A stretch of DNA of 64,000 nucleotides from Escherichia coli (GCF_044647545.1 NZ_CP172818.1), one strand, 5' to 3'; counted from the stretch's first letter, positions 1 to 64,000 are shown. Notes: generated from the sequence alone by a model not told the origin. Numbers and translations: made by a program.

Positions 1-186
1 AGTCTGGCAAATGGCATCCCGATGGCAAACATTCTGTTCCCCACATCGGTGATCGGTATGATGGTGCTGCCTCTGATGATTTTCCATCAGATCCAATTGA
101 TGGTCTGTGCGGTGCTGGCGCGTCGATACAAACGCCAGACCGAACAGTTACAGGCGCAGCAGGAAAGCAGCGCCAATAAAGCTTAA
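1..186 (+). CDS. yfeH: C-terminal fragment of an inner-membrane transporter (5' end outside window), probably YfeH
   Basis: Open frame from window position 1 to TAA at 184-186, translated by hand; hydrophobic then basic C-terminal tail; lies upstream of ypeB/ligA as in K-12. Identity is from synteny only. Confidence 0.5.
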   Translation, partial: SLANGIPMANILFPTSVIGMMVLPLMIFHQIQLMVCAVLARRYKRQTEQLQAQQESSANKA

Positions 187-401
187 AGCGGACGCTTCAG
201 GGGCTGGACCAGTTGCGTCAGCCCCTCAGTTTTAATCAGCAGCGTGATTTGCATTAGCTCACCGAGCTTCCCTGCCGGGAACTCATCTTTGCGGGCAAAC
301 CACAGCAGATACTCCTCCGGCAGGTCGATTAAGCGACGCCCTTTGTATTTGCCAAACGGCATTATCGTATTGGCTATTTCAATCAGCTGCTCTTTTTCCA
401 T
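183..401 (-). CDS. ypeB: small conserved protein YpeB (72 aa)
   Basis: ORF track 183..494; internal Met gives MEKEQLIEIANTIMPFGKYKGRRLIDLPEEYLLWFARKDEFPAGKL..., ATG at 399-401. The upstream extension would overlap ligA. Confidence 0.8.
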   Translation of the reverse strand: MEKEQLIEIANTIMPFGKYKGRRLIDLPEEYLLWFARKDEFPAGKLGELMQITLLIKTEGLTQLVQPLKRPL

Positions 402-402
402 C

Positions 403-2427
<2,025 letters not shown>

Positions 2428-2435
2428 TCAATGCT

Positions 2436-2457
2436 AAAAACCCCCGACAAGCGGGGG
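2436..2457 (-). terminator. putative intrinsic terminator downstream of zipA
   Basis: Hairpin cccccg-acaag-cggggg at 2441-2457 preceded on the + strand by AAAAA (a T-run on the - strand), between zipA stop and ligA start. Confidence 0.45.
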
Positions 2458-2488
2458 TTCGAAAAGGAGTTAATTTGCCTTAAGTGTA

Positions 2489-3487
2489 TCAGGCGTTGGC
2501 GTCTTTGACTTCGCGGATGATGTCCTGGTACTCGCGCAATTTCTGCGGAGTCATCATACGGCGCTGATCGTCAAGCACTACACCGCCCACTTCATCGGCA
2601 ATATGCTGCGCAGATTGCAGCATTAGCTTGAAGTTCTGCAGCTCGTCACCGTAAGACGGTACCTGCATAAAGATAGTGACACCCGGAGTAGTGAAATCCT
2701 TCATTTCAGGATCAAAGGTTCCCGGTTTCACCATATTCGCCAGGCTAAATAACGCCGGGCCGCTGCCATCCGGGCTAAGATGACGATGGTAAATATTCAT
2801 ATCGCCAAAAATGAAGCCCGCTTGTTGAATGCTGTTAAGAAGCAGTTCACCGTTTAGCTCGCTACCGTGATGCGCCGCGACGTTCATGATAATCACCGCT
2901 TCTTTGCGCTTCGGTTTATCCATAACTGGAGCCGGTTCCGCTACAGGCTCAGGCTGTGGTGCCGCTACAGGCTCTGCAGGCTGGAAAGCCTGTTGTGCCG
3001 GTTGCGGTGCTGAATGCACTGGCTGCGGCGCTGATGCGACCTGTGGCGAAACTGGCTGCTGCAACGGCTGTTCAGGCTGCGGCTGATAGGCAGGCTGCTG
3101 CACGGGTTGCTGCACCGGCTGCGCTGGACGCGGAGCATGTTGCGGCGGTACCTGAGCTTCAGGCGGCTGCTGGACCGGTTGACGCGGCTGCGCAGACGCA
3201 TAAGGCGGTTGGTACTGGTGTTGCGGCGACGGACGAGCAGCCTCATGCTCCTGGGCGTTAGCCGGGGCATGATTCACGCGGTGAACTCGAACCTCACCAA
3301 CGCCCTCATCATCTTCGACATCCTCGTCATAAGAATCGTCGTCACGTTTTGACTTCATTCGTTTTAATGGCCGATCGCGGAACATAGAAGATCGTTCTTT
3401 ACGGCTGGTCCAGAAACCATGTACCAGTAAAGCGATTATGGCGATCGCGCCAACAATGATTAATATCAGACGCAAATCCTGCATCAT
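2489..3487 (-). CDS. zipA: cell division protein ZipA (FtsZ membrane anchor), about 332 aa
   Basis: ORF track 2489..3538; true start taken at [26 protein letters not shown] (N-terminal TM helix), followed by a long P/Q-rich linker and the conserved C-terminal FtsZ-binding domain. Confidence 0.93.
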
Positions 3488-3716
3488 TATATTCTCTGTT
3501 GTTCTAACACCTTGCCACCACGGCAAACATTTACTCACTAAGAGTATTTGCCGATTACCTCAAGTGCAAGTGCACTATTAACTTTCACAGCACAAAGATA
3601 GATGAAATCGTGCTTTTTGCTGTTTTTTCGAACATATCCTAACTGTCCATTGCGCAATTACCCGGTAAAATACGCAGAATTTTCCTGGGATTGGTCAAAA
3701 GGAGCTCATCCTGATT

Positions 3717-4478
3717 ATGGTTTCATCATTCACATCTGCCCCACGCAGCGGTTTTTACTATTTTGCGCAAGGCTGGAAGCTCGTCTCGCAACCTGGGATT
3801 CGGCGTTTCGTTATTTTACCGCTGCTGGTCAATATTTTGTTGATGGGGGGCGCATTCTGGTGGCTATTTACGCAGCTCGATGTCTGGATCCCGACGCTCA
3901 TGAGTTATGTTCCGGACTGGTTACAATGGCTGAGCTATCTGTTGTGGCCTCTGGCTGTCATCTCTGTGCTGTTAGTGTTTGGCTATTTCTTCTCAACGAT
4001 TGCTAACTGGATTGCCGCTCCGTTCAATGGTTTATTGGCTGAACAACTGGAAGCACGATTGACTGGCGCTACACCGCCAGATACCGGGATTTTCGGTATC
4101 ATGAAAGATGTGCCGCGAATCATGAAACGCGAATGGCAAAAATTTGCCTGGTATCTGCCGCGCGCAATTGTATTGCTAATTCTTTACTTCATCCCTGGTA
4201 TTGGGCAAACCGTCGCGCCGGTACTATGGTTCCTGTTTAGCGCCTGGATGTTAGCCATCCAGTATTGCGATTACCCCTTCGATAACCACAAAGTGCCGTT
4301 TAAAGAGATGCGCACCGCCCTGCGCACACGCAAAATCACCAATATGCAGTTTGGTGCTTTAACCAGCCTGTTTACGATGATCCCGTTGCTTAATCTGTTC
4401 ATCATGCCCGTTGCCGTTTGTGGTGCGACGGCGATGTGGGTCGATTGCTATCGCGATAAACACGCGATGTGGCGGTAA
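3717..4478 (+). CDS. cysZ: sulfate transporter CysZ (253 aa)
   Basis: Full-length [34 protein letters not shown]...; multi-pass membrane protein; sits next to cysK. Confidence 0.95.
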
Positions 4479-4662
4479 CAATCTACCGGTTATTTTGTAA
4501 ACCGCTTGTGTGAAACAGGGGTGGCTTATGCCGCCCCTTATTCCATCTTGCATGTCATTATTTCCCTTCTGCATATAGATATGCTAAATCCTTACTTCCG
4601 CATATTCTCTGAGCGGGTATGCTACCTGTTGTATCCCAATTTCATACAGTTAAGGACAGGCC

Positions 4663-5634
4663 ATGAGTAAGATTTTTGAAGATAACTCGCTGACTATCGG
4701 TCACACGCCGCTGGTTCGCCTGAATCGCATCGGTAACGGACGCATTCTGGCGAAGGTGGAATCTCGTAACCCCAGCTTCAGCGTTAAGTGCCGTATCGGT
4801 GCCAACATGATTTGGGATGCCGAAAAGCGCGGCGTGCTGAAACCAGGCGTTGAACTGGTTGAACCAACCAGCGGTAATACCGGGATTGCACTGGCCTATG
4901 TCGCTGCCGCTCGCGGTTACAAACTTACCCTGACCATGCCAGAAACCATGAGTATTGAACGCCGCAAGCTGCTGAAAGCGTTAGGTGCAAACCTGGTGCT
5001 GACCGAAGGTGCTAAAGGCATGAAAGGCGCAATCCAAAAAGCAGAAGAAATTGTCGCCAGCAATCCAGAGAAATACCTGCTGCTGCAACAATTCAGCAAT
5101 CCGGCAAACCCTGAAATTCACGAAAAAACCACCGGTCCGGAGATCTGGGAAGATACCGACGGTCAGGTTGATGTATTTATTGCTGGCGTTGGGACTGGCG
5201 GTACGCTGACTGGCGTCAGCCGCTACATTAAAGGCACCAAAGGCAAGACCGATCTTATCTCTGTCGCCGTTGAGCCAACCGATTCTCCAGTTATCGCCCA
5301 GGCGCTGGCAGGTGAAGAGATTAAACCTGGCCCGCATAAAATTCAGGGTATTGGCGCTGGTTTTATCCCGGCTAACCTCGATCTCAAGCTGGTCGACAAA
5401 GTCATTGGCATCACCAATGAAGAAGCCATTTCTACCGCACGTCGTCTGATGGAAGAAGAAGGTATTCTTGCTGGTATCTCTTCTGGAGCAGCTGTTGCCG
5501 CGGCGTTGAAACTACAAGAAGATGAAAGCTTTACCAACAAGAATATTGTGGTTATTCTACCATCATCGGGTGAGCGTTATTTAAGCACCGCATTGTTTGC
5601 CGATCTCTTCACTGAGAAAGAACTGCAACAGTAA
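4663..5634 (+). CDS. cysK: O-acetylserine sulfhydrylase A / cysteine synthase A (323 aa)
   Basis: [57 protein letters not shown]...; PLP-dependent fold. Confidence 0.97.
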
Positions 5635-5656
5635 TGCCAGCTTGTTAAAAATGCGT

Positions 5657-5684
5657 AAAAAAGCACCTTTTCAGGTGCTTTTTT
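5657..5684 (+). terminator. intrinsic terminator downstream of cysK
   Basis: aaaagcacc-ttttca-ggtgctttttt: GC stem with A-run before and T6 after, about 25 nt past the cysK stop. Confidence 0.65.
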
Positions 5685-5699
5685 GTGGCCTGCTTCAAA

Positions 5700-6017
5700 C
5701 TTTCGCCCCTCCTGGCATTGATTCAGCCTGTCGGAACTGGTATTTAACCAGACTAATTATTTTGATGCGCGAAATTAATCGTTACAGGAAAAGCCAAAGC
5801 TGAATCGATTTTATGATTTGGTTCAATTCTTCCTTTAGCGGCATAATGTTTAATGACGTACGAAACGTCAGCGGTCAACACCCGCCAGCAATGGACTGTA
5901 TTGCGCTCTTCGTGCGTCGCGTCTGTTAAAAACTGGCGCTAACAATACAGGCTAAAGTCGAACCGCCAGGCTAGACTTTAGTTCCACAACACTAAACCTA
6001 TAAGTTGGGGAAATACA
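5700..6017 (+). promoter_or_regulatory. ptsH-ptsI-crr promoter region
   Basis: AT-rich 5' region immediately upstream of ptsH. Individual promoter and regulator sites were not mapped from sequence; the call is by position. Confidence 0.35.
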
Positions 6018-6275
6018 ATGTTCCAGCAAGAAGTTACCATTACCGCTCCGAACGGTCTGCACACCCGCCCTGCTGCCCAGTTTGTAAAAGAAGCTAAGGG
6101 CTTCACTTCTGAAATTACTGTGACTTCCAACGGCAAAAGCGCCAGCGCGAAAAGCCTGTTTAAACTGCAGACTCTGGGCCTGACTCAAGGTACCGTTGTG
6201 ACTATCTCCGCAGAAGGCGAAGACGAGCAGAAAGCGGTTGAACATCTGGTTAAACTGATGGCGGAACTCGAGTAA
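6018..6275 (+). CDS. ptsH: phosphocarrier protein HPr (85 aa)
   Basis: [29 protein letters not shown]... with active-site His15 context. Confidence 0.97.
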
Positions 6276-6319
6276 TTTCCCGGGTTCTTTTAAAAATCAG
6301 TCACAAGTAAGGTAGGGTT

Positions 6320-8047
6320 ATGATTTCAGGCATTTTAGCATCCCCGGGTATCGCTTTCGGTAAAGCTCTGCTTCTGAAAGAAGACGAAATTGTCATTGAC
6401 CGGAAAAAAATTTCTGCCGACCAGGTTGATCAGGAAGTTGAACGTTTTCTGAGCGGTCGTGCCAAGGCATCAGCCCAGCTGGAAACGATCAAAACGAAAG
6501 CTGGTGAAACGTTCGGTGAAGAAAAAGAAGCCATCTTTGAAGGGCATATTATGCTGCTCGAAGATGAGGAGCTGGAGCAGGAAATCATAGCCCTGATTAA
6601 AGATAAGCACATGACAGCTGACGCAGCTGCTCATGAAGTTATCGAAGGTCAGGCTTCTGCCCTGGAAGAGCTGGATGATGAATACCTGAAAGAACGTGCG
6701 GCTGACGTACGTGATATCGGTAAGCGCCTGCTGCGCAACATCCTGGGCCTGAAGATTATCGACCTGAGCGCCATTCAGGATGAAGTCATTCTGGTTGCCG
6801 CTGACCTGACGCCGTCCGAAACCGCACAGCTGAACCTGAAGAAGGTGCTGGGTTTCATCACCGACGCGGGTGGCCGTACTTCCCACACCTCTATCATGGC
6901 GCGTTCTCTGGAACTGCCTGCTATCGTGGGTACCGGTAGCGTCACCTCTCAGGTGAAAAATGACGACTATCTGATTCTGGATGCCGTAAATAATCAGGTT
7001 TACGTCAATCCAACCAACGAAGTTATTGATAAAATGCGCGCTGTTCAGGAGCAAGTGGCTTCTGAAAAAGCAGAGCTTGCTAAACTGAAAGATCTGCCAG
7101 CTATTACGCTGGACGGTCACCAGGTAGAAGTGTGCGCTAACATTGGTACGGTTCGTGACGTTGAAGGTGCAGAGCGTAACGGCGCTGAAGGCGTTGGTCT
7201 GTATCGTACTGAGTTCCTGTTCATGGACCGCGACGCGCTGCCCACTGAAGAAGAACAGTTTGCTGCTTACAAAGCAGTGGCTGAAGCGTGTGGCTCGCAG
7301 GCGGTTATCGTTCGTACCATGGACATCGGCGGCGACAAAGAGCTGCCATACATGAACTTCCCGAAAGAAGAGAACCCGTTCCTCGGCTGGCGCGCTATCC
7401 GTATCGCAATGGATCGTAAAGAGATCCTGCGCGATCAGCTCCGCGCTATCCTGCGTGCCTCGGCTTTCGGTAAATTGCGCATTATGTTCCCGATGATCAT
7501 CTCTGTTGAAGAAGTGCGTGCACTGCGCAAAGAGATCGAAATCTACAAACAGGAACTGCGCGACGAAGGTAAAGCGTTTGACGAGTCAATTGAAATCGGC
7601 GTAATGGTGGAAACACCGGCTGCCGCAACAATTGCACGTCATTTAGCCAAAGAAGTTGATTTCTTTAGTATCGGCACCAATGATTTAACGCAGTACACTC
7701 TGGCAGTTGACCGTGGTAATGATATGATTTCACACCTTTACCAGCCAATGTCACCGTCCGTGCTGAACTTGATCAAGCAAGTTATTGATGCTTCTCATGC
7801 TGAAGGCAAATGGACTGGCATGTGTGGTGAGCTTGCTGGCGATGAACGTGCTACACTTCTGTTGCTGGGGATGGGTCTGGACGAATTCTCTATGAGCGCC
7901 ATTTCTATCCCGCGCATTAAGAAGATTATCCGTAACACGAACTTCGAAGATGCGAAGGTGTTAGCAGAGCAGGCTCTTGCTCAACCGACAACGGACGAGT
8001 TAATGACGCTGGTTAACAAGTTCATTGAAGAAAAAACAATCTGCTAA
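6320..8047 (+). CDS. ptsI: PTS enzyme I (575 aa)
   Basis: [43 protein letters not shown]...; full length, directly downstream of ptsH. Confidence 0.97.
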
Positions 8048-8087
8048 TCCACGAGATGCGGCCCAATTTACTGCTTAGGAGAAGATC

Positions 8088-8597
8088 ATGGGTTTGTTCG
8101 ATAAACTGAAATCTCTGGTTTCCGACGACAAGAAGGATACCGGAACTATTGAGATCATTGCTCCGCTCTCTGGCGAGATCGTCAATATCGAAGACGTGCC
8201 GGATGTCGTTTTTGCGGAAAAAATCGTTGGTGATGGCATTGCTATCAAACCAACGGGTAACAAAATGGTCGCGCCTGTAGACGGCACCATTGGTAAAATC
8301 TTTGAAACCAACCACGCGTTCTCTATCGAATCTGATAGCGGCGTTGAATTGTTCGTCCACTTCGGTATCGACACCGTTGAACTGAAAGGCGAAGGCTTCA
8401 AGCGTATTGCTGAAGAAGGTCAGCGCGTGAAAGTTGGCGATACCGTGATTGAATTCGATCTGCCGCTGCTGGAAGAGAAAGCCAAGTCTACCCTGACTCC
8501 GGTTGTTATCTCCAACATGGACGAAATCAAAGAACTGATCAAACTGTCCGGTAGCGTAACCGTGGGTGAAACCCCGGTTATCCGCATCAAGAAGTAA
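8088..8597 (+). CDS. crr: glucose-specific PTS EIIA (169 aa)
   Basis: [82 protein letters not shown]... Confidence 0.97.
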
Positions 8598-8611
8598 TTC
8601 TTGCCGCAGTG

Positions 8612-8641
8612 AAAAATGGCGCCCATCGGCGCCATTTTTTT
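8612..8641. terminator. bidirectional intrinsic terminator between crr and pdxK
   Basis: aaaaatggcgcc-catc-ggcgccattttttt: 8-bp GC stem flanked by an A-run and a T-run; it overlaps the pdxK stop codon on the opposite strand. Confidence 0.65.
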
Positions 8642-9491
8642 ATGCTTCAGCCAGAGGCGGCAAAATCAATTCATCGCTCTCATGCTGCTGGGTATAGCGC
8701 ATCACTTCCAGTACGCGCAACCCCGCGCGGTGCACCGCATCGGTTAACGCCTCCCCTTTCAGCAAACCACTGATAAGCTGAGCACAAAACAGGTCGCCAG
8801 TCCCTTTCAGGTCAGTTTTAACCCGTGAATGGGAAATGACATTCACGCTGTCGGCACTGACCACCACCACCTGCATCTCCTGATTTTCTTCATTACCGGA
8901 GGCGCTGGTAATCACCACCCATTTTAATGTGTCTGAAAGCAGACTTTTTGCGGCAGCAATGGCACTGTCGAGATCGCGGCAATTTTTACCGGTCAGGATT
9001 TCCAGCTCAAAGATATTGGGGGTAATTCCCTGCGCCAGCGGCAGTAAATATTGTCGATACGCTTCGGGAAGGTCAGGTTTGACATAAATTCCGCTATCAA
9101 TATCGCCGATCACCGGATCGACCATAATCAATAAGTCAGGATGGTCTTTGCGTAGCGCAGTCAGCCACTCGGCAAGGATTTTGATTTGCGATGCCGTTCC
9201 CATATAGCCCGTGGTTACAGCACGAAGTTGGCGCAGCGCATCACGCTCCTGAAGCGCACGCAAATAACCGCTAAACCATTCATCCGGAATCGCACCACCG
9301 TAGAAAGTGTCATAATGCGGCGTATTGCTCAGCAATACCGTCGGCACGGCAAAGACATTCAGGCCGTTCTGTTTGATAGCAGGCACCGCAATGCTGTTGC
9401 CCACGCTGCCGTACACTACCTGCGACTGCACGGCGACGATATCCGCCTGCAGTGCCCTGCTCTTATCGTTAAACAACAACAAACTACTCAT
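8640..9491 (-). CDS. pdxK: pyridoxal/pyridoxine/pyridoxamine kinase PdxK (283 aa)
   Basis: [60 protein letters not shown]...; ribokinase-like fold. Confidence 0.95.
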
Positions 9492-9532
9492 TTAATTTTT
9501 TCTCCTTGCCGATGATCCTCATCGTATTCCAG

Positions 9533-9955
<423 letters not shown>

Positions 9956-9957
9956 TC

Positions 9958-10869
9958 TTAAATCCCCGCCCCCTGGCTAAAATGCTCTTCCCCAAACACC
10001 CCGGTAGAAAGGTAGCGATCGCCACGATCGCAGATGATCGCCACCACCACCGCGCCAGGGTTAGCTTTTGCCACTCGCAGTGCACCAGCAACCGCGCCGC
10101 CGGAGCTAACGCCACAGAATATTCCTTCCCGCACTGCCAGTTCGCGCATGGTGTTTTCCGCTTCTCGCTGATGAATATCCAGCACCTCATCCACCAGCGA
10201 AGCGTTGAAAATCCCCGGCAGATATTCCGCAGGCCAGCGGCGAATGCCGGGAATGCTGCTGCCCTCTTCCGGCTGTAAGCCGACAATGGTCACCGGTTTG
10301 AATTGTTCGCGCATAAAGCGCGACACGCCGGTAATGGTGCCGGTTGTTCCCATGCTGGAGACAAAATGGGTAATGCGCCCGCCGGTTTGCTGCCAGATTT
10401 CCGGCCCGGTGGTGGTGTAATGGGCGTAAGGGTTATCGGGATTATTGAACTGATCGAGCAGCTTTCCTTCACCACGATTAGCCATCTCCAGCGCCAGATC
10501 GCGCGCACCTTCCATGCCCTGCTCTTTGGTGACCAGAATCAGTTCCGCACCGTAGGCACGCATTGCCGCACGGCGTTCCTGGCTCATGTTGTCGGGCATC
10601 AGCAATTTCATGCGATAGCCTTTAAGCGCGGCAATCATCGCCAGCGCAATGCCGGTGTTACCACTGGTGGCTTCGATCAACACATCACCCGGTTTAATCT
10701 CGCCGCGCTTTTCCGCCTCGACAATCATCGAAAGCGCTGCACGGTCTTTTACCGATCCCGCCGGGTTATTACCTTCCAGTTTCAACCAGACTTCACTGCC
10801 GTTATTCGGCCCCATTCGCTGCAACTTCACCAGAGGCGTATTGCCAATTGTTTGTTCTAATGTACTCAC
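9958..10869 (-). CDS. cysM: cysteine synthase B / O-acetylserine sulfhydrylase B (303 aa), GTG start
   Basis: ORF track 9958..10947; start taken at GTG 10867-10869 giving VSTLEQTIGNTPLVKLQRMGP...; C-terminus ...GEEHFSQGAGI. Confidence 0.95.
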   Translation of the reverse strand: MSTLEQTIGNTPLVKLQRMGPNNGSEVWLKLEGNNPAGSVKDRAALSMIVEAEKRGEIKPGDVLIEATSGNTGIALAMIAALKGYRMKLLMPDNMSQERRAAMRAYGAELILVTKEQGMEGARDLALEMANRGEGKLLDQFNNPDNPYAHYTTTGPEIWQQTGGRITHFVSSMGTTGTITGVSRFMREQFKPVTIVGLQPEEGSSIPGIRRWPAEYLPGIFNASLVDEVLDIHQREAENTMRELAVREGIFCGVSSGGAVAGALRVAKANPGAVVVAIICDRGDRYLSTGVFGEEHFSQGAGI

Positions 10870-10892
10870 GATCTCTGTCCATACGTGGTGTT

Positions 10893-10928
10893 GCCTGATG
10901 CGACGCTTGCGCGTCTTATCAGGCCTAC
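10893..10928. repeat. REP (repetitive extragenic palindromic) element
   Basis: gcctgatgcgacgcttgcgcgtcttatcaggcctac matches the canonical E. coli REP consensus form; lies between cysA and cysM. Confidence 0.7.
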
Positions 10929-10948
10929 AGGTTACAAACCTTGCCATT

Positions 10949-10981
10949 AAAAAGCCCGGATCGCGGGAAGCGCCTCCGGGC
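10949..10981 (-). terminator. hairpin with T-run downstream of cysA, a possible attenuator ahead of cysM
   Basis: On the - strand: gcccggaggcgcttcccgcgatccgggc followed by TTTTT; about 20 nt past the cysA stop. Confidence 0.5.
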
Positions 10982-11002
10982 GTTTAACATTCACTCAACC
11001 TA

Positions 11003-12100
11003 TCAGGCGCTTTGTGCGAGAGCAAGTTCCTCATCGCGGGTTTCAATACGCTCGTCGCCGTTATACAGCCGCGCATGTTGCAGGCCGACGAACAGACGAT
11101 CGCCGCGCACTGGCGCATCATCCCCGCGCATCACCACCGTCAAGGGTTCGTCATACCATCCCAGCGGCTGCACCACTAATTGGGTGTAGTGACCTTTCGG
11201 GCTGGCTTCCAGTACCTGTACGGGTAGCGGCGAATCGAGGCTGGTACGGCGGCTGATATCCACTTCCCACGGACGCAGGAAGAGATCCACCGGCCCCTGA
11301 TACGCAGGTGTATAGCCCAGCGGCCAGCGATGTGCGCCAACATGGAACTGCCCGCCGCGAATGGTTCCCTGCAGGCGGTTCACTTCGCCCATAAATTCGA
11401 GTACAAAACGGGTCGCTGGTTCGCGCCATACCTGGTCCGGTGCATCAGCCTGCTCGATATTGCCCTGGCTCATCACCACTACACGATCGGCTACTTCGGT
11501 CGCTTCTTCCTGGTCATGGGTCACAAACACGCTGGTGAATTTCAGCTCTTCATGTAACTGACGCAGCCGGCGACGCAACTCTTTACGCACCTGCGCATCC
11601 AGCGCGCCAAACGGTTCATCAAGCAGCAGAATTTGCGGTTCTACGGCAAGCGCGCGCGCCAGCGCCACACGCTGTTTCTGGCCGCCGGAAAGCTGCGCAG
11701 GATAGCGGTCTGCCAGATGGGCAAGCTGCACCATCTCCAGCAATTTTGTCACTTTCGCTTTGATAGCTGCGGCATTCGGGCGCTCGCGACGCGGCAGCAC
11801 CGTCAGGCCGAAAGCGATATTGTCGAACACCGTCATATGGCGGAACAGCGCGTAATGCTGAAACACGAAACCGACTTTACGATCGCGCGCATGCAGGCGG
11901 CTAACGTCGGTGCCGTGGAAGCGAATATGCCCGCTGGTTTGATGCTCCAGCCCGGCGATAATGCGCAGCAGCGTGGTTTTCCCGGAACCGGACGGCCCCA
12001 GCAATGCGACCATCTGACCAGAAGGAATATCCAGTGAGATATCGTTCAGCACCTGGGTGCGACCAAAAGACTTCTTAATATTGGCAATCTCAATGCTCAT
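11003..12100 (-). CDS. cysA: sulfate/thiosulfate ABC transporter ATP-binding protein (365 aa)
   Basis: [54 protein letters not shown]...; Walker A and LSGGQ signature present. Confidence 0.97.
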
Positions 12101-12965
12101 GATGTTCCTCCTGCTGCGCGCGTTTTTCCTGATTCTCCAGACGCCACTGCAACATACTCTTTAAAAACAGGGTGATAATCGCCATCAGCGTCAACAACGC
12201 GGCAGCGGTAAAGGAGCCGACGGTGTTGTAGTCCTGCTCCAGCAATTCAATCTGTAACGGCAGCGAAAGTGTTTCGCCGCGAATCGAGCCGGAAACTACC
12301 GACACCGCACCAAACTCGCCAATCGCGCGGGCGTTGGTCAGCACCACGCCATAAAGCAGCGCCCAGCGGATGTTCGGCAGCGTGACGCGACGGAACATCT
12401 GCCAGCCGGACGCGCCAAGCAAAATCGCCGCCTCGTCTTCCTGGCTGCCCTGACTTAACATTACCGGTACCAGTTCGCGCACCACAAACGGACACGTCAC
12501 GAAGATGGTGACCAGTACCATACCCGGCCAGGAGAACATAATTTGCAGATTATGTTCATCCAGCCAGCCACCGAGCGGGCCGTTAGAGCCGTAAAACAGC
12601 AGATACACCAGACCGGCAACCACCGGCGACACGGCAAACGGAATGTCCAGCAGCGTCAGCAGCAACTGGCGTCCGGGGAAGTTAAAGCGCGTCACCAGCC
12701 AGGCCAGCAGAATGCCGAACACCAGGTTCACCGGCACGGCAATCAGCGCAATCATCACCGTCAGCCAGATGGCGTGCAGCATGTCCGGATCGGCCAGATT
12801 CTGTAAAACCGGCATCAGCCCTTTGCTGAACGCCTGCACGAAGATGTAAATCATCGGCACCAGCAGGATGAACGCCGAAACCAGCATCCCGATGCCAATC
12901 AGAAACCATTTGTCCCAGTTAATCGGGCGCGCGTCATAACGCTTCAATTGTGTCACTTCCGCCAT
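12090..12965 (-). CDS. cysW: sulfate/thiosulfate ABC transporter permease CysW (291 aa)
   Basis: Full-length ORF; membrane permease; overlaps cysA by 11 nt, consistent with translational coupling. Confidence 0.95.
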
Positions 12966-13798
12966 TAATGACCTACCACACGCCGACCAAAGCGACTTTG
13001 CAGAGTGTTAATTGAGAACAGCAGCAACAGGGATGCCGCGAGGATCACCGAAGCAATCGCGCTCGCCGCCGGGTAATCAAACTCCTGTAAGCGAACAAAA
13101 ATCATCAGCGACGTCACTTCCGTCTTCCAGGCAATGTTCCCGGCGATGAAAATCACCGCGCCAAATTCACCAAGACTACGGGTAAACGACAGCGCCACGC
13201 CCGCCACCAGCGCCGGAGAAAGCTCCGGCAGCACCACTTTGCAGAAACTCTGCCAGCGCGTTGCGCCGAGCGTTTCTGCCGCTTCTTCATATTCCGGGCC
13301 TAACTCTTCCAGCACCGGCTGCACGGTACGCACCACAAACGGAATACTGGTAAAAGCCATCGCCACCGCAATCCCCAGCCAGGTATAGGTAACTTTGATA
13401 TCAAACTTCGCCAGCCATTCACCGTAAAAACCGTTTACAGAAAAGAGCGAGGCCAGCGTTAAACCGGCCACTGCCGTTGGCAGCGCAAAGGGTAAATCCA
13501 TCAGCGCATCGATCAGCGTGCGGCCCGGAAAGCGATAGCGGGTTAAGATCCACGCCATCAGCAGGCCGAAAACGCCGTTAAAAATCGATGCCACAAACGC
13601 CGACAGCAGCGTCACTTTGTAGGCCGCGACCACCTGCGGGTTGGTGATCACCTCCCAGTACTGTGCCCAGCTCATCTCAGAGAGCTGCATCACCAGCGCT
13701 GAGAGCGGCAGCAGCAAAATCAGGCACACAAACAGCAGACTGGTGCCGAGGCTTAAGGTAAAGCCCGGCAGCACGCGTCTTGATGAAACTGCAAACAT
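12965..13798 (-). CDS. cysU: sulfate/thiosulfate ABC transporter permease CysU, also called CysT (277 aa)
   Basis: Full-length ORF; start and stop overlap cysP and cysW by 1 nt each. Confidence 0.95.
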   Translation of the reverse strand: MFAVSSRRVLPGFTLSLGTSLLFVCLILLLPLSALVMQLSEMSWAQYWEVITNPQVVAAYKVTLLSAFVASIFNGVFGLLMAWILTRYRFPGRTLIDALMDLPFALPTAVAGLTLASLFSVNGFYGEWLAKFDIKVTYTWLGIAVAMAFTSIPFVVRTVQPVLEELGPEYEEAAETLGATRWQSFCKVVLPELSPALVAGVALSFTRSLGEFGAVIFIAGNIAWKTEVTSLMIFVRLQEFDYPAASAIASVILAASLLLLFSINTLQSRFGRRVVGH

Positions 13799-14814
13799 TA
13801 ATTACGCCCCGCCGCTAACAGCTTGTCTAACTCGCCGCCGCTGGTGAAGTGGGTTTTCATCACTTCCGGCCAGGAGCCAAATTTGTCTTCCACGCGGAAC
13901 AGCTCGGTCTGCGGGAATTTGTTTTTCAGTTTGTCCATGACTTCCGGGTTATTTACGCGGTAGTAATAGTCGGTGATGATGGTCTGCGCCTGCGGGCTGT
14001 AGAGCCAGTTCAGGTAGGCTTTTGCTGCTTTTTCCGTACCGTTGGCCTGCACGTTTTTATCGACCCACGCCACCGGGAATTCCGCAAGAATGTTAGTTTT
14101 CGGAATAACTACTTCGAAGCCCTGCGCTTCATACTGTTTACGGATGTTGTTCACTTCCGATTCGAAGCTAATCAGTACATCGCCCAGCCCACGTTCGGCA
14201 AAAGTGGTGGTCGCGCCACGACCGCCAGTATCGAACACTTCAACGTTTTTCAGGAACTGAGTCATAAACTGTTCAGTTTTGGCTTTGTCGCCACCGTCGG
14301 CTTTGTCCGCTGCGCCCCATGCCGCAAGGTAGGTGTAACGCGCGTTACCTGACGTTTTCGGGTTCGGGAAAATCAGCTTCACGTCGGAGCGCACGAGGTC
14401 GTTCCAGTCGTGAATATTCTTCGGGTTGCCCTTACGCACCAGGAAGCCCATGGTGGAGTAGAACGGCGAGCTATTATTCGGCAGGCGCGACTGCCAGTCG
14501 GCCGGGATAAGCTTGCCTTTGTCATGCAGGATTTGTACGTCGGTCACCTGGTTATAAGTGACAACGTCTGCTTTTAAGCCCTGCAAAATCGCCAGCGCCT
14601 GTTTTGATGACCCGGCATGAGATTGTTTTATCGTCAGTTTGTCGCCGCCGTTATCTTTTGCCCATTGTTGCTCAAACGGCGGATTCAGGGCGGCAAACAG
14701 CTCGCGGGAGACATCATAAGAACTGTTCAGCAGTTCCGTTGCCTGTACATGGCCCGCCAGCAGCAGAGAAGCGACCAGCGCGAGTGAGTTCTTTTTCAGT
14801 AAGTTAACGGCCAT
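13798..14814 (-). CDS. cysP: thiosulfate-binding periplasmic protein CysP (338 aa)
   Basis: [57 protein letters not shown]...; signal peptide; first gene of cysPUWAM. Confidence 0.95.
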
Positions 14815-14920
14815 TGCGCACCCTTATAAATTTAACGACTTTCTAATAGCCATCATATTTATAACGGACGTGAAAGGAGTAACGGTTTTATATACCGTTT
14901 GGTGATTTGGAAGTTGAAAA

Positions 14921-14958
14921 GGGAAAAGACGAAATCCTCCCCACAAATGCAGGGAGGA
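14921..14958 (-). terminator. putative intrinsic terminator downstream of ucpA
   Basis: Stem tcctccc/gggagga (14935-14941 and 14952-14958) followed on the - strand by a T-rich run; about 13 nt past the ucpA stop, upstream of cysP. Confidence 0.45.
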
Positions 14959-14970
14959 AACAGAGGTGAA

Positions 14971-15762
14971 TCAGATGCCGACGCTAACCGTCTCCGGTAG
15001 TGTGCTGCCGCCATCAATCACATTCTGTGTACCGGTTAAATAGCTGGATTCATCCGATGCGAGGAAGGCCGCCAGTTCGCCGACTTCCAGCGGATCGGCG
15101 AGGCGACGCATCGGGATTGCTTTCGCCATTTCAGTCAGCACCGATTCTGGATCTTCCGGGTTCGACTGGCGGGCAATGCTTTCCGCCATTGGCGTGCGAA
15201 CGTATCCAGGGCAGATGGCGTTAACGCGAATACCAGACTGCGCGTACTCCACCGCCAGCGATTTAGTCAGGCCAACAATCGCCGCTTTCGTTAAGGCGTA
15301 CGCCGTTTCGCCCGGGTCTGCCACCATATCGCCAGTGACTGAAGACATCATCACAATGCGGCCATCTTTGCGGGCAATCATCTCCGGCAGCACCGCCTTC
15401 GTGACGTTCCATACGCCTTTTATATTGATATCAATATGGAAATCGCGATCTTCATCGCTCATATCGAGGAAACTGCCCAGACGACAAACGCCTGCGTTAT
15501 TCACCAGAATATCAATGCGCCCTTCTTTTTCCTTAGCGCGCTTAATAGCTGCGGCTACCGACGCCGGGTCACGCACATCGGCGACAACCGCCGTACAGCG
15601 ATGACCACGGCCACACAGTTCGTCCGCCAGCTTTTCGATCTCAGGGGAGATATCCAGCAAGATTAGGTTTGCGCCATGACGCGCAAAAGTTCTGGCAATT
15701 CCTTCGCCAATTCCCTGCAATGCGCCCGTAATCAGTGCTGTCTTGCCCGTGAGTTTACCCAT
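14971..15762 (-). CDS. ucpA: short-chain dehydrogenase/reductase UcpA (263 aa)
   Basis: ORF track 14971..15828; start taken at MGKLTGKTALITGALQGIGEGIAR (Rossmann GxxxGxG); ATG at 15760-15762 confirmed in sequence. Confidence 0.9.
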   Translation of the reverse strand: MGKLTGKTALITGALQGIGEGIARTFARHGANLILLDISPEIEKLADELCGRGHRCTAVVADVRDPASVAAAIKRAKEKEGRIDILVNNAGVCRLGSFLDMSDEDRDFHIDINIKGVWNVTKAVLPEMIARKDGRIVMMSSVTGDMVADPGETAYALTKAAIVGLTKSLAVEYAQSGIRVNAICPGYVRTPMAESIARQSNPEDPESVLTEMAKAIPMRRLADPLEVGELAAFLASDESSYLTGTQNVIDGGSTLPETVSVGI

Positions 15763-15890
15763 TTTAATGCTCTCCTTGTTAATACAGAGCGTTACACTCC
15801 ATTCCCTCTGAAAATACAGGATAAACAAAATATTGCTGCGGATCAGCTCACTAATTCAGGAAAATCTCAATCCAGTCGCTGCTTTATGCA

Positions 15891-16748
15891 TCATTTCAGG
15901 CGTTGCGTTAGCTCACTGCTGCGCTCAATCATTTTCAATGACTCCACATCATTGAGTTGCACAAGGCCAACAAACAGTAAATCGGTAACAGAATTTTGCG
16001 CCGTGCGGGTGGACATCGACGAGCTGCGCCATTCGGTTTCGCCAGAAACGGTATCGAGGGTGTAATGCGCCAGCCGCCGCAGCGGGGAATCGGTTAATGA
16101 GGTAATGGCAATCACCGTCGCCCCCTGCTTTCGCGCTGCCTCGGCGCACAAGACAATCTCTTTTTTACTGCCACTGTAAGAGATAGCGATTTGTACATCG
16201 CCTTTTTTTAGCGCCTGAGAAACGGTGGCTTGTACGTGGGTGTCGGCCTCACAGGCCACGCGATAACCAATTTTCATCAGTTTGAACGACAGATCGCGCC
16301 CCACCAGCGCCGACCCGCCCAGGCCCGTTATCTGGATAAACGGTGCTTTACTGATGACCTCAATGATTTTTTGCAGCCGCGCGTAGTCAAACAACGCGCA
16401 GGTTTGCTCCAGCGCCTGCTCTTTTTCGCGATTCAGTTTACGGGCAATCACTTCCAGCGAATCATCACTGGTAATCGAACTGTGCAGGTGCAGCGCCGTG
16501 GCATTCGTTTTCTCCCGGCTGGCACTGTATTCGCCAATTAACGCCATACGCAATTCAGTAAATCCTTGCGCGCCGAGCTTCTGGGCAAACTTCACAATAC
16601 TCGACTGGCTGATGCCGAGCTGTTTCGCCATCTTGCGCGAAGAGACGGATTTCAGCTCACTCACGTTGGCCCGCAGAAAGTCAGCAATTTTTTGCTCGTT
16701 CCCGGTAAATTCACTTTCCGCATTGCGTATTTTCGTCAGGTACAACAT
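15891..16748 (-). CDS. murR: RpiR-family transcriptional regulator MurR (285 aa)
   Basis: ORF track 15891..17003; start taken at [33 protein letters not shown]... (HTH plus SIS domain); ATG at 16746-16748. Confidence 0.9.
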
Positions 16749-16911
16749 CTTCCACTCTCCTGGGCTGGCAGCAAAAATTCCGCTTAAGTTCTTATGACGC
16801 TCTTCACACTCTGCGAGTGTAGACTCAATGATTCCTTTAAGTCTGTCAATTCGGGATATATGATTCCATACATCTGCAATTATTTGATCGTAAATAGTAA
16901 GGTCACCACCG
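16749..16911. promoter_or_regulatory. murR / murQP divergent control region
   Basis: 163-bp spacer between divergently transcribed murR and murQ; assigned by position, sites not mapped. Confidence 0.4.
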
Positions 16912-17808
16912 ATGCAACTTGAAAAGATGATTACCGAAGGCTCGAACGCCGCCTCGGCTGAAATTGACCGCGTATCAACGCTGGAAATGTGCCGGATTAT
17001 CAACGATGAAGATAAAACCGTGCCGCTTGCCGTTGAGCGCGTACTGCCGGATATCGCCGCGGCGATCGATGTTATCCACGCCCAGGTAAGCGGCGGCGGG
17101 CGTCTGATTTACCTCGGTGCGGGAACATCCGGTCGTCTGGGGATTCTGGATGCCAGCGAATGTCCGCCCACCTACGGCGTGAAACCAGGCCTGGTAGTTG
17201 GATTAATTGCTGGCGGCGAATATGCCATTCAGCACGCGGTGGAAGGCGCGGAAGATAGCCGGGAAGGTGGTGTTAATGATCTGAAAAACATCGGATTAAC
17301 CGCGCAGGATGTGGTGGTTGGCATTGCGGCCAGTGGTCGCACGCCGTATGTGATTGCCGGGCTGGAATACGCACGCCAGCTCGGCTGCCGTACAGTGGGA
17401 ATTTCCTGTAATCCGGGGAGCGCTGTTTCCACCACCGCTGAGTTTGCTATTACGCCGGTGGTTGGGGCTGAAGTGGTCACCGGTTCTTCGCGGATGAAAG
17501 CAGGCACGGCGCAGAAACTGGTGCTCAATATGCTTTCCACCGGGCTGATGATTAAATCCGGCAAAGTGTTCGGCAACCTGATGGTCGATGTGGTCGCCAC
17601 CAACGAAAAACTGCATGTGCGCCAGGTCAATATCGTCAAAAACGCTACCGGATGTAGCGCAGAGCAAGCGGAAGCGGCATTGGTTGCCTGCGAGCGCAAC
17701 TGTAAAACGGCCATTGTGATGGTGCTGAAAAATCTCGATGCCGCAGAAGCAAAAAAACGCCTGGATCAACACGGCGGCTTTATTCGTCAGGTTTTAGACA
17801 AGGAATAA
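16912..17808 (+). CDS. murQ: N-acetylmuramic acid 6-phosphate etherase MurQ (298 aa)
   Basis: [77 protein letters not shown]...; SIS domain. Confidence 0.95.
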
Positions 17809-17811
17809 CCC

Positions 17812-19236
<1,425 letters not shown>

Positions 19237-19240
19237 TAAT

Positions 19241-20542
19241 ATGAAACGGACAATGCTCTGCCTTTCTCTGCTGGCTGTCAGCTGTAGCGTCAGCGCCGCA
19301 AAATACCCTGTTCTGACAGAAAGTTCGCCAGAGAAAGCAGGGTTTAACGTCGAACGGCTTAATCAGATGGATCGCTGGATAAGCCAGCAAGTTGATGATG
19401 GTTATCCCGGCGTAAACCTGCTGATTATAAAAGATAATCAGATTGTTTATCGCAAAGCCTGGGGCGCGGCGAAAAAGTATGATGGCAGCGCGTTAATGGC
19501 GCAGCCGTTAAAAGCCACCACCGGGACGCTGTATGATCTGGCCTCAAACACCAAGATGTACGCCACTAACTTCGCCCTGCAAAAGCTGATGAGCGAAGGC
19601 AAACTGCATCCTGACGATCGGATTGCGAAATATATTCCAGGGTTTGCCGACAGCCCGAACGATGCGATCAAAGGCAAAAACACGCTGCGGATTTCTGATC
19701 TGCTGCATCACAGCGGCGGTTTCCCGGCAGATCCGCAATACCCGAATAAAGCGGTCGCGGGCGCGTTATATTCCCAGGATAAAGGCCAGACGCTGGAGAT
19801 GATCAAGCGCACGCCGCTGGAGTATCAGCCCGGCAGCAAGCATATCTACAGCGATGTCGATTATATGCTGCTTGGATTTATCGTCGAGTCGGTTACCGGT
19901 CAGCCACTTGACCGCTATGTTGAAGAGTCGATTTATCGCCCGCTCGGCCTGACGCATACGGTGTTTAATCCGCTACTGAAAGGCTTTAAACCGCAACAAA
20001 TTGCCGCCACGGAACTCAACGGCAATACCCGCGATGGCGTGATTCACTTCCCGAATATCCGCACCTCCACTCTCTGGGGTCAGGTGCACGATGAAAAAGC
20101 CTTTTATTCGATGGGCGGTGTTTCCGGGCACGCAGGTTTGTTTTCCAATACCGGCGATATTGCGGTGTTAATGCAAACGATGCTGAACGGCGGTGGCTAT
20201 GGTGATGTGCAGCTGTTCAATGCAGAAACGGTGAAGATGTTCACCACCAGCTCTAAGGAAGATGCCACTTTTGGCCTTGGCTGGCGCGTGAATGGTAATG
20301 CCACCATGACGCCGACGTTTGGCACGCTGGCAAGCCCGCAAACCTACGGTCACACAGGTTGGACCGGGACGGTGACCGTTATCGATCCGGTGAATCATAT
20401 GGCGATTGTGATGTTAAGCAACAAGCCACATTCGCCAGTTGCCGATCCACAAAAAAATCCCAATATGTTCGAAAGCGGTCAGCTACCGATTGCAACTTAT
20501 GGTTGGGTAGTTGATCAGGTGTATGCGGCGTTAAAGCAGTAA
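19241..20542 (+). CDS. yfeW: penicillin-binding protein 4B / beta-lactamase-fold protein YfeW
   Basis: ORF track 19154..20542; start taken at ATG 19241 (MKRTMLCLSLLAVSCSVSA..., signal peptide), just after the murP stop; SxxK-type motif (ASNTK) present. Confidence 0.9.
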   Translation: MKRTMLCLSLLAVSCSVSAAKYPVLTESSPEKAGFNVERLNQMDRWISQQVDDGYPGVNLLIIKDNQIVYRKAWGAAKKYDGSALMAQPLKATTGTLYDLASNTKMYATNFALQKLMSEGKLHPDDRIAKYIPGFADSPNDAIKGKNTLRISDLLHHSGGFPADPQYPNKAVAGALYSQDKGQTLEMIKRTPLEYQPGSKHIYSDVDYMLLGFIVESVTGQPLDRYVEESIYRPLGLTHTVFNPLLKGFKPQQIAATELNGNTRDGVIHFPNIRTSTLWGQVHDEKAFYSMGGVSGHAGLFSNTGDIAVLMQTMLNGGGYGDVQLFNAETVKMFTTSSKEDATFGLGWRVNGNATMTPTFGTLASPQTYGHTGWTGTVTVIDPVNHMAIVMLSNKPHSPVADPQKNPNMFESGQLPIATYGWVVDQVYAALKQ

Positions 20543-20543
20543 T

Positions 20544-20579
20544 AAAAAGGCCAGTCAGTGTGTTACTGGCTGGCCTTTA
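20544..20579. terminator. bidirectional hairpin terminator between yfeW and yfeX
   Basis: aaaaaggccagtcagtgtgttactggctggccttt: stem ggccag...ctggcc flanked by an A-run and a T-run. Confidence 0.55.
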
Positions 20580-20598
20580 ATCAATGAATCAGAAACGC

Positions 20599-21582
<984 letters not shown>

Positions 21583-21593
21583 TCAGACGCAAA

Positions 21594-22169
21594 TTAACGC
21601 CGCCAGATAATTTTACTGACTTTCCAGTTTTTCAGGGTATCGTCCGAAGGCATTAACCCTTCAGGGCCACTCCATTCCCCGCTGAACTGGTAGCTAATAT
21701 GTTGACTGCCTTCGGCTTTACATTCGACGGCACGATTATCATCACTGTCGGCCTTTTGGCAATTGCCAAATGCTTTGCTGTAAAGGTCACTAAACGGTGT
21801 ACCGATTTTAACACCGGTGTCAGCAGGAATATCGCTATCCAGCACATCAATGCGGCTGATCGTGCCTTGATCACCGTTAATCACCATCGCCACGTTGTCG
21901 CCTTTCATCACTTCAAAAAAGCGCACCACGTTGCCGTTCGCGGTTTTCATTCCGCTGCGCAGGCGATAATCGCCATCAAGCGCATCAGCAATGGCTTGTT
22001 CTTGCAGTGGTGTGGACGCCGTTAATTCACCCACGCCCTGCTCGCTCACTTTGGTGGATGATCCAAACCAGTTCCACGGGTTAGCGGCCGACCAGTTAAC
22101 TGACGACATCGTGGAACAGCCGGTCAGCATCAACGGCATAGCGCATAACATTAAACGCAGCGATTTCAT
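21594..22169 (-). CDS. yfeY: lipoprotein YfeY (191 aa)
   Basis: MKSLRLMLCAMPLMLTGCSTMSS...; lipobox LTGC. Confidence 0.9.
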   Translation of the reverse strand: MKSLRLMLCAMPLMLTGCSTMSSVNWSAANPWNWFGSSTKVSEQGVGELTASTPLQEQAIADALDGDYRLRSGMKTANGNVVRFFEVMKGDNVAMVINGDQGTISRIDVLDSDIPADTGVKIGTPFSDLYSKAFGNCQKADSDDNRAVECKAEGSQHISYQFSGEWSGPEGLMPSDDTLKNWKVSKIIWRR

Positions 22170-22229
22170 GTCACTTCCTTTGGTTATTCAATAACGTTGC
22201 TTGGAGTGCAAATTCACCAAAAAGTGCCG

Positions 22230-22679
22230 TTATTCTTTTTCTTCATTAAAACAAGCGCGTAAACGTCGATTGGTCAGCAGCCAGATTAACGCCACGATAT
22301 CCGCCACTACCAGCGCCAGACCGATACCGCTAACGGATTCACCGTTCAGCCACAGCCACGGTTGCCAACAAAGTAAAACCACCTGCGCCAACAGCAACAG
22401 AAAATAGAGCACATGCCAGATACGGGGAAATGAAGCCCGCCGACCACTCAGCAAAAATGCCAGCACCGCCGGAATACCGGGAATCAACCCCAGCCAGAAA
22501 TTATCGTGATCGGGATAAAACAGATTTAGCAGCGCAGTACCCTGCTCGCGCGACGCACCGGCAATGACAAACAGCACCCAGGTTCGCGCCTGAAGCAATA
22601 GCACAAGCCAGAAGAGCAAGGGTAAACGCAGGCGACCGTGCGCATCATAATGGACAGGATGAAACTCAGTACTCTTCAT
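22230..22679 (-). CDS. yfeZ: inner membrane protein YfeZ (about 149 aa)
   Basis: Hydrophobic multi-TM ORF; the start is ambiguous between Met1 (22685) and Met3 (22679); overlaps the ypeA stop. Confidence 0.8.
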
Positions 22680-23091
22680 CTTCAATCAAACGCTTACCCA
22701 GACTCAGTACGTCGGCGTGTTCATATCCCAGGCGTTCATACATTCCGAGCACCATGTCGTTATCTTCCGGCACGTTGATCTGAATTTTCGGACAGCCGCG
22801 AGCAATCAGCTTTTTCTCCAACCGATTAAGCAACGCATTAGCAATCCCACGCCCACGAAACTCTGGATGCACGCCAAGATAATAAGCAGACCCGCGATGC
22901 CCGTCATAACCGCCCATCACCGTTCCGACCACTTCACCGTTTACCTCAGCGACCAGAAACAAACTGACGTCATGGTTCATCTTACGCTCGATGTCCATTT
23001 CCGGATCGTTCCACGGACGCAGCAAGTCGCAACGCTCCCAAAGGGTGATGACCTCTTCGAAATCTTCCTGGCGAAATACGCGTATCTCCAT
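22666..23091 (-). CDS. ypeA: GNAT-family acetyltransferase YpeA (141 aa)
   Basis: ORF track 22666..23202; start taken at [37 protein letters not shown]...; ATG at 23089-23091. Confidence 0.9.
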
Positions 23092-23304
23092 GGTATTCGT
23101 TACCTTTTTGCGGGTTAAAAGGCTGATTATGGCGTGAACGGTCGAATTAGCCAATATCTGACGAAAATCGGTTGAAAAAGTGGCATAATGGGGAGTTGTC
23201 AACTATTGAAATGAAAAGTAAAACAATTCTCAACAGCAAACGGTCGTAACGGATTACGCGATACGATATAACATCTGGAACTTTATTATTACAACTCAGG
23301 CCGT

Positions 23305-24174
23305 ATGAGCACTTTTAAACCACTAAAAACACTCACTTCGCGCCGCCAGGTGCTGAAAGCCGGTTTGGCTGCCCTGACGTTGTCAGGAATGTCGCAAGCC
23401 ATCGCCAAAGACGAACCTTTAAAAACCAGCAACGGACACAGCAAGCCGAAAGCCAAAAAATCTGGCGGCAAACGTGTCGTTGTTCTCGATCCAGGCCACG
23501 GCGGGATTGATACCGGAGCGATCGGACGCAACGGTTCGAAAGAAAAACATGTGGTGCTGGCGATTGCTAAAAACGTCCGTTCCATTTTGCGTAATCATGG
23601 CATTGATGCGCGTTTAACGCGTTCTGGCGATACGTTTATCCCACTATACGATCGCGTTGAAATCGCCCATAAACATGGCGCAGATCTGTTTATGTCAATT
23701 CATGCCGATGGCTTTACCAACCCGAAAGCTGCCGGTGCTTCGGTATTTGCCCTCTCTAACCGCGGTGCTAGTAGCGCAATGGCGAAATACCTGTCTGAAC
23801 GCGAAAACCGTGCTGATGAAGTTGCCGGTAAAAAGGCGACTGACAAGGATCACCTATTGCAGCAAGTGCTGTTTGATCTGGTGCAAACCGATACTATTAA
23901 AAACAGCCTGACGCTCGGCTCGCATATTCTGAAAAAGATTAAGCCGGTGCATAAACTGCACAGCCGCAACACCGAACAAGCCGCGTTTGTGGTGTTGAAA
24001 TCGCCGTCGGTTCCGTCGGTGCTGGTGGAAACCTCGTTTATCACCAACCCGGAAGAAGAGCGGCTGTTAGGCACGGCGGCGTTTCGCCAGAAAATCGCCA
24101 CAGCGATTGCCGAAGGAGTGATCAGTTATTTCCACTGGTTTGACAACCAGAAAGCACACTCGAGAAAGCGGTAA
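23305..24174 (+). CDS. amiA: N-acetylmuramoyl-L-alanine amidase AmiA (289 aa)
   Basis: MSTFKPLKTLTSRRQVLKAGLAALTLSGMSQAIA (twin-arginine signal) followed by the amidase_3 domain. Confidence 0.95.
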   Translation: MSTFKPLKTLTSRRQVLKAGLAALTLSGMSQAIAKDEPLKTSNGHSKPKAKKSGGKRVVVLDPGHGGIDTGAIGRNGSKEKHVVLAIAKNVRSILRNHGIDARLTRSGDTFIPLYDRVEIAHKHGADLFMSIHADGFTNPKAAGASVFALSNRGASSAMAKYLSERENRADEVAGKKATDKDHLLQQVLFDLVQTDTIKNSLTLGSHILKKIKPVHKLHSRNTEQAAFVVLKSPSVPSVLVETSFITNPEEERLLGTAAFRQKIATAIAEGVISYFHWFDNQKAHSRKR

Positions 24175-25077
<903 letters not shown>

Positions 25078-25082
25078 CTCCC

Positions 25083-26135
25083 TCACCCCCATTCCCGCAT
25101 CCGCTGATGCAGCGTCAGTGACGGCTTCTCGGCAAACAGTTGCTGATAATCCGTGGCGAATTGCCCCAGATGCCAGAATCCCCACTGCATGGCGGCGTCT
25201 TTTACCGTCATACTTTGCGACCACGGGCTTATCAGTTCGCGGCGCACGGCGTTCAGGCGAATGCGTTTCAGCCACGCGTTTGGGCCAATGCCTAAAATAG
25301 CGTGAAAAGCGTTTTGTAGCGTGCGGCGGCTGACATGTAGTTGATTACACAAGTCCAGCACCGTCACCGGTTCGGACATGTTTTCCAGCACATATTCACG
25401 GGCGCGGGAAAGCAATCGACGGTAACTCTGATGACTGATGCTTTCCGCCGTCACCATTGGCTGCGCTTCTTCCAGCATCGCCCCCATCGCCATTAGCAAG
25501 TTATCCCCCAGCACTTTTCGCACTGCAGGCTGATGGAGATTTTCCGGGTTCTCGCAAAACGTCGCCAGCGCCTGTTGGACAAAGCCCCACAGAGCGGCTT
25601 TATGCTGCTCTTTCACTTCCAGCGCCGACTGGCTACGCAGCATATGTAATACCCGATCCGGATTATGCAAAAAGTTAGCCTGACGAGTGATGACATCTTC
25701 AGAAAGCACTACGCCCAGGATCGTGTAATCGTCCGGCGTACTTAATTCAAACTCGGTTCCACCCGGGCGCGTCGCAATTTCTGCGCTTCCCAGACATTGC
25801 GAACCGATAAATCCCTGCTCACCGCGCGTCGCCGGAATGCCAAACCAGAACGAGTTCGGCCAGACCAGGCACGACTGACGCAGCGCCAGACCAGTGTATT
25901 CACGAAAAACCTGAATATCATCGAGTAGAATTTCCGTAAATTCACCATGAAACTTGCCCGGATGCAGCTGATCGTAAATCTGCTGCCAGGCGGTAATTGT
26001 CAAAGCATGTTCATAGACATCCGTTGTCTGTCGTTGATGAACATTATCCACTTCGACCTTCGGCGTGAGCTTCAGGTTTTCGGGTAAGGGTTCATGATAA
26101 AGATGGTGCAAATTGGCTGTACGGGTCTTTTTCAT
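25083..26135 (-). CDS. eutR: AraC-family activator of the eut operon, EutR (350 aa)
   Basis: [23 protein letters not shown]... with a C-terminal AraC-type HTH; last gene of the eut cluster; its stop is 5 bp from the convergent hemF stop. Confidence 0.93.
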
Positions 26136-26180
26136 GATGTTAATGCCGGGTGTTGTAGGACACCCGGCACCTCCGACAGG

Positions 26181-26681
26181 TTAATGGGGCTTGAGACGAT
26201 AACGACTACTGCGTTTACGTAACGTCCCGGCAGAAAAGAGCTGTTCGAGCGCATTTCTGGCTTTTTCCAGCGGCCAGCCAAAGTGGGCTGCCACTTCTCC
26301 TGCCGTCATTCCCTGACGTACTGATGTTAACAGCGCCAACAACTCGTCAGCAGATTCCGCGACGATAACTGGCGCGTCGGGTTCCTTTACGGGTTGCTTC
26401 GGCTGGCGGTTAAAGCCAGTAACCAGCCACTGGGTGTCATCGTCTGGCCGACCGATCTCCTTACGGCTGATGACACGCCCGGTACGCATCGCGGCAGCAC
26501 AACCTGCGTCCAGCGCCGCACGACACGCCGCCAGATCGCCTTCCACCACCAGCGTTAGGCGACCAGGGTCAAGCACTTCATGGCTGAGCAGACGAACGTT
26601 AGCTGCTTTGAGCATGGCATCCGCTGCATCTATCGCGGCGACCATGCCGTCAACTTCCAGCAATCCCAGTGCATTGATCAT
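26181..26681 (-). CDS. eutK: microcompartment shell protein EutK (166 aa)
   Basis: MINALGLLEVDGMVAAIDAADAMLKAANVRLL...; BMC domain. Confidence 0.9.
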   Translation of the reverse strand: MINALGLLEVDGMVAAIDAADAMLKAANVRLLSHEVLDPGRLTLVVEGDLAACRAALDAGCAAAMRTGRVISRKEIGRPDDDTQWLVTGFNRQPKQPVKEPDAPVIVAESADELLALLTSVRQGMTAGEVAAHFGWPLEKARNALEQLFSAGTLRKRSSRYRLKPH

Positions 26682-26693
26682 CGGCAACCTCCG

Positions 26694-27353
26694 TTACGCA
26701 CGCTGGATTGGATTACGCGCGATTTCCAGCACTGCATCGGTAAAGGCGTTACAGGCTGCTTTACACGCGGCCTGGCTACCGGTTAAAAATGCTGCCGAGT
26801 AGTTGGTTTCAGACGGTGGCGGGACATAGGTCACCAGCTGCACGTCGGCAGATTTCAACGCTGCATCAATGCCGTAGGTCGCTTCCAGCGGCGGTGCCAC
26901 CAGATACGCCATCGGATCGCCAAGCGTGATCCCGGCGGTTGATGAGAGATAAGAACCGGTACGCGAAACGACATGTGCCAGGAAGGCTGTGTTTTCTGCG
27001 TCATTAGCCCACTGGAAAGCAGCGCCATTTTCAATATTTGCAACCATCGCATCCAGACCAGCACGCACTTCCGCCGGGTTTGGCCCACCCAGCATAATCA
27101 GCACCTCACCGGCAGTCGGTGACGGGCCGTGTGCAGCGCCCGCATACAGCGAGCGACCATATACCACTTCGACCATCGCCTGCTTGGTCGCTTCGTCAGC
27201 CGCAATGTAGGTGACGTCATCTGAATCAGCAGAAATCAGCCCGAGGCTACGAATATGCGGCGGCAATTTCAGTTCACGTGCAAATTCGGCGTTAACGGAG
27301 GCAATCACCCGCATGGCGGTTACCGACGGTCGAATCAAATCTAAAGCTGGCAT
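26694..27353 (-). CDS. eutL: microcompartment shell protein EutL (219 aa)
   Basis: [58 protein letters not shown]... Confidence 0.93.
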
Positions 27354-27362
27354 GATGCCTCC

Positions 27363-28250
27363 TTATCGGGTCATGTTGATGCCGGATGCTTTCTGCTCCA
27401 GCATACGTTTCGCCAAATCCACAATGACGGCTGCGGCTTCAACCGGCGGCGTGCCGCCCTGGTGAATGTTAGAGATACAGGTGCGATCGGCCTCAACGGT
27501 GGTCGCCATACGCGGCGAATAAACGGCGTAGCAGGAGAGGCTTTCTGACTGCCCCAACCCCGGACGTTCGCCCACCAGCAGGATCACTACTTTCGCGCCG
27601 AGGATCTCACCGATCTGATCTTCAATCTTCACGCGACCATAACGAACAAAGAATGGCGTGCCGACTTTCAGCCCGGCCTGTTTCAGGCCCGCCATCAGCG
27701 GCGGCAGGATCTCTTCGTAGTTCACGGTGATCGCATCAGTTGACAGGCCATCAGAAATAACGACCTGCACGTCCGGATTAGCAACACACTGTGCTTTCAG
27801 CGCTTCAACAGCTTCTGCACACAGGCGGCGGCCCATATCCGGGCGAGTCAGGTAGAGATTTTTGTCGCTGATTTCGGAGCGGACTTCCAGCAAGCCCTGC
27901 GCTTTCACCCACTCTTCCGGTACTTCTTTCAGAACGGTATCTTTCGAACGAGAGTGATCGGCCAGGAAACGCAGCAACGCCTGGGTACGCGGACGCGGAC
28001 CGGCACGACCGGTACAAACACGGGCCACGGTGCTGCGACGCAGTTCTGTTAATACGTCTGCGCGATGCGGGTTTTCAACACCAATCCACGCTTTTGCTTC
28101 CGCAGAACCTAAATCCAGCGCGCAGCTTTCCGAGGTCACCGGTGCCGCACAGGTGGTGGTGGCGCACTTTGCTTCTGACGGCGCGGGGGCCGCTTGTCCC
28201 ATTGACGCCATCACGCTGCGTACAATTTCTTCAATCTGTTTTTGATCCAT
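27363..28250 (-). CDS. eutC: ethanolamine ammonia-lyase small subunit EutC (295 aa)
   Basis: [19 protein letters not shown]...; full length. Confidence 0.95.
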
Positions 28251-28270
28251 GATGTGTTATCTCCGCGTCA

Positions 28271-29575
28271 TCAGAAGAACAGTGACGGATCGCCCGCCCG
28301 TTTGGTCAGGCGACCGTTTGCCATAATGCCCATGCTTTCCAGCCAGCGTTCAAACTCCGGTGACGGGCGCAGATTCAGTAACTGACGCACAGTGGCAGTG
28401 TCGTGGAATGCGGTGGTCTGATAGTTGAGCATGATGTCATCACCCAGCGGCATCCCCATGATGTAGTTGCAGCCTGCGGTGGCGAGCAGGATCATCAGGT
28501 TTTCGTTGAGGTTCTGGTCAGCGTCAGCGTGGTTGGTGTAGCAGCAGTCACAGCCCATAGAGATGCCGCTCAGCTTGCCCATAAAGTGATCTTCTAAGCC
28601 CGCGCGGATAATCTGGCGGTCGTTGTAGAGATACTCCGGCCCAATAAAACCGACCACGGTGTTGACGATAAACGGATCGTAATGACGCGCCAGCCCATAG
28701 TTACGCGCTTCCATCGTCACCTGGTCAGCGCCGAAGTTAGCGCCAGCGGACAGCGCCGAACCTTGTCCGGTTTCGAAGTAGAGGCAGTTTTCCCCGGCGA
28801 TACGGTTAAACTCTGCACCCACTGCGCGCGCTTCGTCGAGCATCGCCAGCTCCACGCCAAACTCTTTCAGCCCTTTTTCGCTGCCGCAAATACTCTGGAA
28901 AATCAGCCCGCCCGGTGCGCCGCGACGAATCGCTTCGATCTGGGTGGTGACGTGCGCCAGTACGCAGCCCTGAGTTGGGATGTTGAATTTGTCGATCACG
29001 CCGTAGATGGTGTCCAGCACGCGGCTTAAGTTTTCCACGTCGTCCGTCACCGGGTTGACGCCGATCACCGCATCGCCCACCCCGAAGGAAAGCCCTTCGT
29101 AGATTTGCGCAGCGATACTTTGCACGTCGTCACGGGTGTCATTTGGCTGCAAACGGGCGCTGAAGGTGCCCGGAATACCAATAGTTGTATTGGCCTTTTT
29201 GATTACCGGCATTTTCTTCGCGCCGTAGATCAGGTCCGCGTTAGAACTGATCTTCGCCACCGCCGCGACCACTTCCGAGGTCAACCCTTTGCGAGTAAAG
29301 GCAATGTCGTCAACGCTGGTTTCGTCGCTCAGGACATACTCACGCAGTTCGCTGATGCTCCAGTTTTTAATCTGGTTGTAGGCCGTTTCGTTAACATCGT
29401 CCTGAATCAGCCGCGTCACGCAGTCATCTTCATAGGCAATCACCGGATTATTGCGGATGTCCGCTACGGTCATTTCCGACAACACCTGCTTTGCCGCCAC
29501 GCGCTCCTGTGAGCTTGCCGCAGCAACGCCCGCCAGCACATCCCCCGAACGCAGTTCGTTGGCTTTAGCCAGCAC
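28271..29575 (-). CDS. eutB: ethanolamine ammonia-lyase large subunit EutB; 5' end and start codon unresolved (coordinates are the minimal GTG-initiated ORF)
   Basis: ORF from GTG 29573-29575 gives (V/M)LAKANELRSGDVLAGVAAASSQERVAAKQVL... The same frame continues upstream without a stop and encodes FGNVYQFKDVKE, but there is no in-frame ATG/GTG/TTG before the eutA stop. See findings. Confidence 0.85.
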   Translation of the reverse strand: MLAKANELRSGDVLAGVAAASSQERVAAKQVLSEMTVADIRNNPVIAYEDDCVTRLIQDDVNETAYNQIKNWSISELREYVLSDETSVDDIAFTRKGLTSEVVAAVAKISSNADLIYGAKKMPVIKKANTTIGIPGTFSARLQPNDTRDDVQSIAAQIYEGLSFGVGDAVIGVNPVTDDVENLSRVLDTIYGVIDKFNIPTQGCVLAHVTTQIEAIRRGAPGGLIFQSICGSEKGLKEFGVELAMLDEARAVGAEFNRIAGENCLYFETGQGSALSAGANFGADQVTMEARNYGLARHYDPFIVNTVVGFIGPEYLYNDRQIIRAGLEDHFMGKLSGISMGCDCCYTNHADADQNLNENLMILLATAGCNYIMGMPLGDDIMLNYQTTAFHDTATVRQLLNLRPSPEFERWLESMGIMANGRLTKRAGDPSLFF

Positions 29576-29616
29576 CTCTTTTACATCCTTAAACTGATAT
29601 ACATTGCCGAAAGCCC

Positions 29617-31020
29617 TCAGGAAGGAAATGCGAGTGATTTCACCGTCACCGGCACAACCGATCCGCCAAAAAGAGGCGTACCAATGTCGATATAGTCCCC
29701 CGCGCGGACAATCACTTCGTCAATGACTGCCAACGGGAGTTGTTGTAGCTGTGGGCGCAACAACATGCCCAGAGCTTTACCAAAGTCCTGCCCGGCCACC
29801 ACCAGCAGGGGATGCGGATTCGGAAAACGCGCGACGAAATCGACCAACGCGTTGATGACCGTCAGTACCGCGGCGTAACGCACAGGCAGCGAGGCGGGAA
29901 GCGCCAGCACGTACGCATCAGTTTTGGGATCAAGATCCAGTTGAATCAGCGCCTGTTGCCAGGCACTCACCAGATCCTTTTCATCAATTGGGATCGCCAC
30001 CGGCAAGTTGCGCAGCGGCAGTTGTACGCCCTCCAGCCAGATTGTGCTGCCAGAGAGCGAAAGGGTATGTGCACCCGCGCCAATCACCGTGGCGCGCACG
30101 GTTTGCGCCGGAAACTGCACGTTCATCTCACGCAGGCGCGGATGGTCATGCAGCGCCGTTGCCAGAAGCGGGCCAATATCGGCAAAACAGAACGGGTCGG
30201 CGGGCTGGTGGCGATAACATTCGCCCACGCCGCCAGAAAGCGTAATGATTTCGGGCGTAACACCTGCGGGCAGCAAACCGGTTTGCATTAATGCCTGCGC
30301 GAGCGGCGAAAGCGTTCCGTCAATCACTTCGACAATCAGCTCTGCCATCCGCCGGGTAACCTGCACCAGCTGCGCGCCGGTCAGCGAACGGGCGTCGGTG
30401 CCTGCGCCGAAGCACTCATCCACAATCATCTGCCCCGGTTTATGAGCGTAAACCACGCGCCCCTGGCTGTCGGTTTCCAGCAGGCGACCGCCGACATTGA
30501 GGCAGGCGGTGCCGCTGATTTTTCCGGCATCGAACAGGGCGTAGTTCGCGGTACCACCGCCGATGTCGATATTCAGTACCCGACACAGCCGTTGTTCAGA
30601 AAGGGTTTGCGCCCCGGCACCGTGACCGGCGATCACGGATTCGAGATGCGGTCCAGCGCTGGCGACGACAAAATCGCCCAGCGACCGGGAGAGCGTCATC
30701 ACCGCCGGGCGAGCGTTGCGGTTTTTCGCGCTTTCACCGGTGATGATGATGGCACCAGAATCAACGCTTTCCGGCGCAATGCCCGCAGCCTGATATTGCT
30801 CGAGGATTAAGGTTTTCAGTTCCGCTTCTTTTAAACCACCCTGTTTATCGACAGGGGTAAAGAACACCGGGCTTTGCCAGCTAATTTCGCGTTTGATGAA
30901 TTCGTAGCGCGGCACCTGCGACACCGCCGCACGGTTAACCAGCTCCAGGTGGGAGAAAATCACCTGGGTGGTGGTGGTGCCGATATCGATACCGACGCTC
31001 AGTAGCTGGCGAGTGTTCAC
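29617..31020 (-). CDS. eutA: ethanolamine ammonia-lyase reactivating factor EutA (467 aa)
   Basis: MNTRQLLSVGIDIGTTTTQVIFS...; full length; stop TGA at 29617-29619. Confidence 0.93.
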   Translation of the reverse strand: MNTRQLLSVGIDIGTTTTQVIFSHLELVNRAAVSQVPRYEFIKREISWQSPVFFTPVDKQGGLKEAELKTLILEQYQAAGIAPESVDSGAIIITGESAKNRNARPAVMTLSRSLGDFVVASAGPHLESVIAGHGAGAQTLSEQRLCRVLNIDIGGGTANYALFDAGKISGTACLNVGGRLLETDSQGRVVYAHKPGQMIVDECFGAGTDARSLTGAQLVQVTRRMAELIVEVIDGTLSPLAQALMQTGLLPAGVTPEIITLSGGVGECYRHQPADPFCFADIGPLLATALHDHPRLREMNVQFPAQTVRATVIGAGAHTLSLSGSTIWLEGVQLPLRNLPVAIPIDEKDLVSAWQQALIQLDLDPKTDAYVLALPASLPVRYAAVLTVINALVDFVARFPNPHPLLVVAGQDFGKALGMLLRPQLQQLPLAVIDEVIVRAGDYIDIGTPLFGGSVVPVTVKSLAFPS

Positions 31021-32243
31021 GATTGCGCCTCCGCTTCGGTTTTAGCCGCGCTCGCGTCTTCTTTAGGTACCAGCATCATCGCCACGCCAATCGCCGTTAC
31101 GCCGCCGATCAACTTGCCGACAATCATCGGGAAGATCATGGCGTTCATGTTGGCAGCGGCGAAGCCTAAGTGGTCGCCCAGGGCGAAAGCAGCGGAAACG
31201 GCGAAGGCACAGTTGATGACTTTGCCGCGGGTATCCATCTGCTTCATCATGCCAAACATCGGGATGTTGTTGGCAAGCGTTGCCACCATGCCGGCTGCCG
31301 CGATGTTGTTCATATTCAGCACCTTACCGACGCTCATCAGCGGTTTTTCAAACCAGCGAGTCAGCAGCAGCACCATCGGATACGCCCCCAGCAGCACGCA
31401 GGAGATAGAACCGATAACTTCAATGGCGCGCATCACTTCACCGGGTTTGTCGCCTGGAGCCATGAAGATCGGATCCAGACCGGGGATCAGTTCCCAACCG
31501 AGCAGGAATTTCACTACCGCAGCGGCAAGACCGAGGGTGATCAATGCAACGAGGAATTTGGCGAAGATCTGGAAGCCGTTGATCATTTTTTCCGGGATGA
31601 ATTTCAGCCCCAGCGCCACCAGCACCGCAACGATAAGTACCGGGATCATGTTCATCAGGATCAGCGCAAAGGTGAATTCCACCGGCTGACCGTTGATCTG
31701 CACACCGGAGTACATAGCAACCAGACCACCAGCAATACAGCCAATCGGAATGGTCACAATGCCCGCCAGCACGCCGAGCGCCAGATAACGACGGTCAGAA
31801 GGTTCGATAATGCCGAGCGCCACCGGAATGGAAAACACAATCGTTGGCCCCATCATCGACCCGAGAATTAACCCAGAGTATAGCCACGCTGCTACGTCGC
31901 CGCCCGCCAGCTCTTTGGCGAGGAAGAAGCCGCCCATATCGCACGCCAGCAGTGTTCCGGCGAACATTGACGGGTTTGCGCCGAGCATTTCGTAAACCGG
32001 GATAATCACCGGTCCGAGTACGTGGGCCAGAACAGGTGCCAGCGCGGTCATACCAACCATCGCCAGGCCCAGTGCGCCCATCGCCATAAAGCCTTCTTCA
32101 AACTGCCCGCCGGATCCTTCGATACTTTTACCGAACTTACCGAGGAAACGAGCAGAACCGCCGAACTGCGACAGGATCCTGTCTACGGCAGCTATCAGCA
32201 TAAAGAACATCATGATGTACATGATGATTTCGTTAATTCCCAT
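31017..32243 (-). CDS. eutH: ethanolamine permease EutH (408 aa)
   Basis: Polytopic membrane protein MGINEIIMYIMMFFMLIAAVDRIL...; overlaps eutA by 4 nt. Confidence 0.93.
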   Translation of the reverse strand: MGINEIIMYIMMFFMLIAAVDRILSQFGGSARFLGKFGKSIEGSGGQFEEGFMAMGALGLAMVGMTALAPVLAHVLGPVIIPVYEMLGANPSMFAGTLLACDMGGFFLAKELAGGDVAAWLYSGLILGSMMGPTIVFSIPVALGIIEPSDRRYLALGVLAGIVTIPIGCIAGGLVAMYSGVQINGQPVEFTFALILMNMIPVLIVAVLVALGLKFIPEKMINGFQIFAKFLVALITLGLAAAVVKFLLGWELIPGLDPIFMAPGDKPGEVMRAIEVIGSISCVLLGAYPMVLLLTRWFEKPLMSVGKVLNMNNIAAAGMVATLANNIPMFGMMKQMDTRGKVINCAFAVSAAFALGDHLGFAAANMNAMIFPMIVGKLIGGVTAIGVAMMLVPKEDASAAKTEAEAQS

Positions 32244-32313
32244 CGCCTTTACTCCCTGTTAGTTGTTATTTATCCGGCCAACACACCCACGCGGCAAGCG
32301 TCGCATCCGGCAT

Positions 32314-33501
32314 TTATTGCGCCGCTGCGTACAGGCCGACAATCTGCTCCAGGCTGGCGGTACGCGGGTTGCTGCGCAGACAAATATCTTCCAGCGCGGC
32401 CTGCGCCCATGCGCCGTAATGCGCAGATGTCGCACCAACATCGCCCAGTCGTTTACCAATCCCAACTTCAGCAATCAGCTCACTTACCGCGTTAATAGCG
32501 TCACGATCGTCGGATTTTTTAGTTCGCAGCGCCCGACCAATCTGACTAAACCGATCACGACAAACCATCCGGTTAAATTCCATCACCGTTGGCAACAACA
32601 TGGCGTTCGCCAGACCGTGCGGAATATGCAGCGCCGCCCCTGGCTGATGCGCCATCGCGTGGCATAACCCAAGCCCGGCGCTGGAAAACGCCATTCCCGC
32701 CATACATGAAGCCAGCAACATGCTCTCGCGCGCGGCAAGGTCATGGCCGTAGCCCACCGCTTTCGGCAGTGATTTGCCAATCATCGCAATGGCACCAATC
32801 GCCAGGCTGTCGGTAAACGGTGTAGCGTTCAGCGCGCTGTACGCTTCAATGGCATGGGTTAACGCATCAATGCCAGTCATCGCCGTGACATGCGACGGCA
32901 CGCCTTCGGTCAACGCGGCGTCGAGAATCGCCACATCCGGCATCAGCGAGGCATGGGCTAACACCTGCTTGCGCCCGCTCACCGCGTCGATAATCACCGT
33001 TACGTTGGTGGTTTCAGAGCCGGTTCCGGCGGTCGTTGGAATGGCAATCAACGGCAGGCGCGGTTGCAGAACGCTGGTTTCTGACATTTCTGCCAGCGTG
33101 CTATCGGGGTTCGTCACCAGCAACGCCACGGCTTTCGCCGCATCCAGCACCGAGCCGCCGCCAAACGCGATCACCCCGTCACAACCTGATTCACGCAACT
33201 GCGCCACGGCTGCACACACGTCGGTGATGCATGGTTCGCCCACCGGACATGGCCAGAGCGTCATGGCGATACCTTTAACGGCCAGGCTACGCGTCAGCCC
33301 GGCGGTCATCCCTGCCTGATGCAAAAAGCTGTCTGCCATCACGAACAGATGTTTCAACCCACGCGTTTGCGCTTGCTGCCCACAACTGCTCACCGCGCCC
33401 GGACCGCAAAGCGTCACCGGTGGAACGCTAAATGTTTTTACCCGTTGCAGATTCAGGGTATCGAACGCCTGAAAGAGCGCGGTCTGCAATTCATTTTGCA
33501 T
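32314..33501 (-). CDS. eutG: iron-containing alcohol dehydrogenase EutG (395 aa)
   Basis: MQNELQTALFQAFDTLNLQRVKTFSVPPVTLCGPGAVSSCGQQAQTRGLKHLFV... Confidence 0.93.
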   Translation of the reverse strand: MQNELQTALFQAFDTLNLQRVKTFSVPPVTLCGPGAVSSCGQQAQTRGLKHLFVMADSFLHQAGMTAGLTRSLAVKGIAMTLWPCPVGEPCITDVCAAVAQLRESGCDGVIAFGGGSVLDAAKAVALLVTNPDSTLAEMSETSVLQPRLPLIAIPTTAGTGSETTNVTVIIDAVSGRKQVLAHASLMPDVAILDAALTEGVPSHVTAMTGIDALTHAIEAYSALNATPFTDSLAIGAIAMIGKSLPKAVGYGHDLAARESMLLASCMAGMAFSSAGLGLCHAMAHQPGAALHIPHGLANAMLLPTVMEFNRMVCRDRFSQIGRALRTKKSDDRDAINAVSELIAEVGIGKRLGDVGATSAHYGAWAQAALEDICLRSNPRTASLEQIVGLYAAAQ

Positions 33502-34327
33502 ATAGCCCCTCCGCTTTCTCTCGCCCGCTACTGGCGATCGCCAGCGGGGTCATAAACAAACTGTGCTGCGGTAAATGCACCTGTAACGCCGGGAATTGTT
33601 TGCGAAACAGTTCCGCCACGCCCGGTTGCATACAAGAGCCGCCCGCCAGCCATAAATCAGTAATGCCCTGCCCTTCAATATGCCGGGCGACAATGTCCGC
33701 CATTTTTTCGTACACTGGTTTCACCGCGGGCCAAATCTCTTCACCGTGACCGCGCTTGTACTGCTCTGCCTCTTCCAGCGAAATACGACGATTTCCGGCG
33801 AGAGTCAGAGAGATGTGATGTCCGCCGGTCGCTTCATCCGCCGAGTACGTCACCTTGCCCTTTTTCACGATGGCAATACCAGTAGTGCCACCGCCGATAT
33901 CCACTACACCAGCGTTGTCCAGTTGCAGCAGATCCGCGACTGCGGTTGGCTCATCCAGTACATGGCTCACTTCCAGTCCGGCAGATTCCAGCACGTTGAT
34001 GGAAATACGCGGGTCCGTACCAGGAGGAAATGAGGTCGCCGCATGGCTAAAACGGCGACCGAATTGCTGCTCAAGGGTGTCGAGATGGCGACGAACAATG
34101 GTGACCGCACCGAAGAAATCCCAGACGATGCCGTCGCGGACCACATCGGCCCAGTCGAGGCATACCGCCACCGGCAGACCGTCGCGGTCGACAACCATCG
34201 ACACCACATCGCAAGTGCCCAGATCCACCCCCAGCCACAGCGGAGATTCCGTCGCGGCGGGCGTCTGGTTACACAGCGTTGCCGCCGTTTGCAGACGTGG
34301 GGTGAGCCATTGTTCATCGTGCGCCAT
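33491..34327 (-). CDS. eutJ: Hsp70-like chaperone EutJ (278 aa)
   Basis: MAHDEQWLTPRLQTAATLCNQ...LWLGVDLGTCDVVSMVVD (actin/Hsp70 ATPase fold); overlaps eutG. Confidence 0.92.
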   Translation of the reverse strand: MAHDEQWLTPRLQTAATLCNQTPAATESPLWLGVDLGTCDVVSMVVDRDGLPVAVCLDWADVVRDGIVWDFFGAVTIVRRHLDTLEQQFGRRFSHAATSFPPGTDPRISINVLESAGLEVSHVLDEPTAVADLLQLDNAGVVDIGGGTTGIAIVKKGKVTYSADEATGGHHISLTLAGNRRISLEEAEQYKRGHGEEIWPAVKPVYEKMADIVARHIEGQGITDLWLAGGSCMQPGVAELFRKQFPALQVHLPQHSLFMTPLAIASSGREKAEGLYAK

Positions 34328-34337
34328 CGGTTACTCC

Positions 34338-35741
34338 TTAAACAATGCGAAACGCATCGACTAATACACAGCGACGCAGACGGACAAACGTCCGCGCGCT
34401 GGTTACCCCTTCACCGGTTGGCGTGGTGATGGTCATCGTGGTCCAGCCTTCCCCGCCCAGCCCCAGCCCGGCAATGCACGGTCCGTTCTTAACGAAAATG
34501 CTGGTATCAATGGCATTCGCCATCTGGTTCATGTTCTCGATATTGCGCGAGTGCATTGCCGCCGTGTGGTGGCAACCGCCTTCCAGTTTCACCGCCAGCG
34601 CAATGGCATCCGCCACGTTGGCGACGCGCACGACGGGCAGCACCGGCATCATCAGTTCAGTCACAGCAAACGGATGTTCTGCGGTGGTTTCTACAAACAG
34701 CAGTCGCGTTTGTTCCGGAACTTTAAGGCCGATTGCCGCCGCGATTTTCGCCGCATCGCGACCAACCCAGTCACGGCTGACGATGCTTTTTCCGCGCTCG
34801 TCGATATTTTTCAGCAACACCGGTTGCAGCTGCTGCGCCTGCTCTGCGGTCAGTTTCACCGCGTGCTGGCCTTCCATCAGACGCATCAGTTCATCGGCTA
34901 CGCTATCCACAACAATCAGTACCTTTTCGTCGGCACAAATGATGTTGTTATCGAAAGACGCGCCTTTGACGATGGACTGAGCAGCACGGGCGAGGTCGGC
35001 GGTTTCATCCACCACTACCGGCGGGTTGCCAGCGCCTGCGGCAATCAGACGTTTATTGGTGTGTTTACGCGCCGCTTCTACTACCGCTTCGCCGCCGGTC
35101 ACCACCAGCAGGCCGATGCCCGGAAACTTGAACAAACGTTGAGCGGTTTCAATATCCGGATTTGCCACAGTAACCAGTAAGTTTTCCGGCCCGCCTGCGG
35201 CAACAATCGCCTGGTTGAGCAGCGTGATCGCCCGCTGGGAGACTTTTTTCGCCGCCGGATGCGGGGCAAAAATGACGCTGTTGCCCGCGGCAATCAGGCT
35301 GATGGCGTTATTAATGACGGTTGCCGCCGGGTTGGTGGACGGAGTTACCGAAGCCACCACGCCCCAGGGCGCGTTTTCAATTAAAGTCAGGCCGTTGTCG
35401 CCAGTCAGCACTTGCGGAGAGAGGCACTCAACGCCTGGTGTGCCGCGCGCCTGAGCGACGTTTTTGGCAAATTTATCTTCAACGCGCCCCATGCCGGTTT
35501 CACTGACGGCAAGTTCCGCTAAATCTCTGGCGTGTTTTTCGCCTGCTTCACGAATGGCAGCAATGGCTAACTGGCGCATTGCCACGCTTTTTAACCCTTG
35601 CTGGGCGACTTTGGCTGCCGCAACGGCGTCATCCAGGGACGCGAAAACGCCCATCTCATGAACGGCGGCGGGCGGCGTGTCACTGCTTTGCATTTTCAGC
35701 AGTACCGCTTTCACCACCTGTTCAATATCCTGTTGATTCAT
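34338..35741 (-). CDS. eutE: CoA-acylating acetaldehyde dehydrogenase EutE (467 aa)
   Basis: MNQQDIEQVVKAVLLKMQSS...; aldehyde dehydrogenase fold. Confidence 0.95.
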   Translation of the reverse strand: MNQQDIEQVVKAVLLKMQSSDTPPAAVHEMGVFASLDDAVAAAKVAQQGLKSVAMRQLAIAAIREAGEKHARDLAELAVSETGMGRVEDKFAKNVAQARGTPGVECLSPQVLTGDNGLTLIENAPWGVVASVTPSTNPAATVINNAISLIAAGNSVIFAPHPAAKKVSQRAITLLNQAIVAAGGPENLLVTVANPDIETAQRLFKFPGIGLLVVTGGEAVVEAARKHTNKRLIAAGAGNPPVVVDETADLARAAQSIVKGASFDNNIICADEKVLIVVDSVADELMRLMEGQHAVKLTAEQAQQLQPVLLKNIDERGKSIVSRDWVGRDAAKIAAAIGLKVPEQTRLLFVETTAEHPFAVTELMMPVLPVVRVANVADAIALAVKLEGGCHHTAAMHSRNIENMNQMANAIDTSIFVKNGPCIAGLGLGGEGWTTMTITTPTGEGVTSARTFVRLRRCVLVDAFRIV

Positions 35742-35752
35742 GATGTTCTGCC

Positions 35753-36040
35753 TTATTTGTGGAAAATGACCTGACCGCCAGACACCACCTCATCGACAAT
35801 GCCAATCACGCACAGATCGACCGGTGACGTTTCGCTTTTATGCGCCTGGCGGGCGGAACTGCCACTCACCAGTAACACCCACTCCCCGGTTCCCGCGCCA
35901 ATATTGTCGATGGCGACGGCGCATTGCCCGTCAGGATTACCTTGTGGATCAATCATTTCCACCATCAGCAATTTGTCATGCGCCAGTCCGTGATGGCGTA
36001 CGGTACAAACAATTTGTCCAGTGACGACTGCCAGTTTCAT
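35753..36040 (-). CDS. eutN: microcompartment vertex protein EutN (95 aa)
   Basis: MKLAVVTGQIVCTVRHHGLAHDKLLMVEMIDPQGNPDGQCAVAIDNIGAGTGEWVLLVSGSSARQ... Confidence 0.9.
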   Translation of the reverse strand: MKLAVVTGQIVCTVRHHGLAHDKLLMVEMIDPQGNPDGQCAVAIDNIGAGTGEWVLLVSGSSARQAHKSETSPVDLCVIGIVDEVVSGGQVIFHK

Positions 36041-36146
36041 ACCCGCCTCCGTGGCGTATTTCAGGTAAAAGCTCCCCCTACCCTCCGCAGAAGGTAAAAT
36101 GAAAAAGGAGAGAGCGTGACGCCCGAATCGACGTCACACAGGGTGA

Positions 36147-36440
36147 TTACAGGTTGCTGCTATCGCCTTTCAGGCCGATCGGGAAGACTTCTTCCAGGTC
36201 GCCGTGCGGACGCGGGATAACGTGTACAGATACCAGCTCGCCGATACGCTGTGCCGCTGCAGCACCTGCGTCGGTCGCGGCTTTACAGGCTGCAACATCA
36301 CCACGAACCATGGCAGTACACAGGCCGCCGCCAATCTGCTTAACACCAACCAGCTTGACGCGCGCAGCTTTCACCATCGCGTCAGAAGCCTCAATCAGTG
36401 CAACCAGGCCCCGGGTTTCGATCATTCCTAATGCTTCCAT
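36147..36440 (-). CDS. eutM: microcompartment major shell protein EutM (97 aa)
   Basis: ORF track 36147..36482; start taken at [40 protein letters not shown] (BMC domain); ATG at 36438-36440. Confidence 0.93.
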
Positions 36441-36478
36441 TGTGCTTTCCTCTTTATCAGGGTCCAGAACGGGACCGT

Positions 36479-37495
36479 TCATTCAACCAGTGTTTGTAAA
36501 CTGCTTTCGCGGTTCACTTCTGTCTGACGCGGCACAGCTGCCACCAGCGCCAGTTCGATAATTTCCTGCACGCTACAACCACGAGAGAGATCGTGCATCG
36601 GCGCGGCAAGTCCTTGTATCAATGGCCCGACGGCACGATATCCGCCAAGTCGTTGTGCGATTTTGTAGCCAATATTTCCTGCCTCCAGCGACGGAAAAAC
36701 CATCACATTGGCTTTGCCCTGTAACGGGCTGGCTGGCGCTTTTTGCGCCGCCACTTCCGGCACGAAGGCGGCGTCAAACTGCAACTCGCCATCGACAACC
36801 AGCTTTGGTGCGCACTCACGGACGATTTCTGTCGCCTGCTGGACGTTGGCAACGCAGGGGTGACGGGCACTACCGTTGCTGGAAAACGACAGCATCGCCA
36901 CGCGCGGTTCTTCTCCGGTGATGGCGCGCCAGGTTTCGGCGCTGGCAAGCGCGATATCCGCCAGTTGTGCCGCCGTCGGCTGCGGCACCACGCTGCAATC
37001 GGCAAAGCCCAACGCCGGACCGCTGTACTGTGGCAGCATCAGGAAAATGGATGAGAGCGTTTTACAGCCTGGCTGCAAGCCGATAATGCGTAATCCGGCA
37101 CGCAGCACATTCGCCGTGGAAGAGAGGTTGCCCGCGATACAGACATCCGCTTTGCCGGCGCTGACCATTGCGGCGGCGAACATCAGCGGATCGGTAAGTT
37201 TTTCCAGCGCATCCGGCGGCGTTTTTTCGCCCGCGCGGGCCAGCCAGCGATGAGCAAATTCTTCCCGCATTGCGAGGTTGCCATGCGGATCAATCACCTG
37301 TAGCCCGTCCATCGCCACGCCATGACTGAGCGCAAACTGACGAAGTTCAAACGGATTGGCGACCAGAATGGGCGTTGCCAGACCTTGTTGATGTAAATAT
37401 TGCGCAGCTTTCAGCACACGTTGATCTAACGCATCCGGAAAAACTACTCTGGCGGGCGCTCGCAACGCCAGTTCACGACAACGTTTAATAATCAT
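36479..37495 (-). CDS. eutD: phosphotransacetylase EutD (338 aa)
   Basis: [48 protein letters not shown]... Confidence 0.93.
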
Positions 37496-38295
37496 TGCGT
37501 TTCCCCCAGTCGTTGTTGGATCTGCTTCACCGTTAGCGGTTGTTTCGCTACGCTCAGGATCATCATCACGTAGACCGTGCTCGAAAGGCGGTTCAGCGCC
37601 TGCAAAATGTCCGGGCGTAATACTTCAAAGCTGCGGGTGATAAAGACCTGCGCCGCTACGGTTTCGGTTTCCCGCACTTTGGTGCGTAGCAGATTTAGCA
37701 ACGCCGCATCGCGCCCGTGGCTGGCTTCCGGCACCAGATGATCGTGGTCGAGATAACGCAGCGGCTGGTGAGAAAGCCGATGCAGATCTTCGTCAGAAAG
37801 CCCGACAATCGCCTGGCAGGCCAGCGGTTCCCCCAGCGCATCGGCACGCATAATGTTGCCAAGACGCGAACGGATATCCGCCAGCCACGGCTGCCACGGT
37901 TCCGCCAGTTCAATTTGCAGCCACACTGCCAGCGCAATGGTGCTGTCGAGAACCGCGCGAAAAGCCAGGCGCGGATCGCTTTTGGCAACCATTTTTTCCG
38001 CCGACAGGTGAGTCAGCGTATCCGGCTTTTTTGCCACCGGCTGGCGGCACAGTTCGCAGCACGCCTGCGGATGTTCATCGCTACTGGTAAGCCCGTGAAC
38101 GGGCTGCGGCTGCTGCTGTTCATCGTCAACAAACAGGCGGCCCTGCTCGTCAATAAACTTGATGCGCAGATGGCGGCTTTCCAGTAACTCCCGGGCAGAG
38201 GGCGTCAGGCGACTGTCCGCAGGGAGATGGATCTCTGCGCCTTCGCTGAGCGTATGGTTCGCTCTTAGCCATGCTTCGGTGATGAAATCTTTCAT
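37492..38295 (-). CDS. eutT: corrinoid adenosyltransferase EutT (267 aa)
   Basis: [52 protein letters not shown]...; overlaps eutD and eutQ by 4 nt each. Confidence 0.9.
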
Positions 38296-38993
38296 AGGGA
38301 TTGCCAGTTAGCCGGCCAGGCGACATACAGGAATTTCACGCTGGATGTCGTACCAAATTCGATACTGGAGCCTTTCGGGATAAACATCACATCGCCCGCT
38401 TTGGCGATCATAGTTTCGCCTTCGTGGCGAACATGCAGCTCCCCTTCCAGCACCATGTCGATTTCGTCGTAGTTCAGGGTCCACGGAAAGAAGGCGTTCT
38501 CCCACTGCATAAAACCAGCGGCCATACTGCTGCCGTCGTCTCCGGTCACGAGATCAGTCAAGCCTACGCAGTGCGGTTCCGCGCCATCGAAACGACCAAA
38601 CTTGACGCTGCTGCCATCAATCACTTTGATGCCGCCTTTGCCGGTCACCGATTTGAAACTCGGCTGCATTGCACCCTGCTCCAGTGACTGTTTTTCCTTC
38701 ATCACTTTTTCCATCAGCTGCGCGACCAGGCTTTCGGTAAACTGGCCTTCCGGTAGCTGGGCGATGATGGTTTCGCGGATGCGCTGGCTTTCGGTTTTAT
38801 CGGCTGGCACGCTGGCGGGAACGGACGTCGTTACCGCAGTCGATTCATCACATTCGGTGATGGTAAAACCCAACAGATCAGCCACTTCACGAGCTTCCGG
38901 GGTAATAATGCTGGCGCGCAGAACCACGGACATTGCCAGTTCGCCGCGCGCGTGTGCTTCACGAATATCATTCGCTGTGATGAGTTTTTTCAC
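38292..38993 (-). CDS. eutQ: cupin-fold protein EutQ (233 aa)
   Basis: MKKLITANDIREAHARGELAMSVVLRASIITPEAREVADLLGF... Confidence 0.9.
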   Translation of the reverse strand: MKKLITANDIREAHARGELAMSVVLRASIITPEAREVADLLGFTITECDESTAVTTSVPASVPADKTESQRIRETIIAQLPEGQFTESLVAQLMEKVMKEKQSLEQGAMQPSFKSVTGKGGIKVIDGSSVKFGRFDGAEPHCVGLTDLVTGDDGSSMAAGFMQWENAFFPWTLNYDEIDMVLEGELHVRHEGETMIAKAGDVMFIPKGSSIEFGTTSSVKFLYVAWPANWQSL

Positions 38994-39447
38994 CTGCTTC
39001 CTCCTGTTTGGTGAGAGATGCCAGATAATCCACCAGTTGCTGCACGCTTTGCGGGTCGTGGCTGTTTAGCTCGAAAATCGGCTCTTCGAAGCCCGTCTCA
39101 AGCAATAACTTTCGCGTTGCGGCGACGTCAGCATCTGGCATGTCCGTTTTACTGATGACGGCGATTTGCCGTTTGCTGACGCCAATATCCAGCAACCCGG
39201 CAGGCAACCGACTTTCCGGGTCATTCGCGCCGTGGACATAGATCAGCATGTCCACATCCTGTAGCGTGGTAATTAAGGCGTGATACCAGCGGGGATGGCT
39301 AAAATATTCACCCGGCGTATCAATATCGCCCTTATCATTAAATTCCACGGCCTGTGTTTTTCTGGCGAGGGTATAATTCCCCTGCAACGCATTAAATAAC
39401 GTTGTTTTTCCTGCCCCGACGGTACCCACAAACGCAATTCGTTTCAT
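38968..39447 (-). CDS. eutP: P-loop NTPase EutP (159 aa)
   Basis: MKRIAFVGTVGAGKTTLFNALQG... (Walker A). Confidence 0.9.
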   Translation of the reverse strand: MKRIAFVGTVGAGKTTLFNALQGNYTLARKTQAVEFNDKGDIDTPGEYFSHPRWYHALITTLQDVDMLIYVHGANDPESRLPAGLLDIGVSKRQIAVISKTDMPDADVAATRKLLLETGFEEPIFELNSHDPQSVQQLVDYLASLTKQEEAGEKTHHSE

Positions 39448-39459
39448 GAATGCCTCGTA

Positions 39460-39795
39460 TTAACTTTTGGTCATTTCACAAAGCGTATAATTTAATAAGC
39501 GTCCTAAACCACTGACGGTTTGTGATAACGCTTCTTCTACTGCGCCCACCGAGCCATAAATCACCAGCGCGCCGCTAAAACGGTCGAGAAAACCGATATG
39601 CACATCGGCGGCTTTCAACGCTAAATCACCGGCGATCATCGCCGTTTCTCCGGGAGTTAGCGTCATAATGCCGATTGCGCCCGCATCCGGAACGCCGATT
39701 TTCTTCGCCAGTTCCTCGCCGGGATGCGCGATGAGATGCGCCAGTGTGACCTGTTTACCGGGCACAAATTCCTGAATGATGCGTTCTTTATCCAT
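39460..39795 (-). CDS. eutS: microcompartment shell protein EutS (111 aa)
   Basis: ORF track 39460..39867; start taken at [32 protein letters not shown]...; ATG at 39793-39795; first gene of the eut operon. Confidence 0.92.
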
Positions 39796-39900
39796 GAGTC
39801 GCCGCCTGTGAAAAACTTTCGTGTATCGTGACAATTTTTCGTCAGAGTAAATAACAAAATTCGGCAAGCGCGTTTAAAAGGTGAGGTAGATCACTAAGAA
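39796..39900 (-). promoter_or_regulatory. presumed eut operon promoter region
   Basis: AT-rich sequence immediately 5' of eutS; assigned by position, no motifs mapped. Confidence 0.3.
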
Positions 39901-40159
39901 TGGAGAGATATTTTATGTTAAGAAAAAAAACATACATTGTATGAATATAAACGGGAACCAATAAGTTTTGTTTATCATATTATATAGACTTCTTTAATTT
40001 TTAATAATTAGCAGAATACATATTTAATTACTGTTGTATTCTAAAAATATTTATCTTCACCCCATTTAAAATAATCTAGGATTTTATTCAGAAAATAAAA
40101 AAGACCCGAAAAAATCCTTCCCCCCCAAAGGCGCTAATTCATCCATATTAACTCAAGAC

Positions 40160-40710
40160 TTCATAGAAAATTTTCTTAACCCCCATATAGAGCCTCTCTA
40201 AGCCTATTATCCTTTTATTATCAAATCTCTAACCCATCTTTACCTATCTGCAAAAACACACACAAACCACTATTTTATTTTTTTTAAAAACGGAAAAAAG
40301 CATAAGGAAACGAAACAAATGAGAAAAATTTCAAAAAAAAAGAAAAATAGAAAAAAAATAATAAAAAAAACGAAAGCGAATACGAAAGGAAGAAAAAAAA
40401 AAACAAAAAATTTCAAATTCCCCAACCCACAGCCACAAAGCAAAACGAACAAACCTGAGGAACTTAAAGAAAAAGAGTATATGAAACTTAAACTAACACC
40501 TAGCTAACTATAGTAACCGAAGAAAGAACACAAAAAAGAAACAAAAATACAAAAAAAAACTAAACAAAAAAAAAAGAAAATCATAAAATTTTTATCTCAA
40601 CATAAAAAAAAAATTGAACAAAAAAAAAATGACCCCAAAAAAAACACCCCAAAAAACAACAAAAGGAACACAACAAAACAAACAAAAAACACCCCAACAC
40701 CACAGGAAGG
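40160..40710. repeat. unclassified adenine-rich low-complexity tract (no coding capacity)
   Basis: By manual count 39-44 A per 60 nt on the + strand across 40321-40680; at least four A10-A11 homopolymer runs (40393-40403, 40566-40575, 40604-40613, 40620-40629); a C7 run at 40120-40126; short degenerate repeats (aaaaaacaccccaa appears twice). Only low-complexity K-rich and F-rich pseudo-ORFs. Confidence 0.7.
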
Positions 40711-40728
40711 GAGAGGAATCAGCTAAAC

Positions 40729-40756
40729 CGCTTACCCTGAATATTCAGGGTAAGCG
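40729..40756 (-). terminator. putative maeB terminator hairpin
   Basis: Perfect 12-bp inverted repeat cgcttaccctga-atat-tcagggtaagcg, 18 nt past the maeB stop; the following U-run on the - strand is short (tttagc). Confidence 0.5.
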
Positions 40757-40773
40757 TGAGAGTTAAAAAAGAA

Positions 40774-43053
40774 TTACAGCGGTTGGGTTTGCGCTTCAAC
40801 CACGGCCAGCGCCACCATGTTGACGATACGACGTACCGATGCGATCGGCGTTAACACGTGAACCGGCTTCGCCACGCCCATCAGCACCGGACCGACAGTC
40901 ACACCTTCCGAGCTGGAAACGCGCAGTAAGTTGTAACTAATGCGGGCAGCTTCCATGTTCGGCATCACCAGAATATTAGCGGAACCTTTCAAAGGGCTGT
41001 CCGGCATACGGTCGTTGCGAATCGCTTCCACCAGCGCTGCATCGCCGTGCATTTCACCATCAATCATCAGTTCTGGCGCACGTTCCCTGACCAGTTCCAG
41101 CGCCTGACGCATTTTGCTCGACGACGGGCAGTCAGAAGAACCAAAGTTGGAGTGCGACAACAGAGCCACACGCGGTTCAATACCAAAACGACGAACAGTT
41201 TCTGCCGCCATCAAGGTGATCTCCGCCAGCTCTTCTGCATCAGGCTCATCATTGACGTAGGTATCGGCAATAAAGGTGTTACCACTCGGCAACAGCAGCG
41301 CGTTCATGGCACCTGCGGTGTGAACGCCATCGCGATAACCAAAGACATTTTTCACCACGCTAAAGTGTTCATGATAATCGCCCACCGTACCGCAAATCAT
41401 TGCATCGGCTTCGCCACGCTGAACCATGATCGCGCCGATCACTGTCGGGTTACTGATCAGCGCACGCTGCGCCTGCTCCTGAGTGACACCGCGACGCTTC
41501 ATGATCTGGAAGTATTCGGTCCAGTACTCTTTAAAGCGCGGATCGGATTCGTTATTGACGATCTCAAAATCAACGCCCGCCTTGATCTGCAAGCCCAGTT
41601 TCTGAATGCGCATTTCGATCACGTTCGGACGACCAATAAGAATCGGTTTCGCCAGTCCCAGCGTTACCAGTTCCTGAGTGGCATGCAGAACGCGCGCCTC
41701 TTCCCCTTCCGGCAGAACGACGCGCTTCGGCGCTTTGCGAGCCTGGGAGAAAATCGGCTTCATAAACAGGTTGGTTTTGTAAACGAACTCTGTCAGCTTG
41801 TCGATGTAGACGTCGAAATCAGCAATCGGACGCGTCGCCACGCCCGACTCCATCGCCGCTTTAGCGACCGCAGGAGCGATCTTAACGATCAAACGCGGAT
41901 CAAACGGTTTTGGAATGATGTATTCCGGGCCGAAACTCAGATCTTGATCGCCATACGCCGAAGCAACGACTTCGCTCTGTTCCGCATGGGCCAGTTCTGC
42001 AATCGCGCGTACTGCCGCCAGTTTCATCTCTTCGTTGATGGCGGTTGCGCCAACGTCCAGCGCGCCACGGAAGATAAACGGGAAGCAAAGGACGTTGTTC
42101 ACCTGGTTCGGGTAGTCGGAACGGCCGGTACAGATGATGGCATCCGGACGCACTTCTTTCGCCAGCGGCGGCAGAATTTCCGGTTCCGGATTCGCCAGCG
42201 CCAGGATCATTGGTGCCCGAGCCATTTTCTTCACCATTTCCTGGGTCAGCACTTTCGGGCCGGAACAGCCGAGGAAAATATCCGCACCTTCAATCACATC
42301 ATCGAGGGTACGTTTGCCGTCATCCACCACCGCATATGCGGCTTTGGTTTCCGCCATATTTGGCTCACGGCCCTGATAGATAACGCCTTTTGAATCACAA
42401 ACCACGATGTTATGTTTTTGCAGCCCCAGCGCCACCAGCAGGTTCATACAGGCAATTGCTGCTGCACCCGCGCCGGAAACCACCATCCGCACGTCGGAGA
42501 TGTTTTTCTCCACCACGCGCAATCCGTTGAGGATGGCGGCAGTGCTGATAATTGCCGTGCCGTGCTGATCGTCGTGGAATACTGGAATATTCATCCGCTC
42601 GCGCAGTTTCTGTTCAATATAGAAACATTCTGGCGCTTTAATGTCTTCGAGGTTGATGCCGCCGAAGGTCGGTTCAAGCGCGGCGACGACTTCAATAAAT
42701 TTGTCCGGGTCGAGTTCATCAACTTCAATGTCAAATACATCAATCCCGGCGAATTTCTTAAACAGAACGCCCTTGCCTTCCATCACCGGTTTGCCTGCCA
42801 GCGCGCCAATGTTGCCTAACCCCAGCACCGCCGTACCGTTAGAGATCACCGCCACCAGGTTACCACGCGCGGTATATTTGTAGGCTTTTAACGGGTCTTT
42901 TTCGATTTCAAGACAAGGTGCGGCAACGCCTGGTGAGTAGGCCAGCGCCAGATCGCGCTGCGTTGCCAGAGGCTTGGTTGGAGAAACCTGGATTTTCCCT
43001 GGAACTGGAAATTCATGGAAATCAAGTGCACTTTGTTTTAACTGGTCATCCAT
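40774..43053 (-). CDS. maeB: NADP-dependent malic enzyme MaeB (759 aa)
   Basis: [50 protein letters not shown]...; malic enzyme domain plus C-terminal PTA-like domain. Confidence 0.97.
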
Positions 43054-43341
43054 TTGGTTGTTCCTTTCACGTAACGTTCACAAATAAAGTGTGTGGGCAA
43101 CAGCCCCTGCCCACAACGTGGCGCACATTATTACCCTGCCGGAGTCTACAGACTTTGAGCAAGTCCAAACTCTCACCATTAATATAATGTTTTGGTAATA
43201 ATCCTATAACACTGATGTTACCTGCTTAATCCAGCAATACCATGCCTGTCTGCTATGCTTTTTTGATGCGTTTAGCGAAATTTCTCAGAAGTGTGAATTA
43301 ACGCACTCATCTAACACTTTACTTTTCAAGGAGTATTTCCT

Positions 43342-44292
43342 ATGAACGAGTTAGACGGCATCAAACAGTTCACCACTGTCGTGGCAGACAGCGGCGATAT
43401 TGAGTCCATTCGCCATTATCATCCCCAGGATGCCACCACCAATCCTTCGCTGTTACTCAAGGCTGCCGGATTATCACAATATGAGCATTTAATAGACGAT
43501 GCTATCGCCTGGGGTAAAAAAAATGGCAAGACCCAGGAACAACAGGTGGTCGCTGCATGTGACAAACTGGCGGTCAATTTCGGTACTGAAATTCTCAAAA
43601 TCGTACCCGGTCGCGTGTCAACAGAAGTTGATGCACGCCTCTCTTTTGATAAAGAAAAGAGTATTGAGAAGGCGCGCCATCTGGTGGACTTGTATCAGCA
43701 ACAAGGCGTTGAGAAATCACGCATTTTGATCAAGCTGGCTTCAACCTGGGAAGGAATTCGCGCGGCAGAAGAGCTGGAAAAAGAAGGTATTAACTGCAAC
43801 CTGACGCTGCTGTTTTCTTTTGCTCAGGCGCGGGCCTGTGCAGAAGCAGGCGTTTTTCTGATTTCGCCGTTTGTCGGGCGTATTTATGACTGGTATCAGG
43901 CGCGTAAGCCGATGGACCCGTATGTGGTGGAAGAAGATCCGGGCGTTAAGTCAGTGCGCAATATCTACGACTACTATAAGCAACACCACTACGAAACCAT
44001 TGTAATGGGCGCGAGCTTCCGTCGCACCGAACAAATCCTCGCCTTAACCGGCTGCGACCGACTGACTATCGCACCGAATTTGCTGAAGGAGCTACAGGAA
44101 AAAGTTTCGCCAGTGGTACGTAAATTAATCCCATCTTCTCAGACGTTCCCACGCCCAGCTCCCATGAGCGAAGCGGAGTTCCGTTGGGAGCACAATCAGG
44201 ATGCGATGGCGGTAGAAAAACTGTCTGAAGGCATTCGTCTATTCGCCGTTGATCAACGCAAACTGGAAGATCTTCTTGCCGCCAAACTATAA
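43342..44292 (+). CDS. talA: transaldolase A (316 aa)
   Basis: [44 protein letters not shown]... Confidence 0.97.
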
Positions 44293-44311
44293 ACCAGCCA
44301 CGGAGTGTTAT

Positions 44312-46315
44312 ATGTCCCGAAAAGACCTTGCCAATGCGATTCGCGCACTCAGTATGGATGCGGTGCAAAAAGCCAATTCTGGTCATCCCGGCGCGCCGAT
44401 GGGCATGGCCGATATTGCCGAAGTGCTGTGGAACGATTTTCTTAAACATAACCCTACCGACCCAACCTGGTATGATCGCGACCGCTTTATTCTTTCCAAC
44501 GGTCACGCGTCGATGCTGCTCTACAGTTTGCTGCATCTGACCGGTTACGACCTGCCGCTGGAAGAACTGAAGAACTTCCGTCAGTTGCATTCGAAAACCC
44601 CAGGCCACCCGGAAATCGGCTATACGCCTGGTGTTGAAACCACCACCGGTCCACTTGGACAAGGTTTGGCGAACGCCGTCGGGCTGGCGATAGCAGAGCG
44701 TACGCTGGCGGCGCAGTTTAACCAGCCAGATCATGAAATTGTCGATCACTTCACCTATGTGTTTATGGGCGACGGCTGCCTGATGGAAGGTATTTCCCAC
44801 GAAGTCTGTTCGCTGGCGGGCACGCTGGGACTGGGCAAGCTGATTGGTTTTTACGATCACAACGGTATTTCCATCGACGGTGAAACCGAAGGCTGGTTTA
44901 CCGACGATACAGCAAAACGTTTTGAAGCCTATCACTGGCATGTGATCCACGAGATCGACGGTCACGATCCGCAGGCGGTGAAGGAAGCGATCCTTGAAGC
45001 GCAAAGCGTGAAAGATAAGCCGTCGCTGATTATCTGCCGTACGGTGATTGGCTTTGGTTCGCCGAATAAAGCAGGTAAGGAAGAGGCGCACGGCGCACCA
45101 CTGGGGGAAGAAGAAGTGGCGCTGGCACGGCAAAAACTGGGCTGGCACCATCCGCCATTTGAGATCCCTAAAGAGATTTATCACGCCTGGGATGCCCGCG
45201 AAAAAGGCGAAAAAGCGCAGCAGAGCTGGAATGAGAAGTTTGCCGCCTATAAAAAGGCTCATCCGCAACTGGCAGAAGAGTTTACCCGTCGGATGAGCGG
45301 TGGTTTACCGAAGGACTGGGAGAAAACGACTCAGAAATATATCAATGAGTTGCAGGCGAATCCGGCGAAAATCGCTACCCGTAAGGCTTCGCAAAATACG
45401 CTTAACGCTTACGGGCCTATGCTACCGGAGCTGCTCGGCGGTTCGGCGGATCTGGCTCCCAGCAACCTGACCATCTGGAAAGGTTCTGTGTCGCTGAAGG
45501 AGGATCCGGCGGGCAACTACATTCACTACGGGGTGCGGGAATTTGGCATGACCGCTATCGCCAACGGCATTGCGCACCACGGCGGCTTTGTGCCGTATAC
45601 CGCGACATTCCTGATGTTTGTTGAATACGCCCGTAACGCCGCGCGGATGGCGGCACTGATGAAAGCGCGGCAGATTATGGTTTATACCCACGACTCAATT
45701 GGCCTGGGCGAAGATGGTCCTACGCACCAGGCTGTTGAGCAACTGGCCAGTCTGCGCTTAACGCCAAATTTCAGCACCTGGCGACCGTGCGATCAGGTGG
45801 AAGCAGCGGTGGGCTGGAAGCTGGCGGTTGAGCGCCACAACGGACCGACGGCACTGATCCTCTCCAGGCAGAATCTGGCCCAGGTGGAACGTACGCCGGA
45901 TCAGGTTAAAGAGATTGCTCGTGGCGGTTATGTACTGAAAGACAGCGGCGGTAAGCCAGATATTATTTTGATTGCCACCGGTTCAGAGATGGAAATCACC
46001 CTGCAAGCGGCAGAGAAATTAGCGGGAGAAGGTCGCAATGTACGCGTAGTTTCCCTGCCCTCGACCGATATTTTCGACGCCCAGGATGAGGAATATCGGG
46101 AGTCGGTGTTGCCTTCTAACGTTGCGGCTCGCGTAGCGGTGGAAGCAGGCATCGCCGATTACTGGTACAAGTATGTTGGTCTGAAAGGGGCAATTGTCGG
46201 GATGACAGGTTATGGGGAATCTGCTCCGGCGGATAAGCTGTTCCCGTTCTTTGGCTTTACCGCCGAGAATATTGTGGCAAAAGCGCATAAGGTGCTGGGA
46301 GTGAAAGGTGCCTGA
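44312..46315 (+). CDS. tktB: transketolase 2 (667 aa)
   Basis: ORF track 44249..46315; start taken at [40 protein letters not shown]...; ATG at 44312-44314. Confidence 0.97.
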
Positions 46316-46340
46316 TGGTGATCGCCGGATGCTGTATGTT

Positions 46341-46396
46341 CCCCTCACCCTAACCCTCTCCCCAGAGGGGCGAGGGGACGGTCCGTGCGCTTTTTA
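46341..46396. repeat. GC-rich imperfect palindromic intergenic element, possibly also the tktB terminator
   Basis: cccctcaccctaaccctctccccagaggggcgaggggacggtccgtgcgcttttt: nested imperfect inverted repeats followed by T5; resembles a recurring E. coli intergenic motif but was not matched to a named family. Confidence 0.4.
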
Positions 46397-46417
46397 GGGC
46401 CGCATCTGCGATTTTGT

Positions 46418-47461
46418 TTAACGGGTGATCCACAACGTGGGCCAGGCGTCTGGCCCATGCCAGTTATCGCAGGTGGGTTCTGCGGCGTAACGCACCAGGC
46501 GAAAACGCTGACCGTCAAAGCGCCAGCGCGCCTGAATGCCACAATCGCTTAATCCGCGCCCTTTCGCTAAGGTCACCAGTTCACGCGATTTTTCATCGAA
46601 TGTTGCGTTCATCAGTTCCAGTTCATTCGTCTCCTGACCGTTGTTGAACGGCAAACGCAACCGAACCGGGCGCGAGGCTAGCGGCTTTTTACGCGACACA
46701 ATCCATGCCAAATCAATGGTGTTATAGGCCCCTGCCTCACAGCTAATCATCATCAGTGCTTTATCATCGGTCAGCGCAGTGACATTCACCTCACGACGTA
46801 ACGGATCAAGCGAGCAGCGCAGACCATTCATCCGCCAGTTTCCATAATCCAGCAAATCGTTGCGTTCTTCGAGTGAGAGTGGCGTCGGCGTTGGGTTAAC
46901 CACCGCGACCTCTTTCAGCGCAGGCGCAGGCGGTACGCTGAGCGGCGGTTCGTCCCCTTTCTTTATCCACGCGGTTTCACTGCCAACGCGCTTTTGCTGA
47001 GCATCAATAAACAACAACGCCGCTTTTAAGCCATTCAGAGAAATGGTCTGATTGCCATCGCGTAAGGTGATTGCCTTCCCTTCCTGAATCAGCTGCAAAA
47101 ACGCGGTGATGGTTGCCGTATCATCGGTTACTAGTAACCATGGTGAAATTCGCCACTTGTCACCACTTAACGCCAACGGCTCACCATCTAACAGCAGCCG
47201 TGGCGCTATCTCCCCTTCAGACGCATCCGGCGACTTCAACCCGCCGCGCTCAATACGTAAAACGGCATCGGTATGCGCCCCGGCGCTGCGGCTCAGGGTC
47301 ATCACCAGTCCATTATGATCGCCCGTATTGCGCGCTACACAGAAATTTTGGTTATTACAGGTAACCTGCCAGTCGGAAAACGCCCGTTGCGCTGGTGCCG
47401 CCCACACCAAAGACGTCGGCAACAAAGCGAAAAAAAAGAGAAGGAAAATGCGATAGCGCAT
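46418..47461 (-). CDS. ypfG: DUF1176 periplasmic protein YpfG (347 aa)
   Basis: MRYRIFLLFFFALLPTSLVWAAPAQRAFSDWQVTCNNQNFCVARNTG...; signal peptide. Confidence 0.9.
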   Translation of the reverse strand: MRYRIFLLFFFALLPTSLVWAAPAQRAFSDWQVTCNNQNFCVARNTGDHNGLVMTLSRSAGAHTDAVLRIERGGLKSPDASEGEIAPRLLLDGEPLALSGDKWRISPWLLVTDDTATITAFLQLIQEGKAITLRDGNQTISLNGLKAALLFIDAQQKRVGSETAWIKKGDEPPLSVPPAPALKEVAVVNPTPTPLSLEERNDLLDYGNWRMNGLRCSLDPLRREVNVTALTDDKALMMISCEAGAYNTIDLAWIVSRKKPLASRPVRLRLPFNNGQETNELELMNATFDEKSRELVTLAKGRGLSDCGIQARWRFDGQRFRLVRYAAEPTCDNWHGPDAWPTLWITR

Positions 47462-47586
47462 GGACGGTACGACCCCAGAAGTTCAAACAAACAGCACAAG
47501 TCGTATCTTCGTTGCGCAGGTAGCGCGGCTCAATCGGATTTGTCGGATTGAGCCAATAATAAACAACGAAATATTATTGTTATTTT

Positions 47587-48162
47587 TCAGTCCATTAAAT
47601 GTGACGTTTGCAAATAGTTAAGCAATAACACCGTCTTACCGTCACGTATCTCGCCGGTTTTGATCATCTCCAGCGCCTGGCTGAACGGCAGCTCGAGCAC
47701 TTCAATATCTTCATCTTCGACACCACCGCCCGCGTTAGCGCGCTGGCTGTCACTGTATTCGGCGATAAAAAAGTGGATTAGCTCAGTCACACCGCCAGGC
47801 GACATATACAGTTCAAATAATTTGCGCACTTCGCCCACTTCATAGCCCGTCTCTTCAATCGCTTCTTTGCGAATGCACACTTCCGGTTCGTCGTTATCCA
47901 GCAGCCCGGCGCAGGTTTCAATCAGCTGCCCGCTTTCATTGCCATTAACCCAGGTAGCGACACGGAACTGACGAATCAGAACCACGGTCTTTTTCTTCGC
48001 GTTGTACAGGAGGATCGTCGCACCATTACCGCGATCGTAAACTTCACGTTTATGGCGGATAACTTCGCCATCTTTGCGCGTGAGATCGTAAGTAATGTTG
48101 TGCAGGGTGAAATAGTTATCGGAGAGAATTTTGTCTTTAATGAGGGTGATTTGTTGCGTCAT
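47587..48162 (-). CDS. nudK: GDP-mannose pyrophosphatase NudK (191 aa)
   Basis: ORF track 47587..48189; start taken at [27 protein letters not shown]...; Nudix box present ([21 protein letters not shown]). Confidence 0.92.
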
Positions 48163-48229
48163 ACCGACTCCACAGCGCGAAATGAACAATTATCTTACGC
48201 TGTGAAGTCGGGTTTGTCTGCGCAGGCTA

Positions 48230-50209
48230 TCAGTGAGATTTGACTGATTTTACCCCCAGCCAGTCAATAATCCCCTGTGCCGCATGACGTCCTTCTGCCA
48301 TTGCGGTAACCACCAGATCCGCACCACGCACGGCGTCACCACCGGCGAAGATTTTCGGATTGGTGGTCTGGTAACGGTACTGGCTTTCCACATCCGCGAT
48401 GATGCGGCCCCATTTGTCTACCGTTACACCGTGCGACTCCAGCCACGGCATCCCGTGTGGATTGAAGCCAAACGCCATAATCACCGCGTCGGCTGGCATG
48501 ACAAATTCACTGCCTTCCACCGGCACTGGACGCCGACGCCCCTGGGCATCCGGCTCGCCAAGACTCGTACGCAGGAAACGAATTCCGCAAACGTGACCTT
48601 GTTCATTCAGCTCAAGCGCCACCGGCTGGACGTTAAATTCGAAGTTGGCCCCCTCTTCGCGGGCGTTCTTCACCTCTTTCTTCGAGCCTGGCATGTTAGC
48701 TTCATCACGACGATAAGCGCAGGTGACGTTACTCGCGCCGTGGCGCAGCGCGGTACGCACACAGTCCATCGCGGTGTCGCCGCCGCCCAGTACCACGACG
48801 TTGAGTCCGGCGGTATTGATAAACGGCTCTTCCGGTAGCTCTTCGAGTCCCATCACCTGTTTAGTGTTGGCGATGAGGAACGGCAGGGCGTCATAAACGC
48901 CCGGCGCATCTTCATTGGGTAAACCCGCTTTCATGGAACGGTAAGTGCCTACGCCAACGAAGACCGCGTCGTATTGTTCCAAAAGCGAATCCAAAGAGAC
49001 ATCTTTACCCACTTCACAATTGAGTTCGAAGTGAATCCCCATCGCGCTGAAGATTTCCCGACGGCGTGCCAGCAGGGATTTATCCAGTTTGAAAGAAGGA
49101 ATGCCGAAAGTGAGCAAGCCACCGATTTCTGGATGGCGATCGTACACCGTCACCTCTACGCCATTGCGGGTCAGAACATCCGCACAGGCCAGCCCTGCCG
49201 GACCCGCACCGATAATCGCCACTCGCTTGTCCACTTTGGTGACATGACTTAAGTCAGAACGCCAACCTTTCGCCAACGCCTGATCTGAAATGTAGCGTTC
49301 AATGTTGCCGATAGTTACTGCGCCGTGCTCATCGCGAATAGTACAGGCACCTTCACACAAACGGTCTTGCGGGCAAACGCGTCCGGTAATTTCCGGCAGG
49401 GTGTTGGTCTGGTGAGAAAGCTCGACGGCGGCGTCGATGTTTCCGGCTTTCACCAGTTCAATCCACTGCGGTATATGGTTATGCAGCGGGCAGGTCCATT
49501 CACAAACGCTGTGCTCGCCGCACTTAAGGCAGCGCGAGGCTTCCCGTTGTGCCTGATCGGCACGGAATGGCAGATAAATTTCATCAAAACCGGTTTTGCG
49601 CGCTTCAATCGCCAGTTTGTCCGGCTCGCCACGCGCGGGCGTTGCCTGCATTTGCTCGACTTTACTCATTACCGGCATTTCTTGTGCCGCGGTACTGGCA
49701 TGCCACGGTTGATGTTCCTGACGTGCTGTGCGCAAGCGGCGGGATTTCGCTATGCCGGAGAGTGCGGCATCAGTGACCAGTTGCAGCGCGTCTGCCGGGC
49801 AATTCTCGACACAGGCAGGACCGTTTTCGCGCCCTGCACAAAGGTCGCATTTATGCGCCGTGGCTTTAACTTTGCCAGCCGCAACGGGTGTCAGGACGAT
49901 TTGCATCGTACCAAATGGACAGGCCACCACGCAGGATTTACAGCCAATACACTTTTGCTGATTGACCTGAATGCTGTCATCAACGTGGCTGATTGCGCCA
50001 TTAGGGCAGCTACGGGCGCAGGGCGCATCTTCACAATGGTGACAGGTCACTGCACTACGTTGCTGCTGATGTTTGATAACCGTAATTCGGGGATGAAAAT
50101 GGCGTTGGCTCAGGACATGTTGCTCGTCATTGTGAGCCATGACACAGGCGATTTCACAAGCATGACAACCCAGACATTGCTGACTGTTGGCCATAATAAA
50201 ACGATTCAT
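48230..50209 (-). CDS. aegA: Fe-S/FAD oxidoreductase AegA (659 aa)
   Basis: MNRFIMANSQQCLGCHACEIACVMAHN...; multiple CxxCxxCxxxCP ferredoxin motifs and a glutamate-synthase-beta-like FAD/NAD domain. Confidence 0.93.
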   Translation of the reverse strand: MNRFIMANSQQCLGCHACEIACVMAHNDEQHVLSQRHFHPRITVIKHQQQRSAVTCHHCEDAPCARSCPNGAISHVDDSIQVNQQKCIGCKSCVVACPFGTMQIVLTPVAAGKVKATAHKCDLCAGRENGPACVENCPADALQLVTDAALSGIAKSRRLRTARQEHQPWHASTAAQEMPVMSKVEQMQATPARGEPDKLAIEARKTGFDEIYLPFRADQAQREASRCLKCGEHSVCEWTCPLHNHIPQWIELVKAGNIDAAVELSHQTNTLPEITGRVCPQDRLCEGACTIRDEHGAVTIGNIERYISDQALAKGWRSDLSHVTKVDKRVAIIGAGPAGLACADVLTRNGVEVTVYDRHPEIGGLLTFGIPSFKLDKSLLARRREIFSAMGIHFELNCEVGKDVSLDSLLEQYDAVFVGVGTYRSMKAGLPNEDAPGVYDALPFLIANTKQVMGLEELPEEPFINTAGLNVVVLGGGDTAMDCVRTALRHGASNVTCAYRRDEANMPGSKKEVKNAREEGANFEFNVQPVALELNEQGHVCGIRFLRTSLGEPDAQGRRRPVPVEGSEFVMPADAVIMAFGFNPHGMPWLESHGVTVDKWGRIIADVESQYRYQTTNPKIFAGGDAVRGADLVVTAMAEGRHAAQGIIDWLGVKSVKSH

Positions 50210-50414
50210 AACGACCTTCTTTTTTGGTTGTAAAAACCTTATTCTTTATATGAGTGTTGTTATTACCCGACTTACAGGGGAATCGGCAATGTTCATGTGC
50301 CCAGAATAAGTAACTATTTCGCTATAAACTGTGGCAGATCAAATAATCCCATCACTGACTAAATTGCGTTTCAGCGAACTGGAACATTAATGATTTTTTG
50401 TGGAGAAGACGCGT

Positions 50415-52115
50415 GTGATTGTTAAACGACCCGTCTCGGCCAGTCTGGCCCGGGCCTTTTTTTACATTGTGCTGCTGTCGATTCTTTCCACGGGTATCGC
50501 TCTGCTAACGCTGGCGAGCAGTTTACGCGACGCTGAGGCTATCAATATTGCCGGATCGCTGCGTATGCAGAGTTACCGCCTGGGCTACGACTTGCAAAGT
50601 GGCAGTCCACAACTCAATGCACATCGCCAGTTATTTCAGCAGGCACTGCATTCACCGGTATTAACCAATCTCAACGTCTGGTATGTGCCAGAGGCAGTAA
50701 AAACCCGCTATGCGCATCTGAATGCCAACTGGCTGGAGATGAATAATCGGCTCAGCAAGGGCGACTTGCCGTGGTATCAGGCCAATATTAATAATTATGT
50801 TAATCAGATAGACCTGTTCGTGCTGGCTTTACAGCACTACGCTGAACGCAAAATGCTGCTGGTGGTGGCAATTTCCCTGGCTGGCGGCATCGGTATTTTC
50901 ACGCTGGTCTTTTTTACTTTGCGCCGCATACGCCATCAGGTGGTTGCCCCGCTGAATCAGCTGGTTACCGCCAGTCAGCGTATTGAACACGGGCAGTTCG
51001 ACTCGCCACCGCTGGATACCAGCCTGCCGAATGAGCTTGGCCTGCTTGCAAAAACCTTTAACCAGATGTCGAGCGAGCTACATAAATTGTACCGTTCGCT
51101 GGAGGCGTCAGTAGAAGAAAAGACCCGCGATCTCCACGAGGCCAAGCGTCGTCTGGAGGTGTTGTATCAGTGTTCGCAGGCGCTGAACACCAGCCAGATT
51201 GATGTGCATTGTTTCCGCCATATTTTGCAGATTGTTCGCGACAATGAAGCGGCTGAATATCTGGAGTTAAATGTCGGTGACAACTGGCGGATTAGCGAAG
51301 GGCAGCCAAACCCGGAATTGCCGATGCAGATTTTACCGGTGACAATGCAAGAGACGGTTTACGGCGAACTGCACTGGCAAAATAGTCACGTTTCATCATC
51401 AGAACCGCTGCTTAACAGCGTTTCGTCGATGCTGGGACGCGGTTTGTACTTTAATCAGGCGCAGAAGCATTTTCAGCAGTTATTGTTGATGGAAGAACGT
51501 GCGACCATCGCCCGCGAATTGCACGACTCGCTGGCTCAGGTACTTTCTTACTTACGTATCCAGTTGACGTTACTGAAGCGTTCGATACCGGAAGATAACG
51601 CCACCGCACAAAGTATCATGGCCGATTTTTCCCAGGCGTTGAATGATGCTTATCGGCAGTTACGCGAGCTGTTGACTACTTTCCGCCTGACGCTACAGCA
51701 GGCGGATCTCCCCTCCGCGTTGAGGGAAATGCTGGATACGTTACAAAATCAAACCAGCGCCAAACTGACCCTCGACTGCCGTCTGCCAACCCTGGCGCTG
51801 GATGCGCAAATGCAGGTGCATTTGTTGCAAATTATTCGCGAAGCGGTGCTGAATGCGATGAAGCACGCCAACGCCAGCGAAATCGCCGTTAGCTGCGTCA
51901 CAGCGCCGGATGGCAATCACACAGTCTATATTCGCGACAACGGGATTGGCATCGGTGAACCGAAAGAACCCGAAGGCCATTATGGTCTGAATATCATGCG
52001 CGAACGCGCGGAAAGATTGGGTGGGACGCTGACTTTTTCGCAACCTTCCGGCGGCGGCACGTTAGTGAGTATTAGCTTTCGCTCTGCGGAGGGTGAGGAA
52101 AGTCAGCTGATGTAA
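50415..52115 (+). CDS. narQ: nitrate/nitrite sensor histidine kinase NarQ (566 aa), GTG start
   Basis: ORF track 50400..52115; start taken at the second in-frame GTG (50415) giving (M)IVKRPVSASLARAFFYIVLLS...; HAMP and HisKA_3 (H-box ...ARELHDSLAQ...) present. Confidence 0.93.
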   Translation: MIVKRPVSASLARAFFYIVLLSILSTGIALLTLASSLRDAEAINIAGSLRMQSYRLGYDLQSGSPQLNAHRQLFQQALHSPVLTNLNVWYVPEAVKTRYAHLNANWLEMNNRLSKGDLPWYQANINNYVNQIDLFVLALQHYAERKMLLVVAISLAGGIGIFTLVFFTLRRIRHQVVAPLNQLVTASQRIEHGQFDSPPLDTSLPNELGLLAKTFNQMSSELHKLYRSLEASVEEKTRDLHEAKRRLEVLYQCSQALNTSQIDVHCFRHILQIVRDNEAAEYLELNVGDNWRISEGQPNPELPMQILPVTMQETVYGELHWQNSHVSSSEPLLNSVSSMLGRGLYFNQAQKHFQQLLLMEERATIARELHDSLAQVLSYLRIQLTLLKRSIPEDNATAQSIMADFSQALNDAYRQLRELLTTFRLTLQQADLPSALREMLDTLQNQTSAKLTLDCRLPTLALDAQMQVHLLQIIREAVLNAMKHANASEIAVSCVTAPDGNHTVYIRDNGIGIGEPKEPEGHYGLNIMRERAERLGGTLTFSQPSGGGTLVSISFRSAEGEESQLM

Positions 52116-52278
52116 TGCCTCTTATTGACCAAAGAATAGTGGCACTTAAGGTTCAGTATAAAAGGGCATGATAATTTACATTAACTCCTTTTTTTCTCCA
52201 CGATTGGCTCGTACCTTGCCGCTACAGTGAAGCAAGTCAAGCCTACAACGATACGCAGAAACACGAGGTCCTCTTTTA

Positions 52279-55200
52279 ATGGCGAATTTCTTTATTGATC
52301 GCCCCATTTTTGCCTGGGTGCTGGCAATCCTGTTGTGTCTGACAGGGACCCTGGCGATTTTTTCATTGCCCGTTGAACAATACCCCGATCTCGCGCCACC
52401 GAATGTGCGAGTGACCGCTAACTATCCCGGCGCATCGGCCCAGACGCTGGAAAACACCGTGACCCAGGTTATCGAGCAAAATATGACCGGCCTCGATAAT
52501 CTGATGTATATGTCATCTCAGAGCAGCGGCACCGGTCAGGCATCTGTCACGTTAAGTTTTAAAGCAGGCACCGATCCGGACGAAGCCGTGCAGCAAGTAC
52601 AAAACCAGCTACAATCAGCCATGCGAAAGTTACCGCAGGCGGTGCAAAATCAGGGCGTGACGGTGCGTAAAACCGGCGATACCAACATTCTGACCATTGC
52701 CTTCGTCTCTACCGATGGTTCGATGGATAAACAGGATATTGCCGATTACGTTGCCAGTAATATTCAGGATCCGTTAAGCCGCGTGAATGGCGTCGGGGAT
52801 ATCGATGCCTATGGTTCGCAATATTCCATGCGTATCTGGCTGGACCCGGCGAAACTCAACAGTTTCCAGATGACGGCTAAAGATGTCACTGATGCCATTG
52901 AGTCACAGAACGCGCAGATTGCGGTTGGGCAACTTGGTGGTACGCCTTCCGTCGATAAGCAGGCGCTCAACGCCACCATTAACGCCCAGTCACTGCTGCA
53001 AACACCAGAACAGTTCCGCGATATCACCTTGCGGGTGAATCAGGACGGCTCAGAGGTAAGGCTGGGCGATGTCGCCACCGTCGAAATGGGGGCGGAAAAA
53101 TACGATTATCTTAGCCGCTTCAATGGTAAGCCAGCCTCCGGGCTGGGGGTAAAACTGGCCTCCGGCGCGAACGAAATGGCGACAGCGGAGCTGGTGCTCA
53201 ATCGTCTCGACGAGCTGGCGCAGTATTTCCCGCACGGACTGGAATACAAGGTGGCGTATGAAACCACCTCGTTTGTTAAAGCCTCCATTGAAGACGTGGT
53301 GAAAACGCTGCTGGAAGCTATCGCTCTGGTTTTCCTCGTTATGTATCTGTTCCTGCAAAACTTCCGCGCCACGCTGATACCCACTATCGCCGTGCCGGTG
53401 GTGTTGATGGGAACCTTCTCCGTACTTTATGCCTTCGGTTACAGCGTCAACACCTTAACCATGTTCGCGATGGTGCTGGCGATCGGTCTGCTGGTGGATG
53501 ATGCCATCGTGGTGGTGGAAAACGTCGAACGTATTATGAGTGAGGAAGGACTCACTCCTCGCGAAGCCACACGTAAATCGATGGGGCAGATCCAGGGGGC
53601 ACTGGTCGGGATTGCGATGGTGCTTTCGGCGGTATTTGTACCAATGGCCTTCTTCGGCGGCACCACCGGTGCCATCTATCGCCAGTTCTCTATTACCATT
53701 GTTGCAGCAATGGTGCTGTCAGTACTGGTAGCGATGATCCTCACTCCGGCTCTGTGTGCCACGCTACTTAAGCCACTGAAAAAAGGTGAGCATCACGGGC
53801 AAAAAGGCTTTTTTGCCTGGTTTAACCAGATGTTTAACCGCAACGCCGAACGCTACGAAAAAGGGGTGGCGAAAATTCTCCACCGTAGCCTGCGCTGGAT
53901 TGTGATTTATGTCCTGCTGCTTGGCGGCATGGTGTTCCTGTTCCTGCGTTTGCCGACGTCGTTCTTGCCACTTGAAGACCGTGGCATGTTTACTACCTCG
54001 GTACAGTTGCCCAGCGGTTCAACCCAACAACAGACCCTGAAAGTCGTTGAGCAAATCGAGAAATACTACTTCACCCATGAAAAAGACAACATCATGTCGG
54101 TGTTTGCCACTGTTGGTTCTGGCCCTGGGGGTAACGGGCAAAACGTGGCGAGAATGTTTATCCGCCTGAAAGACTGGAGCGAACGCGACAGTAAGACCGG
54201 CACCTCGTTTGCCATTATCGAGCGTGCAACGAAGGCGTTTAACAAGATTAAAGAAGCTCGCGTTATCGCCAGCAGCCCGCCAGCAATTAGCGGTCTTGGT
54301 AGTTCTGCGGGTTTTGATATGGAGTTGCAGGACCACGCTGGAGCGGGTCACGATGCGCTGATGGCAGCACGAAACCAGTTGCTGGCGCTGGCAGCGGAAA
54401 ACCCGGAGCTAACCCGTGTGCGCCATAACGGCCTCGACGACAGTCCGCAGTTGCAGATTGATATCGACCAGCGTAAAGCTCAGGCGCTGGGCGTTGCTAT
54501 CGACGATATTAACGACACACTGCAAACCGCCTGGGGTTCGAGCTATGTGAATGACTTTATGGATCGCGGTCGCGTGAAGAAAGTCTATGTGCAGGCAGCT
54601 GCGCCGTATCGCATGCTGCCAGATGACATCAATCTCTGGTATGTCCGAAATAAAGATGGCGGCATGGTGCCCTTCTCTGCTTTCGCGACCTCACGCTGGG
54701 AGACAGGCTCGCCGCGTCTGGAACGCTATAACGGTTATTCTGCGGTAGAGATTGTAGGGGAAGCCGCACCGGGGGTCAGTACCGGTACGGCGATGGATAT
54801 TATGGAATCGTTAGTGAAGCAGTTACCAAACGGCTTTGGTCTGGAGTGGACGGCGATGTCGTATCAGGAGCGGCTTTCCGGCGCGCAGGCTCCGGCGCTG
54901 TACGCTATTTCCTTGCTGGTGGTATTCCTGTGTCTTGCGGCGTTGTATGAAAGCTGGTCGGTGCCGTTCTCGGTAATGCTGGTCGTGCCGCTGGGGGTTA
55001 TCGGCGCGCTGCTGGCAACCTGGATGCGCGGGCTGGAAAACGACGTTTACTTCCAGGTGGGCCTGTTAACGGTCATTGGTTTATCGGCGAAAAACGCCAT
55101 CCTGATCGTCGAGTTTGCTAACGAGATGAACCAAAAAGGCCACGACCTGTTTGAAGCGACGCTCCACGCCTGCCGTCAGCGTTTACGCCCGATTCTGATG

Positions 55201-55392
55201 ACTTCGCTGGCATTTATCTTCGGCGTATTGCCAATGGCAACCAGCACGGGTGCCGGTTCCGGTGGTCAGCATGCGGTGGGTACTGGCGTAATGGGCGGGA
55301 TGATTTCGGCCACTATTCTGGCTATTTACTTCGTGCCGCTGTTCTTTGTGCTGGTGCGCCGCCGCTTCCCGCTGAAGCCGCGCCCGGAATAA
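52279..55392 (+). CDS. acrD: RND aminoglycoside/multidrug efflux pump AcrD (1037 aa)
   Basis: [67 protein letters not shown]...; AcrB-family architecture. Confidence 0.97.
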
Positions 55393-55397
55393 GCAAT

Positions 55398-55430
55398 AAA
55401 AAAGGCGACATGCTAATGTGTCGCCTTTTT
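55398..55430. terminator. bidirectional intrinsic terminator downstream of acrD (and ypfM)
   Basis: aaaaaaggcgaca-tgctaatg-tgtcgccttttt: 7-bp GC stem with an A-run 5' and T5 3'. Confidence 0.65.
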
Positions 55431-55490
55431 CAACTTTCCGATTAAGAACCTGCTCAGCGGGTTCTTGCTGTTTGTACTTTGTCTCAGGAA

Positions 55491-55550
55491 TTACTTACGA
55501 AGCATAACTTCGATAAAGTCTTTCCAGTTCCCCAGTTCACGTTCAATCAT
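55491..55550 (-). CDS. ypfM: small protein YpfM (19 aa)
   Basis: Hand translation of the - strand: ATG ATT GAA CGT GAA CTG GGG AAC TGG AAA GAC TTT ATC GAA GTT ATG CTT CGT AAG TAA = MIERELGNWKDFIEVMLRK, matching the K-12 small protein as I recall it. Below the ORF-track length cutoff. Confidence 0.6.
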   Translation of the reverse strand: MIERELGNWKDFIEVMLRK

Positions 55551-55912
55551 AACAACCTCTCTTATAATTATGGGTATTCTACGGAAACAATATACCGTGG
55601 TGAAGCTAATTTACTCGATTGCTGCGATGACTACCTCCGGGGGACAAACCTTATGTAAATACTATGGTCCTGCGGTGATAATTTGTATGTGATACACAGC
55701 AACATTTCGAGATATTCATACGGCATCTAATACTGATTTAATTCTGGTTAAAATACAGACAGATAACAAGATGAATATTCTTAATGTTTACGTTAAAAAT
55801 GTTTAATGTTATTTAATAGTTGTTAATTTGAATACTTCGATAATGTTATATTTCCTGATAATCATTTGCAGGCAAAATGTTTTCACCCTTAAATGAGTAT
55901 TTATTCTCATAA

Positions 55913-56287
<375 letters not shown>

Positions 56288-56290
56288 TCT

Positions 56291-57418
56291 ATGTCGTGCC
56301 CGGTTATTGAGCTGACACAACAGCTTATTCGCCGCCCTTCCCTGAGTCCTGATGACGCAGGATGCCAGGCTTTGTTGATTGAACGTTTGCAGGCGATCGG
56401 TTTTACCGTTGAACGCATGGACTTTGCCGATACGCAGAATTTTTGGGCATGGCGTGGGCAGGGTGAAACGTTAGCCTTTGCCGGGCATACCGACGTGGTG
56501 CCGCCTGGCGACGCCGACCGTTGGATCAATCCGCCGTTTGAACCCACCATTCGTGACGGCATGTTATTCGGGCGCGGTGCGGCAGATATGAAAGGCTCGC
56601 TGGCAGCGATGGTGGTAGCGGCAGAACGCTTTGTCGCACAACATCCCAACCATGCAGGTCGACTGGCATTTCTGATCACCTCTGATGAAGAAGCCAGTGC
56701 CCACAACGGTACGGTAAAAGTCGTCGAGGCGTTAATGGCACGTAATGAGCGTCTCGATTACTGCCTGGTCGGCGAACCGTCGAGTATCGAAGTGGTAGGT
56801 GATGTGGTGAAAAATGGTCGTCGCGGATCGTTAACCTGCAACCTCACCATTCATGGCGTGCAGGGGCATGTTGCCTACCCACATCTGGCTGACAATCCGG
56901 TACATCGCGCAGCACCTTTCCTTAATGAATTAGTGGCTATTGAGTGGGATCAGGGCAATGAATTCTTCCCGGCGACCAGTATGCAGATTGCCAATATTCA
57001 GGCGGGAACGGGCAGTAACAACGTTATTCCGGGTGAACTGTTTGTGCAGTTTAACTTCCGCTTCAGCACCGAACTGACTGATGAGATGATCAAAGCGCAG
57101 GTGCTTGCCCTGCTTGAAAAACATCAACTGCGCTATACGGTGGATTGGTGGCTTTCCGGGCAGCCATTTTTGACCGCACGCGGTAAACTGGTGGATGCGG
57201 TCGTTAACGCGGTTGAGCACTATAATGAAATTAAACCGCAGCTACTGACCACAGGCGGAACGTCCGACGGGCGCTTTATTGCCCGCATGGGGGCGCAGGT
57301 GGTGGAACTCGGGCCGGTCAATGCCACTATTCATAAAATTAATGAATGTGTGAACGCTGCCGACCTGCAGCTACTTGCCCGTATGTATCAACGTATCATG
57401 GAACAGCTCGTCGCGTGA
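56291..57418 (+). CDS. dapE: succinyl-diaminopimelate desuccinylase DapE (375 aa)
   Basis: [56 protein letters not shown]...; M20 peptidase fold. Confidence 0.97.
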
Positions 57419-57445
57419 TGAGTGGTTCCGCAAGAGGAAATAAGC

Positions 57446-57646
57446 ATGGACTGGCTGGCTAAATATTGGTGGATTCTGGTGATTGTCTTTTTGGTAGGCG
57501 TCCTGCTGAACGTGATTAAAGATCTCAAGCGCGTCGACCATAAGAAATTTCTCGCCAACAAGCCGGAGCTTCCCCCGCATCGTGATTTCAACGATAAGTG
57601 GGACGATGACGACGACTGGCCGAAAAAGGATCAACCGAAGAAGTAA
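57446..57646 (+). CDS. ypfN: UPF0370 small membrane protein YpfN (66 aa)
   Basis: ORF track 57422..57646; start taken at [36 protein letters not shown]...; ATG at 57446-57448. Confidence 0.85.
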
Positions 57647-57653
57647 GCTAAGG

Positions 57654-57715
57654 GCCGGATAAGGCGTTAACGCCGCATCCGGCCATGATGCCTGATACAG
57701 TCTTATCAGACCTAC
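57654..57715. repeat. pair of REP elements
   Basis: gccggataaggcgttaacgccgcatccggc (57654-57683) and gcctgatacagtcttatcagacctac (57690-57715), between ypfN and ypfH. Confidence 0.7.
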
Positions 57716-57725
57716 CCGGCTATTA

Positions 57726-58424
57726 TTACATCATTTCAATCACATCATCATCGCCAGGCTTACCGCCGCTTAGCGCTTCGTCGAAATAATGTTTCGGAAT
57801 GGTATAACGCAAGTGATCCAGAGCAAATTGCATACTGCGATTGTCGATCGCATGGCCTAAATCCTCCACGATATCCAGCGTCACGTCACCACCGGCACTG
57901 ATTAACGCTTCCTGCGCCGCAACCGCATGCGCCAGATCGATAACCGGATCTTCACCGCCATGAATCAGGTGAATTGTCGTGGCTGTAGACGCGGTTTCCG
58001 GCAGGCTCGCATAGCGTCCGTTAAAGGCAATGACGCGTGAGGCAAGGCCCGGTTCGGCTTTAATGCTCTCCAGCGCCATAATCGCGCCTTGAGAGAAACC
58101 GATTAGCGCCGTGGCGTTAGCCCCTACTCCGCTCTGTTTCTGCCAGTAGCGCACCGTCTCAATAAACGTCGGCATGATGGCATCCACACGCGCCTGGCGA
58201 TTATCTTCCGTAATACCCTGCACCGAAAACCACTGACGCCCCGCCGGATTACCGCTCGGCTCCGCGCCTCCGACACTCACCACCAGCGCATCAGGAAATA
58301 GCGGCGCAAACCAGCTACCTATTTCCCCCATTGCCACCGGGTTATCCCCGACACCGTGGAAAAGCAGTAACAACTGTTGCGCAGGTTTATCCGGGCTTTG
58401 AACAACAAAATGGTCATGTTTCAT
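57726..58424 (-). CDS. ypfH: alpha/beta-hydrolase esterase YpfH (232 aa)
   Basis: ORF track 57726..58448; start taken at MKHDHFVVQSPDKPAQQLLLLFHGVGDNP...; GFSQG serine-hydrolase motif. Confidence 0.9.
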   Translation of the reverse strand: MKHDHFVVQSPDKPAQQLLLLFHGVGDNPVAMGEIGSWFAPLFPDALVVSVGGAEPSGNPAGRQWFSVQGITEDNRQARVDAIMPTFIETVRYWQKQSGVGANATALIGFSQGAIMALESIKAEPGLASRVIAFNGRYASLPETASTATTIHLIHGGEDPVIDLAHAVAAQEALISAGGDVTLDIVEDLGHAIDNRSMQFALDHLRYTIPKHYFDEALSGGKPGDDDVIEMM

Positions 58425-58497
58425 GGCGAACTCCTTAACTGATGTCATTAATTTTACGCCGCTGACTCACAATGACCATGGGAGAAAATTGAAGGAG

Positions 58498-60513
58498 TCA
58501 GTGAAAAAATTGCCATTGCGTTATGCGATCGCGCAAACGCTCAGTGCGAACATCATCAAGTGCGTATAGCGCCTGCGCGGCCTCTTCCCGCTGACGGACC
58601 AGTAACAGCTTACGGCCTGAAAGTTTAAGTGTGGTACATAACTGCGCGTCACTGGCGTTTTTCTGTAAACGTCCACGCAGCGCCGGTAATGCCATTTCGC
58701 TGGTTTGTAACAGACGCATTAAGCAACCTAACGACGTTAATAGCGGACGATGAGCGAAAGCAAAACCGGCCAGTTCAAGCCAGTCGTCGTCAGAAAGGAC
58801 GGCATCGTTTAGTGGATCAACAGGAAGCGTTTCGCCATTCCACTTTGCGAGAGCTTGCGCATCGCGACGTAAACGGTAATGCTCACCTTCAGCCAGTTGT
58901 TTACCCGCATCACTCATCGGTAACAGCGCCATCGCCGTATAGCAACCGCTGCTGGCTTCACGATGATTACCCATTCGCACCAGCACAAAACCGCAGCGTT
59001 GCCAGAAACGCCATAATTCCCCGGTGTAACCAAAACTCACCGAAAGATAGTCGAGGTCATGCGTATATTGCAAAGCACCAGCAATCAGTTGCTGACCTGT
59101 GCCTTCCCGCTGACGAGCCGGATGAACTGCTATCCGGCTAACCCGCCTTCCGCGCAATGTCGCCGCCAGTGGATTGCTGCCGTGCGCCGCCAGCGACTGG
59201 GCCACCAGATTACCCCGCGGGCGACGAAAACCTGCCCATACCGCCTGACTGAGTTCTTGAGATAATCCGCCCTCATCCACCAGCCACAGCGCCCCGGCAA
59301 TCGCGTTTTCGCCAGCCGCCTGTAAAAAATGTTGCCCTGGTGCATCCATCATGCGGCGTAAATCCAGCGGCGAAGTCCGGTAGTGCGCACCAGACAATAA
59401 TTGATAAACCTTTAACGGCGTTTGTGGCTCGCTTCGCCATAACGTCTGTTCAAATGCGGAAATGACGATATTGCCTTGTGGTGTGTGGGTGAAGTTTTCA
59501 TCGTCAAAAACCAGTGCCTCACTAACCATTTTTTCCAGCGGGCATCCCTGTGCCCAGCGGATCGGCTGTTGCAGTTCAAAACGGTGTAAATGCGGAAAGC
59601 GAGCGCAAAATTTCAGCAAAAAACCACGTCCCGTGCCTTCGTAGCCCTGCACCGTAGTGGTTAACAACGTTCGAGGAAAACGCGATACCAGTTGATGCAA
59701 CAACGGCGCAGGTATGGCTGCGGCTTCATCGACCACCAGCCAGTCGGCTTGCTCATCGCTGGCTATCAAGGCATCCGGTGCAATAAAGCGAAACTTCTCG
59801 CCCGCAAATTGTGCCAGTACATCCGTTGCCGCTTTTGCGGGCGCGGTGACAATCGCACTGCCCGCAATACGAGAAATAAGTTGCCCTGCCAACGCCGACT
59901 TACCGCGCCCACGCGCAGCAGTTACCGCTGCCACGCCCGGCGGCATGGTCAGTAGCTGCTGTAAGAGTTGCTGTTGTTCTGGTTGTGGTGCGCCGGTCGC
60001 GGGGTGCCAGTCAGTACGGGGAGTAAAATGCGCCAACGAGAACGGCTGGTTTTGCCGCCAGAGGATAGCGTCGTTATTCGCCGTAATTACGCGTTTGAAA
60101 TGCTGGACAAAATGCGGCGTCGCAATAGGGTCAGGGCAATCACTCCAGCGCAGCGAGTCGGCATCAGGTTGGTTATCCCACTCTTCCCATACAGGGAGTA
60201 ACAAAACCAGCCAGCTTCCCGCTTTCAACGTTCCGCTAAGTGCCGCAAAGGCAGCGGCATCAAAGCCGTGGCGGGCGTCGAATACCGCATGCCGGAACTC
60301 GCGCCCAAGTAAAGTTTGTAGCGCCGAGGGAAAACAGTGGTTTTCAGCGACTGGCTGCGGCGAAATCCACAGCCAGTCGCCAGGTAAGGCATCACGCAAC
60401 TTAAGCGCATGATCAAAACACCAACCCTCTTCCCCGCTCAACACCAGCAAGCGGCGGATCCCTTCACGTTTCATTTGCGCTGTTAATGTGTGAAGCGCAG
60501 TCAGTTCAGCCAT
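58498..60513 (-). CDS. tmcA: tRNA(Met) cytidine acetyltransferase TmcA (671 aa)
   Basis: MAELTALHTLTAQMKREGIRRLLVLSGEEGWCFDHALKLRDALPGDWLWISPQ...; helicase-like ATPase (GRGKSA Walker A) plus GNAT domain. Confidence 0.93.
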   Translation of the reverse strand: MAELTALHTLTAQMKREGIRRLLVLSGEEGWCFDHALKLRDALPGDWLWISPQPVAENHCFPSALQTLLGREFRHAVFDARHGFDAAAFAALSGTLKAGSWLVLLLPVWEEWDNQPDADSLRWSDCPDPIATPHFVQHFKRVITANNDAILWRQNQPFSLAHFTPRTDWHPATGAPQPEQQQLLQQLLTMPPGVAAVTAARGRGKSALAGQLISRIAGSAIVTAPAKAATDVLAQFAGEKFRFIAPDALIASDEQADWLVVDEAAAIPAPLLHQLVSRFPRTLLTTTVQGYEGTGRGFLLKFCARFPHLHRFELQQPIRWAQGCPLEKMVSEALVFDDENFTHTPQGNIVISAFEQTLWRSEPQTPLKVYQLLSGAHYRTSPLDLRRMMDAPGQHFLQAAGENAIAGALWLVDEGGLSQELSQAVWAGFRRPRGNLVAQSLAAHGSNPLAATLRGRRVSRIAVHPARQREGTGQQLIAGALQYTHDLDYLSVSFGYTGELWRFWQRCGFVLVRMGNHREASSGCYTAMALLPMSDAGKQLAEGEHYRLRRDAQALAKWNGETLPVDPLNDAVLSDDDWLELAGFAFAHRPLLTSLGCLMRLLQTSEMALPALRGRLQKNASDAQLCTTLKLSGRKLLLVRQREEAAQALYALDDVRTERLRDRITQWQFFH

Positions 60514-60527
60514 CCCTGCCCCGGAAG

Positions 60528-61391
60528 TTAAATGCTTTTACCAAAAGTATTGCATTGTGCCGGATCGCCACTGTCGAAACCACGTTTAAACCAGCTGTAG
60601 CGTTGCTGAGAAGTGCCATGTGTGAAACTGTCTGGTACTACTCGCCCCTGACTTTGCTGTTGTAAACGGTCATCGCCGATGGCCTGCGCCGCGTTCAGCG
60701 CCTCTTCCAGATCGCCGGTTTCCAGAACACCTTGCTGCTGCATACTATGCCCCCAGACACCGGCAAAACAGTCGGCCTGGAGTTCCATACGCACAGATAA
60801 GCGGTTCACTTCCGCCTGCGTCGCGTTTTGTTGCAGTTGACGAACTTTCGGCTCGATGCCTAACAGTTTCTGCACATGATGACCGACTTCATGGGCGATA
60901 ACGTACCCCTGGGCAAAATCGCCATCCGCGCCAAGTTTGTCTTTCATGTCATCATAGAAGGAGAGATCGATATAAACCGTGCCATCCGCCGGGCAATAGA
61001 ACGGTCCCATAATGGATTGGCCCGCCCCGCAGCCGGTGCGCGTCATTCCACGGTACATGACCAGCTTCGGTTGCTGATAGGTTTTACCCATCTTCTCGAA
61101 TTGCTGTCCCCAGGTGTCTTCCGTGGTTGCCAAAATCACCGAAGTGAATTTTGCGGCTTCGTCTTCATTAGGACTAATTGACCGTGTTGATTGCTGTTGG
61201 GAAACCGGCTGTCCGGTCATCAACCCGGTTAAATCAACGCCATAGTAGCCTGCAACCAGCACGACTATCAGTAAAATCAGCCCGCCTTTACCGCTTGGCA
61301 GGCGAAAACCTGGACCGCCCATTGACGGACCGCCGGAGCTATTGCGCCTGTCTTCAACATTGTCACTTTCACGTCGCCCTTGCCAACGCAT
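60528..61391 (-). CDS. ypfJ: putative zinc metallopeptidase YpfJ (287 aa)
   Basis: [51 protein letters not shown]...; HEVGHH zinc-binding motif. Confidence 0.9.
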
Positions 61392-61558
61392 AGATACCTC
61401 AACAATATATTCATTATAGAAATGATCGTAGGTGGTTCAGAGGAAGATTACCACAGGAAAGCGGGATGAAATGGCGGAGGAATGAGCGTTCAATACTCAT
61501 CTTATGAGAGCGGTTGTCTTGCCGTGCCAGCAGCACGGCAAGATGATGAATAAAAAAA

Positions 61559-62272
61559 TCAGTCCAGCTGTACACCCAAGCGGCGGGCAACGGCTTCATA
61601 GGCTTCGATCAGGCCACCGAGGCTCTGGCGGAAACGGTCTTTGTCCATTTTCTCCAGCGTTTCTTTGTCCCACAGACGGCTGCCGTCCGGGGAGAACTCA
61701 TCGCCCAGAACTACTTCGCCTTTGTACAGACCAAACTCCAGCTTGAAGTCGACCAGAATGAGACCAGCATCATCGAACAGTTTTTTCAGCACGTCGTTCG
61801 CTTTGTAGGTCAGCTCTTTCATACGCGCCAGGTTCTCTTTGCTCACCCAGCCAAAGGTTTCGCAGTAAGATTCGTTGACCATCGGATCGTGCATGGCGTC
61901 GTTTTTCAGGAACAGATCGAACAGTGGCGGGTTCAGCTCAATACCTTCTTCGATTCCAAGACGTTTCACCAGAGAGCCAGCAGCACGGTTACGCACGACA
62001 CACTCAACCGGCACCATATCCAGCTTTTTCACCAGACATTCGGTATCGGAGAGCAGACGCTCCATTTGAGTCGGGATACCCGCTTCAGCCAGTTTGCTCA
62101 TAATGAAGTAGTTGAACTTGTTGTTCACCATACCTTTGCGATCAAACTGCTCAATGCGCGCGCCATCCCCTGCTGACGTATCATTGCGGAATTCGAGCAC
62201 CAACAGGTCCGGGTTTTCCGTGCTGTATACGGTTTTCGCTTTACCACGATACAACTCAGCTTGCTTTTGCAT
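61559..62272 (-). CDS. purC: SAICAR synthetase PurC (237 aa)
   Basis: ORF track 61559..62281; start taken at [40 protein letters not shown]...; ATG at 62270-62272. Confidence 0.97.
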
Positions 62273-62335
62273 CTTTATCACTCCTGGGTGTGAATTAACG
62301 TTTTAAAATCTATTGCTGTCTGGTGTGCCGGATGT

Positions 62336-62374
<39 letters not shown>

Positions 62375-62484
62375 CCGACAAACAAATTTCGTGCGAATTA
62401 CCGCTAAAATCGCGTTTTTCTGCCGACGCACACGTTTGCGTATCATATCAGAAAAAAGGGCCGGATGACTCCAGCCCTGTATTT

Positions 62485-63519
62485 TTACTTGCTAAACGCA
62501 GCCTGGAAGACAGCTACCAGCGCGTCGTTCTGACTCTGAGTCAGAGTATGACCTTTCGGATCGATGAACTGTAGGCTGCTGCGGTTATCTAAATCGCCAA
62601 CCTGCAGTTTATAGTCACCGGATGCCAGACCTGGATCGCTCGCGCCCAGTTCGTGCCATTCGCTGTCAGACAGCGGCTTGTAAGTTACGGCCATGTTGCC
62701 CTGCGAACGGGTGCTGTCGGTCACTTTCATGCCCACTTTTTCCAGCGCAGCTGGCAGACGTTGCCAAACCACATTGAACGGCCCGCGTACGACCAGCATT
62801 GGTAAACCGGTGTCATCAGCTGCACTTTGTACGTCCATAGTGGTGGAGGCACGATTTTGCGCAGCGTTCGCGGCGTCAGTGGCAGATTTATCCAGACCGG
62901 CGGAAATAACGTTCATCATCTCCGTGCTGTAACGCTGCATGGAAGCCGCGTCTGCAACCGGTTTGCCCGCCTGTTCCAGGTTCAGCAGTTTAACCGTAAC
63001 CGCCTGCTGATAACCCTGCGGCTTAACAGAGATTTGATAACGACCACGATACTGCTCGTCTTCGTCCAGACGGTTCCATTGTACCCAATCGGTGGTCAGT
63101 GTCTGACCAGCATCATCACGTTGGGTGATGGTGTAGTTTTTCGCCTGCAGCACGCTAACCACCTGCGGCCACAGAGTATTGCCACGACCATTTTCCACCA
63201 GCAATGAAGCGGTATCGCCCGTGAACTGGGTACGCGCGCCAGAAACCAGTGCCAGCGGCTGGGCTGGTGGACGAATGTCCAGCGCCTTACCGACAGCACC
63301 ACTACCGTTGGTCACCGGGATTGCATAATCACCGGAGGTCACCGGCAAAATCATTCCAGCCGGGGCATGAAGCTCCGCAAGCGGTGCCGCTTCCAGGTAG
63401 GCTTCATCACCACTGACCTGACGCTTATAGCGTGAGTCAGAACTACAGGCAGCGAGTAATAAAACAAGCGAAACACCCGCAACCTTTGCCAGGCGCGACT
63501 TTTGAACAGAGTAAGCCAT
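62485..63519 (-). CDS. bamC: outer-membrane assembly lipoprotein BamC / NlpB (344 aa)
   Basis: ORF track 62485..63522; start taken at [47 protein letters not shown]...; lipobox LAAC. Confidence 0.95.
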
Positions 63520-63535
63520 CAAATCTCCCTAAACT

Positions 63536-63999
63536 TTACAGCAAACCGGCATGCTTAAGCGCCGCTCTGACCGTCTCACGACCACTGTCGGTGATTGGTG
63601 TCATTGGCAGGCGCAGCGTATCGGTCGCCACAAGACCCAGTTCCTTACATGCCCATTTCACAGGGATTGGATTGGGTTCGACAAATAGTTTGTTGTGTAA
63701 TGGCATCAGACGCTGATTAATAACGCGTGCCTCGGCAAAATGCCCTTCTGCTGCCAGTTTGCACATCTGGGCCATATCACGCGCTGCGACGTTAGCCGTA
63801 ACGGAAATAACCCCATGACCGCCCAATTGCATGAAGTCCAGCGCGCTCGCATCATCGCCGCTCAGCAGAACAAAATCATCTGAAACCAGCTCTTTGATCT
63901 GGTTTACACGCGTTAAGTTCCCTGTTGCCTCTTTGATTCCGATAATATTTTTTACTTTCGCCAGACGGCCCACCGTTTCCGGGAGCAGATCGCAGCCAG
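63536..63999 (-). CDS. dapA: 4-hydroxy-tetrahydrodipicolinate synthase DapA, 3' portion (5' end beyond window)
   Basis: C-terminal sequence ...[70 protein letters not shown]...KHAGLL; the frame stays open to the window edge. Confidence 0.95.
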
Positions 64000-64000
64000 T

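Follow-up and report, generated by a model that had tools for sequence, protein, structure and literature searches.

The locus between acrD and yffB

The window analyzed here is a 64,000-nucleotide stretch of Escherichia coli DNA (GCF_044647545.1, NZ_CP172818.1), with positions counted from its first letter. In the spacer between acrD and yffB, a 19-codon gene, ypfM, lies on the opposite strand to both neighbors, convergent with acrD and divergent from yffB, and two TTG-initiated open reading frames (ORFs) are found on the plus strand. The features to which the analysis refers are as follows.

55491–55550, minus strand: ypfM coding sequence, 19 codons (55494–55550) and a TAA stop (55491–55493), product MIERELGNWKDFIEVMLRK
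55576–55604, minus strand: sigma-70 promoter of ypfM, from a consensus scan and cross-genus conservation, its hexamers also given in PMC3946193
55556–55563, minus strand: Shine-Dalgarno sequence AAGAGAGG, 5 nt upstream of the ypfM ATG (55550)
55431–55490, minus strand: ypfM 3′UTR, ∼60 nt, its sequence and length varying between genera in the alignments
55444–55450 and 55460–55466, within the ypfM 3′UTR: arms of an Escherichia-restricted hairpin, from folds and alignments
55398–55430, both strands: intrinsic-terminator hairpin AAAAAAGGCGACA...TGTCGCCTTTTT, from a terminator scan, folds, and the Rfam STnc250 helix
55392–55511, minus strand: region aligned to Rfam RF01409, STnc250 ("Hfq binding RNA"), at the 3′ end of the ypfM mRNA
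55465–55692, plus strand: 75-aa TTG-initiated ORF, antisense to ypfM, judged spurious
55479–55658, plus strand: 59-aa TTG-initiated ORF in another plus frame, judged spurious

The 19-codon gene is ypfM

Translation of the minus strand at 55491–55550 yields MIERELGNWKDFIEVMLRK followed by TAA, with the ATG start and the stop at codon 20 both intact, just as a first-pass annotation of the same DNA had read it. That annotation had also recognized the peptide as the K-12 small protein YpfM, and the identification holds. In a profile search, the peptide matched the NCBIfam equivalog model small_YpfM (NF033843.1) at 59.2 bits, well over the curated cutoff of 33 and far beyond chance (E = 2.4e-16), with residues 1–19 aligned to the full profile (1–19 of 19); the query carried one appended C-terminal K, which lies outside the aligned stretch. 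RefSeq annotates a CDS named "protein YpfM" (WP_001386977.1) at the matching offsets in a K-12-like genome, in EC488, and in an O157 genome, and the 60 nt of ypfM in the window show no difference from the K-12 ypfM sequence in Table S8 of PMC10746267. Peptide, coding sequence, and position are those of YpfM in E. coli K-12, i.e., this is the same gene; compared with the K-12-like record there are a few substitutions, all of them in the flanks (99.3% identity over 701 nt), and the coding sequence is unchanged. Of the complete E. coli genomes, 5426 in number, all but one (5425) contain the 701-nt stretch around ypfM, and "ypfM: protein YpfM" is among the features annotated under the matches listed for it. 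E. coli EC488 is 100% identical to the window over 55300–56000, apart from an IS1 insertion. The IS1 element (805–1502 in the EC488 locus, L084; at ∼55780 in window coordinates) sits in the AT-rich ypfM-yffB spacer, where it leaves ypfM intact and parts yffB-dapE from its upstream region.

The gene is missing from the list of ORFs compiled for the window even when the length floor is lowered to 20 aa, because at 19 aa it falls below that floor; the earlier remark that the ORF track had missed it is accordingly correct at any setting of the track. The accompanying warning that further short genes might be hidden in the same way did not hold up, as ypfM is the only CDS shorter than 60 aa in RefSeq for the collinear 64 kb, a count that rests on the RefSeq annotation and leaves room for small proteins outside RefSeq; ypfN is 66 aa long in the RefSeq annotation of the collinear K-12-like stretch. 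Collinearity with the K-12-like genome, at 95–98.5% identity, extends over the whole window except for positions 1–768 and ∼39913–40719.

YpfM is conserved across the Enterobacterales

Relatives were sampled by way of the neighboring YffB protein, taking one genome per species, which gave 80 Enterobacterales loci chosen independently of ypfM. In 72 of these loci, yffB is preceded by a YpfM-like ORF in antisense orientation. The 72 include Escherichia, Citrobacter, Enterobacter, and Klebsiella and reach as far as Yersinia, Dickeya, and "[Erwinia] mediterraneensis"; the neighborhood of yffB lacked such an ORF in Erwinia, in Lonsdalea, and in a few more of the 80 yffB-anchored loci. An AcrD-like C terminus converges on ypfM in 70 of the 72 loci (acrD > < ypfM yffB >).

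With the window counted, the peptide is exactly 19 aa long in 71 of 73 sequences. Nine of its 19 residues are invariant (M1, E5, W9, K10, F12, I13, M16, L17, and R18), the 52 distinct ypfM DNA sequences encode only 22 peptides, and the ypfM frame has the lowest pN/pS of all six frames (pS = 0.50, pN = 0.077, pN/pS = 0.155; pairwise averages in which phylogeny is ignored). In a multi-genus alignment, the −35 and −10 elements, the Shine-Dalgarno sequence, the ORF, and the terminator stem are conserved and the 3′UTR is free to vary, a pattern that would be expected of a gene for a small protein. Length varies in two cases only, in Lelliottia nimipressuralis and Yersinia nurmii, with a 30-aa form, MIERELGNWKDFIEDMLRNDLQEELQEHLI, in which K19 is replaced by N and the stop is lost, and a 20-aa form with an extra C-terminal A.

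Published evidence for expression

For the translation of ypfM and the detection of its protein, we rely on published work with K-12, in which the DNA of the gene is identical to that in the window. YpfM has been observed intact by top-down mass spectrometry, with 100% coverage and an N-terminal formyl-methionine, and was seen by DIA and PRM as well; an earlier large proteome study also had it (PMC12529367). Ribosome-profiling data, which had been suggested as a check on the gene, do contain footprints on ypfM: these were quantified in a comparison of pH 5.8 with pH 7.6 (RIBO log2FC +0.63, padj 0.011; PMC10746267, Table S8), and a later sheet of the same supplement gives −2.5 (padj 7e-20; PMC10746267).

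In Salmonella, Sittka et al. (2008) recovered the orthologue, under the name STnc250, from Hfq co-immunoprecipitates (24 versus 6 reads) and detected by Northern blots a stable, growth-phase-dependent transcript of ∼220 nt; their conclusion was that STnc250 is "a small mRNA gene," the counterpart of E. coli ypfM, which had been predicted in 2001 (PMC2515195). An RpoD-holoenzyme genomic-SELEX site has been mapped in the ypfM/yffB spacer, with TTCACC-17-TAGAAT given as the ypfM promoter, and H-NS binding is also given for this spacer (PMC3946193). A MarA ChIP peak has been found in the ypfM/yffB spacer of Salmonella (PMC10268841). One review terms YpfM "of unknown function."

The ypfM transcription unit

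The −35 hexamer of the promoter, TTCACC (55604–55599), is separated by a 17-nt spacer from the −10 hexamer, TAGAAT (55581–55576), the end of which lies 25 nt before the ATG; across genera the two elements are kept as cTTCAc and GTAgAAT. In the same alignment, the Shine-Dalgarno sequence AAGAGAGG is nearly invariant over 23 genera.

At the other end of the gene, the hairpin at 55398–55430 lies in the interval that separates the stop codon of acrD (55392) from that of ypfM (55491). It has a GC-rich stem, which is conserved across genera, flanked by an A-tract and a T-tract as expected of a bidirectional intrinsic terminator, and its folding energy is −20.2 kcal/mol when read as plus and −22.3 kcal/mol when read as minus, with z ∼ −5 in both orientations (0 of 200 shuffles were as stable either way) and with tails of U5 (plus) and U6 (minus). 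The suggestion that acrD and ypfM have a bidirectional terminator in common thus fits the sequence, by the fold and by the U-tract on each side, and we predict that the hairpin serves acrD on the plus strand and ypfM on the minus strand. The hairpin at 55444–55466 in the 3′UTR, with −14.5 kcal/mol in plus and −9.6 kcal/mol in minus orientation, is lacking in Citrobacter and the other genera. In plus orientation a T-rich run comes directly after it, and for this reason it may be a back-up terminator for acrD.

As we picture it, ypfM would be a self-contained, monocistronic unit on the minus strand, with a transcript of an estimated ∼180 nt that would start from the sigma-70 promoter at 55604–55576 with a short leader, continue through the Shine-Dalgarno sequence, the 19-codon ORF (55550–55494), and the variable 3′UTR of ∼60 nt, and end at the hairpin at 55430–55398, where convergent acrD would also terminate. 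The functional product would be the peptide, not the RNA. Because the Salmonella transcript (∼220 nt) is longer than the ∼180 nt estimated from the proximal promoter, a second, upstream transcription start is possible. A role for ypfM as a leader peptide was considered and rejected, there being no same-strand gene after ypfM before the strong terminator.

Upstream of the promoter, two non-coding blocks are conserved over 16 genera of Enterobacteriaceae: ACTATGG at 55660–55666 (plus strand) and a ∼33-nt block, AAATTTtATGTGAc...GCAAtATTTTGAAAt, at ∼55680–55712 (plus strand). By hand comparison, the 3′ half of the latter matches marbox examples (PMC10268841) at 11 of 15 positions in most genera and at only 9 of 15 in the window's own version; this putative marbox-like match is only a lead, and the block could alternatively serve ypfM as a second promoter or take part in the regulation of yffB-dapE. 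No site for CRP, Fur, MntR, PurR, or ArgR could be fitted to it by eye against the consensus sequences.

The antisense ORF is a shadow of ypfM

In place of ypfM, the ORF list contains the TTG-initiated 75-aa ORF at 55465–55692, which overlaps the gene antisense. The first-pass annotation had called it probably spurious, devoid of recognizable features, and located in AT-rich promoter DNA. Searches of Pfam and NCBIfam gave no match for the 75-aa ORF, and a Pfam search gave none for the 59-aa ORF, which we likewise judge to be spurious. As to composition, the ORF is indeed poorer in GC than the window (39.5% versus 53%), but the extreme part of the spacer (20–27% GC) lies beyond it, at 55700–55900.

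The third codon positions of the 75-aa ORF coincide with those of ypfM, so that neither 3-periodicity nor codon conservation can tell the two frames apart inside the overlap; codon-position periodicity was therefore dropped as a discriminator. Comparing the conservation of the 19-codon frame with that of the 75-codon frame had been proposed as a way to decide between them. The pN/pS values are 0.155 and 0.31, respectively, but the frames are inseparable inside the overlap, and the decision comes from boundaries and indels outside it.

Inside the overlap, the 75-aa frame is free of stops in all 73 sequences. When YpfM was recoded at random with synonymous codons, however, 100% of 20,000 recodings also kept the frame open, which makes the openness uninformative; the frame stays open because its wobble positions are also those of ypfM, so that the YpfM sequence is unable to give rise to a stop in it. 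The same applies to the apparent purifying selection. The pN/pS of the 75-aa frame in the overlap is 0.312, and a null in which synonymous codons were shuffled within each column, with the YpfM peptides held fixed, gives 0.312 as well (range 0.3121–0.3124), the plus-frame statistic under such a shuffle being fixed by the column composition of the ypfM frame; uniform synonymous recoding of YpfM gives 0.229 ± 0.006. Observed and null values being equal, the apparent constraint on the 75-aa ORF is exactly the shadow of YpfM, and by the shuffle null there is no purifying selection in the overlap beyond that imposed by YpfM. The two other antisense frames have stops in some relatives and pN/pS values of 1.5–1.7.

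Outside the overlap, the frame disintegrates. Across the loci it measures 30–168 codons from stop to stop and 0–108 codons (median 44) from the first NTG, e.g., 28 codons in another Escherichia and 9–14 in several Citrobacter. The TTG start is lost through 4–5-nt deletions in the nearest relatives (Escherichia L002 and E. albertii), and near 55627 a 2-nt deletion in L002 and a 1-nt insertion in E. albertii shift the frame, leaving these relatives with unrelated C termini. Start, stop, and frame are thus not conserved, even within the genus Escherichia. There is no Shine-Dalgarno-like motif in the 20 nt upstream of the TTG, which itself belongs to the stem of the hairpin found only in Escherichia, a short way past the terminator of acrD. 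Among 5.8 billion proteins, the 75-aa ORF has nine relatives, 57–125 aa long and none of them named beyond "hypothetical protein"; most span about half of the query, and there is a single full-length cluster, from 58 contigs. In three RefSeq genomes (K-12-like, EC488, and O157), PGAP annotates no plus-strand CDS between acrD and yffB. Beyond ypfM, the ORF runs across the Shine-Dalgarno sequence, the −10 and −35 elements of ypfM, and the two conserved non-coding blocks, and it is because its remainder crosses these conserved promoter and 5′UTR elements that it persists in E. coli.

The 75-aa ORF in these respects resembles other shadow (antisense) ORFs, in which a wobble-coincident frame inherits openness and apparent purifying selection from the gene on the other strand. 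It differs in that the real gene covers only 60 of its 228 nt; in E. coli the rest is open by chance, and in the nearest relatives it is interrupted. With its lack of any family match or Shine-Dalgarno sequence and its unconserved start, stop, and frame, we conclude that the 75-aa ORF is spurious, as the first-pass annotation had supposed.

STnc250 and the 3′ end of the ypfM mRNA

The region 55392–55511 is orthologous in locus and strand (the acrD/yffB spacer) to STnc250 of Salmonella, and the Rfam model spans the last codons of the ORF, the 3′UTR, and the terminator. In the window, the covariance model reaches 37.1 bits and so falls short of its gathering score (42). At a point where the model itself provides for 13 nt, the aligned sequence has an insert of 37 nt, namely the Escherichia-specific hairpin, and it is this extra insert at 55444–55466 that keeps the score below threshold. 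At the orthologous site, the model passes in Citrobacter (81–97 bits), Yokenella (44.4 bits), and E. albertii (43.1 bits), and in none of the more distant genera tested. With this reach, confined to close relatives, it behaves as a sequence model of narrow scope that describes how the ypfM mRNA ends. That STnc250 is labeled an "sRNA" has historical reasons, the conclusion of the original authors having been that STnc250 is a small mRNA (PMC2515195).

Some other Rfam models score above threshold at the sampled loci, all at sites unrelated to ypfM: a cspA thermoregulator (1362–1781, minus strand) and a fluoride riboswitch (835–896, plus strand) near yffB in Dickeya undicola (L080), and naRNA4 downstream in E. 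albertii (L003, 4266–4346, plus strand).

Alternative readings of the locus

Could the 75-aa ORF be a real protein gene that overlaps ypfM antisense, whether alone or together with it? It is open in the window and in the K-12-like and O157 E. coli genomes, it has no stop over the ypfM overlap in any of the 73 sequences and a pN/pS of 0.31, i.e., below 1, and a 75-aa "hypothetical protein" cluster from 58 contigs exists at NCBI. Both the openness and the low pN/pS are, however, predicted by the constraint on YpfM alone, and what lies outside the overlap consists of the Shine-Dalgarno sequence, −10, −35, and upstream blocks of ypfM. Together with the loss of start, stop, and frame within the genus, a start codon that lies past the acrD terminator, is enclosed in a hairpin stem, and has no Shine-Dalgarno sequence before it, the want of Pfam and NCBIfam matches and of a PGAP annotation in the three RefSeq genomes, and database relatives that are few, of disparate length (57–125 aa), and mostly of about half coverage, this makes such a gene hardly credible. 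The transcript might instead act mainly or additionally as an Hfq-binding regulatory RNA, the ORF being incidental or the RNA having a dual function. The alignment of an Rfam family described as an "Hfq binding RNA" would fit with this, as would the strong terminator with its 6-U tail, a typical feature of Hfq-binding transcripts, and the folding of the whole ∼183-nt RNA, which is better than that of shuffled sequences (z = −3.6); the 4-fold enrichment with Hfq in Salmonella (24 versus 6 reads) leaves room for a role at the RNA level (PMC2515195). In the same table, however, bona fide sRNAs are enriched 21- to 27-fold, and the discoverers of STnc250 themselves reclassified it as "a small mRNA gene" (PMC2515195). 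The stretch from the stop codon to the terminator, where a seed would be expected, is unconserved in sequence and in length, the STnc250 model passes in close relatives only and fails in the window itself, and the ORF is conserved at the level of the protein, with diverging synonymous sites (pS = 0.50, pN/pS = 0.155). The peptide, moreover, has been detected (PMC12529367). The variable 3′UTR, the conservation of the ORF as protein, the detected peptide, and an enrichment with Hfq that is modest by comparison together make a primary role of the ypfM transcript as an sRNA unlikely, and we see little prospect for the additional one.

It is also conceivable that transcription or translation of ypfM matters in itself and that the peptide is functionless, for example, if either process were to interfere with the promoter of yffB-dapE, which is divergent from ypfM, or with the 3′ end of acrD. 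The gene is tiny, it lies in a regulatory spacer with reported binding of H-NS (PMC3946193) and MarA (PMC10268841), it has its terminator in common with acrD, and the arrangement acrD > < ypfM yffB > recurs in 70 of 72 loci. Against this, 9 of the 19 residues are invariant and all the way from Escherichia to Dickeya the gene keeps its 19 codons under strong purifying selection, and amino acid constraint of this strength would be unexpected if only the act of translation mattered; nor does any same-strand gene lie downstream for ypfM to regulate as a leader peptide. We regard this reading, and the interference given as its example, as very improbable.

Our preferred reading, to which we assign a probability of roughly 0.95, is that the locus holds the known small gene ypfM, of which the peptide rather than the RNA is functional, and that the 75-aa plus-strand ORF is no gene. 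The identity and structure of the gene and the purifying selection on its peptide are established by the observations made here; ypfM is an already known gene, and the ORF opposite to it is an ordinary shadow ORF. The case is instructive for quality control, in that a length-thresholded ORF track hides an expressed and deeply conserved gene and displays a spurious antisense ORF instead. A wobble-coincident antisense frame inherits openness and a low dN/dS from the real gene, and consequently tests of frame periodicity or dN/dS that are restricted to the overlap cannot settle which strand is coding; what does settle it is the conservation of boundaries and the phase of indels outside the overlap.

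A helix model for the YpfM peptide

YpfM has four acidic and four basic residues and a net charge of 0, and it is therefore too polar for a membrane helix. Modeled as a helix, it has a hydrophobic moment (μH) of 0.55, compared with 0.27 ± 0.13 for shuffled sequences (p = 0.033), and a hydrophobic stripe formed by I2-L6-W9-F12/I13-M16-L17, with the moment at ∼95°; the hydrophobic residues that are invariant make up this one face. Positions 4, 8, and 15, which vary, are directed to the opposite face, at ∼298°, although their clustering is marginal (p = 0.06). From this pattern, we tentatively suggest, at somewhat less than even odds, that YpfM is a soluble, cytosolic, net-neutral, amphipathic α-helix; its conserved hydrophobic face would dock onto a larger partner protein or serve for self-association.

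Most characterized bacterial small proteins bind larger proteins, as do the small regulatory proteins MntS, SgrT, and AcrZ. With these three YpfM shares the size class (<50 aa), a promoter of its own, a strong Shine-Dalgarno sequence, and the prediction of a single helix. In sequence it is unrelated to them, and the mode of docking is likened by analogy only; YpfM is shorter (19 aa) and net neutral, with an amphipathic rather than a transmembrane helix. In the literature searched, no function or partner has been established for YpfM. Its linkage to yffB and acrD would, as a clue to a partner, be only a lead, and that the Hfq-associated 3′ end (STnc250) is regulatory, or that the helix modulates YffB (ArsC/Spx family) or the RND pump AcrD, we hold to be improbable.

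A low-complexity spacer elsewhere in the window

In the second of the two regions without collinearity to the K-12-like genome, the eutS-maeB spacer contains ∼610 bp of extreme A-rich, low-complexity DNA at ∼40090–40700 (A 55%, C 20%, T 17%, G 8%), where the K-12-like genome has ∼120 bp. When the window from 39900 onward was compared with complete E. coli genomes, the matches ended after the first 203 nt (39900–40102, 91% identity), although the low-complexity filter of BLAST may hide matches to this spacer; in one matching genome that was inspected, eutS is followed by a glycosyltransferase gene. The 60–62-aa ORFs within ∼40090–40700 encode poly-K or poly-F, and the segment may be what is left of a degenerated sequence, or else an artefact of the assembly.
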